A stretch of 64,000 nucleotides of DNA from Malacoraja senta. Its lineage: Eukaryota. The notes under the pieces are model-generated. The model was not told the origin of the DNA. It did no database searches and saw only the letters and a program-made list of their open reading frames with translations. The stretch spans positions 19,160,001-19,224,000 of the forward strand of contig CM075988.1 in NCBI GenBank assembly GCA_038087875.1, in the 5' to 3' direction. The position numbers and the translations under genes are program-made. This document shows positions 1 through 64,000 of this stretch, one piece after another. Each line of letters begins with the position of its first letter. Position 1 is the first letter of the stretch.

Positions 1-94
1 ATGCATGTGTTGGACCTAATAAAGGGACTAGATAAATCTCCCATTTATAATCAAGCTCCTGTTAAAAAAATCCCAGCTTTAATATTGGAAAACT

Positions 95-810
95 TAGCTT
101 GAGCTATAGGGAGAGGTTGTGCATGGTATGATTTTATTCCTTGGAGCGCAGGAGGCTGAGGGGTGATCTTATTGAGGTGTATACAATCATGAGGGGATTA
201 GATAGGGTGTATGCACAGAGTCTTTACCCAGAGTAGGGGAATTAAGAACCAGAGGACAAAGGTTTAAGGTGAGAGGGGAAAGATTTAATGGGAAGCGTTT
301 TCACACATAGGGTGGTGGGTATATAGAACAAGCTGCCAGAAGAGGTAGTTGAGGAAGGTACAATAACATAATTTAGTTTAGTTTAGAGATACAGCGTGGA
401 AACAGGCTCTTCGGCCCACCAAGTCCATGCCAACCAACAATCCCTGTACACTTTCACTATCCAACACACTAGGGACAATTTGCATTTTTTACCAATGTCA
501 ATTAACCTGCAAACCTGTACATCTTTAGAATGTGGGAGGAAACCGGAGCTCCAAGAGAAAACCAACGCAGTCACGGGGAGAACGTACAAACTCCATACAG
601 ACACAGCACGTAGTCAGGATCGAACCCGGGAATCTGATGCTGTAAGGCAGCAACTCAGCCACTGTGCATCCTTTAAAAAAATATTTTGACAGGTATATGG
701 ATAGGAAAGGCTTAGGGAGATATGGGCCAAATGCGTGCAAATGGGACTGGCTTAGATGATCGGGCCATGATGAGTTGGGCCCGTTTCCGTGCTGTGTGAC
801 TCTATGACAA
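95..810 (+). mobile_element. CR1 3' fragment interrupted by a SINE
   Basis: RRLRGDLIEVY-type sequence and CR1 3' UTR; resumes after 667. Confidence 0.85.
373..667 (-). mobile_element. tRNA-derived V-SINE (HE1-like)
   Basis: tRNA head with B box ggttcgatcc, V-domain, CR1-like tail with (TTTAG)n. Confidence 0.88.
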
Positions 811-1427
811 CGTTGACATTCTGAATTTCCCTGCACTTTTACTCCTCCTGCTGAATATTTTTACCAGACCCGTCAGGAGCGTTGTGTGGTGTGGGCATGC
901 TGATGGAATTCGTATCACTATTCCTCAAGGGAAGCATCATCAGGAGAGGCTGGTGCCCATCTTGCCACGTCACCACGACTTCTTTTAATTTACAATCCAA
1001 TTCTCATCTTGGGTGATTTCAAACTGCCGATGATCTATTAGCTCGAGAACTATAAATCAAAATCGCCAGAAGCATCAAAGCTTGCCCAACAGCTCTGGGT
1101 TTCTATCTGGAGTCTAGCCCATACTAATGGATTAAGGCCTTCCTCTGAAAACCATTTGCATTTAATATTTTAATATAATGAATAGCTCAACTTTTCCAAC
1201 AATGTTTCCAGCAACCAATCTACGACTCTCTGACCTAAATTTCAACCAGTTAATTATGTTGGAACCAAAATTCTCACGGGTCTTGCCCGGACCTAATGAA
1301 TCATCGTTCTGTGACTCCCAAAATAAAACTGCACGAGTTTCATCCAGTGAATCAAATGGGCACAAAGTCGTGGTTCACTGCTATTTACTCCTGATAGTCA
1401 ATGGAAAAAAACATGGATTACGTATGT

Positions 1428-1630
1428 AGGAAGGAACTGCAGATGCTGGTTCAACCCGAAGATAGACGCAAAAAGATGGAGTGACTCAGTGGGTCAGGCA
1501 GCATCTCGGGAGAAAAGGAATAGGTGACGTTTCAGGTCGAGTCCCTTCTTCAGACTGAGAGTCAGGGGAAAGGGAAACAAGAGATATAGACGGTGATATA
1601 GAGAGATATAGAACAGATGAATGACGAGAC
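1428..1630 (-). mobile_element. Penelope-like terminal (pLTR) fragment with hammerhead-like core
   Basis: gacgtttcaggtcgagtcccttcttcagac is the reverse complement of CTGAAGA...GAAACGTC. Confidence 0.75.
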
Positions 1631-1754
1631 TACATCTTCAATACCCTGGGAGTCATAAACTCAAAATGTGCCAGCCCAACAGATATCATGACTACGAGAT
1701 CTATAAATAGGCCCAAGCTCACGTTCACTGGAGCCTTGTGACCTATCATCATGG

Positions 1755-1985
1755 AATGAAGGGTGGTGAATCTGTGGAATTCTTTGCCACAGAAGGGTGT
1801 GGAGGTCAAGTCAGTGAACATATAGCAGAGATAGATAGATTATTGATTAGTACGGGTGTCAGAGGTTATGAGGAGAAGGCAGGAGAATGGGGTTGGGAGG
1901 GAGAGATAGATCAGACATGATTGAATGGCGTAGACTTGATGGGCCGAATGGCCTCATTCTATTTCTATCATTTATGACCTTATGA
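1755..1985 (+). mobile_element. CR1 3' fragment
   Basis: RVVNLWNSLP-type sequence and 3' UTR. Confidence 0.8.
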
Positions 1986-2179
1986 ATATAGAACAGTTGA
2001 GCACAGGATCAGGCCCTTCAGTCCACCGTGTCTGTACCGAACATGGTGCTAAAGTAACTAATCTCTTCTGATGCCCGTGATCCATCAGAATGAAGTGAAG
2101 AGCAAGGAGATTAATGCTGCTCTATCCTGACCTAAAATTCCCAACCATAACCATAGCATTTGCTTGTTCACTCTCTCAC

Positions 2180-2445
2180 TACCTTCAGCATGATGAGCGT
2201 TTGATGACAGTGGGCCTGTACTCGATGGAGTTTAGAAGAATGAGGGGGGACCTCATTGAAACTTACCGAATAGTGAAAGGCCTGGATTGAGTGGATGTGA
2301 AGAGGATGTTTCCACTACTGGGAGAGTCCAGGACAAGAAGCCATAGCTTCAGAATAAAACATATAGAAAGGAGGTGAGGAGGAATTTCTTTAGGGTGGTC
2401 ATTCTGTAGAATTCATTGCCAGTGGATATTTTTAAGGTGGAGATT
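2180..2445 (+). mobile_element. CR1 3' fragment, left part (DIRS target)
   Basis: GLYSxEFRRMRGDLIETY-type sequence; continues at 7212. Confidence 0.85.
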
Positions 2446-2671
2446 AGTAAGATTAAACGAGAACTTACCAGTTTGAAGTTTGATCTTTATTTTATGAGGA
2501 GTTACGTTGGTGATTACGTGAAGAACCCCGTCAGGGCGCATGCGCATCAATCTTCAAAGCAGCGGTATGAAATCACAGACAACACCATAATTGAAGTAAC
2601 ATATTAAGATGATCAACATGAGAACTACCATTATGACCTTTTTTCTATGAGAGAGGGTTGGGCGTGGCAGG

Positions 2672-2783
2672 CACGTAATCACCAACGTAACTCCTCATAA
2701 AATAAAGATCAAACTTCAAACTGGTAAGTTCTCGTTTAATCTTACTATTTTACTTCGGAGTCACGTGAGTGACTACATGAAGA
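2672..2783. repeat. Internal complementary region (ICR) of DIRS copy 1
   Basis: 2672-2746 is the reverse complement of 2446-2520; 2747-2783 is the reverse complement of about 7175-7211; junction ...cttact|attttacttcgg... Confidence 0.95.
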
Positions 2784-2995
2784 TTTTAAAGCTCTGTGAT
2801 TTTTATGCCGCAGATCAAAATCCCGGCTTCTCACTGCATCGATTGACTCCGAGTATCATCAATAATGCTGTAAACATGACATTGCATATCATGCAAAAAT
2901 AAACAGTTTTATTTTTTGGTCATAAAACAACCAATAAACCCTCTTAATGTAGGGGCAACAAACGAAACAGAATGAAACAGTATTGAAAACAGACT

Positions 2996-3966
2996 TTAAA
3001 CAATAGCAACAGCACTCAATATTGAGTTGGCAAACAGCCCTCCATCGGCAATCGGCCGATGGTAGTATTGCTGAAAACACAAGTTCATTTTTCCAAACTG
3101 CAGCTTTTAATATATGGTCGATGGGAACGTCCATCGCCCTGGCCGCAGATGTTGCTACTGCACTAGTGGAATGAGATGTAAACACATAAATGTTAATTCC
3201 TGCCTGAACCAACTCTTGCTTTAACCACCTTGAGATAGTCTGAACTGCCACTCATTTATGTTGGCTTCTTGTAACTGACAAATAATCCTGTTTCTTCTTG
3301 TCTTAAAGCCCTTGTGGCTTCAATGTAATGTAACAAATGTGTCGTTATACATAAACATGGTGCTGTAGGATATGCTGAGAACACAATCTTAAATCCTGTC
3401 ACACCTGGGCTGCTTTGTTTGAGCAGGTCAGAAATATAAACAGAACATTCTCTGTATTCACTTCCATTCTCTCGAACTGAAGTTTTTGCAAAGTCTGCAC
3501 TCTCTGTACTGATACCAATGCCATTAGCATAGCCAATTTCATGGTTAATTTTAACAGTTATAGACGTGACAGGGACCCAATGACGAAGTATGTTAAGAAC
3601 AACGCTTACCTCGCAAATTACCATATACGTAGGCTTAGGCGGTTTGGAATTAAAGATTCCTTTTATCAACCTGGATATGAGAGGGTGAGAACCTATACTT
3701 TGTGTCCGTGTACCTATTACAAGATATGCCGACAAAACACTTCTAGCTGTATTGATAGCACTATAGCTATGACCCTCATCATAATAAAGTGTAGATAAAA
3801 CTCTAACACATTTTCAATAACTACAGTATCATATTGAATATTCTTTTGAACACAATATTGTCCCCATTTTTTTTTCTTTTTTCGTAAGTCATATACTGCT
3901 TTTGAGTACTCTTTCTCCAGGCCGCAGTGAGTATATCCACCGTTGGCCTAGAAAGTCCTCGACCAA
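2996..3966 (-). pseudogene. DIRS tyrosine recombinase, frameshifted (copy 1)
   Basis: Fragments IGSHPLISRLIKGIFNSKPPKP, DLLKQSSPG, ISRWLK, FTSHSTSA (HxxR Arg lost), ILKAAVW; colinear with copy 2. Confidence 0.9.
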
Positions 3967-3978
3967 TGTAAGGCATTC

Positions 3979-5680
3979 TTAAAACCTGCAAATTAACAAA
4001 TCCATACGATCACATAACGGATGAACTTAACGCGTGACTGGATGCTCCAGCAAATTCCTACTGTTTGGAATCAGCAAAAAGAGGTTGGATCGCTATCTGT
4101 AACATCAAAGGGAACCATGGTTGAATCGGGCAATTTGGTATCACCAAAACCCCTGAAGCGGCATCCTGCTTGATTTTCTCAAACACCGACCTATGAGGCA
4201 GAATGGTGGGAAAATGTACACAAACATATCATCCCAATTTAGTGAAAAAGCATCAATTGCCACTGCCCCTGGATCTGGTGCCTATGAAACATATTTTGGC
4301 CTTCCATATAGAAGTACTATGTTCTTGGACCCATCCTGGTTCCATATCCACTCTGTGTTATGACGGAATTTTCGTGAGCTGCCATCTGGTACTACATTAA
4401 GTTTCCCTGGCAGATAGATTTCTCCAATCCAAATCTCTCTATCCCTACTCCAGGTCCAATTGTATTTGCCAACCTGTCACATGATAACGATTTGATTCCA
4501 CCCATGTGATTCATATCAGCAACTGCTGTAGAGTTGTCTATTTTGCACTGCACATGCAAACTAGTTTAGTTAGTGCCATAAGCCTTGAGTCCATAAAATA
4601 CTCTTGGTTAATTCCCCATGTATGCAGAAGCAATGTTCATCTGTCTCCACAGCTGGATCTTGTATCAGTAGCACCCTACCCAAGTGCTCTGACATCTCTC
4701 TGCAAATCATGGAAGCTTGGTCCAATAACACTTTGGAACTACTAGTGGACACATGCTGAATCCACCATTGCACATCAACAACAGCCTCTATTGATAGAAG
4801 CATAGGTCTATTATAATGACCCCAATGTATCCTCAATGCTTGTTCCTTTGACCTTTGTAATTGTAGATAATAAAGTGGCCATATTGAACTGCTGGGAATG
4901 CTGCCAGCCATTACCACAGCAGACTTGTGACCTGGTTAATTGAAGGCTGTGTGTCAGCAATTAACTTGATACAGCTCTTAATTAGCTCTACCCTTTTTTG
5001 CCTGGGCAAGGTCACAATGATGTTGATTAAGTCCATTGTGAACCCAACTAGTCAATTTGTGTCACAGGTATAAATTTAGATTTCTCTGGATAGTTTATAA
5101 CGCCCAATTAAAAAATGTTTTTTACCAACTGCCACTGATGCTTCAGCTGTTTCCTTTGATTGTCCTACAATCAAGATATTATCTAGTTAAGCCATGAGCA
5201 CATGCCCTTGACTTCTCATCATGCCTAGAATAGGTTTTAACAACTTTGTAATCCTTCTAGGAGCTGAAGACAAACCATTAGGCAGTGGATTGTATTGGCA
5301 TCTTCCATCCTGCAAATGAACAGACACTGAATCCGCATCTTTAAGATCTCCTTGACAAACGTTTCCATCTTAAAATGTCTATACCGTACAAAAGGGTTAA
5401 GACTATTCAGGTCCGTATAATTCTGCATCCCCCCATCCTTTTTTTGTCTGGGAAAGATATTGGACACAAACTGATGGCTTTGGTAAACTGCCTTAGCAAT
5501 TACATCTTTATTACATAAGCTTGCAAGTTCCAGCTGAACTTCCAATTGTTCAGTGATACTGAAGTCAAACTCCTTTTTGGAACATGTTGCATGGGTAAAT
5601 CAGAATTTGCATTAAGCTTTATTCGATGCCCTTGAATAACCTTCAGTATAAACATATCTGAGGTAAACATTTAATTGTGT
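3979..5680 (-). pseudogene. DIRS RT-RNaseH-methyltransferase, heavily disrupted (copy 1)
   Basis: FVSNIFPRQKKDG, LNPFVRYRHFKMET, A*LDNIL at the YxDD site, DVQWW; several deletions relative to copy 2. Confidence 0.9.
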
Positions 5681-7030
5681 CACATTAGATCTGTCTACAT
5701 GAGAACCAGACCCTCTTACCTCCTTACCACCTGGCATTCTTCCCCGGCCTTGAGCTGGATATCTCACCTCCCTGGCGGTGCTACAGCTGAACGCCAACTG
5801 CGCTGCATCGTAGCTGGACTCGTCCCTTGCCCGGACCAGTCTGCTCCCTTATAGGGATACTCCCGCTTTGGTGAATATGTGGCTGCCGTCTTAGCCTCCT
5901 CCTCCAGCTCGCCAAACAGCTGTGCCGGTTGCACTGTGCCAGGCTGGGAGAGTGAAGCATATTTAGCATTGATGGTTGGTCTAATCGCAGTCTTGCGGAG
6001 ACAGTTGATCTCAAAGTGGGCACTCCACAATAGCACCTTTTGTTGTAATTTGTCATGGCCTCTCCATCCACCATCCTGGCAAAGCTCGTTATACCAGATG
6101 CCAGCAACTTTAAAAATATGCTGGAGCTTCACATGCTCCTGGGCTCTCATTAGTATGCCCATCTTGCCCCAATTCTTCCTGTTCCCAACAGGAACTTTTA
6201 ACAGTCCACAGTTGATTGGGGCTTCATGTTTCGTTACTGTCTCATCCATTGTCAGCTCCTGTAGCTGATGTGAGACTTGGTAATTTATGCTGGTGGCAAG
6301 TTCCTCACCCAGAGGCTCACCAGCGTCCGATGACATGGTAAACCGTGCTGCACATGGTGTCAGCTCTGGCAGCTGCCTGCCCTCCCTTTGGAAGTCGTCG
6401 GACTCGGGGTCAGAGCGTATCTGCCCTTCTGCACTCACCTCTTGCAAAGAGGGTGCTTTCAAGCAGGCCTCTACTAGGCACTGCCAGCGGAGCCTTCCCT
6501 AAGGCTTCCCGCCTGCACAACTCCTCCTGGAGTGTGGCTTTGTGAAGCAGGCCTCTCCTAGGCACTGCCAGCGGAGCCTTCCCTATGGCTTCCCGCCTGC
6601 ACTACTCCTCCTGGAGTATGGCTTTGTGAAGCAGGCCTCTACTAGGCACTGCCAGCGGAGCCTTCTCTATGGCTTCCCGCCTGCACTACTCCTCCTGGAG
6701 CGTCTCTGTGGAGCAGCCCCTGTATGAGCTGCTCCTTTTGGATAACCGCTGGGGAACGGTATCCTGTCCCCGACGGGACTCTCCTGGCCCGACTCTGCCA
6801 AGTCTATAGCCCTGACAGACTTGGCTTATGCCGACCACCCGACTGGCATTGGCTGTGTACCCGGCTGGGCACTTTGCCAAGTCTGTCGCCGCACCGCTAC
6901 CGGCTTGCGACTCCCCCGAGGTGACAGGCTGCCTTTCAGAGACTGCGCTCCCGCAACGCTCTCTCTCCTTGTCGGCAGCAGACCTGCACCTTTTCCTTGT
7001 TCCTGTATGTGGGGGAAAACACAGAAACAA
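5681..7030 (-). pseudogene. DIRS gag, frameshifted (copy 1)
   Basis: ORF pieces 6686-7030, 5764-6462 and 5781-6107 match the 443-aa gag ORF of copy 2. Confidence 0.85.
6461..6712. repeat. Three 84-bp tandem repeats inside DIRS copy 1 gag
   Basis: Unit aagcaggcctct...ctttgtg starts at 6461, 6545 and 6629; single unit in copy 2 (about 20926-21010). Confidence 0.92.
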
Positions 7031-7211
7031 TGTCTTTACTTTTCTCTAACTCCTCCAAAGTCTCCCCGACTTTGGTGGAGCTGTAATTACTCACCTGCAG
7101 CAGGAGCTCCGTCCTCCTGCTGCCGTTCGCACCAATGCGTCAGATGTAATGACGCGCATGCGCCCTGATGGGGTTCTTCACGTAGTCACTCACGTGACTC
7201 CGAAGTAAAAT

Positions 7212-7360
7212 GATAGATTCTTGATTAGTGCGGGTGTCAGGGGTTATGTGGAGAAGGCAGGAGAATAGTGTTGAGAGGGAAAGATAGAGCAGCCATGATT
7301 GATTGATGGAGTTGAAATTGATTGAACTAATGGCCTAATTCTGCACATATAACTTATAGA
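7212..7360 (+). mobile_element. CR1 3' fragment, right part (DIRS target)
   Basis: gatagattcttgattagt...ggagaaggcaggagaa directly continues 2445. Confidence 0.85.
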
Positions 7361-7599
7361 CTGAGTACGGCATTGTACTGCCTTCAACTTTCCTTTACAA
7401 TAATTGGAATATTAATTCTCCACATTGAAATTAAAATGATTACATAGTGCACCATTTCATTTTCATATCCAAGCATATGATGGGATTATTTAATTTTCAC
7501 CTTTCTTTGTGTTAAAATTTGAAAGTGGAACATTTGAGAGAAATGAAAGGGTTGTTCCACATGCTGTATCATTAGTCTCCCATCCACAACATGACAGCA

Positions 7600-8660
7600 A
7601 AGAGCAAAACACAAAGTGCTGGAGGAACTCAGCGGGTCAGGCAGCACCTGTGGAGTGAATGGACAGAAGACATCGTTTCGGGTCGGGACCCTTCTTCGGA
7701 CTGATGGAGTATGAGGGAGAAAGCTGATTTTAAAAAAAGTGAGTGGAATAGGGGGAGGGGAAACGTTCTCCACCCACACCATCTGATGAAAGGTCCCCAC
7801 CCAAAACGTCATCTGTCCATTGCCTGTACAGGTGGGGGGCAGGGCAAATCCTGGCAAGTGATGGGTGGATACAGGTGAGGTCGGCAGGTTTGGTTGACAG
7901 ATGGGTGGGGATAATGAGAAAGGATGGAGTTGAAGAAATAATGATGTCAGATAAGGAGAGAAGACGCAGAGTGTGACGATTGTGGGAGGGATATGGATGG
8001 AAAGAGACTGGGGGAGGGAGTAAATGGGAATATGAGACTGGAGGATGGGAGAAGAGTGTGGATCATGTGGGGAAGTACCAGGGTTACTGGGGTGGTGGGA
8101 GATGGTGGGAGAGATGGGTGTGCATCTGGGTGGGAGGTAGGGGGTGACGAATGGTGAAAGGGAGGGGTGAGAGGACCCCTCTCCCATCCTCCCCATGTCC
8201 CATATTTATTTTTATCCTCTCTTTCCCCTCTCCCCAGTCACCTTAAGGTCATAAAGTCATAAGGAATTGTGGAATTAGGCCATTCGGCCCATCAAGTCTA
8301 CTCCTCCATTTAACCATGGTTGAATCTCTCCTTCCTAACCATATTCTCCTGCCTTCTCCCCATAACCTCTGACACCTGTACTAATCAAGAATTGATTAGT
8401 CCTTTCACCTACATCTTTCCCTCCAGCTTCACATTTAGCTCCTTCCTTATCGGCAACTTTTTTCTCTCCTTTCCACTGTCTCCATCCATCTGCTAATCAT
8501 ACACCCTAACCTGTATCCACCTATCATGGCCCAAACTTTGCTCCACCCCACCTCTCTTTTCCAGCTTTCTCGCCCCTAGTCCATCAGTCTGAAGAAGGGC
8601 CGTGAACCAAAATGTCATCTGCCCATTCCCTCCATAGATGCTGCCTGACCCACTGAGTTT
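7600..8660. mobile_element. Degenerate inverted Penelope-derived terminal fragments with a nested CR1 tail (about 8245-8400)
   Basis: pLTR motifs at about 7610-7705 (-), 7783-7820 (+) and 8585-8658 (+); purine/pyrimidine-skewed arms. Confidence 0.6.
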
Positions 8661-9434
8661 GGTTTAGTTTGGTTTAAAGGCACAGAGTGGAAACAGGCCC
8701 TTCGGCCCACCCCACCGACCAGCGATCCCCGCACATTAACACTATCCTACACACACGCGGGACAATTTACATTTATACCAAGCCAATTATACCTACAAAC
8801 CTGTATGTCTTTGGATTGCGGGATCGAATCGAAGATCTCGGAGAAAACCCATGCAGGCCACGGGGAGAACGGACAAACTATTTAATGGCAATTTCTTAAC
8901 TTTCTAATGTCCAACTTTTGACTGCCATTACTACTCGGAGATGTAGAAGAGATATAGCTTACACACTCGCAGATAGTAAAACTAACTTAAGTTAGTTACT
9001 GTTAGTATATTATTGCCATGTCTAGATATTTCTTATTCCAATACAAATTGTAACTTTTCATTCTTACTAAATGTTTCATCCGTGTCATGTCGTGTAGCGT
9101 CATGTGGTAAAAACTGTTGTCTCATCCATCCCTCAAGGCTAAACTGACCAGCCCGCTCTCTGTGGCTATACTAGCCTCCTCAGATGTCAACTGTCCATCT
9201 GGTCATCTGTCCAGGATGTCAATTCCTCGCACGCCTTCGACGTATCAAATCCCACCCACAAGCATACAAATAGATACAGCTAGAAATATCGAGACATGGC
9301 TATAATATACTAACAGTAACTAACTTAAGCATAACTGGCTCCAACAAACTCCGTACAGACAACACCCGTAGTCAGGATCGAACCCGTGTCTCTGGTGCTG
9401 TGAGCCAACACCTCTACCACAGCGCCACCGTGCT
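8657..9434 (-). mobile_element. V-SINE split by a 464-bp insertion
   Basis: SINE stops at 8879 and resumes at 9344 with ACAAACT duplicated. Confidence 0.85.
8986..9329. repeat. 48-bp inverted repeats bounded by TTAA (MITE-like unit)
   Basis: 8986-9033 vs 9282-9329, two mismatches. Confidence 0.85.
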
Positions 9435-10750
9435 GTCACCATTCGTCCAGGACTTTGTGTTTTGCTCAAGATCCCAGCATCTGCAATTTTTTATGCAATT
9501 TATGTCCACAGCAAAGAGCAAATTGGGAATCAAATTAGAAAAGTCCAACGAAATGCACTGCTTGTTGTCCTGGATGTTAGAGGGAGGTGCTGGACATTGA
9601 GCACGTTACATTGCCCTGTCACGGAGTGGGGGTGTGGGGAGCAAGCTTTGAAGAGGAGTCCTGTGGAGTTCAAAACCCAGTCAATTGAAAATGAAGATAT
9701 TATGAAGTCAAAGAGAAGATCGTGACAGAGAGAAGAAAGCAGCAAGCTGACAGGATTGGAATATAGATTATATCTCGCAGAATGTTCAATGAACTAAAAC
9801 AACTAAATAATTATATAGCATGCATCATTAGCACAAACAACTTACATTAACACTGCATCTTCAGTGAAGTAAAACATCTCACTGCGCATGGATATATTAA
9901 AACAAGCTGCCAGGACGAAGCAGAGAGGGGAGTGGGGAGAGGAGAAGGGGGCAATATTCAGAGCTTCAGGTCTTGGCAGATGAAGGCACTGCTTATCCAC
10001 ATGGGAGCGACCCAAATCAGGGATGTTCAAGATCCTGAAATAGACAAACTCGATGGCCTGGGAGAGTTGGAGGCGATGCAGTGGTGGGGAGAGACAGTAG
10101 CATCAAGGCACTTGAAAGCCAAGACATGAATTTCAAGTTGTCAGTGTAGACGGGAGTGAGGGAGACTGGGGAGGAGGCACTGGATGAACTCAAGCTGATG
10201 GAACGTGCAAGGGAAGTATTGGAAGCGGTGAGTGGAGGGGCAACAAAGTAGGTTTCAGCAATGGTGGCTTGAGACAGGGACAGAGATGAGCAAAATGGAC
10301 CTAGCCACTTTGATATTGTAATTTGGTGGCATGGCAAGTGCCACATGTTTTTACTCCAAATGATGACGATCTATGAGTAATGAAGGAAAGCATTTGCAGA
10401 CGGGCATAAAAGCAAAGGTGGATAATGAATGGTGTGGATGAACAAAGGGACCTTCGAGTCTATGTCCACAAGATAGGTCAATGAGATGACAAAGGCACAC
10501 AGGATGGGCCTGTTCCTGTGATGTACTGTTCTATGTTCTATGTACTTTGTTCAACCTGGTCACCGTATTACAGGAAGAATGTGATTGCATTGGAGAAGGT
10601 GCAGAGGAGGTTTATGAAGATACATTGAACACATAATATAGAACATAGAACAAACAGTATAGCACAGGAACAGGCCTTTTGGCCCACAATGTCTGTGCCA
10701 AACATTATACCAAGATAAACTAATCTCTTCTCCCTGCACATGATACTTAT

Positions 10751-10786
10751 CAGTCTGAAGAAGGGTCTCGACCCGAAACGTCGCCC
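10751..10786 (+). ncRNA. Minimal hammerhead-ribozyme-like motif in a Penelope-derived repeat
   Basis: CTGAAGA-A-GGGT(CTCG)ACCC-GAAA-CG-TC; stem I only about 2 bp. Confidence 0.6.
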
Positions 10787-10995
10787 ATTCCTTCTCTCCA
10801 AAGATGCTGCCTCACCCGCTGAGTTACCCCAGCATTTTGTGTCTATCAACATATCCCTCCATTCCCTGCATATCCATGTACTTATCTAAAAGCCTCTTAA
10901 ATGCCTCTACAGTATCTGCCTCCAAAACCAGCCCTGGCATGCCGTTCCAAGCACCCACCTCTCTCTATGTGATAAACTTGCCCCCCACTATGGAG

Positions 10996-11318
10996 TGGCA
11001 TGATGGTGCAATGGTGCATTCCTGCCACACAGTGCCAGAGACCTGGGTTTGATCCTGACTACGGGTGCTTGTCTGTATGGAGTTTGTACGTTCTCCCTGT
11101 GAGAGCATGGGTTTTGTCCGGGTGCTCCGGTTTTCTCCCACACTCCCGCACTTCAAAGACGTACAGGTTTGCAGGTTAATTGGTTTGGCAAGTTGTAAAA
11201 ATACTGTCCCTGTATGTGTAGGTTGGTGTGTGGGATGCTCGCTGGTTGGCACCAACTCTGTGGACTGAGGTGCGTGTTTCCGCACTGCATCTCTAAAGTC
11301 TGGAATTTAAAGTAAAAG
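10996..11318 (+). mobile_element. V-SINE
   Basis: tRNA head, V-domain, tail. Confidence 0.85.
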
Positions 11319-11494
11319 TAACACATCTCCTTTATGTTCGGACTGGATGAATTGGAGTAATGGCTTGAGGTTTGAAGACAGAAGGTCGTATTAATTGATG
11401 CGTGTAAGATTATAGCTGGCCTTGAAAGAATAAATAGATGAGGAGTCAGAGCACAAAGTGAAAATATGCTAAGTAATTGATTGAAGGATGAGAA

Positions 11495-12212
11495 TCATAG
11501 AGTCTTACAGCACGCAAATAAGCACAGGGGCCCAATTCGTCCATGCCGACCAAGACAAAAAATAGACATATTTGACATTTGGCCCTTATCACTCTGAACC
11601 TTTCCCATCCATGTACCTGTCCAAGTGTCTTTTAAATCCTGTTATAGCACCTGCCTCAACTACCTCCTCTGGCAGCTCATTTCATATACCTACCACTCTC
11701 TGCGTGAAAAGGTTCCTCTCAGATTCCTCTCACCTTAAACCTATGTCCTCTAGTTTTTCATTCCCTTACTCTGGAAAAAGACTCTTGGCATTCACCCTAT
11801 CTATTCCCCACATGATTTTATACACCTCTATAAGATCCCCCCCTCAGCCTCCTGCACTCCATGGAATAAAGTCCAAGCCTGTTTGACCACTCCCTATAGC
11901 TCAGGCCCTCAAGTCCTGGCAACATCCTCATAAACCTGTACAAACAATGAACTGCAGATGCTGGTTTATACCAAAGAGAGACACAAAGTGCTGTCTGACT
12001 AACTCAGCGGGTCAGACAGCATCTCTGGAGAAAACAGATAGGTGACGTCTTGGGTCAATCCTGAAGATGGGTCCTGACCTGAAACGTCACCTCTCCTTTC
12101 TCTCCAGAGATGCTGCCTGACCCGCTGAGTTACTCCAACATTTTGTGTCCATCCTCATAGACCCTCTCTGCACTCTTTCCCGCTTGATGGCATGCTTCCC
12201 ATAGCGGGGTGA
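11495..12212 (-). mobile_element. CR1 3' fragment with nested Penelope palindrome (about 11945-12150)
   Basis: CR1 antisense sequence stops near 11935 and resumes near 12151. Confidence 0.8.
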
Positions 12213-12361
12213 TCAGAGAGAAGATGAGGGAAATATTTCTCATCCAGAGGACATTTGGAACTGTCTGCCTGACAGGATGCTGAGCTGGAAACCCTCATTA
12301 CATTTCAAGTGTACCTGGATATGCGCAAGAACTGCCAACCTGCAGGAGTATGGAATTTGTT

Positions 12362-13025
12362 CATTAGCCTCTAAAGATATTTAACTTGCTCCGGCATCAC
12401 AGATACTCCACGGACGCTTGTTCTATATATAAAATATATATAAAATTATACCGTGCTACATTATTCATTTCCACCAAATTTAAGGAGTAATTAATATTAC
12501 AATCTCTTCTGGGATTAAGCTGTGAAGACCTTGTTTGACTGACATGGACATGATCAGCTAAACAACCTCCTTTCTTGCCACAGACTCCCCTGTGTCGTGT
12601 GAGAAACTTTGAACGACAAAATACTGATTGAATTCACCGAAGGCACAGCGAGGTAGAATATGGAACAAAGCAGAGGCCGCGGTAAGAATACAGCATCAAA
12701 AAGAGTTGGAGAAGATTTCATACTTAAGACGAGATCATCCATCAGGTTATCAGTGGAATGGGCTGTTACACAATAACTCGAATCGACCGCCCATCTTCCA
12801 ATACCACTGGGATCATTTGTGAAAGAGCAGAGATATATAAAGCTATGCTTTGGTCACCACGAAAATAAAAACTGCTGAGTCTCAGAAGAGGCTGTGACAT
12901 TATTTACTCCCTGCTGGAGTATGAATAATGTAGTGGAGCATAATTATATTTAAATAGATATGGTCCAGGAGTCCCTGGAGTATCTGCTAGTGTTAGAGTG
13001 AGTTAGTTGACTTTAAAGGCTAATG
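12362..13025. repeat. Old long inverted repeat (about 160-bp arms), possibly a MITE
   Basis: 12362-12522 aligns by eye to the reverse complement of 12872-13025 (cattagcct, cagatactcca, ctacattattcat, ctcttctg blocks). Confidence 0.7.
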
Positions 13026-13081
13026 GACCAGGCTTTGAGACAGCGATATAAAATCTCATCCAACCCATCGAGACTCTCTTT

Positions 13082-14092
13082 TGTTTAGATTCACATTTAT
13101 TATTGTCACGTGCACCAAACTACAGTGAAAAGCTTTGTTTTGCATGCTATACAATCAAATCAGATAAAGCTACACATAGATACAATCTACTTGAGCTCAA
13201 GGGCGTTAGGTAGAGTGAAGGGAAAGGTTAGGAGGGCAGAATATAGTTCTCAGCATGGTAGCGCCACAGTTCCAGAGGCAAAGTCCAATGTCGGCATTGT
13301 GGTGGAGGTGATTCGCACGGTACCCCAGCTTATGGAAGGATCGTTCATGTGCCCAATATCTGAGGGCAATAAGTTGTTCCTGAGTCTGGTGGTGTTTGCT
13401 TTCAAGCTTCCGTATCTTCTGCCTGTAGGGAGCAGGGAGAAGAATGAAGGACCAAGGTGGGACGACCCCTTCTTCTCCCCGCTCCATCCCGGATGACGGT
13501 TCAGAAGCTTGAAAGTGCACAACACCAGACTCAGGAACAGCATCTTCCCCTCCGTTATCAGCCGCTCGTATGGTCCTTCCATAAGCTAGGGTACTGTCAG
13601 ATTCACCTCTACCCCATTGAGGAGATTGGACGTTGTCTATGGAACTGATGTGTTACAATGCGCTACAATGCGAGAGCTTTGTATCTTTCCCTTTGCTCTA
13701 TCGATTGTACTTGAATTTGACCTCATTGCATCGATGTATATCTGATCTGATTGGAATAGCATGCAAAACAAAGATTTTTACCGTACCTGAGACAATAATG
13801 AACCTAAACCCAAACCGAGGTGGGAAAGGTCCTTGCTTATGTTGGCTGTTTCTGAGGCAACGTGAAGTGTAGATGGAGTCAATGGTGGGGAGTGTAGATG
13901 GAGTCAATGGTGGGGAGTGTAGATGGAGTCAATGGTGGGGAGTGTAGATGGAGTCAATGGTGGGCAGTGTAGATGGAGTCAATGGTGGGGAGTGTAGTCA
14001 GTGTGATGGACTGAACTCCATCCACGACTCTCTGCAATTTCTTGAGGATTTGGGGAGAGCTGTGTCCAAAACAGCTGCGATGCAACCCGATG
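13082..14092 (-). mobile_element. Rex1/Babar-type LINE 3' fragment containing an opposite-strand copy (13463-13813)
   Basis: LLPTGRRYGSLKANTTRLRN and IDSIYTSRCL peptides; gacaataa tails at both outer ends. Confidence 0.8.
13866..13997. repeat. 25-bp minisatellite, about 5.3 copies
   Basis: agtgtagatggagtcaatggtgggg repeated. Confidence 0.95.
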
Positions 14093-15196
14093 GTCTATGT
14101 TCTTTTCTTCTCCTGTTTAATTCAAAAAGAGCTCCTGCAGAGCAACAGTGACATTCTTCAGACGTGCAAAATATTCTTCTTCTTCTTCTTGCATATGGCG
14201 TGCATAGCCTAAAGTTGCAGGAAAACTTGTTCTATTTGATCTTATTTGATTGTATTCGTTGAAACATGGCGGACCACGTGAAGGTGGCAATCTTTCACCC
14301 CTGCAAAATATTGGGGTGCTTCAATGGAGACATTTTTGAACCTAAAATGTTATTCCTTCATCATTGTGCATCCAGCTTCCTTATTCTGCACAAAATACAA
14401 AGTGCTGGAAGATGTTAGTGGGTTAGGCAGCATCTATGGTGGGAATGGCCAGACAGCGTTTCCAATAATACTGTCTGACCGCTGAGTTCCTCCAGCACTT
14501 TTTTGTTTAGCTCAAGAACTTCAATATCACCATTGACAAAGAACATAGAACATTATAGCACAGAAAAATATCCTTCAGCACCTGCTTGCACATTACCCAC
14601 ACTCCTCCATTCCCTGCATATCCATGGGGTTACCTGAAAGCCTCTTAAACCACTATCGTATCTCTGCCTCTACCACTGCCCCGTGGCAGCACGTTCCAAG
14701 CCCATACCACTGTGTCACACCCGGGAACCCACTCACCTTACAACTGTGGGGACAACTTCACTGCCCAAACTGCTGCTGTTCAGGTGGGTTGAGCAAAAAG
14801 TACAGACAATGGCAACATCCTTGGGATGAATAATAAAAAGCTAGAAAACATCATAACTATAGCATCATAAAAAGTTGTGAAGATCTTTTCTTCTCACAGT
14901 TCCATTCTTCCCACATTCCAAGTGCAATCCGTTACCTTGAATGCTGTTTCCTTTCATTCATTGAACACTAACCCGCTTGGTGTGACTATAAAATAACCAG
15001 ATGTGTTCTGAGCTTGAGAGAGTAGCTTGATTCATTTCTGAAAAATCCGTCTTTTATTCCTTTGTACAACCAGTGAAATATTTTTTTTCCATAGTCGTAA
15101 ATATAATTCAAGGGCATTTTACTAATCATTTATATGTGTGCGTGTGCGGGTGTGTTTGTGTGTGTGTGTGGGGTGGGGTGGTGGGGGGGGAGGCAT

Positions 15197-15497
15197 GTTT
15201 GGTTAGTTTAGTTTATTAATTTAGAGATACAGCACGAAAAAAGGCTCTTCTGCCCATCGAGTCCATGCTGACCAGTGATGCCTGTATCCTACACATGGGA
15301 CAATTTTTATAACTTTTACCAAAGGCAATTAACCTACAAACCTGTACATCTTTGGAGTGTGGGAGCAAACTGGAGCACCTGGGGAAAACCCACGCGGTCA
15401 CGGGGAGAACTTACAAACTCCCCACAGACAGCACCCGTAGTCAGGATCGAACCTGGGTCCCTGGCGCTGTGAGGCAGCAACTTTTCCTCGACGCCCC
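15197..15497 (-). mobile_element. V-SINE
   Basis: Family consensus pattern. Confidence 0.85.
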
Positions 15498-15879
15498 TGT
15501 TTTGTGTCTCAATTTGGCCTTGAAGTTTGTCAAAAAGATTCCACAAAATTAAAGAAGTTGAAATGTCGTTCATTATCAAACAAAGAGAAATATTTCAAAT
15601 ATTTTCTGCTTATTCAAGAAAATGATTTAATTTCAGTTGTTCCTAGAATCTGATGATAAATCTGTCAAGTGTCAAGTCAAGTGAGTTTATTGTCATGTGT
15701 CCCTGATAGGATAATGAAATTCTTGCTTTGCTTCAGCACAACAGAACATAGTAGGCATTGACTACAAGGCATTCTATAAATAAAAACACACATGAATCAA
15801 TATACTGATAAAGTGCAAATAACAGTATTGGCTAATAAAGTCTCTACAATTACATAGAACATAGAACAGTGCAGTGCAA

Positions 15880-16092
15880 GAGATAGACATAAAATGCTGG
15901 AGTAACTCAGCGGGACAGGCAGCATCTCTGGAGAGAAGGAATGGGTGACGTTTCGGGTCGAGACCCTTCTTCAGATCTGCCGAAATGCCTCCCAGTCCTT
16001 CTCTCCAGAGATGCTGCCTGTCCCGCTGAGTTCCTCCAGCATTTTGTGTCTATCTTCGGTTTAAACCAGCATCTGCAGTTCCTTCCTACACA
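15880..16092. mobile_element. Penelope-derived palindrome
   Basis: About 60-bp arms (agatagacataaaatgctggag... / ...ctccagcattttgtgtctatct) around a hammerhead core. Confidence 0.8.
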
Positions 16093-17243
16093 GTACAGTG
16101 CAGGAACAGGCTCTTCGGCCCAAATTGTGCGTTTAGGATACCAACATCAACTCTTATCAACCTGCACATCATCCTTATCCTTCCATTCCCTGTATATCTA
16201 TGGCCATTTCCAAAAGTCACTCAAATGCCACTATCGTATCTGCCTCAACCACTAACCCTGGCAGCTCGTTCCAGGCACCCGCCCCCTGATGTGTAAAAGA
16301 TAGGATTGGGGCGAGTGTACCTGCCAGCGCATAATTCCATGCATCTGCAATTCCATGCACCTGATGCAGGATCAGCATATCCTGCAATCCGCAAATATTT
16401 AGGAAAATAAAATTCAACCTTTTTCCTTTGGCACCTCTCTCGCAGATAACAATAAGTATATTTTCCGCTGGAGAAGTCAAAGGCTGGAGAAGGCAAGTGA
16501 TGTACTTTATCACGGAGAAGATCTTTAAATCTATTGCACATTATTGAAATTATTCTAGATTATTATTTGATAAACATCTGCATGTAATTTTTCACGGTTG
16601 TTCAGCGGAACGTCTCCCGCTGATTTCAGTGGAAGTTTAAATAACTTTCCGTGAGGTTTGTTTAAATCTAACATGGAAGGAGTATGGGTGAGAATAGTAG
16701 GATTAAACGAGAACTTACCAGTTTGAAGTTTGATCTTTATTTTATGAGGAGTTACGTTGGTGATTACGTGAAGAAGACCCGTCAGGGCGCATGCGCGTCA
16801 ATCTTCAAAGCAGTGGTATGAAATCACAGACAACACAATAATTGAAGTAACATATTAAGATGAGGAACATGAGAACTACCATTACGACCTTTTTTTCTAT
16901 GAGAGAGGGTTGGGCGTGGCGGGCACGTAATCACCAACGTATCTCCTCATAAAATAAAGATCAAACTTCAAACTGGTAAGTTCTCGTTTAATCTTACTAT
17001 TTTACTTCGGAGTCACGTGAGTGACTACGTGAAGATTTCAAAGCTCTGTGATTTTATGCCGCAGATCAAAATCCCGGCTTCTCACTGCATCGATTGACTC
17101 TGAGTATAATCAATAATGCTGTAAACATGACACTGAATATCATGCAAAAAAACAGTTATATTTTTGGTCACAAAACAAATAATAAACCACTCTTAATTTA
17201 GGGCAACTAACGAAACAGAATTAAACAGTATTGAAAACAGAAT

Positions 17244-18203
17244 TTAAACAATAGCAACAGCACTCAATATTGAGTTGGTAAACAGCCCTCCATCGTCAAT
17301 CGGCCGATGGTAGTATTGCTGAAACACAAGTTCATTTTGCCACCCTGCGGCTTTTAATATATGGTCGATGGGAACGTCCATCGCCCTGGCCGCCGATGTT
17401 GCTGCTGCCCTAGTGGAATGAGATGTAAACACATCCGTGTTAATTCCTGCCTGAACCAACACTTGCTTTAACCACCTTGAGAGTCTGAACTGCCACTCTT
17501 TTATGTGGCTTCTTGTATGACAAATAATCCTGTTTCTTCATGTCTTAAAGCCCTTGTGGCTACATGTAATGTAACCAATGTGTCCTTATAGATAAACATG
17601 GATCTGTAGGATATGCTGAGAACACAATCTTAAATCCTGTCACACCTGGCCTGCTTTGTTTGAGCAGGTCATAAATATAAAACATAACATTCTCTGTAGT
17701 CACTTCCATTCTATCTAACTGAAGTGTTTGCAAAGTCTGCACTCTCTGTGCTGAAACCAATGCCATTAGCATAGCCAACTTTCATGGTTAATTTTGACAA
17801 AGTCATAGACGTGACAGGGACCCAATGACGAAGCATGTTAAGAACAACACTTACATCCCAGATAACCATATACCTAGGCTTAGGCGGTTTGGAATTAAAG
17901 ATTCCTTTCATCAACCTAGATACGAGAGGGTGAGAACCTATACTTTGTGTCCGTGTACCTATTACAAGATATGCGGACAAAGCACTTCTAGCTGTATTGA
18001 TAGCACTATAGCTAAGACCCTCATCATAATAAAGTGTGGATAAAAACTCTAACACATTTTCAATAACTACAGTATCATATTGAATATTCTTTCCAACACA
18101 ATATTGTTCCCATTTTTTTACATGTTATATACTGCTGTTGAGTACTCTTTCTCCAGGCTGCAGTGAGCATATCCACCGTTCGCCTAGAAAGTCCTCGACC
18201 CAT
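17244..18203 (-). pseudogene. DIRS tyrosine recombinase (copy 2), about four frameshifts
   Basis: ATG at 18203; LSYSAINTARSALS, HPLVSRLMKG, SAQRVQTL (Arg), HSTR, AAGW, FQQYY: R-H-R-W-Y catalytic set present. Confidence 0.93.
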
Positions 18204-18214
18204 GTAAGGCCTTC

Positions 18215-20078
18215 TTAAAACCTGCAAATTAACAGATCAATACGATCACATAACGGATGAACTTCACGCGTTACCGGATGCTCCAGCAAATTCCTACTCC
18301 TTGGAATCAGCAAAGGAGGTTGGATCGCTATCTGTAACATCAAAGGGAACCATGGTTGAGTTGGCCAATTTGGTATCACCAAAACCCCTGAAGCGGCATC
18401 CTGCTTGATTATTTATTTATTTATTTATTTTTTCAAACACCGACCTATGAGGCAGAATGATGGGAAAATGTACACAAACATATCATCCCAATTTAGTGAA
18501 AAAGCATCAATTGCCACTGCCCCTGGATCTGGTTCCCATGAAACATATTTTGGCTGCTGATGGTTAAGCCTGGATGCAAACAAATCGATATCTGAGATTC
18601 CATAGAGAAGTACTATATTCTTGAACACATCCTGGTTCAACATCCACTCTGTATTACCAAGGAATTTTCGTGACCTGGCATCTGCTACTACATTAAGTTT
18701 CCCTGGCAGATAGATAGCTGAAATCCAAATATCTCTATCCATACACCAGGTCCAAATTTGTCACATGATAACGATTTGATTCCACCCATGTGATTAATAT
18801 AAGCAACTGCTGTAGTGTTGTCTATTTGGCACTGCACATGCAAGCTAGTTTTGTTAGTGCAATAAGCCTTGAGTCCATAAAATACTCCTAAAACCTCTAA
18901 ATGGTTAATTCCCCATGTTTGCAGAAGCAATGTCCATCTGCCTCCACAGCTGGATCTCGTATCAGTAGCACCCCACCCAAGTGCACTGACATCTGTCTGC
19001 AAAATCATGGAAGCTTGGTCCAATAACACTTTGGAACAACTAGTGGACACATGCTGAATCCACCATTGTACATCAGCAACAGCCTCTACTGATAGAAGCA
19101 TAGGCCTATTATAATGACCCAAATGTATCAACAGTGCTTGTTCCTTTGACCTTTGTAATTGTTGATAATAAAGTGGCCACTATTGAACTGCTGGAAATGC
19201 TGCCACCAATTTCCCAAGCAGACTCGCCACCTGGCTAATTGAAGGCTGTGTGTCAGCAATTAACTTGATACAGCTCTCAATTAGCTCTACCCTTTTTTGC
19301 CTCGGCAAGGTCACAATCATGTTGATTGAGTCTATTGTGAAACCCAAATAGTCAATTTTTGTCACAGGTGTTAATTTAGATTTCTCTGGATGATTTATGA
19401 AGCCCAATCTTTGAAAGGTGGTTTTAACAACTGCCACTGATGCTTCAGCTGTTTCCTTTGATTGTCCTACAATCAAGATATTATCTAGTTAAGCCATGAG
19501 CACATACCCTTGACTTCTCATCATGCCAAGAATAGGTTTTAACAACTTTGTAATCACTCTAGGAGCTGAAGACAAACCATTAGGCAGAGCATTGTATTGC
19601 CATAATTGCCCCATCCAGCTGAATTTTAAATATCTTCTATCCTGCAAATGAACAGACACGGAATAATCTGCATCTTTAAGATCTATATTTGCCATATAGC
19701 ATCCTCTAGAAACAAGTTGCTTAGCCTTCACAAACGTTTCCATCTTAAAATGTCTATACCGTACAAAAGGGTTAAGACTATTCAGGTCCACTATAATTCT
19801 GCATCGCCCATCCTTTTTTGGTCTGGGAAAGATATTGGACACAAACTGTTGGCTTTGGTAAACTGCCTTAGCAATTACACCTTTATTACATAAGCTTGCA
19901 AGTTCCACCTGAACTTCCAATTGTTCAGTGATACTGAAGTCAAACTACTTTTTGGAACGTGTTGCATGGGTAAATCAGAATTTGCATTAAGCTCTATTCG
20001 AAACCCTTCAATAACCTTCAGTATAAACATATCTGAGGTAATTTGTTTCCATTCCTCTAAGAACAGATGTAATTCCAA
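18215..20078 (-). pseudogene. DIRS reverse transcriptase - RNase H - Dam-like methyltransferase (copy 2)
   Basis: EEWKQITSD, PKKDGRCRIIVDL, IDLKDAD, LPNGLSSAPRV, *LDN at YxDD; RH TDVSALGWG, INHLE, DNTTAVAYINHMGG, NVVAD; MT DIDLFAS, YIFPSF, PNWPTQPWFP; stops and frameshifts. Confidence 0.93.
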
Positions 20079-21339
20079 ATTTTAATTGTATCACATTAGA
20101 TCTGTCTACATGAGAACCAGACCCACTTACCTCCTTACCACCTGGCATTCTTCCCCGGCCTCGAGGTGGATATCTCACCTTCCCTGGCGCTGCTACAGCC
20201 GAACGCCAACTGCGCTGCATCGTAGCTCGACTCGTCCCTTGCCCGGACCAGTCTCCTCGCTTATAGGGATACTTCTGCTTTGGTTGATATGTGGCTGCTG
20301 GCTGCTTAATCAAGCCCACCGTCTTGGCCTCCTCCTCCAGCTCCTTCACCTGCTTTGCGAAATCCTCGCCAAACAGTAGATTTGCCGGTTGCACTGTGCC
20401 AGGCTGGCAGAGTGAAGCATATTTAGGATTGATGGTTGGTCTAATCGCAGTTTTGCGGAGGCAGTTGATCTCAAAGTGGGCACTCCACAATAGCGCCAGC
20501 ACCTCTTGTTGTATTTTCGTCATGGCCTCTCCATCCACCATCCTGGCAAAGGTAGTTATGCCAGATGCCAGCAACTTTAAAATATGCTGGAGCTTCACCT
20601 CCTGGGCTCTCATTTGTATGCCCATCTGGCCCCAAATCATCCTGTTCACAACAGGAACTTTCAACAGGCCACAGTTGATTGGGGCTTCATGCTTCCTTAC
20701 TGTCTCATCCATTGTCAGCTCTTGTAGCTGATGTGAGACTTGGTAATTTATGCTGGTGGCAAGTTCCTCACCCAGAGGCTCACCAGCGTCCGACGACATG
20801 GCAAACCGTGCTGCACACGGTGTCAGCTCTGGCACCTGCCTGCCCTCCCTTTGGAAGTCGTCGTCGGAATCAGGGTCAGAGCTTATCTGCCCTTCTGCAC
20901 TAACCTCTTGAAAGAGGGTGCTTTCAAGCAGGCCTCTACCAGGCACTGCCGGCGGAGCCTTCCCCACGGCCTCCCGCCCACACAACTCCTCCTGGAGTGT
21001 GGCTTTGTGGAGCAGCCCCTGTATGAGCTGCTCCATTGTGGATAACCACTGGGGCACGGTATCCTGTCCCGGACGGGACTCTTCCTGGCCCGACTCTGCC
21101 GAGTCAATGGGCCTGACAGACTTGGCTTTTGCCTTCCGCCCGACTGGCGTTGGCTGTGTACCCGGCTGGGCACTCGGGAGCGCCAAGTCTGTTGCCGCAC
21201 CGCTACCGGCTTGCGACTCCCCAGAGGTGACAGGCTGCCTTTCAGAGACTGCACTCCCGCAGCTCTCTCTCCCCTTGTCCGTAGCACGCCTGCACCTTGT
21301 TGATTTTTCCCTTGTTCCTGTATCGTGGGGACAAAACAC
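20008..21339 (-). CDS. DIRS gag-like ORF1 (443 aa open; true start and end uncertain)
   Basis: Long open frame at the element 5' end with typical DIRS ORF1 blocks PINCGLLKVPVVNRMIW, LRKTAIRPTINPKYASLC, LLFGEDF and a basic C-terminus. Confidence 0.8.
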   Translation of the reverse strand: MFCPHDTGTREKSTRCRRATDKGRESCGSAVSERQPVTSGESQAGSGAATDLALPSAQPGTQPTPVGRKAKAKSVRPIDSAESGQEESRPGQDTVPQWLSTMEQLIQGLLHKATLQEELCGREAVGKAPPAVPGRGLLESTLFQEVSAEGQISSDPDSDDDFQREGRQVPELTPCAARFAMSSDAGEPLGEELATSINYQVSHQLQELTMDETVRKHEAPINCGLLKVPVVNRMIWGQMGIQMRAQEVKLQHILKLLASGITTFARMVDGEAMTKIQQEVLALLWSAHFEINCLRKTAIRPTINPKYASLCQPGTVQPANLLFGEDFAKQVKELEEEAKTVGLIKQPAATYQPKQKYPYKRGDWSGQGTSRATMQRSWRSAVAAPGKVRYPPRGRGRMPGGKEVSGSGSHVDRSNVIQLKFGITSVLRGMETNYLRYVYTEGY

Positions 21340-21869
21340 AGCAACAATTTTCTCTTTTTACTAACTCCTCCAAAGTCTCCCCGACTTTGGTGGAGCTGTT
21401 AAACTACTCACCTGCAGGAGGAGCTCCTCTTCCTGCTGCCGTGACTCCAAAGTAAAATTGAATTGAGGTTGGCCTCAACAGAATGAGGAGAGTTCAGATT
21501 CGGGAACAAAGTTAGAATTCAAGAGCAGAGAACGATATCTGTACAGCACCAGTCACGTGAGAGTATATTAATAGCAAGGTAGTGGGCCTTAATGACTACC
21601 GTTCAGTGACTCGACATCCACTATCATGAAGTGAATCGCTAGACTGGTTATGGCACACATTAACTCCAGCCTCCCAGCTAGACTTGACCCACTGTAGTTT
21701 GTTTACTGCCACAACAGTTCAACAGAAGACGCTACACTCCTGGTCCAACACTCTTTTCTGGAACATCTAGATAACAAGGGCACCTAGGTCAGACTCCTAT
21801 TTATTAACTATAGCCACCTTCAACACATAACCCCATTCAAGCTCATCTACAAACTCCTGGACGTTGGTG

Positions 21870-22835
21870 GGGACTCCAGCACCCACAAGTCCTTTTGCAC
21901 CTCCGATTTCTCAATCCTCTCCCCATTTAGAAAATAGTCTACGCCTTTATTCATACTATCGGAATGCATGACTCCACACTTTGCCATGCTGTATTCCATC
22001 TGCCACTTCTTGGCCCACTCTCCCAACCTGTCCAAGTCCTTCTACAGAGCCCCTAATTTCCCCACACTGCTTGACGCTCCACCCATCTTTTCTTACCTTC
22101 CGCAAACTTGGCCACATAGTCTTCAATTCCCTCATCAAACTCATCCATATACAACGTGAAGAGCAGTGGCCCCATCACCGACCTCCTCGGACCCGCGGCC
22201 TGAATAAGACACTCTGTTGTCATTACGTGTGGTTCTGCAGCAGACAATCAGAACACAATGGGGTGACACAACGTCACGGAGAAGTGATGAGGAAAATCAA
22301 GTGGTGAGGAGCCATGCCACATCTCTTGACTCGCACTGTAGTGTTGCAGATTATACCTTTCTTTCAGGATAATGGAGACTATGTGATGTGTTATCAGGAA
22401 ATGATAAGAAAAGAATAACCAAAGTAGCGGGCAGCTGAATCTCTGTGGGCTTGCGGAAGGGATTTGATTACGTTTGTCTGGGGGATTGTTACCAAGAGAT
22501 GACACGCATTGGAAATGAAGGGATGATGTGACCTGATTCTGAAACTGGTTTGAGTGCCGGAGGACGGAACACAGGGTTGGCCATTATGTGCTAGCCATTC
22601 ACATTTCCACCATCCTCCTACTGGTGTTCAGGGGTGCCTTGGTGCCAAGCAACTGGTCAAGAGCCAAGTCAAAAGAGTTTAATTGGCATATGTACTTGCA
22701 AAAGAACAATGCCATTCTTACTTGCTGCAGCTTAACAGGCCTGTTAATGCAACAACACACCAATAGTCACAGGCACCCAACCAGAAAAAGCCCCCTTTAT
22801 TCCCACTCTTTGCCTTCTGCCTGCAATCCAATAAC
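21870..22835 (-). mobile_element. CR1 RT fragment split by a duplicated segment
   Basis: KFA..., DRLGEWAKKWQMEY peptides; resumes at about 22764 (tagtcacagg). Confidence 0.8.
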
Positions 22836-24165
22836 AGGGGAAAGTTGTACACGTTTCACTGGTGTTCTGGTGAGTTTCATTGTTTGTAGAACTCATTTTC
22901 ACCTAGCCCACAGCTAACAATAGACTGTTTCCTTGATCATCATTACTTTTTTGCATATCTTTCTGTTTTTTTGTTCTATCACTCCATATCACTCACCATC
23001 TATATATCTAGTTTTCCTTTCCCCTGACTCGCAGTCTGAAGAAGGGTCTCGATCCGAAACGTCACCCTTGTCCCGTTGAGTTACTCCAGCATTTTGTGTC
23101 TATCTGACAGGGGAAAGAAGGTGTCCAGCGGTGTGCTCTTTCAAGCTTCTGTATCTTCTGCCCGACGGAAGCAGGGAGAGGAAGGAATGATCAGTGCGGG
23201 ACGAGTCTTTGATTACGTTTGCAGCTTTCCAGAGGCAGCATGAAGTGTAGATGGAGTCAATGATTGGGAATCTGGTCCATGTGAAGGACTGGGCTACATC
23301 CACAATTCTCTGCATGGTCAGGGGCAGAGTTGTTCCCAAACCAAGGTGTGAGGTGTCGTATTGTGTGTTACTGTGCAATATTCCCAATATAATGGCGGCA
23401 GCTGGTTTAATTCCACTGCTGCACTTCGATACACTCACTGCATCTGTGGTTTGGAAGATTAGAATGCACAACCACATTGTGCCACACACTTAGAGTAATG
23501 GCTGGCAGCATTGTTCCAGCCCCCAGCCCCTCCCCACTTAACCGATAAATACCAGGGGTGGACAGTGGGGTGGTCACTGGAGTGGCTCCTCAGCCACACA
23601 GCCTGAATCAGACACTCTGTTGTCATTACGTGTGGTTCCGCAGCAGACAATCAAAACACAATGGGGTGACACAACATCAGTGAGAAGTGATGAGGAAAAT
23701 CAAGCGGTGAGGAGCCACGTCACATCTCTTGACTCGCACTGTAGTGTCGCAAATTATACCTTTCTTTCAGGATAATGGGGACTATGTGATGTGTTATCAG
23801 GAAATGATGAGAAAAGAATAACCAAAGTAGCGGGCAGCTGAATCTCTGTGGGCCTGCGGAAGGGATTTGATTACGTTTGTTACCAAGAGATGACACGCAT
23901 TGGAAATGAAGGGATGATGTGACCTGGTTATGAAACTGGTTTGAGTGTCGGAGGACGGAACACAGGGTTGGCCATTATCTGCTAGCCATTCACATTTCCA
24001 CCATCCTCCTACTGGTGTTCAGGGGTGCCTTGGTGCCAAGCAACTGGTCAAGAGCCAAGTCACGAGTGTTTAATTGGCAACAGTCACGAGTGTACTGGCA
24101 ACAGAACAATGAAATTCTTACTTGCTGTAGCTTAACAGGCCTGTTAATGCAACAACACACCAATA
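22198..24165. repeat. Direct duplication of about 565 bp (22198-22765 and 23601-24165)
   Basis: Colinear near-identical sequence from gcctgaat to acaccaata. Confidence 0.95.
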
Positions 24166-24470
24166 AATATATAACACTCAAACATTAATAACAGCAATAT
24201 TTGGTGACCATAAAAGTGGAAAACTGAAATCTGTAGTGCAACCAAAGACACAGTCCATAGAAGATCATAATTGTTGAGATCATTGTTAGTGTTGTGCAGT
24301 GTTCAAGAGCCTGATGGCTGCTGGGAGAAGCTGCCCTTGAACATGGGGGTCACTGTTTTCAGGCTCCTGTACCTTCTTCCCGATGGTAGTAGTGAGATGA
24401 GATCGTGGCCACAGTGGTGTGAGTCTTTGATGATACTGGCTGTCTTTTTGAGGCAGTGTCGCCTGTAGAT
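24050..24470 (-). mobile_element. Rex1-type LINE 3' fragment
   Basis: YRRHCLKKTASIIKDSHHCGHDLISLLPSGRRYRSLK. Confidence 0.85.
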
Positions 24471-25479
24471 CAGTCTGATTGTAAGGACATCAATACCCAT
24501 GTTGAGCAGGTATTCCTTGAACTTACAAATGACATTGCTGTTGTGGTAGAAATCCATGTATACAAAAAAATAAATCAATGTGCTGGAGTAACTCGGCGGG
24601 TCTGGCAGCATCTCTGGAGAACAGGGATAGGTGATGTTTCAGTTCGGGACTCTTCTTCAGACTAATCGTGATGGAGTGTATGGAGAAAAAGCTCAAAGAG
24701 AGGTGGGGGAAGGACAAAACCTGGCAAGTGATAGGTGGATACAGGGGTTTTGATGGGAGGACATGGATAGTTGGCGTTTCGGATCAAGACCCTTCTAGAG
24801 ACTGAAGAAGTGTTGCCTATCCATGTCCTCCAGAGACCAATGCCTGACCTGTTGAGTTACTCCTGCACTTTGTGACTTTTGTCGTAAACCAGCTTCTGCA
24901 GTTCCTTGAGTCCCCTGGTATCAGGGATTGAAGATGAAGCAAAACAAACAACTTTGGAATGGGAACAGAGGTGAGGATGAATGGCCTGCTTCTATCCCAG
25001 TGCCCTGAACTTCCCATGTCTCCTGTCATGTGCTTGGTTGTCTCTTGGCTCTGAAGCCTTTGTGAGATGGGCTCGGATCTTGCAGTGTCCCTGCAAAGTG
25101 GCACATATCTCTGAGGACGTTTGACAAAGCACTGATTTAAATTTTGACAGACTTTACAGCTATTTTTCCTTGAGGAACATTACACAGCATGTCATCAAAT
25201 TTGTACAGAATCTTTTACAAATATGTTAACACGTGTAAAGCAGGGAAAACAGTCGAGAGTGCTGAAAAAGTTGAATTATGCAATGAGGGGATTAAGTCAG
25301 ATTTGCACAGATGGGTATCTCTGTGAAGATGCTGTGCCTCATTAACAACTAAGGTCCTCTGAACACTGAGCTTCCCTATTCCTCCAGAGAATGTGAAGAT
25401 CACAGTCTCATCTCCCTGACGTGCCATGGGTGGGGGGGGGGGGGGACTTGAGATATCATCGGGGATGTCACAGATGTCA

Positions 25480-26000
25480 GAGCTGAACACCACGGAAACA
25501 GGCCCTTCAGCCCATCTTGTCCAAGTTGGCTTGTGGAGCTTGTCCCATTTCATTGCATTTAGCCCATTGCCCTCCAAACCCAACCTATCCATATATCTGT
25601 CTAAATTTGTTTTAGAAGTCGTATTTCTGTCCTCTTCCACAGCGTCCTCTGGCAGCTCATTCCAGATATAGGCTACCCCCTGAGAGAAAAAGTGGACCCT
25701 GACGTTCCTCGTAAATCTCCACCCTCTCACCTTAAGCCTGTGCCCTCTTGAGTTTGAATCCTCTAACCTGGGAATAGGCTGTGTGTTCACTTTATCCATG
25801 CCCCTCGTACACCTCAATAAGATCTCCCCTCAGCCTCCTACGCTCCAAAGGAAAAGTCCCATCCTATCCGACTTCTCCCTATAAGTCACAAGTCCAGGTA
25901 ACATCCTGGTGAATCTCTTACATACCTTTTCCAACATAATGCCATCCTTCCTATAGCTGGGTGAGGTGAGCAGACAGTACCCTGAGGGTGGTCTCACCAA
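25480..26000 (-). mobile_element. CR1 3' fragment
   Basis: SRGHRLKVRG, WNELP, LDRYMD peptides. Confidence 0.85.
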
Positions 26001-27139
26001 TGAAGTCTTTGTGAATGACCAAGTAACACATGATTCTATGGTGGCCTGCAGTTAGTGTGTGGCATGGCATGAATTTTCAAGGTGGAAGCCAGTGTGCCAT
26101 TTAAGGAATCTGATTCAATCTGAATACTGTGTAAGAAGGAACTGCAGATGCTGGATAGACACAAAAAGCTGGAGTAGCTCACCGGGAAAGGCAGCATCTC
26201 TGGAAAGAAGGAATGGGTGACATTTCAGGTCGAGACCCTTCTTCAGACTGGTTAGGGATAAGGGAAATGAGAGATATAGATGGTGATGTGGATAGATAAA
26301 GAACAATGAATGAAAGATAAACAGCAATCATCGTTACGTTTTTGCATATCTTTCATCTCTGAAATGAAGATGTTTCTTCTCTTTGAATCTGATTGAAACC
26401 TGCTCTCAGCTAAACCCAGCCTTCCTGAAGTCCAATCTGGTGAACCTTTGTAACTTTCCCTCAGTTGCGGGCATGTCCATAAGTTCATTAGTTTTAGGTG
26501 CAGAATAAGGCCATTCGGACCTTCATCTACACCATTCAATCATGGCTGATCTGTCTCGCCCTCTCAACACCATTCTCTTGCCTTCTCCCCATGACCCCTG
26601 ACACCTGTACTAATCAAGAACCTGTCTTTAAAGTATCCATTGACTTGGCCTCCACATCCGTCAGTCTGAAGAAGGGTTTCGACCTGAAATATCACCTATC
26701 CATCTTCTCCACAGATGCTGTCTGACCTGTTGAGTTACTACAGCACCCTGTGTCCTTTTGTGTAAAACAGCAACTGCAATTCAATTTCTCCAAGATGACT
26801 AGGTTGCAGGATCTGAAGATTAACCAAGTTAAATGCAATTGGGCCACAATGTTAATGAATCCTCAGTAAAGCTTGTGGCCGTACTGGGATTGGGAAATAC
26901 TGCACTTCACATTTATTTATTATTTATAATTCATTAGTATTGGCACAAGAACCTACTCAGAGTTGCACCCAAGGCTGTCTAACAGTCCGTACGGACTTGT
27001 GCTTTAGCACAGCTGTACAAAGTAATGGGCACAAGTTTGATTGTTCATTGATGCAGTGAGAGTGGCTGCAGATTACAGTCACCTCCAACATGTGCAGTTC
27101 CATCAGGGAAGTGATTATAGGCTGGTGGAGTTCAGAATC

Positions 27140-27835
27140 GGCTGAAGAAGGGTCCCAACCTGAAACGTCACCCATCTTTTGTTTCCCAGAGATTGTCCAG
27201 ATATCCTTTTTTTCCCCCAAAGTGCTGGAGTAACTCAGTAGGCCAGGCAGCATCTCTGGAGAACAGGGATAGGTGACATTTCAGCTGAAGAGGTATCCCG
27301 ACCCTAAACTTCACCTCTCCATGTTCTCCAGAGATGCTGCCTGACCAGCTGAGTTATTCCAACACTTTGTGTCTATCTTCAGAATCGTCCCATCCTGGAC
27401 CTGGCCTTAGGTTAGACAATCCTTGCGTACGTATTGATAGCTCAGTGACTGGGTGGGTGGACAGTGCATGGAATACATTGTGGGGTCATCCTCTACCATG
27501 GAATCAATGGAAAGGCAGAGGATTATTTAAAGGAAAGTTTGTTCAGAAGACAGGGATCGTTCTGTTGTTTTGCAATCAGCTGATGCACAATCAGAGGCTA
27601 AACAAATTATGAATTGTGTCACAAAGTGCTCGAGTAATTCAGTAGGTCAGGCTGCATCTCTGGAGAACATGGATAGGTGATATTTCAAGTGAAGAAGTGT
27701 CCCGGCCTGAAGCCTCACCTATCCATGTTCTCCAGAGATGCTGCCTGACCCGCCAAATTACTCCAGCACTTTGTGTCTTTTTTGTAGCCCAGGTTACTCC
27801 TGCACTTTGTGTCTTCTTTTGTAAAGTAGCATCCT
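27140..27835. mobile_element. Cluster of Penelope-derived palindromes
   Basis: Repeated caaagtgctggagtaactcag...ctgagttactccagcactttg units at about 27140-27380 and 27620-27835. Confidence 0.75.
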
Positions 27836-28244
27836 CAATTTCCCGTACTTCCATATTGTGAACTGTGCCTCCTTTAATCATTGCAAAAAAAGACACATTT
27901 CTACAGCATCTTTGATAGCTTCACTATGTATTTTGAACTTGTAACTTATGAATTGAAAACAGAAAATGCTGGAAACACTCAGCTGGTTCAGGCAGCATCT
28001 GCGGGAAGGGATATAGTAACGTTTTGGATCTGGGACAGTTCAACAAGCACTTTGGAATGCCAGTCACTGTTGTAATGCAGGAACAGCAGCAACCAGTTGG
28101 TGTTGCAGGTCCCACCCACAGTAACGTGATCATGGCCTAGGTTACTTTTTGTTGCTCTAATGATCAGGGGTATATATTGAGCAAGATATCCCAACGCACT
28201 TGCATTGTTTTCTCTGGATCGTCGGAATTTGAGGTTAGATCTGA

Positions 28245-28770
28245 CCTCTATAAAATTATGAGAGGCATAGATAGGGTAGACAATCAGAACCTTTTTCCAG
28301 GATGGAAACGATAACGACTGATATCCCCAGGGTGGAAATGACAAAGCTATAGGGAGAGATTGGGCAAACGAGAACCTTGTTCTTTGGACCATCGTAGGCT
28401 AAGGGGTGATCTTATAGAGGTGTATAAAATCACGAGGAGATTTAATAGGGTGAATAGAGTCTTTTACCCAGGGAAGGGGAATCAATAACCAGAGGACTTA
28501 GGTTTAAGGTGCGAGTTGAAAGATTTAATAGGAACCTGAGGGACAACATTTTCACTCAGAGGGTGGTGGGTTTATGGAATGAGCTGCCAGTGGAGGTAGT
28601 TGAGTGGTATAATAACAACATTTAAATGACACTTGGATGTAGATAGGAAAGGTTTAGAGAGATATGGACCAAATGAGGGCAAATGGGATTAGCTTAGATG
28701 TGGCATCTTGGTTGGCATGGACAAATGGGGAAAAGGGCCTGCTTCAATGCTCTTTGACTGACTACAACTA
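28245..28770 (+). mobile_element. CR1 3' fragments
   Basis: RRLRGDLIEVYKI-type sequence and 3' UTR. Confidence 0.8.
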
Positions 28771-29339
28771 TGACTAGACTAGAAGGGAAAGCTTTAAGGT
28801 GAGAGGGGGAAGGGTGTGGGGCAAGTTTTTACATAGGGTGCCTGGAACATGCTTGCAGGGTTGGTGAAGGAGGCAGATCCAATACTGGCAGGAGCTGACA
28901 GTTGAGTGGCTGAAGAAGGTTTTGGCCTGAAACATTGCCTATTTCCTTCGCTCCATAGATGCTGCTGCACCCGCTGAGTTTCTCCAGCATTTTTGTGTAC
29001 CAGTTGAGTGTCTAGTGCTGCTCCTAATTGACAACCTGTTTTATTAATTTCATATTCTCTATGTACCTGGCATGGAGTTGTTATGGGGAGAAGGCAGAGG
29101 TTATGGGGAGAAGTCAGGAGAATGAGGTTAGGAGGGAGAGATAGATCAGCCATGATTGAATGGCGGATTAGACTTGATGGGCCGAATAGCCTAATTCCAC
29201 TCCTATTCCTTATGACCTTATGACCTCATGGAGCTTCTCAGATCCCATAGCTTTTTGTCTTATGCTATTATCATTCCTCCCCCCCCCCTTCCCTCCCCCA
29301 ATTAGCTGTATCCTGGTCTTCACTTATTTCCACCTCACT

Positions 29340-29730
29340 CAATAGACAATAGATAATAGACAATAGGTGCAGGAGTAGGCCATTCGGCCCTTCGAGCCAA
29401 CACCGCCAATCAATGTGATCATGGCTGATCACCCCCAATCAGTACCCCATTCCTGCCTTCTCCCCATATCCCCTGACTCCGCTATCTTTAAAAGCCCTGT
29501 CAAGCTCTCTCTTGAAAGTATCCAGAGAACTGGCCTCCACCGCCCTCTGAGGCAGCGAATTCCACAGACTCACAACTCTCTGTGTGAAAAAGTGTTTCCT
29601 CGTCTCTATTCTAAATGCCTTACCCCTTATTCTTAAACAGTGGCCCCTGGTTCTGGACTCCCCCAACATTGGGAACATGTTTCCTGCCTCTAGCATGTCC
29701 AAACCCTTAATAATCTTATATGTTTCAATA
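29340..29730 (-). mobile_element. CR1 3' fragment (young)
   Basis: ORF 29439-29702 GESRTRGH...WNSLP; (AATAGAC)n tail. Confidence 0.9.
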
Positions 29731-30419
29731 ATTCCGAGAATTATCTTTCTGCCTCCCTTCCTCTTCCTTCATCTCCTACTGTTCCATCACGGGCTCTGCT
29801 CATTTGTAATATCTTCCAGCTGTGATGAAGAAGAGGGCTGGAGGGGTACAATTTCCGTTCTCCACAGAAGCCAGCTGATGTGCGGGCGATAGTTGTCCAG
29901 TTGTCAAGCTTAGGATGGCTTCCAATCGCACGGGGCGTGAAAGCAAAAGGTCAAGTACTATCGAATGATTGTCTGAACCCTTCTGCTCTCTGGTGGTTTA
30001 ATGCAGTAGGTTCAATGGCTGGATATAACTTAGATTTTGATTTAAGACTCCGATTCAATTATGGATTTAAGTTTTTTTCCAAAGGGCCTCGTTGAGAGGA
30101 GGGAAACCAGGTAATGCAAGAAATGTTCAGCGAGTCAGCCAAGATTCAGGAGGGAAATGGTGCCAATATATCAGTTCCACGATTCTTCAGCAGGTTTCAT
30201 GACCTTGCCTGATCATTCCAATGAAGAGCATCCCTGACGTTTCAACAGAACATTTCAGATGCTGTACATCTGAAATTAAAAGAAAAAATATCAGAAGAAC
30301 TCAGCAGGCCAGGCAGCATCTATGGTGAGAGGAAGACAGTGAACAATTCTGATGAGGGGGTTCGTTCACCTATATCATTATCTCTATTTCCCTTTCCACA
30401 GATGTTGCCTGCCCTTCTC

Positions 30420-30930
30420 AAGAGCCAAGTGTTTAATTGTCATATGTACTGACAACAGAACAATGAAACAATTCCTTGCAACAGCTTAGAGGCCTGTGAA
30501 TGCAATACACTCAGATAAATGCATAATAGAAAAAAACTCAATGAAATACTGGATAACCATAACAGTGCCAAATCTGTAGTGCAACCAGAGACACAGTCCA
30601 TGGAAGATCATAGACTCTGAGTGTTTACCCCATCATACTCATTATATATAGAATATATACAATAAACTAAAATTTCATAAATTAATAACCACAACATTCA
30701 TGTAAAAGCAAACAAAATACTTAGTGCAAGCAAAGACAGTCCACGAAAGATCACAGTTGCTTAGGTTAGTGTTGTGCAGCGTTCAAGAGCCTGATAATTG
30801 CTGGAAAGAAGCTGTTCTTGAACCTGGAGGTCATTCCCGATTGTAGGAGTGAAACGAGAGCATGGCCAAGGTAGAGTGGGTCTCTGATGATATTGGCTGC
30901 CATTTTGAGGGGGCACCCCCTGTAAATTCC
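30420..30930 (-). mobile_element. Rex1-type LINE 3' fragment
   Basis: ASIIRDP.LPWP and RFKNSFFPA-like sequence; gacaatta tail. Confidence 0.7.
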
Positions 30931-31086
30931 TTAGGAGGTGGGGGGGGGGAGTGGGGGGGGGAGTGGGGGGGAAGGGGGGGGAGTAGGGGTCCACTTGCTT
31001 AACATTTCGTGGGGAGATCATTTGGCAATCTTCAATTATGAACATTTTCAGTGCTTTCATTTTAGACCTGAAATCGTGTCTTTGAT

Positions 31087-31408
31087 TGAAGATTGATTGA
31101 AAGATACACCATGGAAACAAGTCCTTCAGCCTATTGAGTCCACGCTGACCATAGATCACCCGTTCACACTAGTGCTCTGTTATCCCACTTTTGGATCCAC
31201 TCCCCACACACTAGGGACAATTTTCAGGGGCAAATTAACCGACAAACCTGCACGTCTTTAGGATGTGAGAGGAAACCGGAGCATCCAGAGGAAACCTACG
31301 CGGTCACAGGGAGAATGTGCAAACTCCACACAGACAGCATTTGAGGTCAGGATCGAACCCGGGTCTCTGGCACTGTGAGGCAGCATCTCTATCAGCTGTG
31401 TCACTGTG
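31087..31408 (-). mobile_element. V-SINE
   Basis: Family consensus pattern. Confidence 0.85.
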
Positions 31409-31828
31409 GTTCTCTCCTTCCTAATGCTGCCTGACCTGCTGAGTATTTGTCATTTTCCATTCAGAGCATCAGTGGTAATGTCGATGTCTCATTGTCAGCA
31501 AGTCTTGGGTTAAAGTTGCAAATATCAACAGCTGTGGCTCAGTGAGCCAGAAAAGGTCCCAAAGACTTCAACGTAGCTCTCACACCGGAGTTCACAGTAG
31601 GATTGTTTTTTTGGAATAAACTCCAAAATCTGTTTACAATCAAGCGTATATTCAGTTTTTGAAACTTGCAAGGGGGTAGTGTTAGAAGATTTTAAATCAA
31701 GGTTTGTAGGAACGTCTGCCCACAGAGGGGATGAATCCCTGGAAATTCAGCAGTATCGTGGAGACGAGATCACTGAGGCTATTCAAAGATAAAGTAGAAT
31801 AATGAAAGGTCTGTGGTTTGATGGAAGA

Positions 31829-32015
31829 CGGCACCGTGGCGCAGCAGGTAGTGCGGCTGTCTCACAGCGCCAGAGACCCGGGTTTGCTCCTGACCAAGGG
31901 TGCTGGCTGTGTGGAGTTTGACCAAGTGGGTTTCCTCTGGGTGCTCTGCTTTCCTCCCGCATCCTAAAGAAGGGTGGGTTTATTGCTATTTGGACCTCTG
32001 TAAATTGCCTCTGTA
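31829..32015 (+). mobile_element. V-SINE, partial
   Basis: ggcaccgtggcgcagc head and V-domain. Confidence 0.75.
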
Positions 32016-32180
32016 GTTGTTACAAATATAAAGTTATAAAGATAGAAATATTTAAAATTGTGAGAGGCTGGCTCTGACTTTCCACACTGAAGTTAGCTTT
32101 GAGTTTAATGCAGAAGTCCAGAAAGCCTCTCAAAATTATCAATGGGTCTCAGGGCAAGCTGCTGTCGTTGGAAGTCTAAA

Positions 32181-32499
32181 AAGCCCTGTCCCACGGTACG
32201 AGTTCATTCAAGAGCTCTCCCGAGTAAAAAAAAATAATCAAACTGGTGGTAAGCACGTAGAATGAACGTAGCGGGTACGTCAGAGCACGGGGACGTCTCT
32301 TAGCGGCTTGTAACGCTAACGGCAGGTACTCGGGAAACGCGGTAAGTTCGGAAAGACTCGTGAAGATTTTTCAACATGTGGAAAAATGTCCACGAGAGCC
32401 CCGAGTACCTACGAGCGGCCATTACCGTAAATCTCCGAGTTCGAATCAGGGCAAACTCGGGAGAACTCTTGAATGAACTCGTACCGTGGGACAGGGCCA
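32181..32499. mobile_element. MITE with about 42-bp TIRs (PIF/Harbinger-like)
   Basis: gccctgtcccacggtacgagttcattcaagagctctcccgag / ctcgggagaactcttgaatgaactcgtaccgtgggacagggc; TAA-like flanks, TSD imperfect. Confidence 0.85.
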
Positions 32500-33497
32500 T
32501 TAGAGTGGAGGATACAAATTGTCCAGCAGCTTCTGCCAGTTCCTAGTACACTCCTCCACACCAGCAGCTGATGGTCAATGTATTGATCAATGCTGAGTTT
32601 CATTAAACTCGATTTTGATCATTAATTCCTGACAGGGCCATTACAAGAACCGGATGTTCAAAGTAAAAACATTGCTTATTTAGTCTGACAACAAAGTTTC
32701 AATCAGAAGACACACAAGGCTTCAGATGGTAGAATCTGGAGCAAAATACAAACTGCGGGGGAACTCAACGGGTCAGGCAACATCTGTGGAGTCCTGATTC
32801 AGGGTCTAAACCCTAAACATTGACCATCCGTCTACCTCCACGGATGCTGCCTGACCCACTGAATTCCTCCAGCAGTTTTAACTATCTACATTCAATGTTT
32901 CTTTTCAGCTTCTGCGAGCTGTTCAATGCTTGAAAGCTCTTCCAAAGCCAATTTCCAAAGTGAATGTGCAATAATTTTATTTTGCTCAGCAAAAAAAAAA
33001 AGTTCCAATCTAAGTATGGAATTCATTGGGTGAAAGTGCAATGTTGTTTAACTGCCCATTACCATAATGGCATTTTGCAATTCAATGATCTAGTACTTGT
33101 TCATCCATGTGCAGGCTTTGTGAACTCTCTGGGATTTTAAACTGCAACATTAATTAATTCTGATCAAGCTTCAACTGATAAAAGCATTATTATTTTTCAA
33201 TCGCTAGGCTTAAAGATTAATGTTAAGCAACATTACATAGGCAGTCTAAAAAAACACTAGGTTATAAAATTCAGCATTTTGAAAGACTAACCAGTTACCA
33301 CTTCCTGGAGTTTCTAGAGTATTTACTTGTCTTTGTAGGTGAGTCAACATTCATGCCTTTTACTTCCTGTGAGATGTACAGAGTGATTTTGAGGATCACG
33401 TCCATAGTTCCCTGGAAGTGGCTGCACAGGTAGATAGAATTGTAAATGTAGGGTTTCTCCTCGTTTTTTGCTGTGGCAATTCTTTTGTACTGAATTA

Positions 33498-33782
33498 GTG
33501 GCGCAGCGGTAGAGATGCCGCCTTACAGCGCCGGAGAACCAGGTTCGATCCCGACTAAGGGTGCTGTCTGTACGGAGCTTGTACGTTCTCCCCCGTGACC
33601 GCGTGGGTTTTCTCTGAGATCTTCGGTTTCCTCCCACGCTCCAAGGCTGTAGGTTAATTGGCTTGGTAAATTTGTGAATTGTCCCCAGTGTGTATAAATA
33701 GTGTTAATGTGCGGGGATCGCTGGTTGGGGCGGACTCAGTGGGCCGAAGGGCCTGTTTCTGCGCTGTATCTCTAAACTAAAA
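33498..33782 (+). mobile_element. V-SINE
   Basis: A box tggcgcagcgg, B box ggttcgatcc, V-domain, tail. Confidence 0.9.
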
Positions 33783-34405
33783 ACGATATAGACCCCGTAT
33801 CAGGCTCCTACTAGTGTGGCTTCTTGACTGAGATCAATTGAGAATGGCTGACACATTTATGAGATCCCTCAAGCACTCAGCATTAATATAGTTAGTTTAT
33901 CCAAAAATAATTTTGATATTCATGCAGTTGATCATGCCTCCCACTTCTCTCATGTTAATGATTTGTTGTGATCTGGGTTGAATTTGAGAACTCCCATGAG
34001 CTTCAATAACCTTAGACTTATGGAGTTATATTGGTGTATACCACAGAAATGGCCCTTTGGCCCACCTTATCCATGCTGACCTATATACACATCTGTAATA
34101 TCTTTCGATTACATTTGAGAAGAATAAAGATAATGGACCAAAAACATAATTCGTGTCCTTTGAACTTCCTCGACCCTTTTACATTTGGAATTGTGCATTT
34201 TATTTTCTGTCGTAGAAATGTTTATGAACTAAATGTGCGATTTAAGATTCACCACAACAATGACTGAAAATAAACAGAAGAAAGATGCAAAAGGCTGGAG
34301 TTAACTCATCGGGTCAGGCAGCATCTCTGAAGAAAAAGAATAGGTGACGTTTCGGTTCGAGACCCTTTCTTCGGACTGGCTAGTCAGGGGAAAGGGAAAA
34401 GAGAA

Positions 34406-34702
34406 CTTTATTCTTAGAATAAAGGGGAGGTCATTTAAGACTGAGGTGAGAAAAAACGTTTTCACCCAGAGAGTTGTGATTTTATGGAATTCCCTGCCAC
34501 AGAGGGCAGTGGAGGCCAAGTCACTGGATGGATTTAAGAGAGAGTTAGATGGAGCTCTAGGGACTAGTGGAGTCAAGGGATATGGGGAGAAGGCAGGCAC
34601 GGGTTATTGATAGGGGAAGATCAGCCATGATCACAATAAATGGCGGTGCTGGCTCAAAGGGCCGAATGGCCTCCTCCGGCACCTATTTTCTATGTTTTTA
34701 TG
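34406..34702 (+). mobile_element. Young CR1 3' fragment nested in a Penelope pLTR
   Basis: RIKGRSFKTEVRKNVFTQRVV; AGAGAA at both flanks. Confidence 0.9.
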
Positions 34703-35333
34703 AGAGAAATATAGATGGTGATATAGAGAAATAGAAGAAATGAATTAAAATAAATGGGCTTCTTGTGCACCAGGTTTATTTGTAAGATTTGAATATTAAC
34801 GATTAGCTCTCTTTCAGACATGAATATTCATGCACAAATTAACTTCCCCCAAATAACAAGAAATTGGCAATGGCACTCGAGATTTCTCTGGACAATACCT
34901 GTTGTTATTTCAATTTCATACCTAACCCAGGATTAACTACGGCAGAAGAAATTGCAGATGCTGTTGCCCTGACCATAGAACATGGAACTGTCATCATTAT
35001 CTGTACCGAACATGATGCCAAGTTAAACATGACATCCTGACTTCAATGTTCACGCCCTGAACACTGAAGTCAAGCGTACTATATATCTTTTTATACTCTA
35101 TTCACATGCGTTGCCACTTTCAAGATTCAAGATTCAGATTCAAGAGAGTTTGTCATGTGTCCCAGATAGGACAATGAAATTCTTGCTTTGCTTCAACACA
35201 ACAGAATATAGAAGGCATGAATACAGAACAGATCAGTGTGTCCATATACCATTGTATAAATATATACACACATGAATAAATAAAACAGATAAAGTGCAAA
35301 TAAACAGATAATGGGCTATTAATGTTCAGAGTT

Positions 35334-35533
35334 NNNNNNNNNNNNNNNNNNNNNNNNNNNNNNNNNNNNNNNNNNNNNNNNNNNNNNNNNNNNNNNNNNN
35401 NNNNNNNNNNNNNNNNNNNNNNNNNNNNNNNNNNNNNNNNNNNNNNNNNNNNNNNNNNNNNNNNNNNNNNNNNNNNNNNNNNNNNNNNNNNNNNNNNNNN
35501 NNNNNNNNNNNNNNNNNNNNNNNNNNNNNNNNN
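35334..35533. other. Assembly gap (200 N)
   Basis: Run of N. Confidence 0.99.
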
Positions 35534-35639
35534 ATGTGGGAGGAAATCGAAGCACCTGAAGGAAGCTCACGTAATCATAGGGAGAACCTGCAAGCTCCAC
35601 ACAGACTGAACATAGTCGTAAAAAATAATGCCCCCAAGT

Positions 35640-36020
35640 CTATATAGCTTGGAGCCTATTTGGAAGTTGCAGTGTTTAATAGCCTGATGGTTGTTGGGAA
35701 GAAGTTGCTGCTGAACCTGGACATTACAGTTTTCAGGTTCCTATACCTTCTTCCCGATGGCAGGAGTAAAATGACAACATGGCCAGGGTGGTGTGGGTCT
35801 CAGATATGCTGGTAGCGACTCTTGTGGATTCCTTCAATGGTGGGGAGGCCAGTACCCGTGATGGACTGGGCAGTGTTCACCACTTTTTGCAATCTGCATC
35901 ATTCCTGGTCGTTCGAGTTGCCGAACCATGCCGTTGATGCAACCACTCAATATACTCTCTACAGTTAACATGTAGAGGTTCCGGAGAGTATTCATTGACA
36001 TACCAAATCTCCTCAATCTA
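35640..36020 (-). mobile_element. Rex1-type LINE ORF fragment
   Basis: RLRRFGMS..TLRNLY..TVESILSGCI; LLPSGRRY. Confidence 0.85.
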
Positions 36021-36743
36021 CAGATGCTAAAAAAAAAGCACAATGTAATGGAACACCTCAGTGGATCTGGCAGCATCTCCAGAGAACATGGATAAGTGCC
36101 TATCCAAGTCCATCAGAGTTGCTGCCTGACCCATTGAGTTTCTCCAGCACTTTGTGTCTTTCTTTGTTTAAAGCCTCATTTAAGCATATCTAATTAAGAA
36201 TTGATTCAGAGTACATCACAAACAATCTGGGCAGTTTGGGACAATTACATTTGATTGAAGTGTGGTTTTTATTTTCCCTACATTGATACATTACTAGTGC
36301 GAGTTGTTGTAATAGATTTGTTGAATTACTTTTGAAGAACAGTAGAAATAGTGGAAGGCAAGGTTACACTGAATATCCTCTCAGGACTTTGCCCATATGC
36401 TCATTCTGGCTTGTCACATTTACATAGAACCTGACAATGGTGAGGTTTCAATTAGAAAACTTTTACAAGATTGTGCAACATGCGCTCTGAAGAGAATTGC
36501 AATAAAGCAGATCATTTCTGCCGTGCGAATGATCAAAAGGGAAGTCAGAGAATTAATAATTCTGCAAACTAAATTTCTAGGGACATTCTTTTGAATTCAA
36601 GGTTCAGTCATGGCCCTGAATCAGATCAGTGAGAACAAAACCATGATAAATTCAAAGGGTAAGGGACAGTCGATGAATTTCACGACGTATCTTATCATTA
36701 GAACAATGCAGAAGGAGGCCATTTCGCCCATCAGCACCATACA

Positions 36744-37700
36744 GAGGAGGAGCCGCCATCTTGGAGGAACGGCTGCAAACAGCAGCCGTCCGTCAAATTC
36801 ACTCTTTCTTTTGTTTTAGTGTTTCTAATTTCTTTGTATGTTTGGGGGGTTTTGACTTTTAATGTGGGGGGGGTAAGGGGGTAACTATTTCTAGGTCCCT
36901 ACCTGGTCGGTGAGGCAGCTTTTTCTCCAGGCTGCCTCGTCGACCCGTCCTCGTGGCCTACCATGGAGCGCCGTTTCCTGACGGGGACCGCCCGGCACCT
37001 TCAGCTTCGGTGGCGGCACAGCGCTGGAGCGCTATCGGAGAGCGTAGCGGGCGATGCCTTGCCTGGGTCGCCGCGCTGGATCGACGCGCTGGAGCTCCGG
37101 TATGCGCTGACCGCCGACATCAACACCTCCGGGCTGAGGGAATGCGGAGCGACCAGCTGCGGGCGGCGGCGCCGACTCCAACATCGGGAGCCTCGTGGCT
37201 CCAACTCGGCGCGGCCCTGTCGGCTTCAGGTGCCATGGACTCCGCTGGGAAACCGGCCGTTCCAGCCGCTGCGAGGACTCTCCCGACGGCCAGGAACATC
37301 GGGCCTCCGTAGAGGCAACTGTGGTGGCCTCGATGGGCCTGACTCTGGGGAGAACTGGGTTGGGGACTGGACATTGTGCCTTCCCCCACAGTGGTGGTCA
37401 TTGTGGGGGGATGATTTTGTGTGCTGTGCCTGTCAGTCCGTGTACAAGATGGCGGTCGGAGGGGAGAGTGGACGCTGGCGCGAATTGGTCGCCGCTGCTC
37501 TCTCCTCAAATTGTGTTTCTTATTTTCTTTTGGTGCTCTTGAAATTGAATTCTGTCCTTGATTTGTGTACTGTGGTGTTTTTATATTTAATTTATTCCGA
37601 TTATGTGTTTTGTATTTTTTTTGCGATTCTATGCATTGTAAGGTGTCCTTGGGTTTTAGAAAGGCGCCAGTAAATAAAATGATTATTATTATTATTATTA
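36744..37700 (+). mobile_element. GC-rich structured non-coding retroposon A with an L2-type 3' tail (composite)
   Basis: GCCGCCATCTT head, hairpins shared with the 51696 and 59780 elements, second AAGATGGCG module at about 37446, tail gtaaggtgtccttggg..gaaaggcgc..(ATT)n. Confidence 0.7.
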
Positions 37701-37704
37701 TACT

Positions 37705-38160
37705 GGACTGGGGTACTAGCCGCAAGGAGAGTTTGGACAAATTTTGATTGTTTTCTCTGGAACACTGGAGGTTGAGGTTGAACTTCAATAATCCATAAGT
37801 TTACAATTATGAGAGGTTAGAAAGATCTTTTTTCCCAAAGACTAAAGGGCATAACTTTAAGGTGAGAGAAACAAAGCTTAAAGGAGATTTGCGGGCCAAG
37901 GTTTTTATACCGAGTGTGGTGGGTGCCTGGAACATGCTGCCAGGGTTGGTGGTGGAGGCAGATACTATGGTGGTGTTTGAGAGGCTTTTAGATAGGCACA
38001 TGGATATGTAGAGAATGGAGAGATATGGATCAGGAGCAAGAAGATGAGATTAGTTTATCTTGGCATTATGTTGGACATAGATATTGGACACAGCACTGTT
38101 CTATGTTCTATGTTCTATGTACTATGTACTATGTTCTATGTTCTATGTTCTATGTTCTAA
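37705..38160 (+). mobile_element. CR1 3' fragment with (TATGTTC)n tail
   Basis: CR1 3' sequence and tail repeat 38098-38158. Confidence 0.8.
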
Positions 38161-38626
38161 GTTCATGGCACCCCCATGGACCTATATCATTCGTCTTATC
38201 ACGTCCTTGACCCCTGAAATTCAGTCTCTCCTATCTTTTGACATGGACCAGCGGTGCTGGCTCCAAGGGCCGAATGGCCTACTCCAGCACCTAATGTTCT
38301 ATGACCCATGATAATGGTTAATGTACAGCAGTTAATTAATCTACCAGGATGTCTTTGTAATGTTTGAAGAGAATGCCGCACCCAGGGGAATTGCACGCTA
38401 TCACAGGGAGAAAACAGGCTACATAACGATGGACCTCTCGTACACCAGGCATTCCATCTTCTCCCCTCTCCTGTTGCACAGAAGATACAAAAGAAAACCA
38501 CACACACCAGATTCAGGAACAACTTCTTCCCCTCTGTTATCAGACTACTGAACGGTCCTCCTATTAGCTCGAATGGAGTCTTGGTCTTCCAACCTACCTC
38601 CTTGCGTCCCTTGGACTTTTTCTTCA

Positions 38627-38915
38627 CTTAGTTTAGAGATACAGCATGGAAACAGGCCCTTCAGCCCACAGAGTCCGCGCCGTTCAGCGATCACCCGCAC
38701 ACTATTTCTATCCTACACACTAGGGACAAGTTACAGAAGCTAATTAACCTACAAAGCTGCTCTTTGGAGTGTGGGAGGAAACTGGAGCACCCGGAGATAA
38801 ATCGCATGGTCACACGGAGAATGCACAAGCTCTGTACAGAGAGCACCCATAGTCAGGCTTGAAACTGGATCTCTGGTGCTGTAAGGCAGCAACTCTACCG
38901 CTGTGCCACTGTGCC
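38627..38915 (-). mobile_element. V-SINE nested in a Rex1-type tail (about 38440-39100, +)
   Basis: Family consensus pattern; host resumes after 38915. Confidence 0.82.
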
Positions 38916-40119
38916 ACCACATCTCTGTAACTGCAACACAATAATTCTGCAACACTCTATTCTGCACTCTGGTATTTTTCTCTTTGCACTGCCTGTTGTA
39001 CTTGTGTGTGGCTTGGTTGTACTCATGCACAATATGACTGATTTGACTGGACAGCACACGAGGAAACGTTTTTCACTGACAATAATAAACCAATACCTAC
39101 TCTGATTATCAAAAACTAAAAGTTACTGAGAATCACTTTATAATTTAGAATTAGAATTATAATTAGAATGCCATTTTATTGTCACTATACACATGTACAA
39201 TGAGATTAAAAGCAGCTCGTACTCAGTGCAGACATGTAATTAGTTCAAAAAACAACAAAAAACTCACAAACAATGGCATTTTTTGTGATGTTTTAAAGAA
39301 TGATTCTCTACTGTTTCTACTGTCTCTACTGAAGAAGGGTCTCGACCCGAAACGTTGCCTATTTCCTTCGCTCCACAGATGCTGCCTCACCCGCTGAGTT
39401 TCTCCAGCATTTTTGTCTACCCCCTACTGTTTCAAAGTTAGTTTAATAAACAGAAGGCAATGAATAATTGTCCAAGAATCGGAATAGTCAGCAGGGAAAG
39501 GAATCAATATTTCAAGAACAGAGAGTTAAGTTAACATTAAACATTCTTCTTCAAGCTTCTCTCTTTACAAACATATGAGGAGTCATGTTTGCTATATACA
39601 ATATTAAATAATCAGTGGAGACACAAGAGGCTGCAGATGCTGGAATATTGAGTAAAACACAAAGTGCTGGTGGAACAGTGGGTCAGGCATTGTCTGTGGA
39701 GGGAATGGACAGATACAATTTTGGACAGATAACAAATGGACAGATAACCCATCTGTGAAGTTGGACCGTGGTCTTCTGCAGCCCTCTGAGAAAGACGGCA
39801 GGGCTTTTCCTCAATATCTCCAAAAGACAGCACCTCCAACAAAGTTGCACTCAGTTAATAGTTCACCATTATCTCAACCGCGATGTTTGTGTTCATGTAC
39901 TTTATGGACCATCAAGGATATCCTAAATGATTCAATTTATTGCAAATAGGTTTTCCGAGATTTAATATACTGCAAATCTCTGAAACCTACGTCACAAGGA
40001 AGAGGGTGCACGATAAAGTAAAGCATCTGATAACTTTCCTACATCAACTTTGCCTTGAAGATCACAACTACATTCAGATATGGGACCACCAAAATAACTC
40101 TAAGATCTTCCCTTCAAAT

Positions 40120-40630
40120 TAATTGGAAAGGATGCAGAAGAGTTTCATCAGGATGTTACTGGGGCTTGCCAGCCTGAGTTATAGGGAGAGGGTGGATAGT
40201 GTGGGACATTTTTCTTTGGCGTGTAGGATGCCGAGGGGTGACCTTATTGAGATGTACAAGATCATGAGGGACATGGATAACACGAATGCTCACAGTCTTT
40301 TTCCCAGGGTAGAGGATTCTAAAACTAGATGCCATAGACTTAAGGGAACGGAGGAGAGAGATTTAAGAGAGAGCTCAGGGGCAACTTTTTCACTCAGATG
40401 GTAGTATGTATCTAGAATGAGCTGCCAGGGGAAGCTATAGGTGGATACAATTACACCTTTTAAAATAAATCTGGACAGATATGTGGACAGGAATGGTTTA
40501 GAAAGCTATGGTCCAAATGCAGGCAAATGGGACACGCTCAGTATGCTTACTTGTCGGCATGGACAAGGTGGGCCGAAGGGCCTGTTTCATGCTATACAGC
40601 TCTGTGACCCTACAACACTATGACTCTAAT
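40120..40630 (+). mobile_element. CR1 3' fragment (old)
   Basis: LERMQKSFIRMLLGL..LSYRER, RGDLIEMYKI. Confidence 0.85.
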
Positions 40631-40654
40631 CCCTTTGGGTAACCTCATATGAAT

Positions 40655-41423
40655 GGTATTACATGGTAAATGGTAGCGAATTGAGGAATGCAGTTGAACA
40701 GAGGAATCTAGGAATAACTGTGCATAGTTCCCTGAATGTGGAATCTCATGTCGATAGGGTGGTAAAGAAAGCTTTTGGTGTGCTGGCCTTTATAAATCAG
40801 AGCATTGAGTAGAGAAGTTGGGATGTAATGTTAAAATTGTACAAGGCATTGGTGAGGCCAATTCTGGAGTATGGCGTACAGTTTTGGTCGCCAAATTATA
40901 GGAAAGATGTCAACAAAATAGAGAGAGTACAGAGGAGATTTACGAGAATGTTGCCTGGGTTTCAGCAACTAAATTACAGAGAAAGGTTGAACAAGTTAGG
41001 TCTTTATTCTTTAGGGAACAGAAGGTTAAGGGGGGACTTGATAGAGGTCTTTAAAATGATGAGAGGGATAGACAGAGTTGACGTGGATAAGCTTATTCCA
41101 TTGAGAGTAGGGAAGATTCAAACAAGAGGACATGATTTGAGAATTAAGGGACAGAAGTTTAGGGGTAATATGAGGGGGAACTTCTTTACTCAGAGAGTGG
41201 TAGCTGTGTGGAATGAGCTTCCAGTGGAAGTGGTGGAGGCAGGTTCGATTTTATCATTTAAAAATAAATTGGATAAGTATATGGACGGGAAAGGAATGGA
41301 GGGTTATGGTCTGAGTGCAGGTAGATGGGACTAGGTGAGAATAAGTGTTCGGCATGGACTAGAAGGGCCGAGATGGCCTGTTTCTGTGCTGTAATTGTTA
41401 TATGGTTATATGGTTATATGGTT
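40655..41423 (+). mobile_element. CR1 3' fragment (young)
   Basis: 168-aa ORF LYKALVRPILEYGVQFWSP...; (TATGGTTA)n tail. Confidence 0.93.
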
Positions 41424-41740
41424 AATGTATCTTGGTTCAGTTAAAATAAAGATTAGTCTCAGGAAGCATAGGGTTTGTGGTGGTAATGTGGTGGAATATT
41501 TCAAATCTACCATACTCCTTAATAATAGTTCGTGAACATATTGTATTTAGCTTTCTGAGATCAATTTTTTCCTTAGAAAAAATGTATCATGGTTCAGGTA
41601 AAACAGAGATTAGTCTCAGAAAGCATAGGATTTGTGGCGGTAATGTGGTGGAATATTTCAAATCTACCATACTCCTTAATAATAGTTCGTGAACATATTG
41701 TATTTAGCCTTCTGAGATCAATTTCTTCCTTAGAAAAAAT
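41424..41740. repeat. Tandem duplication, two 157-bp units
   Basis: Unit aatgtatc...ccttagaaaa starts at 41424 and 41581. Confidence 0.93.
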
Positions 41741-42179
41741 TGTTATTCACAAGTAAAATGAATGACAAATATATTGGTCACATCCAGACCAAGGTGAAAT
41801 CTGAGGTCATTGTCAGAGACTGCAAGGATGTCGAATAATATGATCTAATTAAGAGATTATATGAGTTTCCATGAACGAATATCTGTGGTCTGACACGATG
41901 CCTGGTTTCTAATGGTAACGCTGCAATCTGAAACTCTCAGTGATGAAAAGATTGTAATTGCCAAAGGCTGATAGAGAGAGTTGGACCAGATATTTCCAGT
42001 GAAATGACCAGACAAATTTCATGATAGAAAATTTCACATATTTTGAAAACCAAAATGGCCTTTGGCTAACCCAAGGAGATTATGCTGAGGAAGAAGGGAA
42101 TTTAATTCCTTGATGCAATATTTTATTATAAATTAGAGGTATAAGAATGAGAAAACAAATAAAATGTTCTTGTTTCTTT

Positions 42180-42650
42180 AGGATGCCATTGTTGAAAAGG
42201 GTGCAGAAGTGATACACCAGGATATTACCTGGACTTGAATTATAGGCAAAGGTTTGACAGGCTAGGGTATTTTTCTTTGGAGTGCAGGAGGCTGAGGGGT
42301 GACCTTACTGATCATGGGGATGGCATGGATACAGTGAACGCTCATAGTCCTTTTCCCCCAAGGTAGAGAAGTCTAAAACTAGGGCATAGGCTCAAGGTGA
42401 AAGGGAAAACGATTTAAGAGGCATCTCAGGGTAGTTTTCACTCACAGAGTAGTCCATACTGGAATGGGCTGCAAGAGGAAGCTGAAGAAGCAGATACACT
42501 TAGGACTTTTAAAAGATCATTGGACAGATATGTGGATAGGAAAGGTTTGCAGAAATGGGCCAAATGAGGGCAAATGGGATTAGCCAATTTGGTTGGCATT
42601 GACGAAGTTGGCGGAGGGGCAAGTATCCTGCAGTTCTATGCCTCTATGAT
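42180..42650 (+). mobile_element. CR1 3' fragment (old)
   Basis: Degenerate LE..RLRGDL and 3' UTR. Confidence 0.75.
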
Positions 42651-43411
42651 GAGCTACTAAACTCAAACTTGAGATGCATTTCAATTTCAGCTGGGCTAGC
42701 TTCCTTCCCAAGATAACACTGGCAGAAAGATGTCAAGTTGGCTTCCATGGAATCGATCCATGGGTTTATGAACTCATTGGCACAAGCAGAATATGGATAA
42801 CTCTTGATTGCAGCCAATTCATTGCCACCGTTTCTCCTCCCAGGAACAATAGTCCACCCTCAATTGGCAAGAATCAAGCATTGGACAAGGTTCTCTAGTG
42901 TTATGCTTAGAGATTGGGGATAGTCTTTTCTTTTTAAAATAGGGCTTAAATGCTTCCTCTATGTGTATGTTTCTCCCTGAATGAGCGCATATTATTAATC
43001 TGAAGAAAGGTCTTATCCCAATACGTCACCTATTCATTTTCTCCAGGGATGTTGTCTATTCCTTTTCTCCATGGATGGTGAGTTACTCCAGCTATTTGTG
43101 TCTCTCTTATTCCAATAAGACCTGAGTTAATGTTGGCATCAGAAATTAAGGTGAAATAGGTTTAGGTTCAGGTTTATTATTGTCGCATGTACTGAGGTAC
43201 AGAGAAAAGTTATGCTTTGCATGCTATCCAAACAGATCAGATAATGCTAGACATGAATACAATCATGTCAAACTCAAGTACAATAGTTAGAGCAAAGGGG
43301 GAGATACAGAGTGCAGAATTAGGTTCTCAGCATTGTAGTGCATCAGTTTCATTGACAAAGTCCAATGTCTGCAATGGGACATGATTCTGACAGTACCCTA
43401 GATTATTGAAC

Positions 43412-43969
43412 ATTGAAACATAGAAAATAGGTGCAGGAGGAGGCCATTCGGCCCTTCGAGCCAGCACCGCCATTTATTATGATCATGGCTGATCGTCCCC
43501 TATCAATAACCCGTGCCTGCCTTCTCCCCATTTCCCTTGACTCCACTAGCCCCTAGAGCTCTATCTAACTCTCTCTTAAATCCATCCAGTGATTTAGCCT
43601 CCACTGCCCTCTGTGGCAGGGAATTCCATAAATTCACAACTCTCTGGGTGAAAACGTTTTTTCTCACCTCAGTCTTAAATGACCTCCCCTTTATTCTAAG
43701 ACTGTGGCCCCTGGTTCTGGACTCGCCCAACATTGGGAACATTTTTCCTGCATCTATCTTGTCCAGTCCTTTTATAATTTTATATGTTTCTATAAGATCT
43801 CCCCTCATCCTTCTAAACTCCAGTGAATACAAGCCTAGTCTTTTCAATCTTTCCTCATATGACAGCCCCGCCATCCCAGGGATCAATCTCGTGAACCTAC
43901 GCTGCACTGCCTCAATCACAAGGATGTCCTTCCTCAAATTAGGAGACCAAAACTGTACACAATACTCCA
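43412..43969 (-). mobile_element. Young CR1 3' fragment nested in a Rex1-type tail
   Basis: 160-aa ORF EYCVQFWSP...GEKAGTGY; host at about 43160-43410 and 43970-44070. Confidence 0.93.
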
Positions 43970-44237
43970 TTGTGTACAGGTCCATTCAAAAGCCTGATAA
44001 CAGAAAGGAAGAAGCTGCTCCTGAGCTAGACGGGAGCAGGGAGAACAAGGAATGACCGGGATGGGGCAACTTCCTCCATCACTTTGTGCTTTGCCCAAAA
44101 TGCAAGCATCTGCAGTTTCTTGTCTCTCCATTTTATTGTTCCACTGTGAAATCTTGTCTCTTCTTTTCTCTCCGATGATAGATCTGTGAGGCCCTCTCTC
44201 ATTGCTCCCCCTCTGTGATTCCTATTGCTCTCCTGCT

Positions 44238-44535
44238 TAGTTTAATTGAGTCTACTTTAGAGATATAGCGTGGAAACAGGCCCTTCGGCCCACCGACTCC
44301 ACGCCGACTAATGATCACCCGCACCACTACTTCTATCCTATACTCTAGGGACAAATTACAGAGGCCAATTAACCTACAAACCTTCACTTCTTTGGAATAT
44401 GGGAGGAGACCAGGAGGAAACCAACACATTCACAGGGAGAATGTACAAACTCCATACAGACAGCAGTCGTGGTCAGGATTGAAGCCGGGTTTCTGGTGCT
44501 GTAAGGTAACAACTCTACTGCTGCGCCATTGTGCT
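44238..44535 (-). mobile_element. V-SINE
   Basis: Family consensus pattern. Confidence 0.85.
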
Positions 44536-45369
44536 GCTCTTCATCCATGCTCTTACCCAGACTCGTTGAAGTAGGGTCCCAACCCAAAACATTATCTGTC
44601 CATTCCCTCCACAGATACTGCCTGACCCACCAAATTCCACCAGCATCTGCATTTTCTTGTGTCTCCAGAAAATGAATGTTATTGTCGTTTCTCTTACCAA
44701 TGGTATAAAGATTGCCGGGTTCATCAACAAAACTTACATGGTAACAGTGTCTCTTTAAATCCTAATCTCGGTTTTGCAACTTGGAAATAATGAGAAATGT
44801 ATCAAATTATTAACTTTTACGGAGAATGAGTTACCTTCACGTGTTTGGATATACAGGTAAGGTAGAAGGATCTGTGGCATCTGGATTACAGCTGAATGAA
44901 ACAATGGAAAAGTGGCCCATTCATACATTGGGCTAGAAGACCGAGAGAGTTCGACTATTCTGAACCGCAGACTGTGTGAGAAAGTTTGGAACTGTGAAGG
45001 TCCACAGAACAAAGGCCGTTTTTTGGATGTTTATCATGGACAGATTATGATTAAAAAGATGCAAAAGTTTCATCCGACCAGCTTACTGGGAAAGTTCAAT
45101 GTTTTGTCCTCATTATTAAACATTGCACAGGAAACATGGTTGACAAAAATTACCCGTAAAAATGTAATTTCTTGTAGGACAGCACAAAGTCAACTTGACA
45201 GTCTTGAGATTGATGCTGGCTGGAATCTAAACTCTCGATCCATGGGGAGTGGAAGCCAAGGTTCATCAGAGTAGGAATCAGTCTCAATCAATGTCATGTC
45301 ATGCATGTCTCTTCCTTACAATGAATGAGGAATATAAAATCTGGTCAGTGTTATAATGGGTGACTTTGA

Positions 45370-45535
45370 TTGGCATGGTTCTGTTTATTATTGTCAAGTA
45401 TACCGAGATAGGTGGTAGTGAAAAGTTTGTTTAGCGTGCTATTAGGTCAAACCATACAACACATACAATCATTCACAAGTAAAAAACCGAGAGTAGATCC
45501 TCTTCTGGAACAGCACGCAGAGAGCCGCCATCTTG
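45370..45535 (-). mobile_element. Short retroposon with AAGATGGCG head and Rex1-type tail
   Basis: Minus strand starts aagatggcggc and ends cttgacaataataaac. Confidence 0.55.
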
Positions 45536-46129
45536 TAACTTCCAAATCTCCAAAAATGCCCAACCTTGTCCCAAGGAGATGTGCAATTTTTCATTTTCTC
45601 AATTTAAGGCCCGGCTGCTGTATGGCCTCCCGCGGCCGCCTCCGCCAACCTGTTATTGGCATTGGTTTATTATTCACATGTGTATGCCAGATAAGAGGGA
45701 AAATCTTTGCTTGTATATTACCCAGTCTAAATTGGCAGTGAGGTGGGAACCTATAGCCTCTCACTGAGGCAGGTGTGAGGCTAGAAGTCGGTGTGGAAGG
45801 TGATGAAAGAAAGCTCAGCGGACTGAAGAGACAGGATCAGGGTTGGATTGAATCTTGATTTGTAAAGGTGTCAAAGGTTACGGGGAGAAGGTAGGAGAAT
45901 GGGGTTGAGAGGGAAAGATAGATCAGCCATGATTGAAACTGGCGGGGTAGGCTCAATGGGCCAAATGGTCTATTTCTGCTCCTATGACTTATGGACTGTT
46001 CAGAAGCTTGATAACAGAGGGGAGGCTGTTCCTGAGTCTGGTAATGTACGCTTTCAAGTTTCTCTACCTTCTTCCTGATAAGAGCAGAGAGAAGAAGGAA
46101 TGACCAGGATGGGACAAATATTTGATTAT

Positions 46130-46643
46130 GTTTAGTTTAGAGATGCAGCTTGAAAACAGAAAACTTTGGCCCAGAGTCCATGCCGACCAGCGATCTTCGG
46201 ACTCAACTAATTGGTCTGAGATGTGAGCAATGTCCTGTCTTTATTTCCTATGCTAGCCTAGTTCCATCGTTGATACTAGGGACAACGTACAGAAGCCAAT
46301 TAACCTACAGGATCTGTTGCCAGCCCTGATTTATTCTGGTCTATTTCTAACTCCAGTTCCACCCCCTTATACTTTCAGTCTGAAGGAGGGTTCCGACCCA
46401 AAACGTCACTTGTTCCTTTTCTTCAGAGATGTTACCTGACCCACTCATATGATCCAGCACTTTGTGTCTAACCTACAAGCCTGCATGTCTTTGGAATGTG
46501 GGAGGAAACCGGAGCACCCAGAGAAAAACCCACACGGTCAAAGGACAAACCAACACACTCTGTACAAACAGCACCTGTAGTCAGGATCGAACCCGGTTCT
46601 CTGATGCTGTAAGGCAGCAACTCTACCGCTGCGCCACCATGCC
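46130..46643 (-). mobile_element. V-SINE interrupted by a Penelope fragment
   Basis: aacctaca at about 46302 and about 46470 flanks a pLTR piece. Confidence 0.75.
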
Positions 46644-47970
46644 ACCCACAATTCATTTTGGCTGTTTGTTCTATTGCTCAGGGCTTCCTTGATCTTCAAG
46701 CCCATACCATGAGGTAGTTGCATTCGCCCGTGGGAGCCTTGAACTAAAGAGGCAGAACCACCATTAGTTTTGCTTCACTCTTAGTATATTTGTAAAATGC
46801 CAGGCTAGTGTTTGAGCTCAGTTATCTGGAGAGGGACTTGAACTCAAAGGCTGCCCCTTCGAGTTGTGCCTGAGTTGTTTCCCAGGCTGGAAGAGTTGCC
46901 ATGTATACAATCTAATTAACTCCGGGCACAACTGTTATAGAGGTGAAGCTCTTGGGTATAAAGTGCATAAATATTAATATTCCTGGATTGATTGACATGT
47001 TAAAAAAAAAAAGATGTTTTAAAACAGAATAGCGCTCCGTCCATATTCATAGATGCTTGGAAGGGCTGGCATAGGAAATGAAGACAATGCCATTTCTTAC
47101 AGTACAATAAGTTGAGCCCAAAGAAGGGTCCCGACCTAAAGCGTCACCTATCCATTTCCTCAAGTGACCCACTGAGTTACTCCACCACATCTGTGTTTTA
47201 CTCAAGATTCCAGCATCTGCAGTTCTGTGTGTCTATATTTTACTGCAAAATCCATTGCAAAATCGTCTCAGGGGTTATACCTACTATGAAGAGGTTCTCC
47301 CCTTCTCTTCAATGGGAGTTCTGTGCGACCATCTCTCACTGCTCTCTCTCTCTGTGGTCCAAACTCAAAACGCACCTATCTGTCCTCCACAGATACTTGC
47401 TGACCCACTGTTATTCCAGCAATAGACACAAAATGCTGCAGTAACTCAGCAGGTCAGGTAGCATCTCTGGGGGAAAAGAATAGGTGACATTCATCAGACC
47501 CCAGCACTTCAGCTACTCCAGTACTTTGTGTTTTCCTCAAGATCCCAGCATCTGCAGTTCCTTGTGTCATCAGAAGCATCATTCTTTGTTTGACATGGAC
47601 AACATACTTTGGACCCTGCAGTTTGCTCACCAGGTTTTATCTGCAACTTGTCCATTGAAATCAATACCATTTACTGATGAGTTATTGATTGGAAAGGGCA
47701 ATTAAGCATGACTCAGTTGTAATTTGCAGCAGATTAGCAGTCATTAACAAATCAGATGTTAGATTAGGTTTCTGAAAGGTTCTTAACATAATGAGTTGAT
47801 GCAACGTGGCAGGTCAGCAGATGTTGGCCCTTTGTCTTTCAGGTCATTTGTCAAAGAGCTTTTTACCAACACAATAATCCTCTTCTGACTTAGTCTGTGC
47901 CAAGGATCCCTGAAATGATTGGTGCAATTTAATGCTGCTCTGTGCTATTAGTCATTTTATAGTCAACGTA

Positions 47971-48074
47971 GAAGGTTCGACCTGTACAAAAAGGATGGGT
48001 TGCACTTGAACCTGAGGGGGACCGATATCCTGGCGGGGAGATCTGCAAAGGCTATTAGGGAGACTTTAAACTAG
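47971..48074 (+). pseudogene. C-terminus of CR1 ORF1 (SGNH esterase-like)
   Basis: DLYKKDGLHLNLRGTDILAGRSAKAIRETLN*; DGLH motif. Confidence 0.8.
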
Positions 48075-48376
48075 AATGGTTGGGGGGGGGACTCAAATAG
48101 AGAATGCTATTAGACAGTGTGTGAGGCAGGAGGCAAAGAAGGAAAGCACTCAGACCCAACATGTAGGGGGAAAGAAGAAAACAATAATAAACAGAGAATA
48201 AGAGGTGGTGGGGTTCTTAAATGGGTGAGCAGAGAAACAGAGGGGTGTAAAATGCAGGCAGAAGCAATAGGTAGCAAGGTGAAAAGTAAAAGTGGCAGGC
48301 AGACAAATCAAAACGGGCCACTTTTCAACATAATTGTATAAGGGGTAAGAGCGTTGTAAAAACAAGCCTGAAGGCT

Positions 48377-51174
48377 TTGTGTCTCAATGCAAGGAGCATT
48401 CGTAATAAGGTGGATGAGTTGAACGTGCAGATAGCAATTAATGATTATGATATAGTTGGGATCACGGAGACATGGCTCCAGGGTGACCAAGGCTGGGAGC
48501 TGAACATCCAGGGATATTCAATATTCAGGAGGGATAGAAAGAAAGGAAAAGGAGGTGGGGTAGCGTTGCTGGTTAGAGAGGAGATTAACGCAGTGGGAAG
48601 GAAGGACATTAGCTTGGAGGATGTGGAATCGGTATGGGTAGAGCTGCAAAACACTAAGGGGCAGAAAACGCTGGTGGGTGTTGTGTACAGGCCACCTAGC
48701 AGTAGTAGTGAAGTCGGGGATGGCATCAAACAGGAAATTAGAAATGCGTGCAACAAAGGCAAAACAGTTATAATGGGTGACTTCAATCTACATATAGATT
48801 GGGTGAATCAAATTGGCAGGGGTGCTGAGGAAGAGGATTTCTTGGAATGTATGCGGGATAGTTATCTAAACCAACATGTAGAGGAACCAACGAGAGAGCA
48901 GGCTATTCTAGACTGGGTATTGAGTAATGAGGAAGGGTTAGTTAGCAGTCTTGTTGTGCGTGCCCCCTTGGGCAAGAGTGACCATAATATGGTTGAGTTC
49001 TTCATTAGGATGGAGAGTGACATTGTTAATTCAGAAACAACGGTTCTGAACTTAAAGAAAGGTAACTTTGAGGGTATGAGACGTGAATTGGCCAAGATTT
49101 ACTGGCAATTAGTTCTAAAAGGGTTGACGGTGGATATGCAATGGAAGGCATTTAAAGACTGCATGGATGAACTACAAAAAATGTTCATCCCAGTTTGGCA
49201 AAAGAATAAATCAGGGAAGGTAGTGCATCCGTGGATAACAAGGGAAATCAGGGATAGTATCAAAGCAACAGATGATGCGTACAAATTAGCCAGAAAAAAC
49301 AGCATACCAGAGGACTGGGAGAAATTCAGAGACCAGCAGAGGAGGACAAAGGGCTTAATTAGGAAAGGGAAAATAGATTCTGAAAGGAAACTGGCAGGGA
49401 ACATAAAAACTGACTGCAAAAGTTTTTATAGATATGTGAAGAGAAAGAGATTAGTTAAAACAAATGTAGGTCCCTTGCAGTCAGAAACAGGTGAATTGAT
49501 CATGGGGAACAAGGATATGGCGGATCAATTGAATAACTACTTTGGTTCCGTCTTCACTAAGGAAGACATAAATAATCTGCCGGAAATAGCAGGGGGCCGC
49601 AGGTCAAAGGAGATGGAGGAACTGAGTGAAATCCAGGTTAGTCGGGAAGTGGTGTTGGGTAAATTGAATGGATTAAAGGCCGATAAATCACCAGGGCCAG
49701 ATAGGCTGCATCCCAGAGTACTTAAGGAAGTAGCTGCAGAAATAGTGGATGCATTAGTGACAATTTTTCAAAACTCTTTAGATTCTGGAGTAGTTCCTGA
49801 GGATTGGAGGGTAGCAAACGTAACCCCACTTTTTAAGAAGGGAGGGAGAGAGAAAACGGGGAATTACAGACCAGTTAGTCTAACATCGGTAGTGGGGAAA
49901 CTGCTAGAGTCAGTTATTAAAGATGGGATAGCAGCACATTTGGAAAGTGGTGAAATCATTGGACAAAGTCAGCATGGATTTACGAAAGGTAAATCGTGTC
50001 TGACGAATCTTATAGAATTTTTCGAGGATGTAACTAGTAGAGTGGATAGGGGAGAACCAGTGGATGTGTTGTATCTTGACTTTCTGAAGGCTTTCGACAA
50101 GGTACCACATAAGAGATTAGGATACAAACTTAAATCACACAGTATTGGGGGTTCAGTATTGATGTGGATAGAGAACTGGCTGGCAAACAGGAAGCAAAGA
50201 GTAGGAGTAAACGGGTCCTTTTCACAATGGCAGGCAGTGACTAGTGGGGTACCGCAAGGCTCAGTGCTGGGACCCCAGCTATTTACAATTTATATTAATG
50301 AACTGGATGAGGGAATTGAAAGCAACATCTCCAAGTTTGCGGATGACACTAAGCTGGGGGGCAGTGTTAGCTGTGAGGAGGATGCTAGGAGACTGCAAGG
50401 TGACTTGGATAGGCTGGGTGAGTGGGCAAATGTTTGGCAGATGCAGTATAATGTGGATAAATGTGAGGTTATCCACTTTGGTGGCAAAAACGGGAAGGCA
50501 GACTATTATCTAAATGGTGGCCGATTAGGAAATGGGGAGATGCAGCGAGACCTGGGTGTCATGGTACACCAGTCATTGAAAGTAGGCATGCAGGTGCAGC
50601 AGGCAGTGAAGAAAGTGAATGGTATGTTGGCCTTCATAGCAAGAGGATTTGAGGATAGGAGCAGGGAGGTTCTACTGCAGTTGTACAGGGTCTTGGTGAG
50701 ACCACACCTGGAGTATTGCGTACAGTTTTGGTCTCCAAATCTGAGGAAGGACATTATACCATAGAGGGAGTGCAGAGAAGGTTCACCAGACTGATTCCTG
50801 GGATGTCAGGACTTTCATATGAAGAAAGACTGGATAGACTTGGCTTATACTCGCTAGAATTTAGGAGATTGAGAGGGGATCTTATAGAAACGTACAAAAT
50901 TCTTATGGGGTTCGACAGGCTAGATGCAGGAAGATTGTTCCCGATGTTGGGGAAGTCCAGGACAAGGGGTCACAGCTTAAGGATAAGGGGGAAATCCTTT
51001 AAGACCGAGATGAGGAAAAACTTTTTCACACAGAGAGTGGTGAATCTCTGGAACTCTCTGCCACAGAGGGTAGTTGAGGCCAGTTCATTGGCTATATTTA
51101 AGAGGGAGTTAGATGTGGCCCTTGTGGCTAAAGGGATCAGGGGGTATGAAGAGAAGGCAGGTACGGGATACTGA
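48377..51174 (+). pseudogene. CR1 ORF2 (APE endonuclease + RT) with one frameshift near 50755
   Basis: NARS, ITETW, GDFN, SDH; NYRPVSL, QHGF, KAFDKV, GVPQGSVLGP, FADD; 795-aa ORF continues in the 50716-51174 frame. Confidence 0.95.
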
Positions 51175-51695
51175 GTTGGATGATCAGCCATGATCATATT
51201 GAATGGCGGTGCAGGCTCGAAGGGCCGAATGGCCTACTCCTGCACCTATTTTCTATGTATCTATGTATCTATGTATCTATGTAAGGAAAGCTGTCCACGG
51301 TGCTCAATACCTTCAAAGATAAGAAGAGTATGGTATGGTACAGCACTTTATTTATCACTCGTACCGAGATAGAGTGAAATTCATTTTTGTATACAGTTCT
51401 GTACAAGTATCACTACACATAAGCACATTAGATACATATTAGATACAGTACGAGTATTAGATCTCATATACAGTACAAGTGTATAGCAGTCGTATACAGA
51501 GTCGCCAGATTTGGCACCATTTTCAATCCCAGTTGTTGTAAGTGTGAGGCATAGAACATTTCCCCTTGGCCCACCATGTTTGAGTTTAGTTTATTGTCAC
51601 GTGACCGAGGTACAGTGAAAAGCTTTTGCCGCGTGCTAAGCAGTCCATGGAAAGACAATACCTGATTACGGTTGAGCCGTCCACAGTGTTCAGAT

Positions 51696-52549
51696 TGGGT
51701 GGGCAGCGCGACTCACGTCGCAGCGGCCTCTGCAGTCCGTCTGTCTTTTTTTATTTTTTGTCTCGTTTGAGTGTAGTTATAGTGGGTTTTTTTTTTAACT
51801 GGGTATGTGTGTGGGAGGCGGGGGGCGGGGGGTGGGGAAACTTTTAAAATCTTTTCCCTGTACGGGGGACCCGACCTTTTCTCTGTCCGGTCTCCGTTGT
51901 CGTTGGGGCCTAGCACCGTGGAGCAGCTTCAACCGGAACGACCTGGGGCTCCAGTCGCGGAGCCTGCGGACTACTCACCATCGTGGAGCTGGCCGAGTTT
52001 GGAACGGGAGGAGCTGTGGTGGCGCGCTGCTGCGGCCCAACCCCAGAGATTCGGAGACTCCAGCCGCCGGCCCGGTGGACGGTAACATCGGGAGCTCGCG
52101 GGTCCCTGGTGGGAGACCGCTTTTCAGAGCTTCCGCAACGGCGACTTCTCCCGCCCGAGTTGCGGGGTTGAGGATGACCTGGAGCGGGGCCTTACATCGC
52201 CCGGCGCGGCTTTAATGGCCGTGGGACTTGCTAGCTCCCGCCGGGGGCTCCAACATCAAGACCCGGAGCATGGCCTTGCATCGCCCGGCGCGGCTTTAAT
52301 GGCCGCGGGACTTATTTACCATCGCCCGCCGGGGGCTTTGACTCTGACATCGGGAGGAGAATGGGGAGTGCAGGGGAGAGATAAGACTTTGCCTTCCATC
52401 ACAGCAAGGAGGAGATTCGCTGTGATGGATGTTTGTGTAAATTGTGTTGTGTCTTGGTTCTTCTACTTGTTTGTATGACTGCAGAAACCAAATTTCGTTT
52501 GAACCTCAATGAGGTTCAAATGACAACAAATAAATTATATCATTGTATC
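51696..52549 (+). mobile_element. GC-rich structured non-coding retroposon B with a Rex1-type 3' end
   Basis: Colinear with 59780-60645; ends tttcgtttgaacctc..gaggttcaaatgacaa; splits a minus-strand Rex1 tail (about 51580-52930). Confidence 0.8.
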
Positions 52550-53194
52550 ACATGGTAAATGGAATAACATTTACAGCAAGATAGAGTCCAGTAGTCTGAT
52601 CATAGTCCGAGGATCTCTAAGGAGGTATATAGTACTTCAGGACTGCTCTCTATTTGTTGGTAGGATGGTTCTGTTCCTGATAACAGCCAGGAAGAAACTG
52701 TCCCTGAATCTGTAGGTGTGCGTTTTCCCAATTCTGGGCCTCTTGCCTGATGGGAGAGGCGAGAAGAGGAAGTGGCCAGGTTGTGACACGTACTTGATTA
52801 TGATGATGGCCTTGCCGAGGTAGAGTGACATATAAATTGAGTCAATGGAAGGGAGGTTGGTTTGTGTGATGGTCTGAGCTGCGTCCATAAGTTTCTGTAA
52901 TTACTTGCGGTCTTGGATGGAGCTGTTCCTAAACGTTGTGGCTGTGCCGAATATGGTAAACTAATCTTCTCTGCCTGTATATGATCCGCACCCCTTCATT
53001 CCCTACATATACATGTCCCTATCTCAAAGCCTTTTAAACACTGTTGTATCTCCCTGCAACATCACCCTTGGCAGCATGTTCCAGGCACTCACCACCCTCT
53101 GTGTGAAAATGCCCTTCACACCCCTTTTGCAAGGTCTCTCCTCAACCCTAATCATGTAGAGAAAACAATCCAACAAAAGACACAAAGTATAGAA

Positions 53195-53393
53195 ACAAAG
53201 AACTGCAGATACTGTTCTAGACACAAAGTGCTGGAGTAACTCAGCGGGTCAGGCAGCATCGCCGGAGAAAAAGGCTGGGTGACATTTTTGGGTCGAGACA
53301 GTCTGTAGACGTCTCGACCCAAAACGCCACCTATTCTTTTTCTCCGGAGATGCTGCCTGACCCGCTGAGTTACTCCAGCACTTTGTGTCTATC
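53195..53393. mobile_element. Penelope-derived palindrome
   Basis: About 80-bp arms tagacacaaagtgctggag...gagac / gtctc...ctccagcactttgtgtcta. Confidence 0.85.
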
Positions 53394-54109
53394 GATATGA
53401 CCAATTGCTCATTTTTTAAGGTTACTAGGTGCCAAAATAAACTTATCTCCCCTCTTTAGAAGATATATTTGGTGGGTAATATTATTGTGCTTTACATTCA
53501 ATGGAAATAAACAAGAAAGTTATGTTTGTGCAGGAATTGATGAATTTGAAAAAATTAAACTTAATTATATTGCTCAGTTGGCATTTTAGCAGCTTCCGTT
53601 TACCTCCTGAATTGAAATTGGTTCGACAGATTAAAAAAGGAGTATTGAAAATGTAACATAATTCCACTTATTTTTAGTTTTCATTCTGATTTTAATTCTG
53701 TTTAACAATCATCCAAAAATGAACATTTTAACAGGTTTCACATTTCTAGAGGATTTTAAGTAAGGATAACAACAAATAAAAATGAAAAAAACCACAGGTG
53801 CTGAAAAACATGGAAACATTTGGCAGGTTAGGCTGCATCTGTGTTGGCATTAGTTTGTTAATGTAATGTGTAGCACGCTATAATGAAAAGCTTTGTTTGC
53901 ATGCTATCCAGTCAAATCATACTATATTTGAGTACAATCAAGCCATTCACAAGTAGTGCAAAGAGAAAAATACCTGAGAGCAGAATATAGTATTGCAGTG
54001 TTGTCATGTTAGAGTTACTGGGAAACTACGGATAAAGATCCAAGGTCCACAATGAGGTAGATTGGGACATCAGGACTACATCCTAGCTGATGTGAGGACT
54101 GGGACTGAT

Positions 54110-54762
54110 TGGAGTGGTCAGCGTGGATTTGTACATGGAAAATCATGTTTTACGAATCTGATGGAGTTTTTTGAAGAAGCAGCCACAAAGGTTGACAAGG
54201 ACACAGCCATCGACATTGTCTATGTGGATGCCAGCAAGGCATTGGACAAGGTTCCTCATGGTAGGCTGCTCTGGTAGGTTAGATTGCATGGGATCCAGGG
54301 AGAGCTAGCCGGCTGGATAGAGAATTGGATTCATGGAAGATGGCAGAGGGTGATGGTGGAAGGTTGTTTTTCAGATTGTAGGCCTGAGAGTAGTGACGTG
54401 CCTCAGGAATCGCTGTCCATTGCTGTTTGTGGTTTGTATCAACTATTTGGATGAGAACGAACAAGGCATGATTTGTAACTTTGCTGATCACACTAAAGAG
54501 GGTGGTGTCATAAATAGCAAATTTTTAAAAATCACAGCAGGTTCTTGATCCGTTACACAAGTTGGCTGAGGATTGATTAGTGCCGTTAAATGCAGATAAG
54601 TGTGAGGTGTTGGATTTTGGGAAGTCAAACCAGCGCATGGGGAGTGTTGTAGAGCAGAGGGATCGAGGAGTGCAGATACATAGTTTTCTGAAAATGGCAT
54701 CACAAGTAGATACGATGGTCAAGAAGTCCATTAGCCTTCATCAGTTAGGGTATTGAATACAG
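54110..54762 (+). mobile_element. Old CR1 RT fragment
   Basis: QRGFVHGKSCFTNLMEFFE, KALDKVPHGRLL, FAD. Confidence 0.85.
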
Positions 54763-54769
54763 TCATAAT

Positions 54770-54985
54770 ATTGAACATTGGCGAGACCAAGTGTAGACTC
54801 TTCGACGATTTTACTAAACAATTGTGCTCGGTATGCCAAAGCCGAAGGGATCTCTCAGTTGCTAGCCATTGTAATTCCTCTTCCCATTCCCTTATTCACC
54901 TTTCTGTCCAAGGCCTCCACCATTGCCAGAGGGAGGCCACATGCAAATTGCAGGAACGACACCTCATATGTTGCTAGGGTAGCAT
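54770..54985 (+). pseudogene. Penelope-like GIY-YIG endonuclease remnant
   Basis: NIGETKCRL.D.F..., DLSVASH.NS.SHS, KLQERHLI. Confidence 0.8.
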
Positions 54986-55649
54986 AATAACAGCATGTAC
55001 AGTTCCTTTCTACACATGATCTTCTAGGGACTGTGTCTTTGGTTGCACTACAGACTTCGGTTTTACACTACTATGGCTACCCAGTGTTATGGTTATGAAT
55101 TTAAGGGGAGGAGAGGGGAGGGAGGGAAGGGAACTTCATCTCTGATAAGTTCAGATCCTGCTGGTTTATATAATTCTGGGATATGCTTACTGTGGAGAGA
55201 CTGAACATCAGTGATTCCCTTTGTAACTGCTTGGCACAGTTGGATTAAATTCCTCCAACACTTATCTCTGCATACTCTGCATCAGAGTCTTAGAAATATT
55301 TTTATTTTCACATTACAGATAAGCATCAGTAAGACTTTCAAGTTAATATCTTCTCGATTTCCCATCATGGCTAAATATGCTTGACATTTAAAATCATTCC
55401 AAACGCTGAGAACATGATTATTTGAAATGTAATCTTATTACAGGCCACTAATCCCAAAGGCTTCATCGCGAGTATGTTATGGATGTAATCCTGTTAATTC
55501 TGAAAAACAGGATCATATGTTAAAACCCTCCAGCAGACGGTGTTGCCAAAATATAAATCGTCATGTTTTCTCATCGATACATTTATACGTATTGTTTATT
55601 AAGTTAATGTTTATTATACACAGGACTTGATGGTTCATCGAGCCATGGT

Positions 55650-56285
55650 CATAGAGTGATACAGCACGGAAACAGGCCCCTTTGGCCCAACTTGCTCATG
55701 CCAACTAACATGCCCCATCTACACTGATGCCCCATCTACACCCACTTGGCCACGTTTGGCCCATATCCCTCTAAACCTTTCCTATCCATGTACCTGTCCG
55801 AATTTCTTTTAAATGCTGTTAATGTACCTGACGCAACTATCTCTGAGAAATCTGTGGAATTCTCTGCCACGGAAGGCAGTGGAGGCCAATTCACTGGATG
55901 TTTTCAAGAGAGAGTTAGATTTAGCTCTTCGGCCAAACAGAAAGTTCAGAAGCTTGAAACCTTGCACCACCACACTCAAAAACAGATTATTTCCTTCTGT
56001 TATCCGGCTTCTGAACGGTTCTTCCATAAGCTAAGCTTCTATCCGATTCACTTCTACCCCATTGAGGACTTTGACCTTTATTTATGGAACTGGTGCACTA
56101 CAATATTGAGAACTATATTCTGGCACTCTGCATCATCCCCTTTGCTTTATATATTGTACTTGAGTTTGACTTGATTGTATTTATGTATAGTGTTACCTGA
56201 TCCAATTGGATAGCATGCAAAACAAAGCTATTTTCCCTGTACCTTGGTATACGTGACAATAATAATCCTAAAGCTACTTAAACCT
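55650..56285. mobile_element. Composite of CR1 fragments and a Rex1-type tail
   Basis: CR1 antisense about 55650-55840, CR1 sense about 55848-55930, Rex1 tail about 55935-56285. Confidence 0.7.
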
Positions 56286-56410
56286 ACATTGAATTTTGCT
56301 CAAACTGTGTGCAGGTGTTAAATTGGTAAAAAATATGCACCGTACGAAAGATAGACACAAAATGGTGGAGTGAAGCAGCGGGTCAGGCAGCATCTCTGGA
56401 GAGAAGGAAT

Positions 56411-56447
56411 GGGTGACGTTTCGGGTCGAGACCCTTCTTCAGACTGA
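56411..56447 (-). ncRNA. Minimal hammerhead-ribozyme-like motif in a Penelope pLTR (about 56350-56570)
   Basis: Reverse complement reads TCAGT-CTGAAGA-A-GGGTCTCGACCC-GAAACGTC-ACCC. Confidence 0.6.
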
Positions 56448-57703
56448 TGTCAGGGGGAGGGAGATAGATAGATAAGGAAGTGTGTAGGTGTGAAAACAAG
56501 GCAAAGGGAATGGAGATCAAGAAAAATGTAGAATACATCATTGTTAGCTGGGAGAAGGTAACAACAAATGGACATTTACATTATTGCACATTGGCGATAT
56601 TCACTGCGTTCAATTGTGCTTTTCCAGAGACATGGATTTTTGTCCTTCCAGAACACGAGTGTGAATATCACACAGCAAACGTTCACCTTAGCTCTCTCAT
56701 GATTAATGCGGAAAGCAAAAGAATGAGAAATTAGAGTTTAATTCATGGATAATGAATGCTGTACATTTTTAAGCAGTGATTATGAGAACGATTTCCAAAT
56801 GTAACAATGCACTCTCTTCCCCTGGGTGATAAAGAGATAAACGAGGATTCATTGCTGGCTGAGAACAGAATTAAAAACCTTCCATAATCTCAGATTGCAA
56901 CCGTGATGATATAAAACATCATCAGATTGATCCACATCCCTGAAAGTACTTAATCACGACAACAGAAGTGTTGTGGATATCAGCTCATAACTGCACCAAA
57001 TGAATAATGGAATCATAATAATCTAGGTTTTAAACCCCTATTAACTAAATCACATAAATCTGTGCTGACTAGACTCACTCTGCACTTTTAGATTAACAGC
57101 CTTAACAGTCGTACAGCTATTATTAAAGGGAAGATATCTGAGCTAGCACAATGCTCAAAAAATTCAATTACTTACTTTTGGAGCTAACATGCTTGTCACC
57201 GGTTCGAGATTTCATGAATTTGGCAAGCTTAAAGAACTATAATGAAATGAGCAGTTTTGGGTGGAAGGCATTTATTTCAATAAGAGCCAACAAGTTGCAC
57301 GGCTGTGGGAGAGACTGGGTTGTTCTGGCCAGTGCTACTTCTGTGGGAAAAAAAGGTGCAGATCAATTAAAAATTAAGATACCTTTATCAACAATTTTTT
57401 CCCCGTCAATATACTGCTTTGATTTTGTGACCAATCAACTTTTAGTTTAATAAGCTAATAACTAAAAACTATAAAATCAATGCATGTTAAAAATTAAACA
57501 TATTATTAAAATTAAATATATCATTATTACACTAAAACATGTATGTGGCGTATTTAAAGATATGCTACACCTTACTGGCATGTTTCTTGATGATTAAGGG
57601 TGTCAAAGGCTATGGAGAGAAGGCAGGAGAATAGGGTTGAGAGGGAAAGATAGATCATTCATGATTGAATTGCAGAGTTAACTCGATGGACCTAATGGCC
57701 TAA

Positions 57704-58311
57704 AGCCCCTGTCCCACTTTCACGACCTAATTGCCGATCTCTGCCGAGTTTGCCCTTGACTCATACTCGCAGCATGGTCGCCACGAGGTTGTAGGAGGTC
57801 GTAGGTCACTCTTCTTCCTGCTCGTGAGTGGTCCCCGCGTACTCGTGGCCTCAAGTAGGTCGCGGCGTTTTTTCCAGCCTGATAAAAAATGTCCACGAGT
57901 AAAAACAAGGTCGGCATGGAAAAAATTGATAATTTTTACTCGTAGGTAGGTCATAGTAGATCGTGATGGTAGTAGTAGGTAGCCGTAGGTAGTCGTAGGT
58001 CAGTAACTGGCCCGAGAAAAAAATGCAAACATGACATCATTATATCATGTGATCATTTTCCACTCGTAGCTAGTTGTAGTTGGTCTTAGGTGAGGTTGAG
58101 GGGGTCGTAGACATAGTCGTGGGGTTGTAGACATAGTCGTAGGAGGTCGTAGACATAGTCATAGTAGGTCGTAGACATAGTCGTAGGAGGTCGTAGACAT
58201 AGTCGTAGGAGGTCTTTTACTTCGGCGAGTCAACACGACCTTGACATTTTTTTCAACTCATCTAAGGTCTTCTAAACTCGTGGATTAGGTCCTCCAAGTG
58301 GGACAGGCCAT
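57704..58311. mobile_element. PIF/Harbinger-like MITE inserted in a CR1 tail
   Basis: TIR cctgtcccactt/aagtgggacagg; 3-bp TSD TAA/TCA; empty site atggcc-TAA-ttcagctcc; internal gtcgtagacata repeats 58100-58215. Confidence 0.82.
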
Positions 58312-58657
58312 TCATTCAGCTCCAATGACATGAATTTACAGACGTACCATCACAAAAACCCACTGGTTCTAGCACAGAGCAGGCACAGACTAAATGGGCT
58401 GAACGGTCTCCTACCTGGCTCAGATTCCAAGAAGGGGCACAGGAGGGTGTGTTTGTGACGCCCCTTACGAGGTGTTGAAGGTTACTCAGGAAGAGCAAAG
58501 AGCTTGGAAAATGGACATAGCTGGCCATTTTTAATTGATGGTGGCCATGTTGATGTGATTTGTTGCAATCCAATTGGCCATAGTCTAGTTCTGAGTAAAG
58601 CAATTGATTATTAACATGACCCTAAGCCGACGAACCATGGTCTCCATGGAGACAGAA

Positions 58658-58886
58658 GTGCAGGTGCATAGTCTTCTGATAATGGCATCACAAGTAGATA
58701 CAATGGTCAACAAGGTTATCATTCATTAGGCTTCATCAGTCAGAATATTGAATGTAGCCAGAATATTGAACATCAGCAAGACCAAGCGTAGACTCATCGA
58801 CCATTTTACCAAACAATTGTGCTTGATACACCAAAGCCTAACAGATCTCTCAGTTACTAACCATTTTAATTCACCATTCCATTCCC
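58658..58886 (+). repeat. Diverged duplicate of the CR1/Penelope junction at about 54670-54890
   Basis: Shared atggcatcacaagtagatac, aatattgaacat and gatctctcagtt blocks. Confidence 0.8.
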
Positions 58887-59069
58887 GTCCCTAAGCATCA
58901 ACCTTGACAGGCAAGAAACATTCAACAGTTAGATCTCAGAACTAAGTAAAGAAAGGAAAATAGCCTATATTTTGTGGAAGATGTATGACAGTTATCCTCA
59001 GGCTAATATTGGACGCATTAAAGTTAGGAATTTTGGATTTAAAATAAGAAACATATTAGCGTAGGATCA

Positions 59070-59520
59070 AGTTAAGAATGTTTTTAATTATCATGTATAC
59101 TGGCTATGGAAGAATGAAATTCTTACCTGCTGCAGCTTAACAGGCCTGTAAATGCAATTACACAGAGGTACATATATAAAAATGAATAATACAATAAATT
59201 AATTCTAGGTAACCATAATAGCGCAAAACCAAAACCAGTATTGCAACCAAAGGCACAGTCCAGAGAAGATCACAGTTGCTGAAGTTAGTGTTGTGTAGTG
59301 TTCAAGAGCATGATGTTTGCTGGGAAGAAGCTGTTACTGAACGTGCAGGTCATGGTTTTCAGGCTTCTGTACCTGCTTCCTGATGGTAGCAGCGAGATGA
59401 GAGCATGGCCAGGGAGGTGTGGGTCTTTGATGATGCTGGCTGACTTTTTGAGGCAAGGTCTGTAGATTGCTTCAATGGTGGCGAGGTCTGTACCTGTGAT
59501 GGGCCAAGTAGTGTCCACCA
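59070..59520 (-). mobile_element. Rex1-type LINE 3' fragment
   Basis: CLKKSASIIKDPHLPGHALISLLPSGSRYRSLK...NSFFPA. Confidence 0.88.
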
Positions 59521-59779
59521 ATGATACAAACATGAACATATGTTTTCAGAAACTTTATATGAACTATAATAATTTAGAGCTAATGTTTGATTTTTAAAAG
59601 GTCATAATGTGTGAAACGGCAAATGATAAGAGTTTTAAAATACAAAGGAGAAAAGATGGCCATCTTGACTAGTCTGTGAATAGTTGAAATAAGATTGCTG
59701 AACGATACATAGAGATAAAGTAGACTTAATGATTAATGTATCCAAAGACTGGCGAACAGAACAAAGCAAATAAATCTAA

Positions 59780-60645
59780 CAGGAGTGCCGCGGCGCGGAT
59801 TACTGCAGCGGCCCCTACAGCCTGTCTGTCTTTTTATTTATTTTTGTCTAGTTAAATGTAGTTGTTTGTGTTTTTTTAATACTGTTTTTAGCTGTGTATA
59901 TGTGGGGGGCGGGGGGGGGGGAGGGGGAAACTTAAAAAAATCTCTTCCCTGCACGGGAGACCCGACCTTTTCCCTGTCGGGTCTCCGTTGTCGTTGGGGC
60001 CTAGCTCCGTGGAGCGGCCTCCGACCGGGACGACCTGGGGGCTCCAGTCGCGGAGCCTGTGGAGCTGCAGACTTACCATCGTGGAGCTGGCTGGCCTCGG
60101 AGCGTGGGGAGCGGTGGTGGCTCGCTGCTGCGGCCCGACTCCGGAGCTCCAGCTGCAGACCTGTGGACTATGATATCGGGAGCTCGTGGGTCCGGGTGAG
60201 AGACCGCTTTCCGGAGCTCCCGCAACGCAACTTCTCCCGCCCGTGTCGCGGGGTTGGAACGACCTGGAGCGGGGGCCGTAAATCGCCCGGCGCGGCTTTA
60301 ATGGCCGCGGGACATTCCAGCGCCCGACGGGGGCTCCAACTTTGTGACTTTTGGGCCCGGAGCAAGGCAGTACACCGCCCGGCACGGCCTCAACGGCTGT
60401 GGGACTTGACATTGCCCGCCTGGGGCTTCAACATCGGGAGAAAAATGGTGCAGGGGAGAGAGGAGACTTTGCCTTCCATCACAGTGAGGAGGAGATTCAC
60501 TGTGATGGATGTTTTTTTTGTAAATTGAATTGTTTGTGTGTCGTGTAGGAATTGTTTTGTTTGTATGGCTGTGGAAACGGAGTTTCGTTTGAGCCTCTTT
60601 GAGCTTCAAATGATAAGAAATAAAATCTAATCTAATCTAATCTAA
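59780..60645 (+). mobile_element. GC-rich structured non-coding retroposon C with a Rex1-type 3' end
   Basis: Colinear with 51696-52549; (AATCT)n tail; aatctaa also at the 5' flank. Confidence 0.8.
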
Positions 60646-60700
60646 TTCTTGATCATAGAAACAAAAAACTGTAGATGCTGGTTAATACCACAATGAAATT

Positions 60701-61022
60701 GTGTAGTCTGCTGCAATCCTCACTCCACCATATTGGTTATTATTCAAGCATTTGAATGACTGAATAAGGACACAAAGTGCCTGAGTATTTCTGCAGGTTA
60801 TACAGTATCTCTGGAGAACATGAATAGGTGACGTTTCAAGTCGAGACCCTTCTTCAGACCAAAGAAGGGTCCCGACCGCTGACCGGAAATGTCACCTATC
60901 CATGTTCTCCCGAGATGCTGCCTGACCTGCTGAGGTACTCCAGCACTTTGTGTCCTTATTCAGTCATTCAAATGCTTGAATAATAACCAATATGGTGCAG
61001 TGAGGATTGCAGCAGGCTACAC
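60701..61022. repeat. About 320-bp palindrome: Penelope hairpin plus inverted flanking DNA
   Basis: 60701-60850 is nearly the reverse complement of about 60885-61022. Confidence 0.9.
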
Positions 61023-61339
61023 AAACAGTATTACAAAAGGAAAAAAAAATGATGATACCAATCTGAAATAAACTAAAAATGTTGCAAATAATCAGTGGAT
61101 CTGACAGAATATGTAGAGAGAAATAGCATTAACATTCCAGGTCATTTAGAATAAAGAGCATAATTTTCTAGTGAGATCAAATGTTGATTACTGAATGCTA
61201 CCCTGGTAACTGAAATGTACGATACGCAGACAACAAACAAATTCTGAAAACGAAGTTAAAAAGAGAAAAATCCTGTTAATTATTGATGCAGGTATGAGGT
61301 GCATGGAAAGATTGTGCATATTTTTAAAGACATGGTTAT

Positions 61340-62030
61340 AAAGCTGGAAACAAGACTTTCAGCCCAACTTGTCCATGTCGACCTAGATCCCACTTGCCTG
61401 CACCTGATGCATATCCCTCTAAACCTTTCCTATCCATGTACCTATCCAAATGTCTTTTAAATGTTGTTATTGCATCTGCCCTAACCACATCCTTTCGACT
61501 TTACTTTAGACTTTAGAGATGCGGTGCGTTAAACGGGCCCATCGCCCCACTGAGCCCGTGTTGGACAGCGGCCACCCCATACTCCAGCACTACCCAACAC
61601 ACGAGGGACAATTTACAATTTTACCAAAGTCAATTAACCTACAAACATGTATGTCTTGGGATGAAACTGGAGCACCCAGAGAAAACCCACACAATCAAAG
61701 AGAGAACATACAAACTCCGTACAGACAGCACCCATAGTCAGGATCAAACCTGGGTCTCTGGCACTGTAAGGCAGCAACTCTATTGCTGCGCCACCATGCC
61801 ATCCTTGGCAGTTCATTCCATAGACCAACCATTCTGTGTGAAAGAAAAATGCCCCTTTGGCTCATATTAAATATTTCCCCTCTCACCTTAAACCTATGTC
61901 CTCTAATTCTTGATTCCTCTACCCTGGGAAAATGAGTCTGTGCATTCACCCTACTTGATCCCCCTACCTTGAGAAGAAGACTCTGTGCGTTCATCCTATC
62001 TATTCCCCTCATGGTTTAATACATCTCAAG
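61340..62030 (-). mobile_element. CR1 3' fragment with nested V-SINE (61498-61801)
   Basis: RGHRFKVRGE, WNELP; SINE consensus inside. Confidence 0.82.
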
Positions 62031-62660
62031 ATACAAGAGTGTTTTACTGTAGGCAGATAAAAATGGTGGAGAAACTCAGCGGGTGAGGCAGCATCTACCT
62101 TCGATTTTTCCAGCATCTGCAGTTCCTTCTTAAACAGAGTGTTTTACTGTCAAATGTCCAAATAAGAACAATGAAATTCTTACTTGCAGCAGAATATTTA
62201 AACATAGTAGAATCATGGAGGGTCATTGAGTCTTAAAGCATGGAAACAGGCCCTTCATCCCAACTTGCCCAAACCGGCCAAGATGCCCCATCTACACTAG
62301 CCCCACCCTGTGCTTGGCCTATATCTGCCTAAAAATGTCCTATCCATGTTCCTGTCTAAGTGCTCCTCACCAGGATCTGAAATAGCTGACACTCGATCCT
62401 GAGTCAGATAGAATTTGTTCAGTCTCCTGGCAAGTTGCATGCACTCCGAGAAGGAGGAACAAATTAGTGATCTACACATTCCTCCTACTCTCAAGGGTTC
62501 AGAGTTAGCAATCTCTGAGTACTTGGTAAATTAGCAACATCAGAATTCTCGGATGAAGTTCACACCTTGAATGTCACCCTGACTTACAGGAATCTGCTAA
62601 TCGATTGCGCATCCATTTTCTTTCTTTGTTTTCTTCCTTACTGATTGCCCACGTTTGCAG

Positions 62661-62848
62661 TTATTATTTTTGCCGTGGAGATTTTTGTGGTTGGCCAGCT
62701 GTCTCCCAGGACCTCAGTGAAATGGATGATTCTGCCAGGTTTGCAGGGCAGTGCATTAGTCACGTCCCCCATTCGGGTGGACGCGGTACATTGTCTACTG
62801 CCAGCGATATCACCTCCTGCGCCGACAACAACCCTGCAGCAAGGAAAC
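62661..62848 (+). other. Candidate exon of an unidentified host gene (188 nt)
   Basis: Long pyrimidine tract, TACTGAT branch-like site and TTTGCAG acceptor; AAC|GTATGG donor; two open frames; non-repeat sequence. Confidence 0.4.
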
Positions 62849-63189
62849 GTATGGTTGCTGTCAACTGAACAGCCACAGGCGAAACACTGAATGTCACTGG
62901 GGGCCTCCAAATCAGCTGCGATTAATTGGCAGAGTTCAGTCATGATTTCCCAGCTGAGCTTGAGTCTCTTTAGGCTGTGCTTCTTTGAGACGCTCGTACA
63001 ATTTATCTCGGATCAGTGAACTTTTCTAACGACCATGTGCTGGGTCTTTACCTCCTCCCTCTCCCTCCTTCACCAGATCAATATTTCCCTTCTCACCTCC
63101 CGCTCCATCCAATCAATGGTAAAGAGAATCTTAAACTAATACCAGTAATAACACGGGGAAAAATTGCTGCTTAACTTTTGTTGGCCTGT

Positions 63190-63490
63190 TTAATTCAGTT
63201 TGGAGATACAGCAAGGAAACAGGCCCTTCGGCCCACCGAGTCCACGCTGACCATCAATCACCCCATCACTAGATCTATCTTCTCATCCACTCCCTACACA
63301 CAAGGGACACATATACAGAGGGCCAATTAACCTACAAACCAACACGCCTTTGGGATGTTGGAGGAAACCGGAGCACCTGGAAGAAACCCACGTGGTCACA
63401 GGGAGAATTTGCAAACTCCACACAGACAGTATTTGTAGTTAGAATCGAACCCAGGTCTTTTTCACTGTAAATACCAGCTGTGCCACTGTG
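63190..63490 (-). mobile_element. V-SINE
   Basis: Family consensus pattern. Confidence 0.85.
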
Positions 63491-63604
63491 TCCTCCTGTT
63501 ATAAAAATGAATAACAAATACAACTGGGTCTTAGAACTCTAAAGTCCCTATCTGCACAAAAAACCCGAGCGATATTGCTAATAAAAATATTGATACAGTA
63601 TCTT

Positions 63605-64000
63605 ATTGAAGACACAAGAAACTGCAGATGCTGGAATCTTGAGCTCAATGCAAAGTCCTGAGGAACTCAGCGGGTCAGGCACCATCTGAGGAGAGATTGA
63701 ACAGATGACATTTTGGGTCGGGACCCAATCCTTTCGATTGATTGGAATCGGGGTGGGGGGGGGGGGGGGAGAAAGTTGTAAATGAGAGGTGGAGCAAAGC
63801 CTGGCAAGTGGTAGGTGAATGTAGGTGAGAGTTGGGAGTGACTGTCAGATGGGTGGAGTAAGTGACAAAGGCCAGATGTGAAAGGGAGACAAAAGGGTGT
63901 CAGATAAGGAAGGAATAGGACATGTGAAACTAATTGCTCTGTGTGTGTCTGAAGAAAGGTCCCGACTTAAAACCTCACCTACCCGTGTTCGCCAGAGATT
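63605..64000. mobile_element. Penelope-derived terminal fragments, inverted
   Basis: pLTR motif at about 63610-63727 (-) and ctgaagaaaggtcccgac at about 63949 (+). Confidence 0.7.

Follow-up and report, generated by a model that had tools for sequence, protein, structure and literature searches.

DIRS1-like elements in the window

The window, that is the whole stretch of 64,000 nucleotides from Malacoraja senta which was analysed, contains two copies of a DIRS1-like retrotransposon. Copy 1 is located at positions 2445..7211 and copy 2 at positions 16693..21458, both on the minus strand, as are all of their features. Both copies are dead: their tyrosine recombinase (YR) frame is broken, a stop is found at the tyrosine of YxDD, and the gag start ATG is absent. 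What is said below on protein expression is therefore a claim about the family and not about these two copies.

In copy 1 the ITRs (7150-7201 with 2498-2549) match at 88%. Its internal complementary region (ICR, 2672-2783) pairs with both ends of the element, 2672-2747 with 2445-2520 at 100% and 2747-2783 with 7175-7211 at 97%. A predicted leader intron spans 7094-7003. In copy 2, which belongs to a subfamily with common lesions, the right terminus (16693..16770, 78 nt) is 97% complementary to the ICR half 16924-17001, and the remnant of the left terminus (21440..21458) is complementary to the ICR half 16999-17017. The two halves of this ICR (16924..17017) join near 17000, and the left repeat lacks about 70 nt. 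A short leader intron is predicted at 21318..21411 (94 nt, GTGAGT...ACAG); it ends immediately 5' of the place where the gag ATG stands in sister subfamilies, an ATG which the subfamily of copy 2 lacks.

The internal part of copy 2 starts with a gag-like frame, which is open for 409 codons (20131..21357) up to a splice donor (20125..20133, phase 0, intron base 1 at 20130). The predicted intron of 1909 nt (18222..20130) contains RT, RNase H and methyltransferase and is broken by stops at 19491 and 19182 as well as by frame breaks. The acceptor (18221..18248) is in phase 0 of YR and lies within the final codons of pol; a TGAY about 25 nt upstream may be its branch site. The broken YR frame follows at 17244..18221.

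The class of the element is DIRS1-like on the basis of its domains and layout. A natural copy elsewhere in the genome matches RVT_1 (E 2.5e-23), to which the fragments of copy 2 match weakly, and its YR matches Phage_integrase (E 4.4e-09) and Phage_int_SAM_4 (E 8.4e-05). At the pol end, where an FPPF motif is found, there is a Dam match (E 0.00095) short of the curated cut-off. The Pfam search of this copy returned no RNase H match; the region after RT aligns with relatives and shows motifs like those of RNase H, so that the domain is a candidate. Integrase or protease families gave no match in the same domain search. The element thus resembles the DIRS1-like elements as described in the sections considered of PMC3266345, PMC9210276 and PMC3783388, namely in its ITRs, ICR, gag, block of RT, putative RNase H and methyltransferase, and overlapping-frame YR, with no protease or DDE integrase match. 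However, three separate ORFs are described there, whereas in the present element a single frame covers gag and pol, with YR apparently spliced on.

The predicted splice sites of the two copies

According to the original prediction the RT-RNase H-methyltransferase block of copy 2 is bracketed like an intron by a donor and an acceptor 1909 nt apart, both in phase 0, and every coordinate of this pair was confirmed by recomputation. The exon ends at 20131, GTAAGT starts at 20130, and the acceptor TTGATCTGTTAATTTGCAG ends at 18222, so that the acceptor boundary is 18222|18221. The sites form a GT...AG pair with donor consensus, like those of a spliceosomal (U2) intron, and the pyrimidine tract of the acceptor is modest. 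The stop-to-stop frame of gag (from 21357) arrives at the donor after 1227 nt in phase 0; it neither stops before the donor nor is out of frame with it, the outcome that had been named as speaking against splicing. Both sites are also kept in copy 1, as had been stated (donor 5719, acceptor 3986, 1734 nt).

Three details have to be revised. A single repair of 2 nt was thought to join gag and RT in copy 2, but gag and the RT core already share one frame (offset 0 mod 3); the N-terminal stretch of RT is put out of frame by two breaks, one near 20075 and the other near 19945, which the nearest copies have as well. The single base by which the two copies differ upstream of the donor, and which had seemed to cloud the continuity of gag, is private to copy 1, and 40 of 41 copies match copy 2. 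Finally, the ATG at 18203, 18 nt past the acceptor in copy 2 and proposed as start of YR, is CTG or TTG in older subfamilies, and we reject it as the start. A YR start codon that is not conserved makes the case for splicing stronger.

Natural copies of the family

Natural copies from the same genome were compared individually. The 39 copies nearest to copy 2, chosen by likeness around the donor, have pol breaks in common. A further 40 copies were chosen via RT (76-96% nucleotide identity), and these include unbroken frames of 1055, 1028 and 1020 residues which run through gag, RT, RNase H and methyltransferase. The reading of unspliced RNA as Gag-RT, part of the original prediction, is in these copies seen as one frame and does not have to be inferred. 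In the unbroken natural copies the Gag-Pol frame is followed by a separate YR frame of 332 codons, or 327 codons counted from the acceptor. The YR frame is closed five codons 5' of the acceptor and without Met there in all 35 RT-chosen copies having the region.

The donor reads AG|GTA.G in 77 of 81 copies. The residues encoded at the donor vary across subfamilies (E or Q before it; V-S, V-C or V-G after it), and the bases AG, GTA and the G at +5 are constant. The acceptor is YAG in 70 of 81 copies; nine are without the region and two have CAA. With 12 subfamily groups and rough score matrices, which also underlie the splice scores of the relatives below, the donor ranks first among 124 shared GT columns and the acceptor first among 175 shared AG columns of the whole element. 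Since both sites are top-ranked among the shared columns, their conservation is more than chance.

Other families in the genome

Conservation in related DIRS families had been named as a test of the pair of sites, and the pair is conserved there. We compared 20 loci from about nine other families, with 55-70% amino acid identity in pol. The donor is present in 17 of 17 anchored loci, in 16 of them in phase 0 of pol (the remaining one has a private deletion), and the acceptor is present in 19 of 20 loci, each time entering the YR N-terminus in phase 0. In one family the TAG at the acceptor is a stop of the YR frame directly before the conserved YR residues and is silent in pol; such a TAG is harmless to splicing. 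The first Met of YR is codon 40 in three of four loci of this family, and codon 88 in four of eight loci of another. In two basal families gag ends just 5' of the donor, and a slippery heptamer is present.

Distant relatives

A metagenome scan gave 471 matches, the best 80 of which (pol identity 38-53%) fell into 55 clusters, represented by one member each. Among these clusters 51 had an RT anchor and 46 a YR anchor; the median YR identity of these relatives from the best 80 of 471 is 42%. The relatives share ancestry and are not independent, so all counts given for them are descriptive.

In the 240 nt before RT, 49 of 51 relatives (best 80 of 471) have their best donor in phase 0 of pol, compared to 96 of 299 control windows, with a median score of 5.3 versus 0.6. 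The Val codon of the donor is GTA in 35 of 49 relatives and in 382 of 1509 cases used for comparison. As to the acceptor, 37 of 46 relatives (best 80 of 471) have their best site in phase 0 of YR, compared to 78 of 227 controls, in a fixed window that was widened to -260 after the openings of the YR frame had been seen and was thus chosen with the data in view; a narrow window of -60..+45 gave no phase bias (16, 9 and 21 relatives for phases 0, 1 and 2). Exceptions within the best 80 of 471 are the nine of 46 relatives with the best acceptor, and the two of 51 with the best donor, out of phase 0.

The acceptor is movable among these relatives. It lies at the position known from the window in one well-supported clade and about 216 nt further upstream, at the F-P-P-F-S codons, in most others; in a few relatives (best 80 of 471) it is found at about -80 or -45. 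For each of these sites the opening of the YR frame coincides with the acceptor or lies shortly upstream of it (relatives from the best 80 of 471), and the position of the acceptor is thereby coupled to the start of the YR frame. Where the YR frame is open back to FPPF, the following codon begins with AG in 27 of 29 elements, as compared to one of 14 others (best 80 of 471). A tree of 30 relatives with unbroken YR and eight copies from the skate's own genome places at least three changes of acceptor class on well-supported branches. The relative L131, of the 'mid' acceptor class, is probably damaged. A CAG within the terminal L-S-G codons (+8) was also considered as acceptor and rejected, since it is the best site of the fixed window in just one of 46 relatives; it may be a minor site.

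Could both sites be unused by-products of constraint on the protein, on E-V at the linker and on C-R or F-S in the methyltransferase? Both do lie in coding sequence, the FPPF codons are pyrimidine-rich for protein reasons, and further conserved acceptor-like CAG codons exist at 18569, 18996 and 17409. Copies without the intron are also absent from the genome, with 0 matches to a junction probe compared to 2120 matches to the unspliced donor. However, the linker from donor to RT anchor varies both in length (33-132 nt) and in residues among the relatives (best 80 of 471), and the donor persists. Synonymous choice is skewed towards the splice consensus, not only in GTA but also in the Ser after FPPF, which is AGY in 28 of 31 cases (best 80 of 471) compared to 504 of 2016 Ser codons in pol, and relatives with a relocated acceptor no longer have the AG behind FPPF. 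We therefore regard this explanation as extremely unlikely.

The absence of intron-less copies needs an extra assumption, since for DIRS-1 of Dictyostelium it was reported, in the part of PMC7192593 considered, that a spliced marker RNA gets copied and that RT acts in trans. If spliced Gag-YR RNA is made, this absence would have to be accounted for either by a signal in the intron that acts in cis or by RNA pools that are kept apart, as reported for BARE.

A second explanation is that YR starts at its own AUG on a separate RNA, either internally or after splicing of the leader donor (21411) to the same acceptor, and that a Gag fusion does not exist. The leader donor is strong, most copies belonging to the window's lineage retain a Met at codon 18 past the acceptor, and 27 of 46 relatives (best 80 of 471) have a YR Met at or 5' of the conserved YR start. 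On the other hand, conservation with distant YRs extends over codons 1-17, where changes are synonymous. Other families have Val or Ile in place of Met18, and their first Met can come as late as codon 40 or 88; in 12 of 46 relatives (best 80 of 471) an in-frame Met comes, at the earliest, more than 100 nt downstream of the conserved YR start. The phase of an ATG further upstream, in the leader, is not constant, and one family lacks this ATG; nor would this explanation account for the phase-0 donor before RT. A separate start of YR is thus very unlikely.

Frameshift signals

In most distant relatives (best 80 of 471) gag is in another frame and ends just before the donor. A strict slippery heptamer is present in the gag-pol overlap of 40 of 49 relatives (best 80 of 471). 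The overlap contains 48 slippery sites in 1962 codons, 27 of the 48 being T TTT TTA, compared to a background of 81 in 20662 codons. F-L is found within the last 90 residues of 82 of 93 full-size gag proteins, as opposed to 15 in a control stretch. In most relatives the donor is therefore reached through a predicted -1 frameshift, which goes beyond the original prediction.

The YR frame is the -1 frame of pol and overlaps the pol end, in the element as well as in its relatives, so ribosomes might also enter YR by a -1 frameshift where pol ends, resulting in Gag-Pol-YR. The one statement on YR expression that was found points in this direction, as the YR of Ngaro is said to be expressed probably via frameshifting (Poulter and Butler 2015, as quoted in a passage of PMC13003380). 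No slippery signal above background leads into YR, however: heptamers occur in only seven of 46 elements (best 80 of 471), and the pol-YR overlap has 10 slippery sites in 3476 codons. In the skate genome the overlap amounts to just 5-8 codons, and in one family a stop in the YR frame lies two to three codons 5' of the pol stop. This explanation, which also leaves the conserved donor unexplained, is highly improbable.

Proposed expression of Gag, Pol and YR

The phase-matched pair of sites in about nine further families and in dozens of distant relatives supports the reading of spliced RNA as Gag-YR that was originally proposed. We conclude from the sequences that the DIRS family likely makes its recombinase by splicing out the RT-RNase H-methyltransferase block, which would give a Gag-YR fusion. 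In part of the RNA the host spliceosome would cut out the pol block, and the unspliced RNA would encode Gag-Pol and be the replicated form. Gag would then carry YR into the particle.

Most distant relatives and the two basal skate families have the slippery heptamer, which would in addition move ribosomes by -1 into the pol frame. Such elements would have three products, Gag, Gag-Pol and Gag-YR, and the majority of ribosomes would give Gag alone. In the lineage of the window gag is fused in frame with pol instead, and no route to Gag alone was found in this lineage. A wide group of animal DIRS1-like elements probably obtains three proteins from one RNA by frameshift and splice in series, with the Gag-recombinase being made after the same shift on a pol-less RNA. 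Recombinase and RT would be alternative tails of Gag, and the pol/YR overlap would be the stretch between the movable acceptor and the recombinase core.

Gene models, proteins and contigs

The closest gag relative found is from little skate. Two isoform models of little skate exit gag at the donor position (compared with relative L084), and among 150 gag relatives the RefSeq sea urchin model XP_071502116.1 consists of gag, linker and YR without RT, the YR match beginning at the acceptor position. These gene models are hints only, because a predictor may pick strong sites unaided. A search for gag proteins near the expected length gave one match. The search for long YR proteins gave 38 matches, and a clean fusion of gag and YR from this lineage was not among them. 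In contigs of two runs of unknown kind the 15 joints listed, out of 63, do not include the predicted one, and no relative was found in viral contigs.

Comparison with known systems

Retroviruses use unspliced genome RNA together with spliced RNA for a downstream gene, as in the splicing of env and in the spliced pol of foamy viruses, and they show -1 frameshifting at U UUU UUA. The scheme of unspliced and spliced RNA is alike here, and the relatives have slippery heptamers of the same type. In contrast to retroviruses the predicted spliced product retains the whole Gag and adds the enzyme of integration, with frameshift and splice in series. The plant Ty1/copia elements EVD and BARE also employ host splicing for two proteins from one unit; according to the sections considered of PMC5580714 (EVD) and PMC3735527 (BARE), it gives a spliced gag RNA. 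BARE has separate RNA pools, and the replicated pool need not be the spliced RNA (PMC3735527, same sections). In EVD and BARE the outcome of splicing is a polyprotein shortened to Gag alone; in the DIRS element one enzyme block would be exchanged for another.

Our literature search gave no report of natural splicing in DIRS elements; an earlier mention may exist, for example in the main reviews. The parts considered of PMC3266345, PMC9210276 and PMC3783388 do not mention splicing or introns in DIRS1-like elements, nor do those of PMC6681497, PMC4157794, PMC5633606, PMC9341512, PMC4495291, PMC9940879 and bioRxiv 10.64898/2026.05.21.726589 mention natural DIRS splicing. The element class is known, and the splice-swapped enzyme tail on Gag, as read from the sequences, is likely the new part.

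In the literature sections considered, the expression of the downstream, pol-overlapping and often start-less YR frame of DIRS elements has so far merely been guessed at, with frameshifting as the guess. The finding supplies exact bases which can be tested in existing RNA-seq. If true, it predicts the real N-terminus of the recombinase, which is needed for showing recombinase activity, and it accounts for the YR frame starting at different places in different families. Host transcripts would moreover gain a strong splice donor from DIRS insertions, as suggested by the two skate gene models, and a splice-swapped enzyme tail would join the known means by which retroelements set the ratios of their proteins.

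Repeat content of the window

Besides the two dead DIRS1-like copies on the minus strand (copy 1, 2445-7211; copy 2, 16693-21458), the window is rich in short interspersed repeats. By its motifs, a long frame at 48290-51174 resembles ORF2 of CR1/L2-type LINEs, and many shorter frames resemble pieces of such an ORF. Two stretches of about 500 nt (22183-22688 and 23586-24079), which lie 1.4 kb apart and are 94-97% alike, form a local duplication, and an assembly gap (N run) is located at about 35330-35530. Within gag of copy 1 an 84-nt unit is present in three tandem copies (6446-6721).

Donor-like sites and the 5' leader

Two DIRS gag isoform models of little skate, P0040 and P0189 (RefSeq LOC129705380), exit the element at the position of the predicted phase-0 donor near the end of gag and continue into non-element sequence; these models possibly represent a host chimeric transcript. 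Donor-like GTAAG motifs are also found at 16718, in the right terminus, and at 16997, in the ICR. Both are kept in 11 of the 12 subfamily groups, probably because they belong to the terminal repeats.

The 5' leader contains a further intron-like stretch, a short one, on the minus strand (21411-21318 in copy 2, 7094-7003 in copy 1). In sister subfamilies its 3' end is located 5-8 nt ahead of the gag ATG, and the leader donor was found in a distant family too.

Gag-pol arrangement and spread of the copy-2 subfamily

Both gag-pol arrangements, the frameshift-type and the in-frame form, are present in this genome and among relatives (loci L097 and L098 versus L068, L056 and L083; L131 and L136). 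In this genome the in-frame form looks derived.

The tyrosine codon of the YxDD motif (19491-19489) is replaced by a stop in 31 of the 38 copies nearest to copy 2. In the wider set (L040-L079) 11 of 41 copies have the stop, among them members of distant subfamilies (L041 and L059). The codons seen at this position are TAA, TAG, TAT and TAC, one base being changed recurrently across copies; the surrounding sequence is near-palindromic.

The members of the copy-2 subfamily (L001-L039 and both window copies) have pol lesions in common and lack the gag ATG. Because of the common lesions and the missing ATG, this subfamily seems to have spread in trans, with the whole predicted intron kept.
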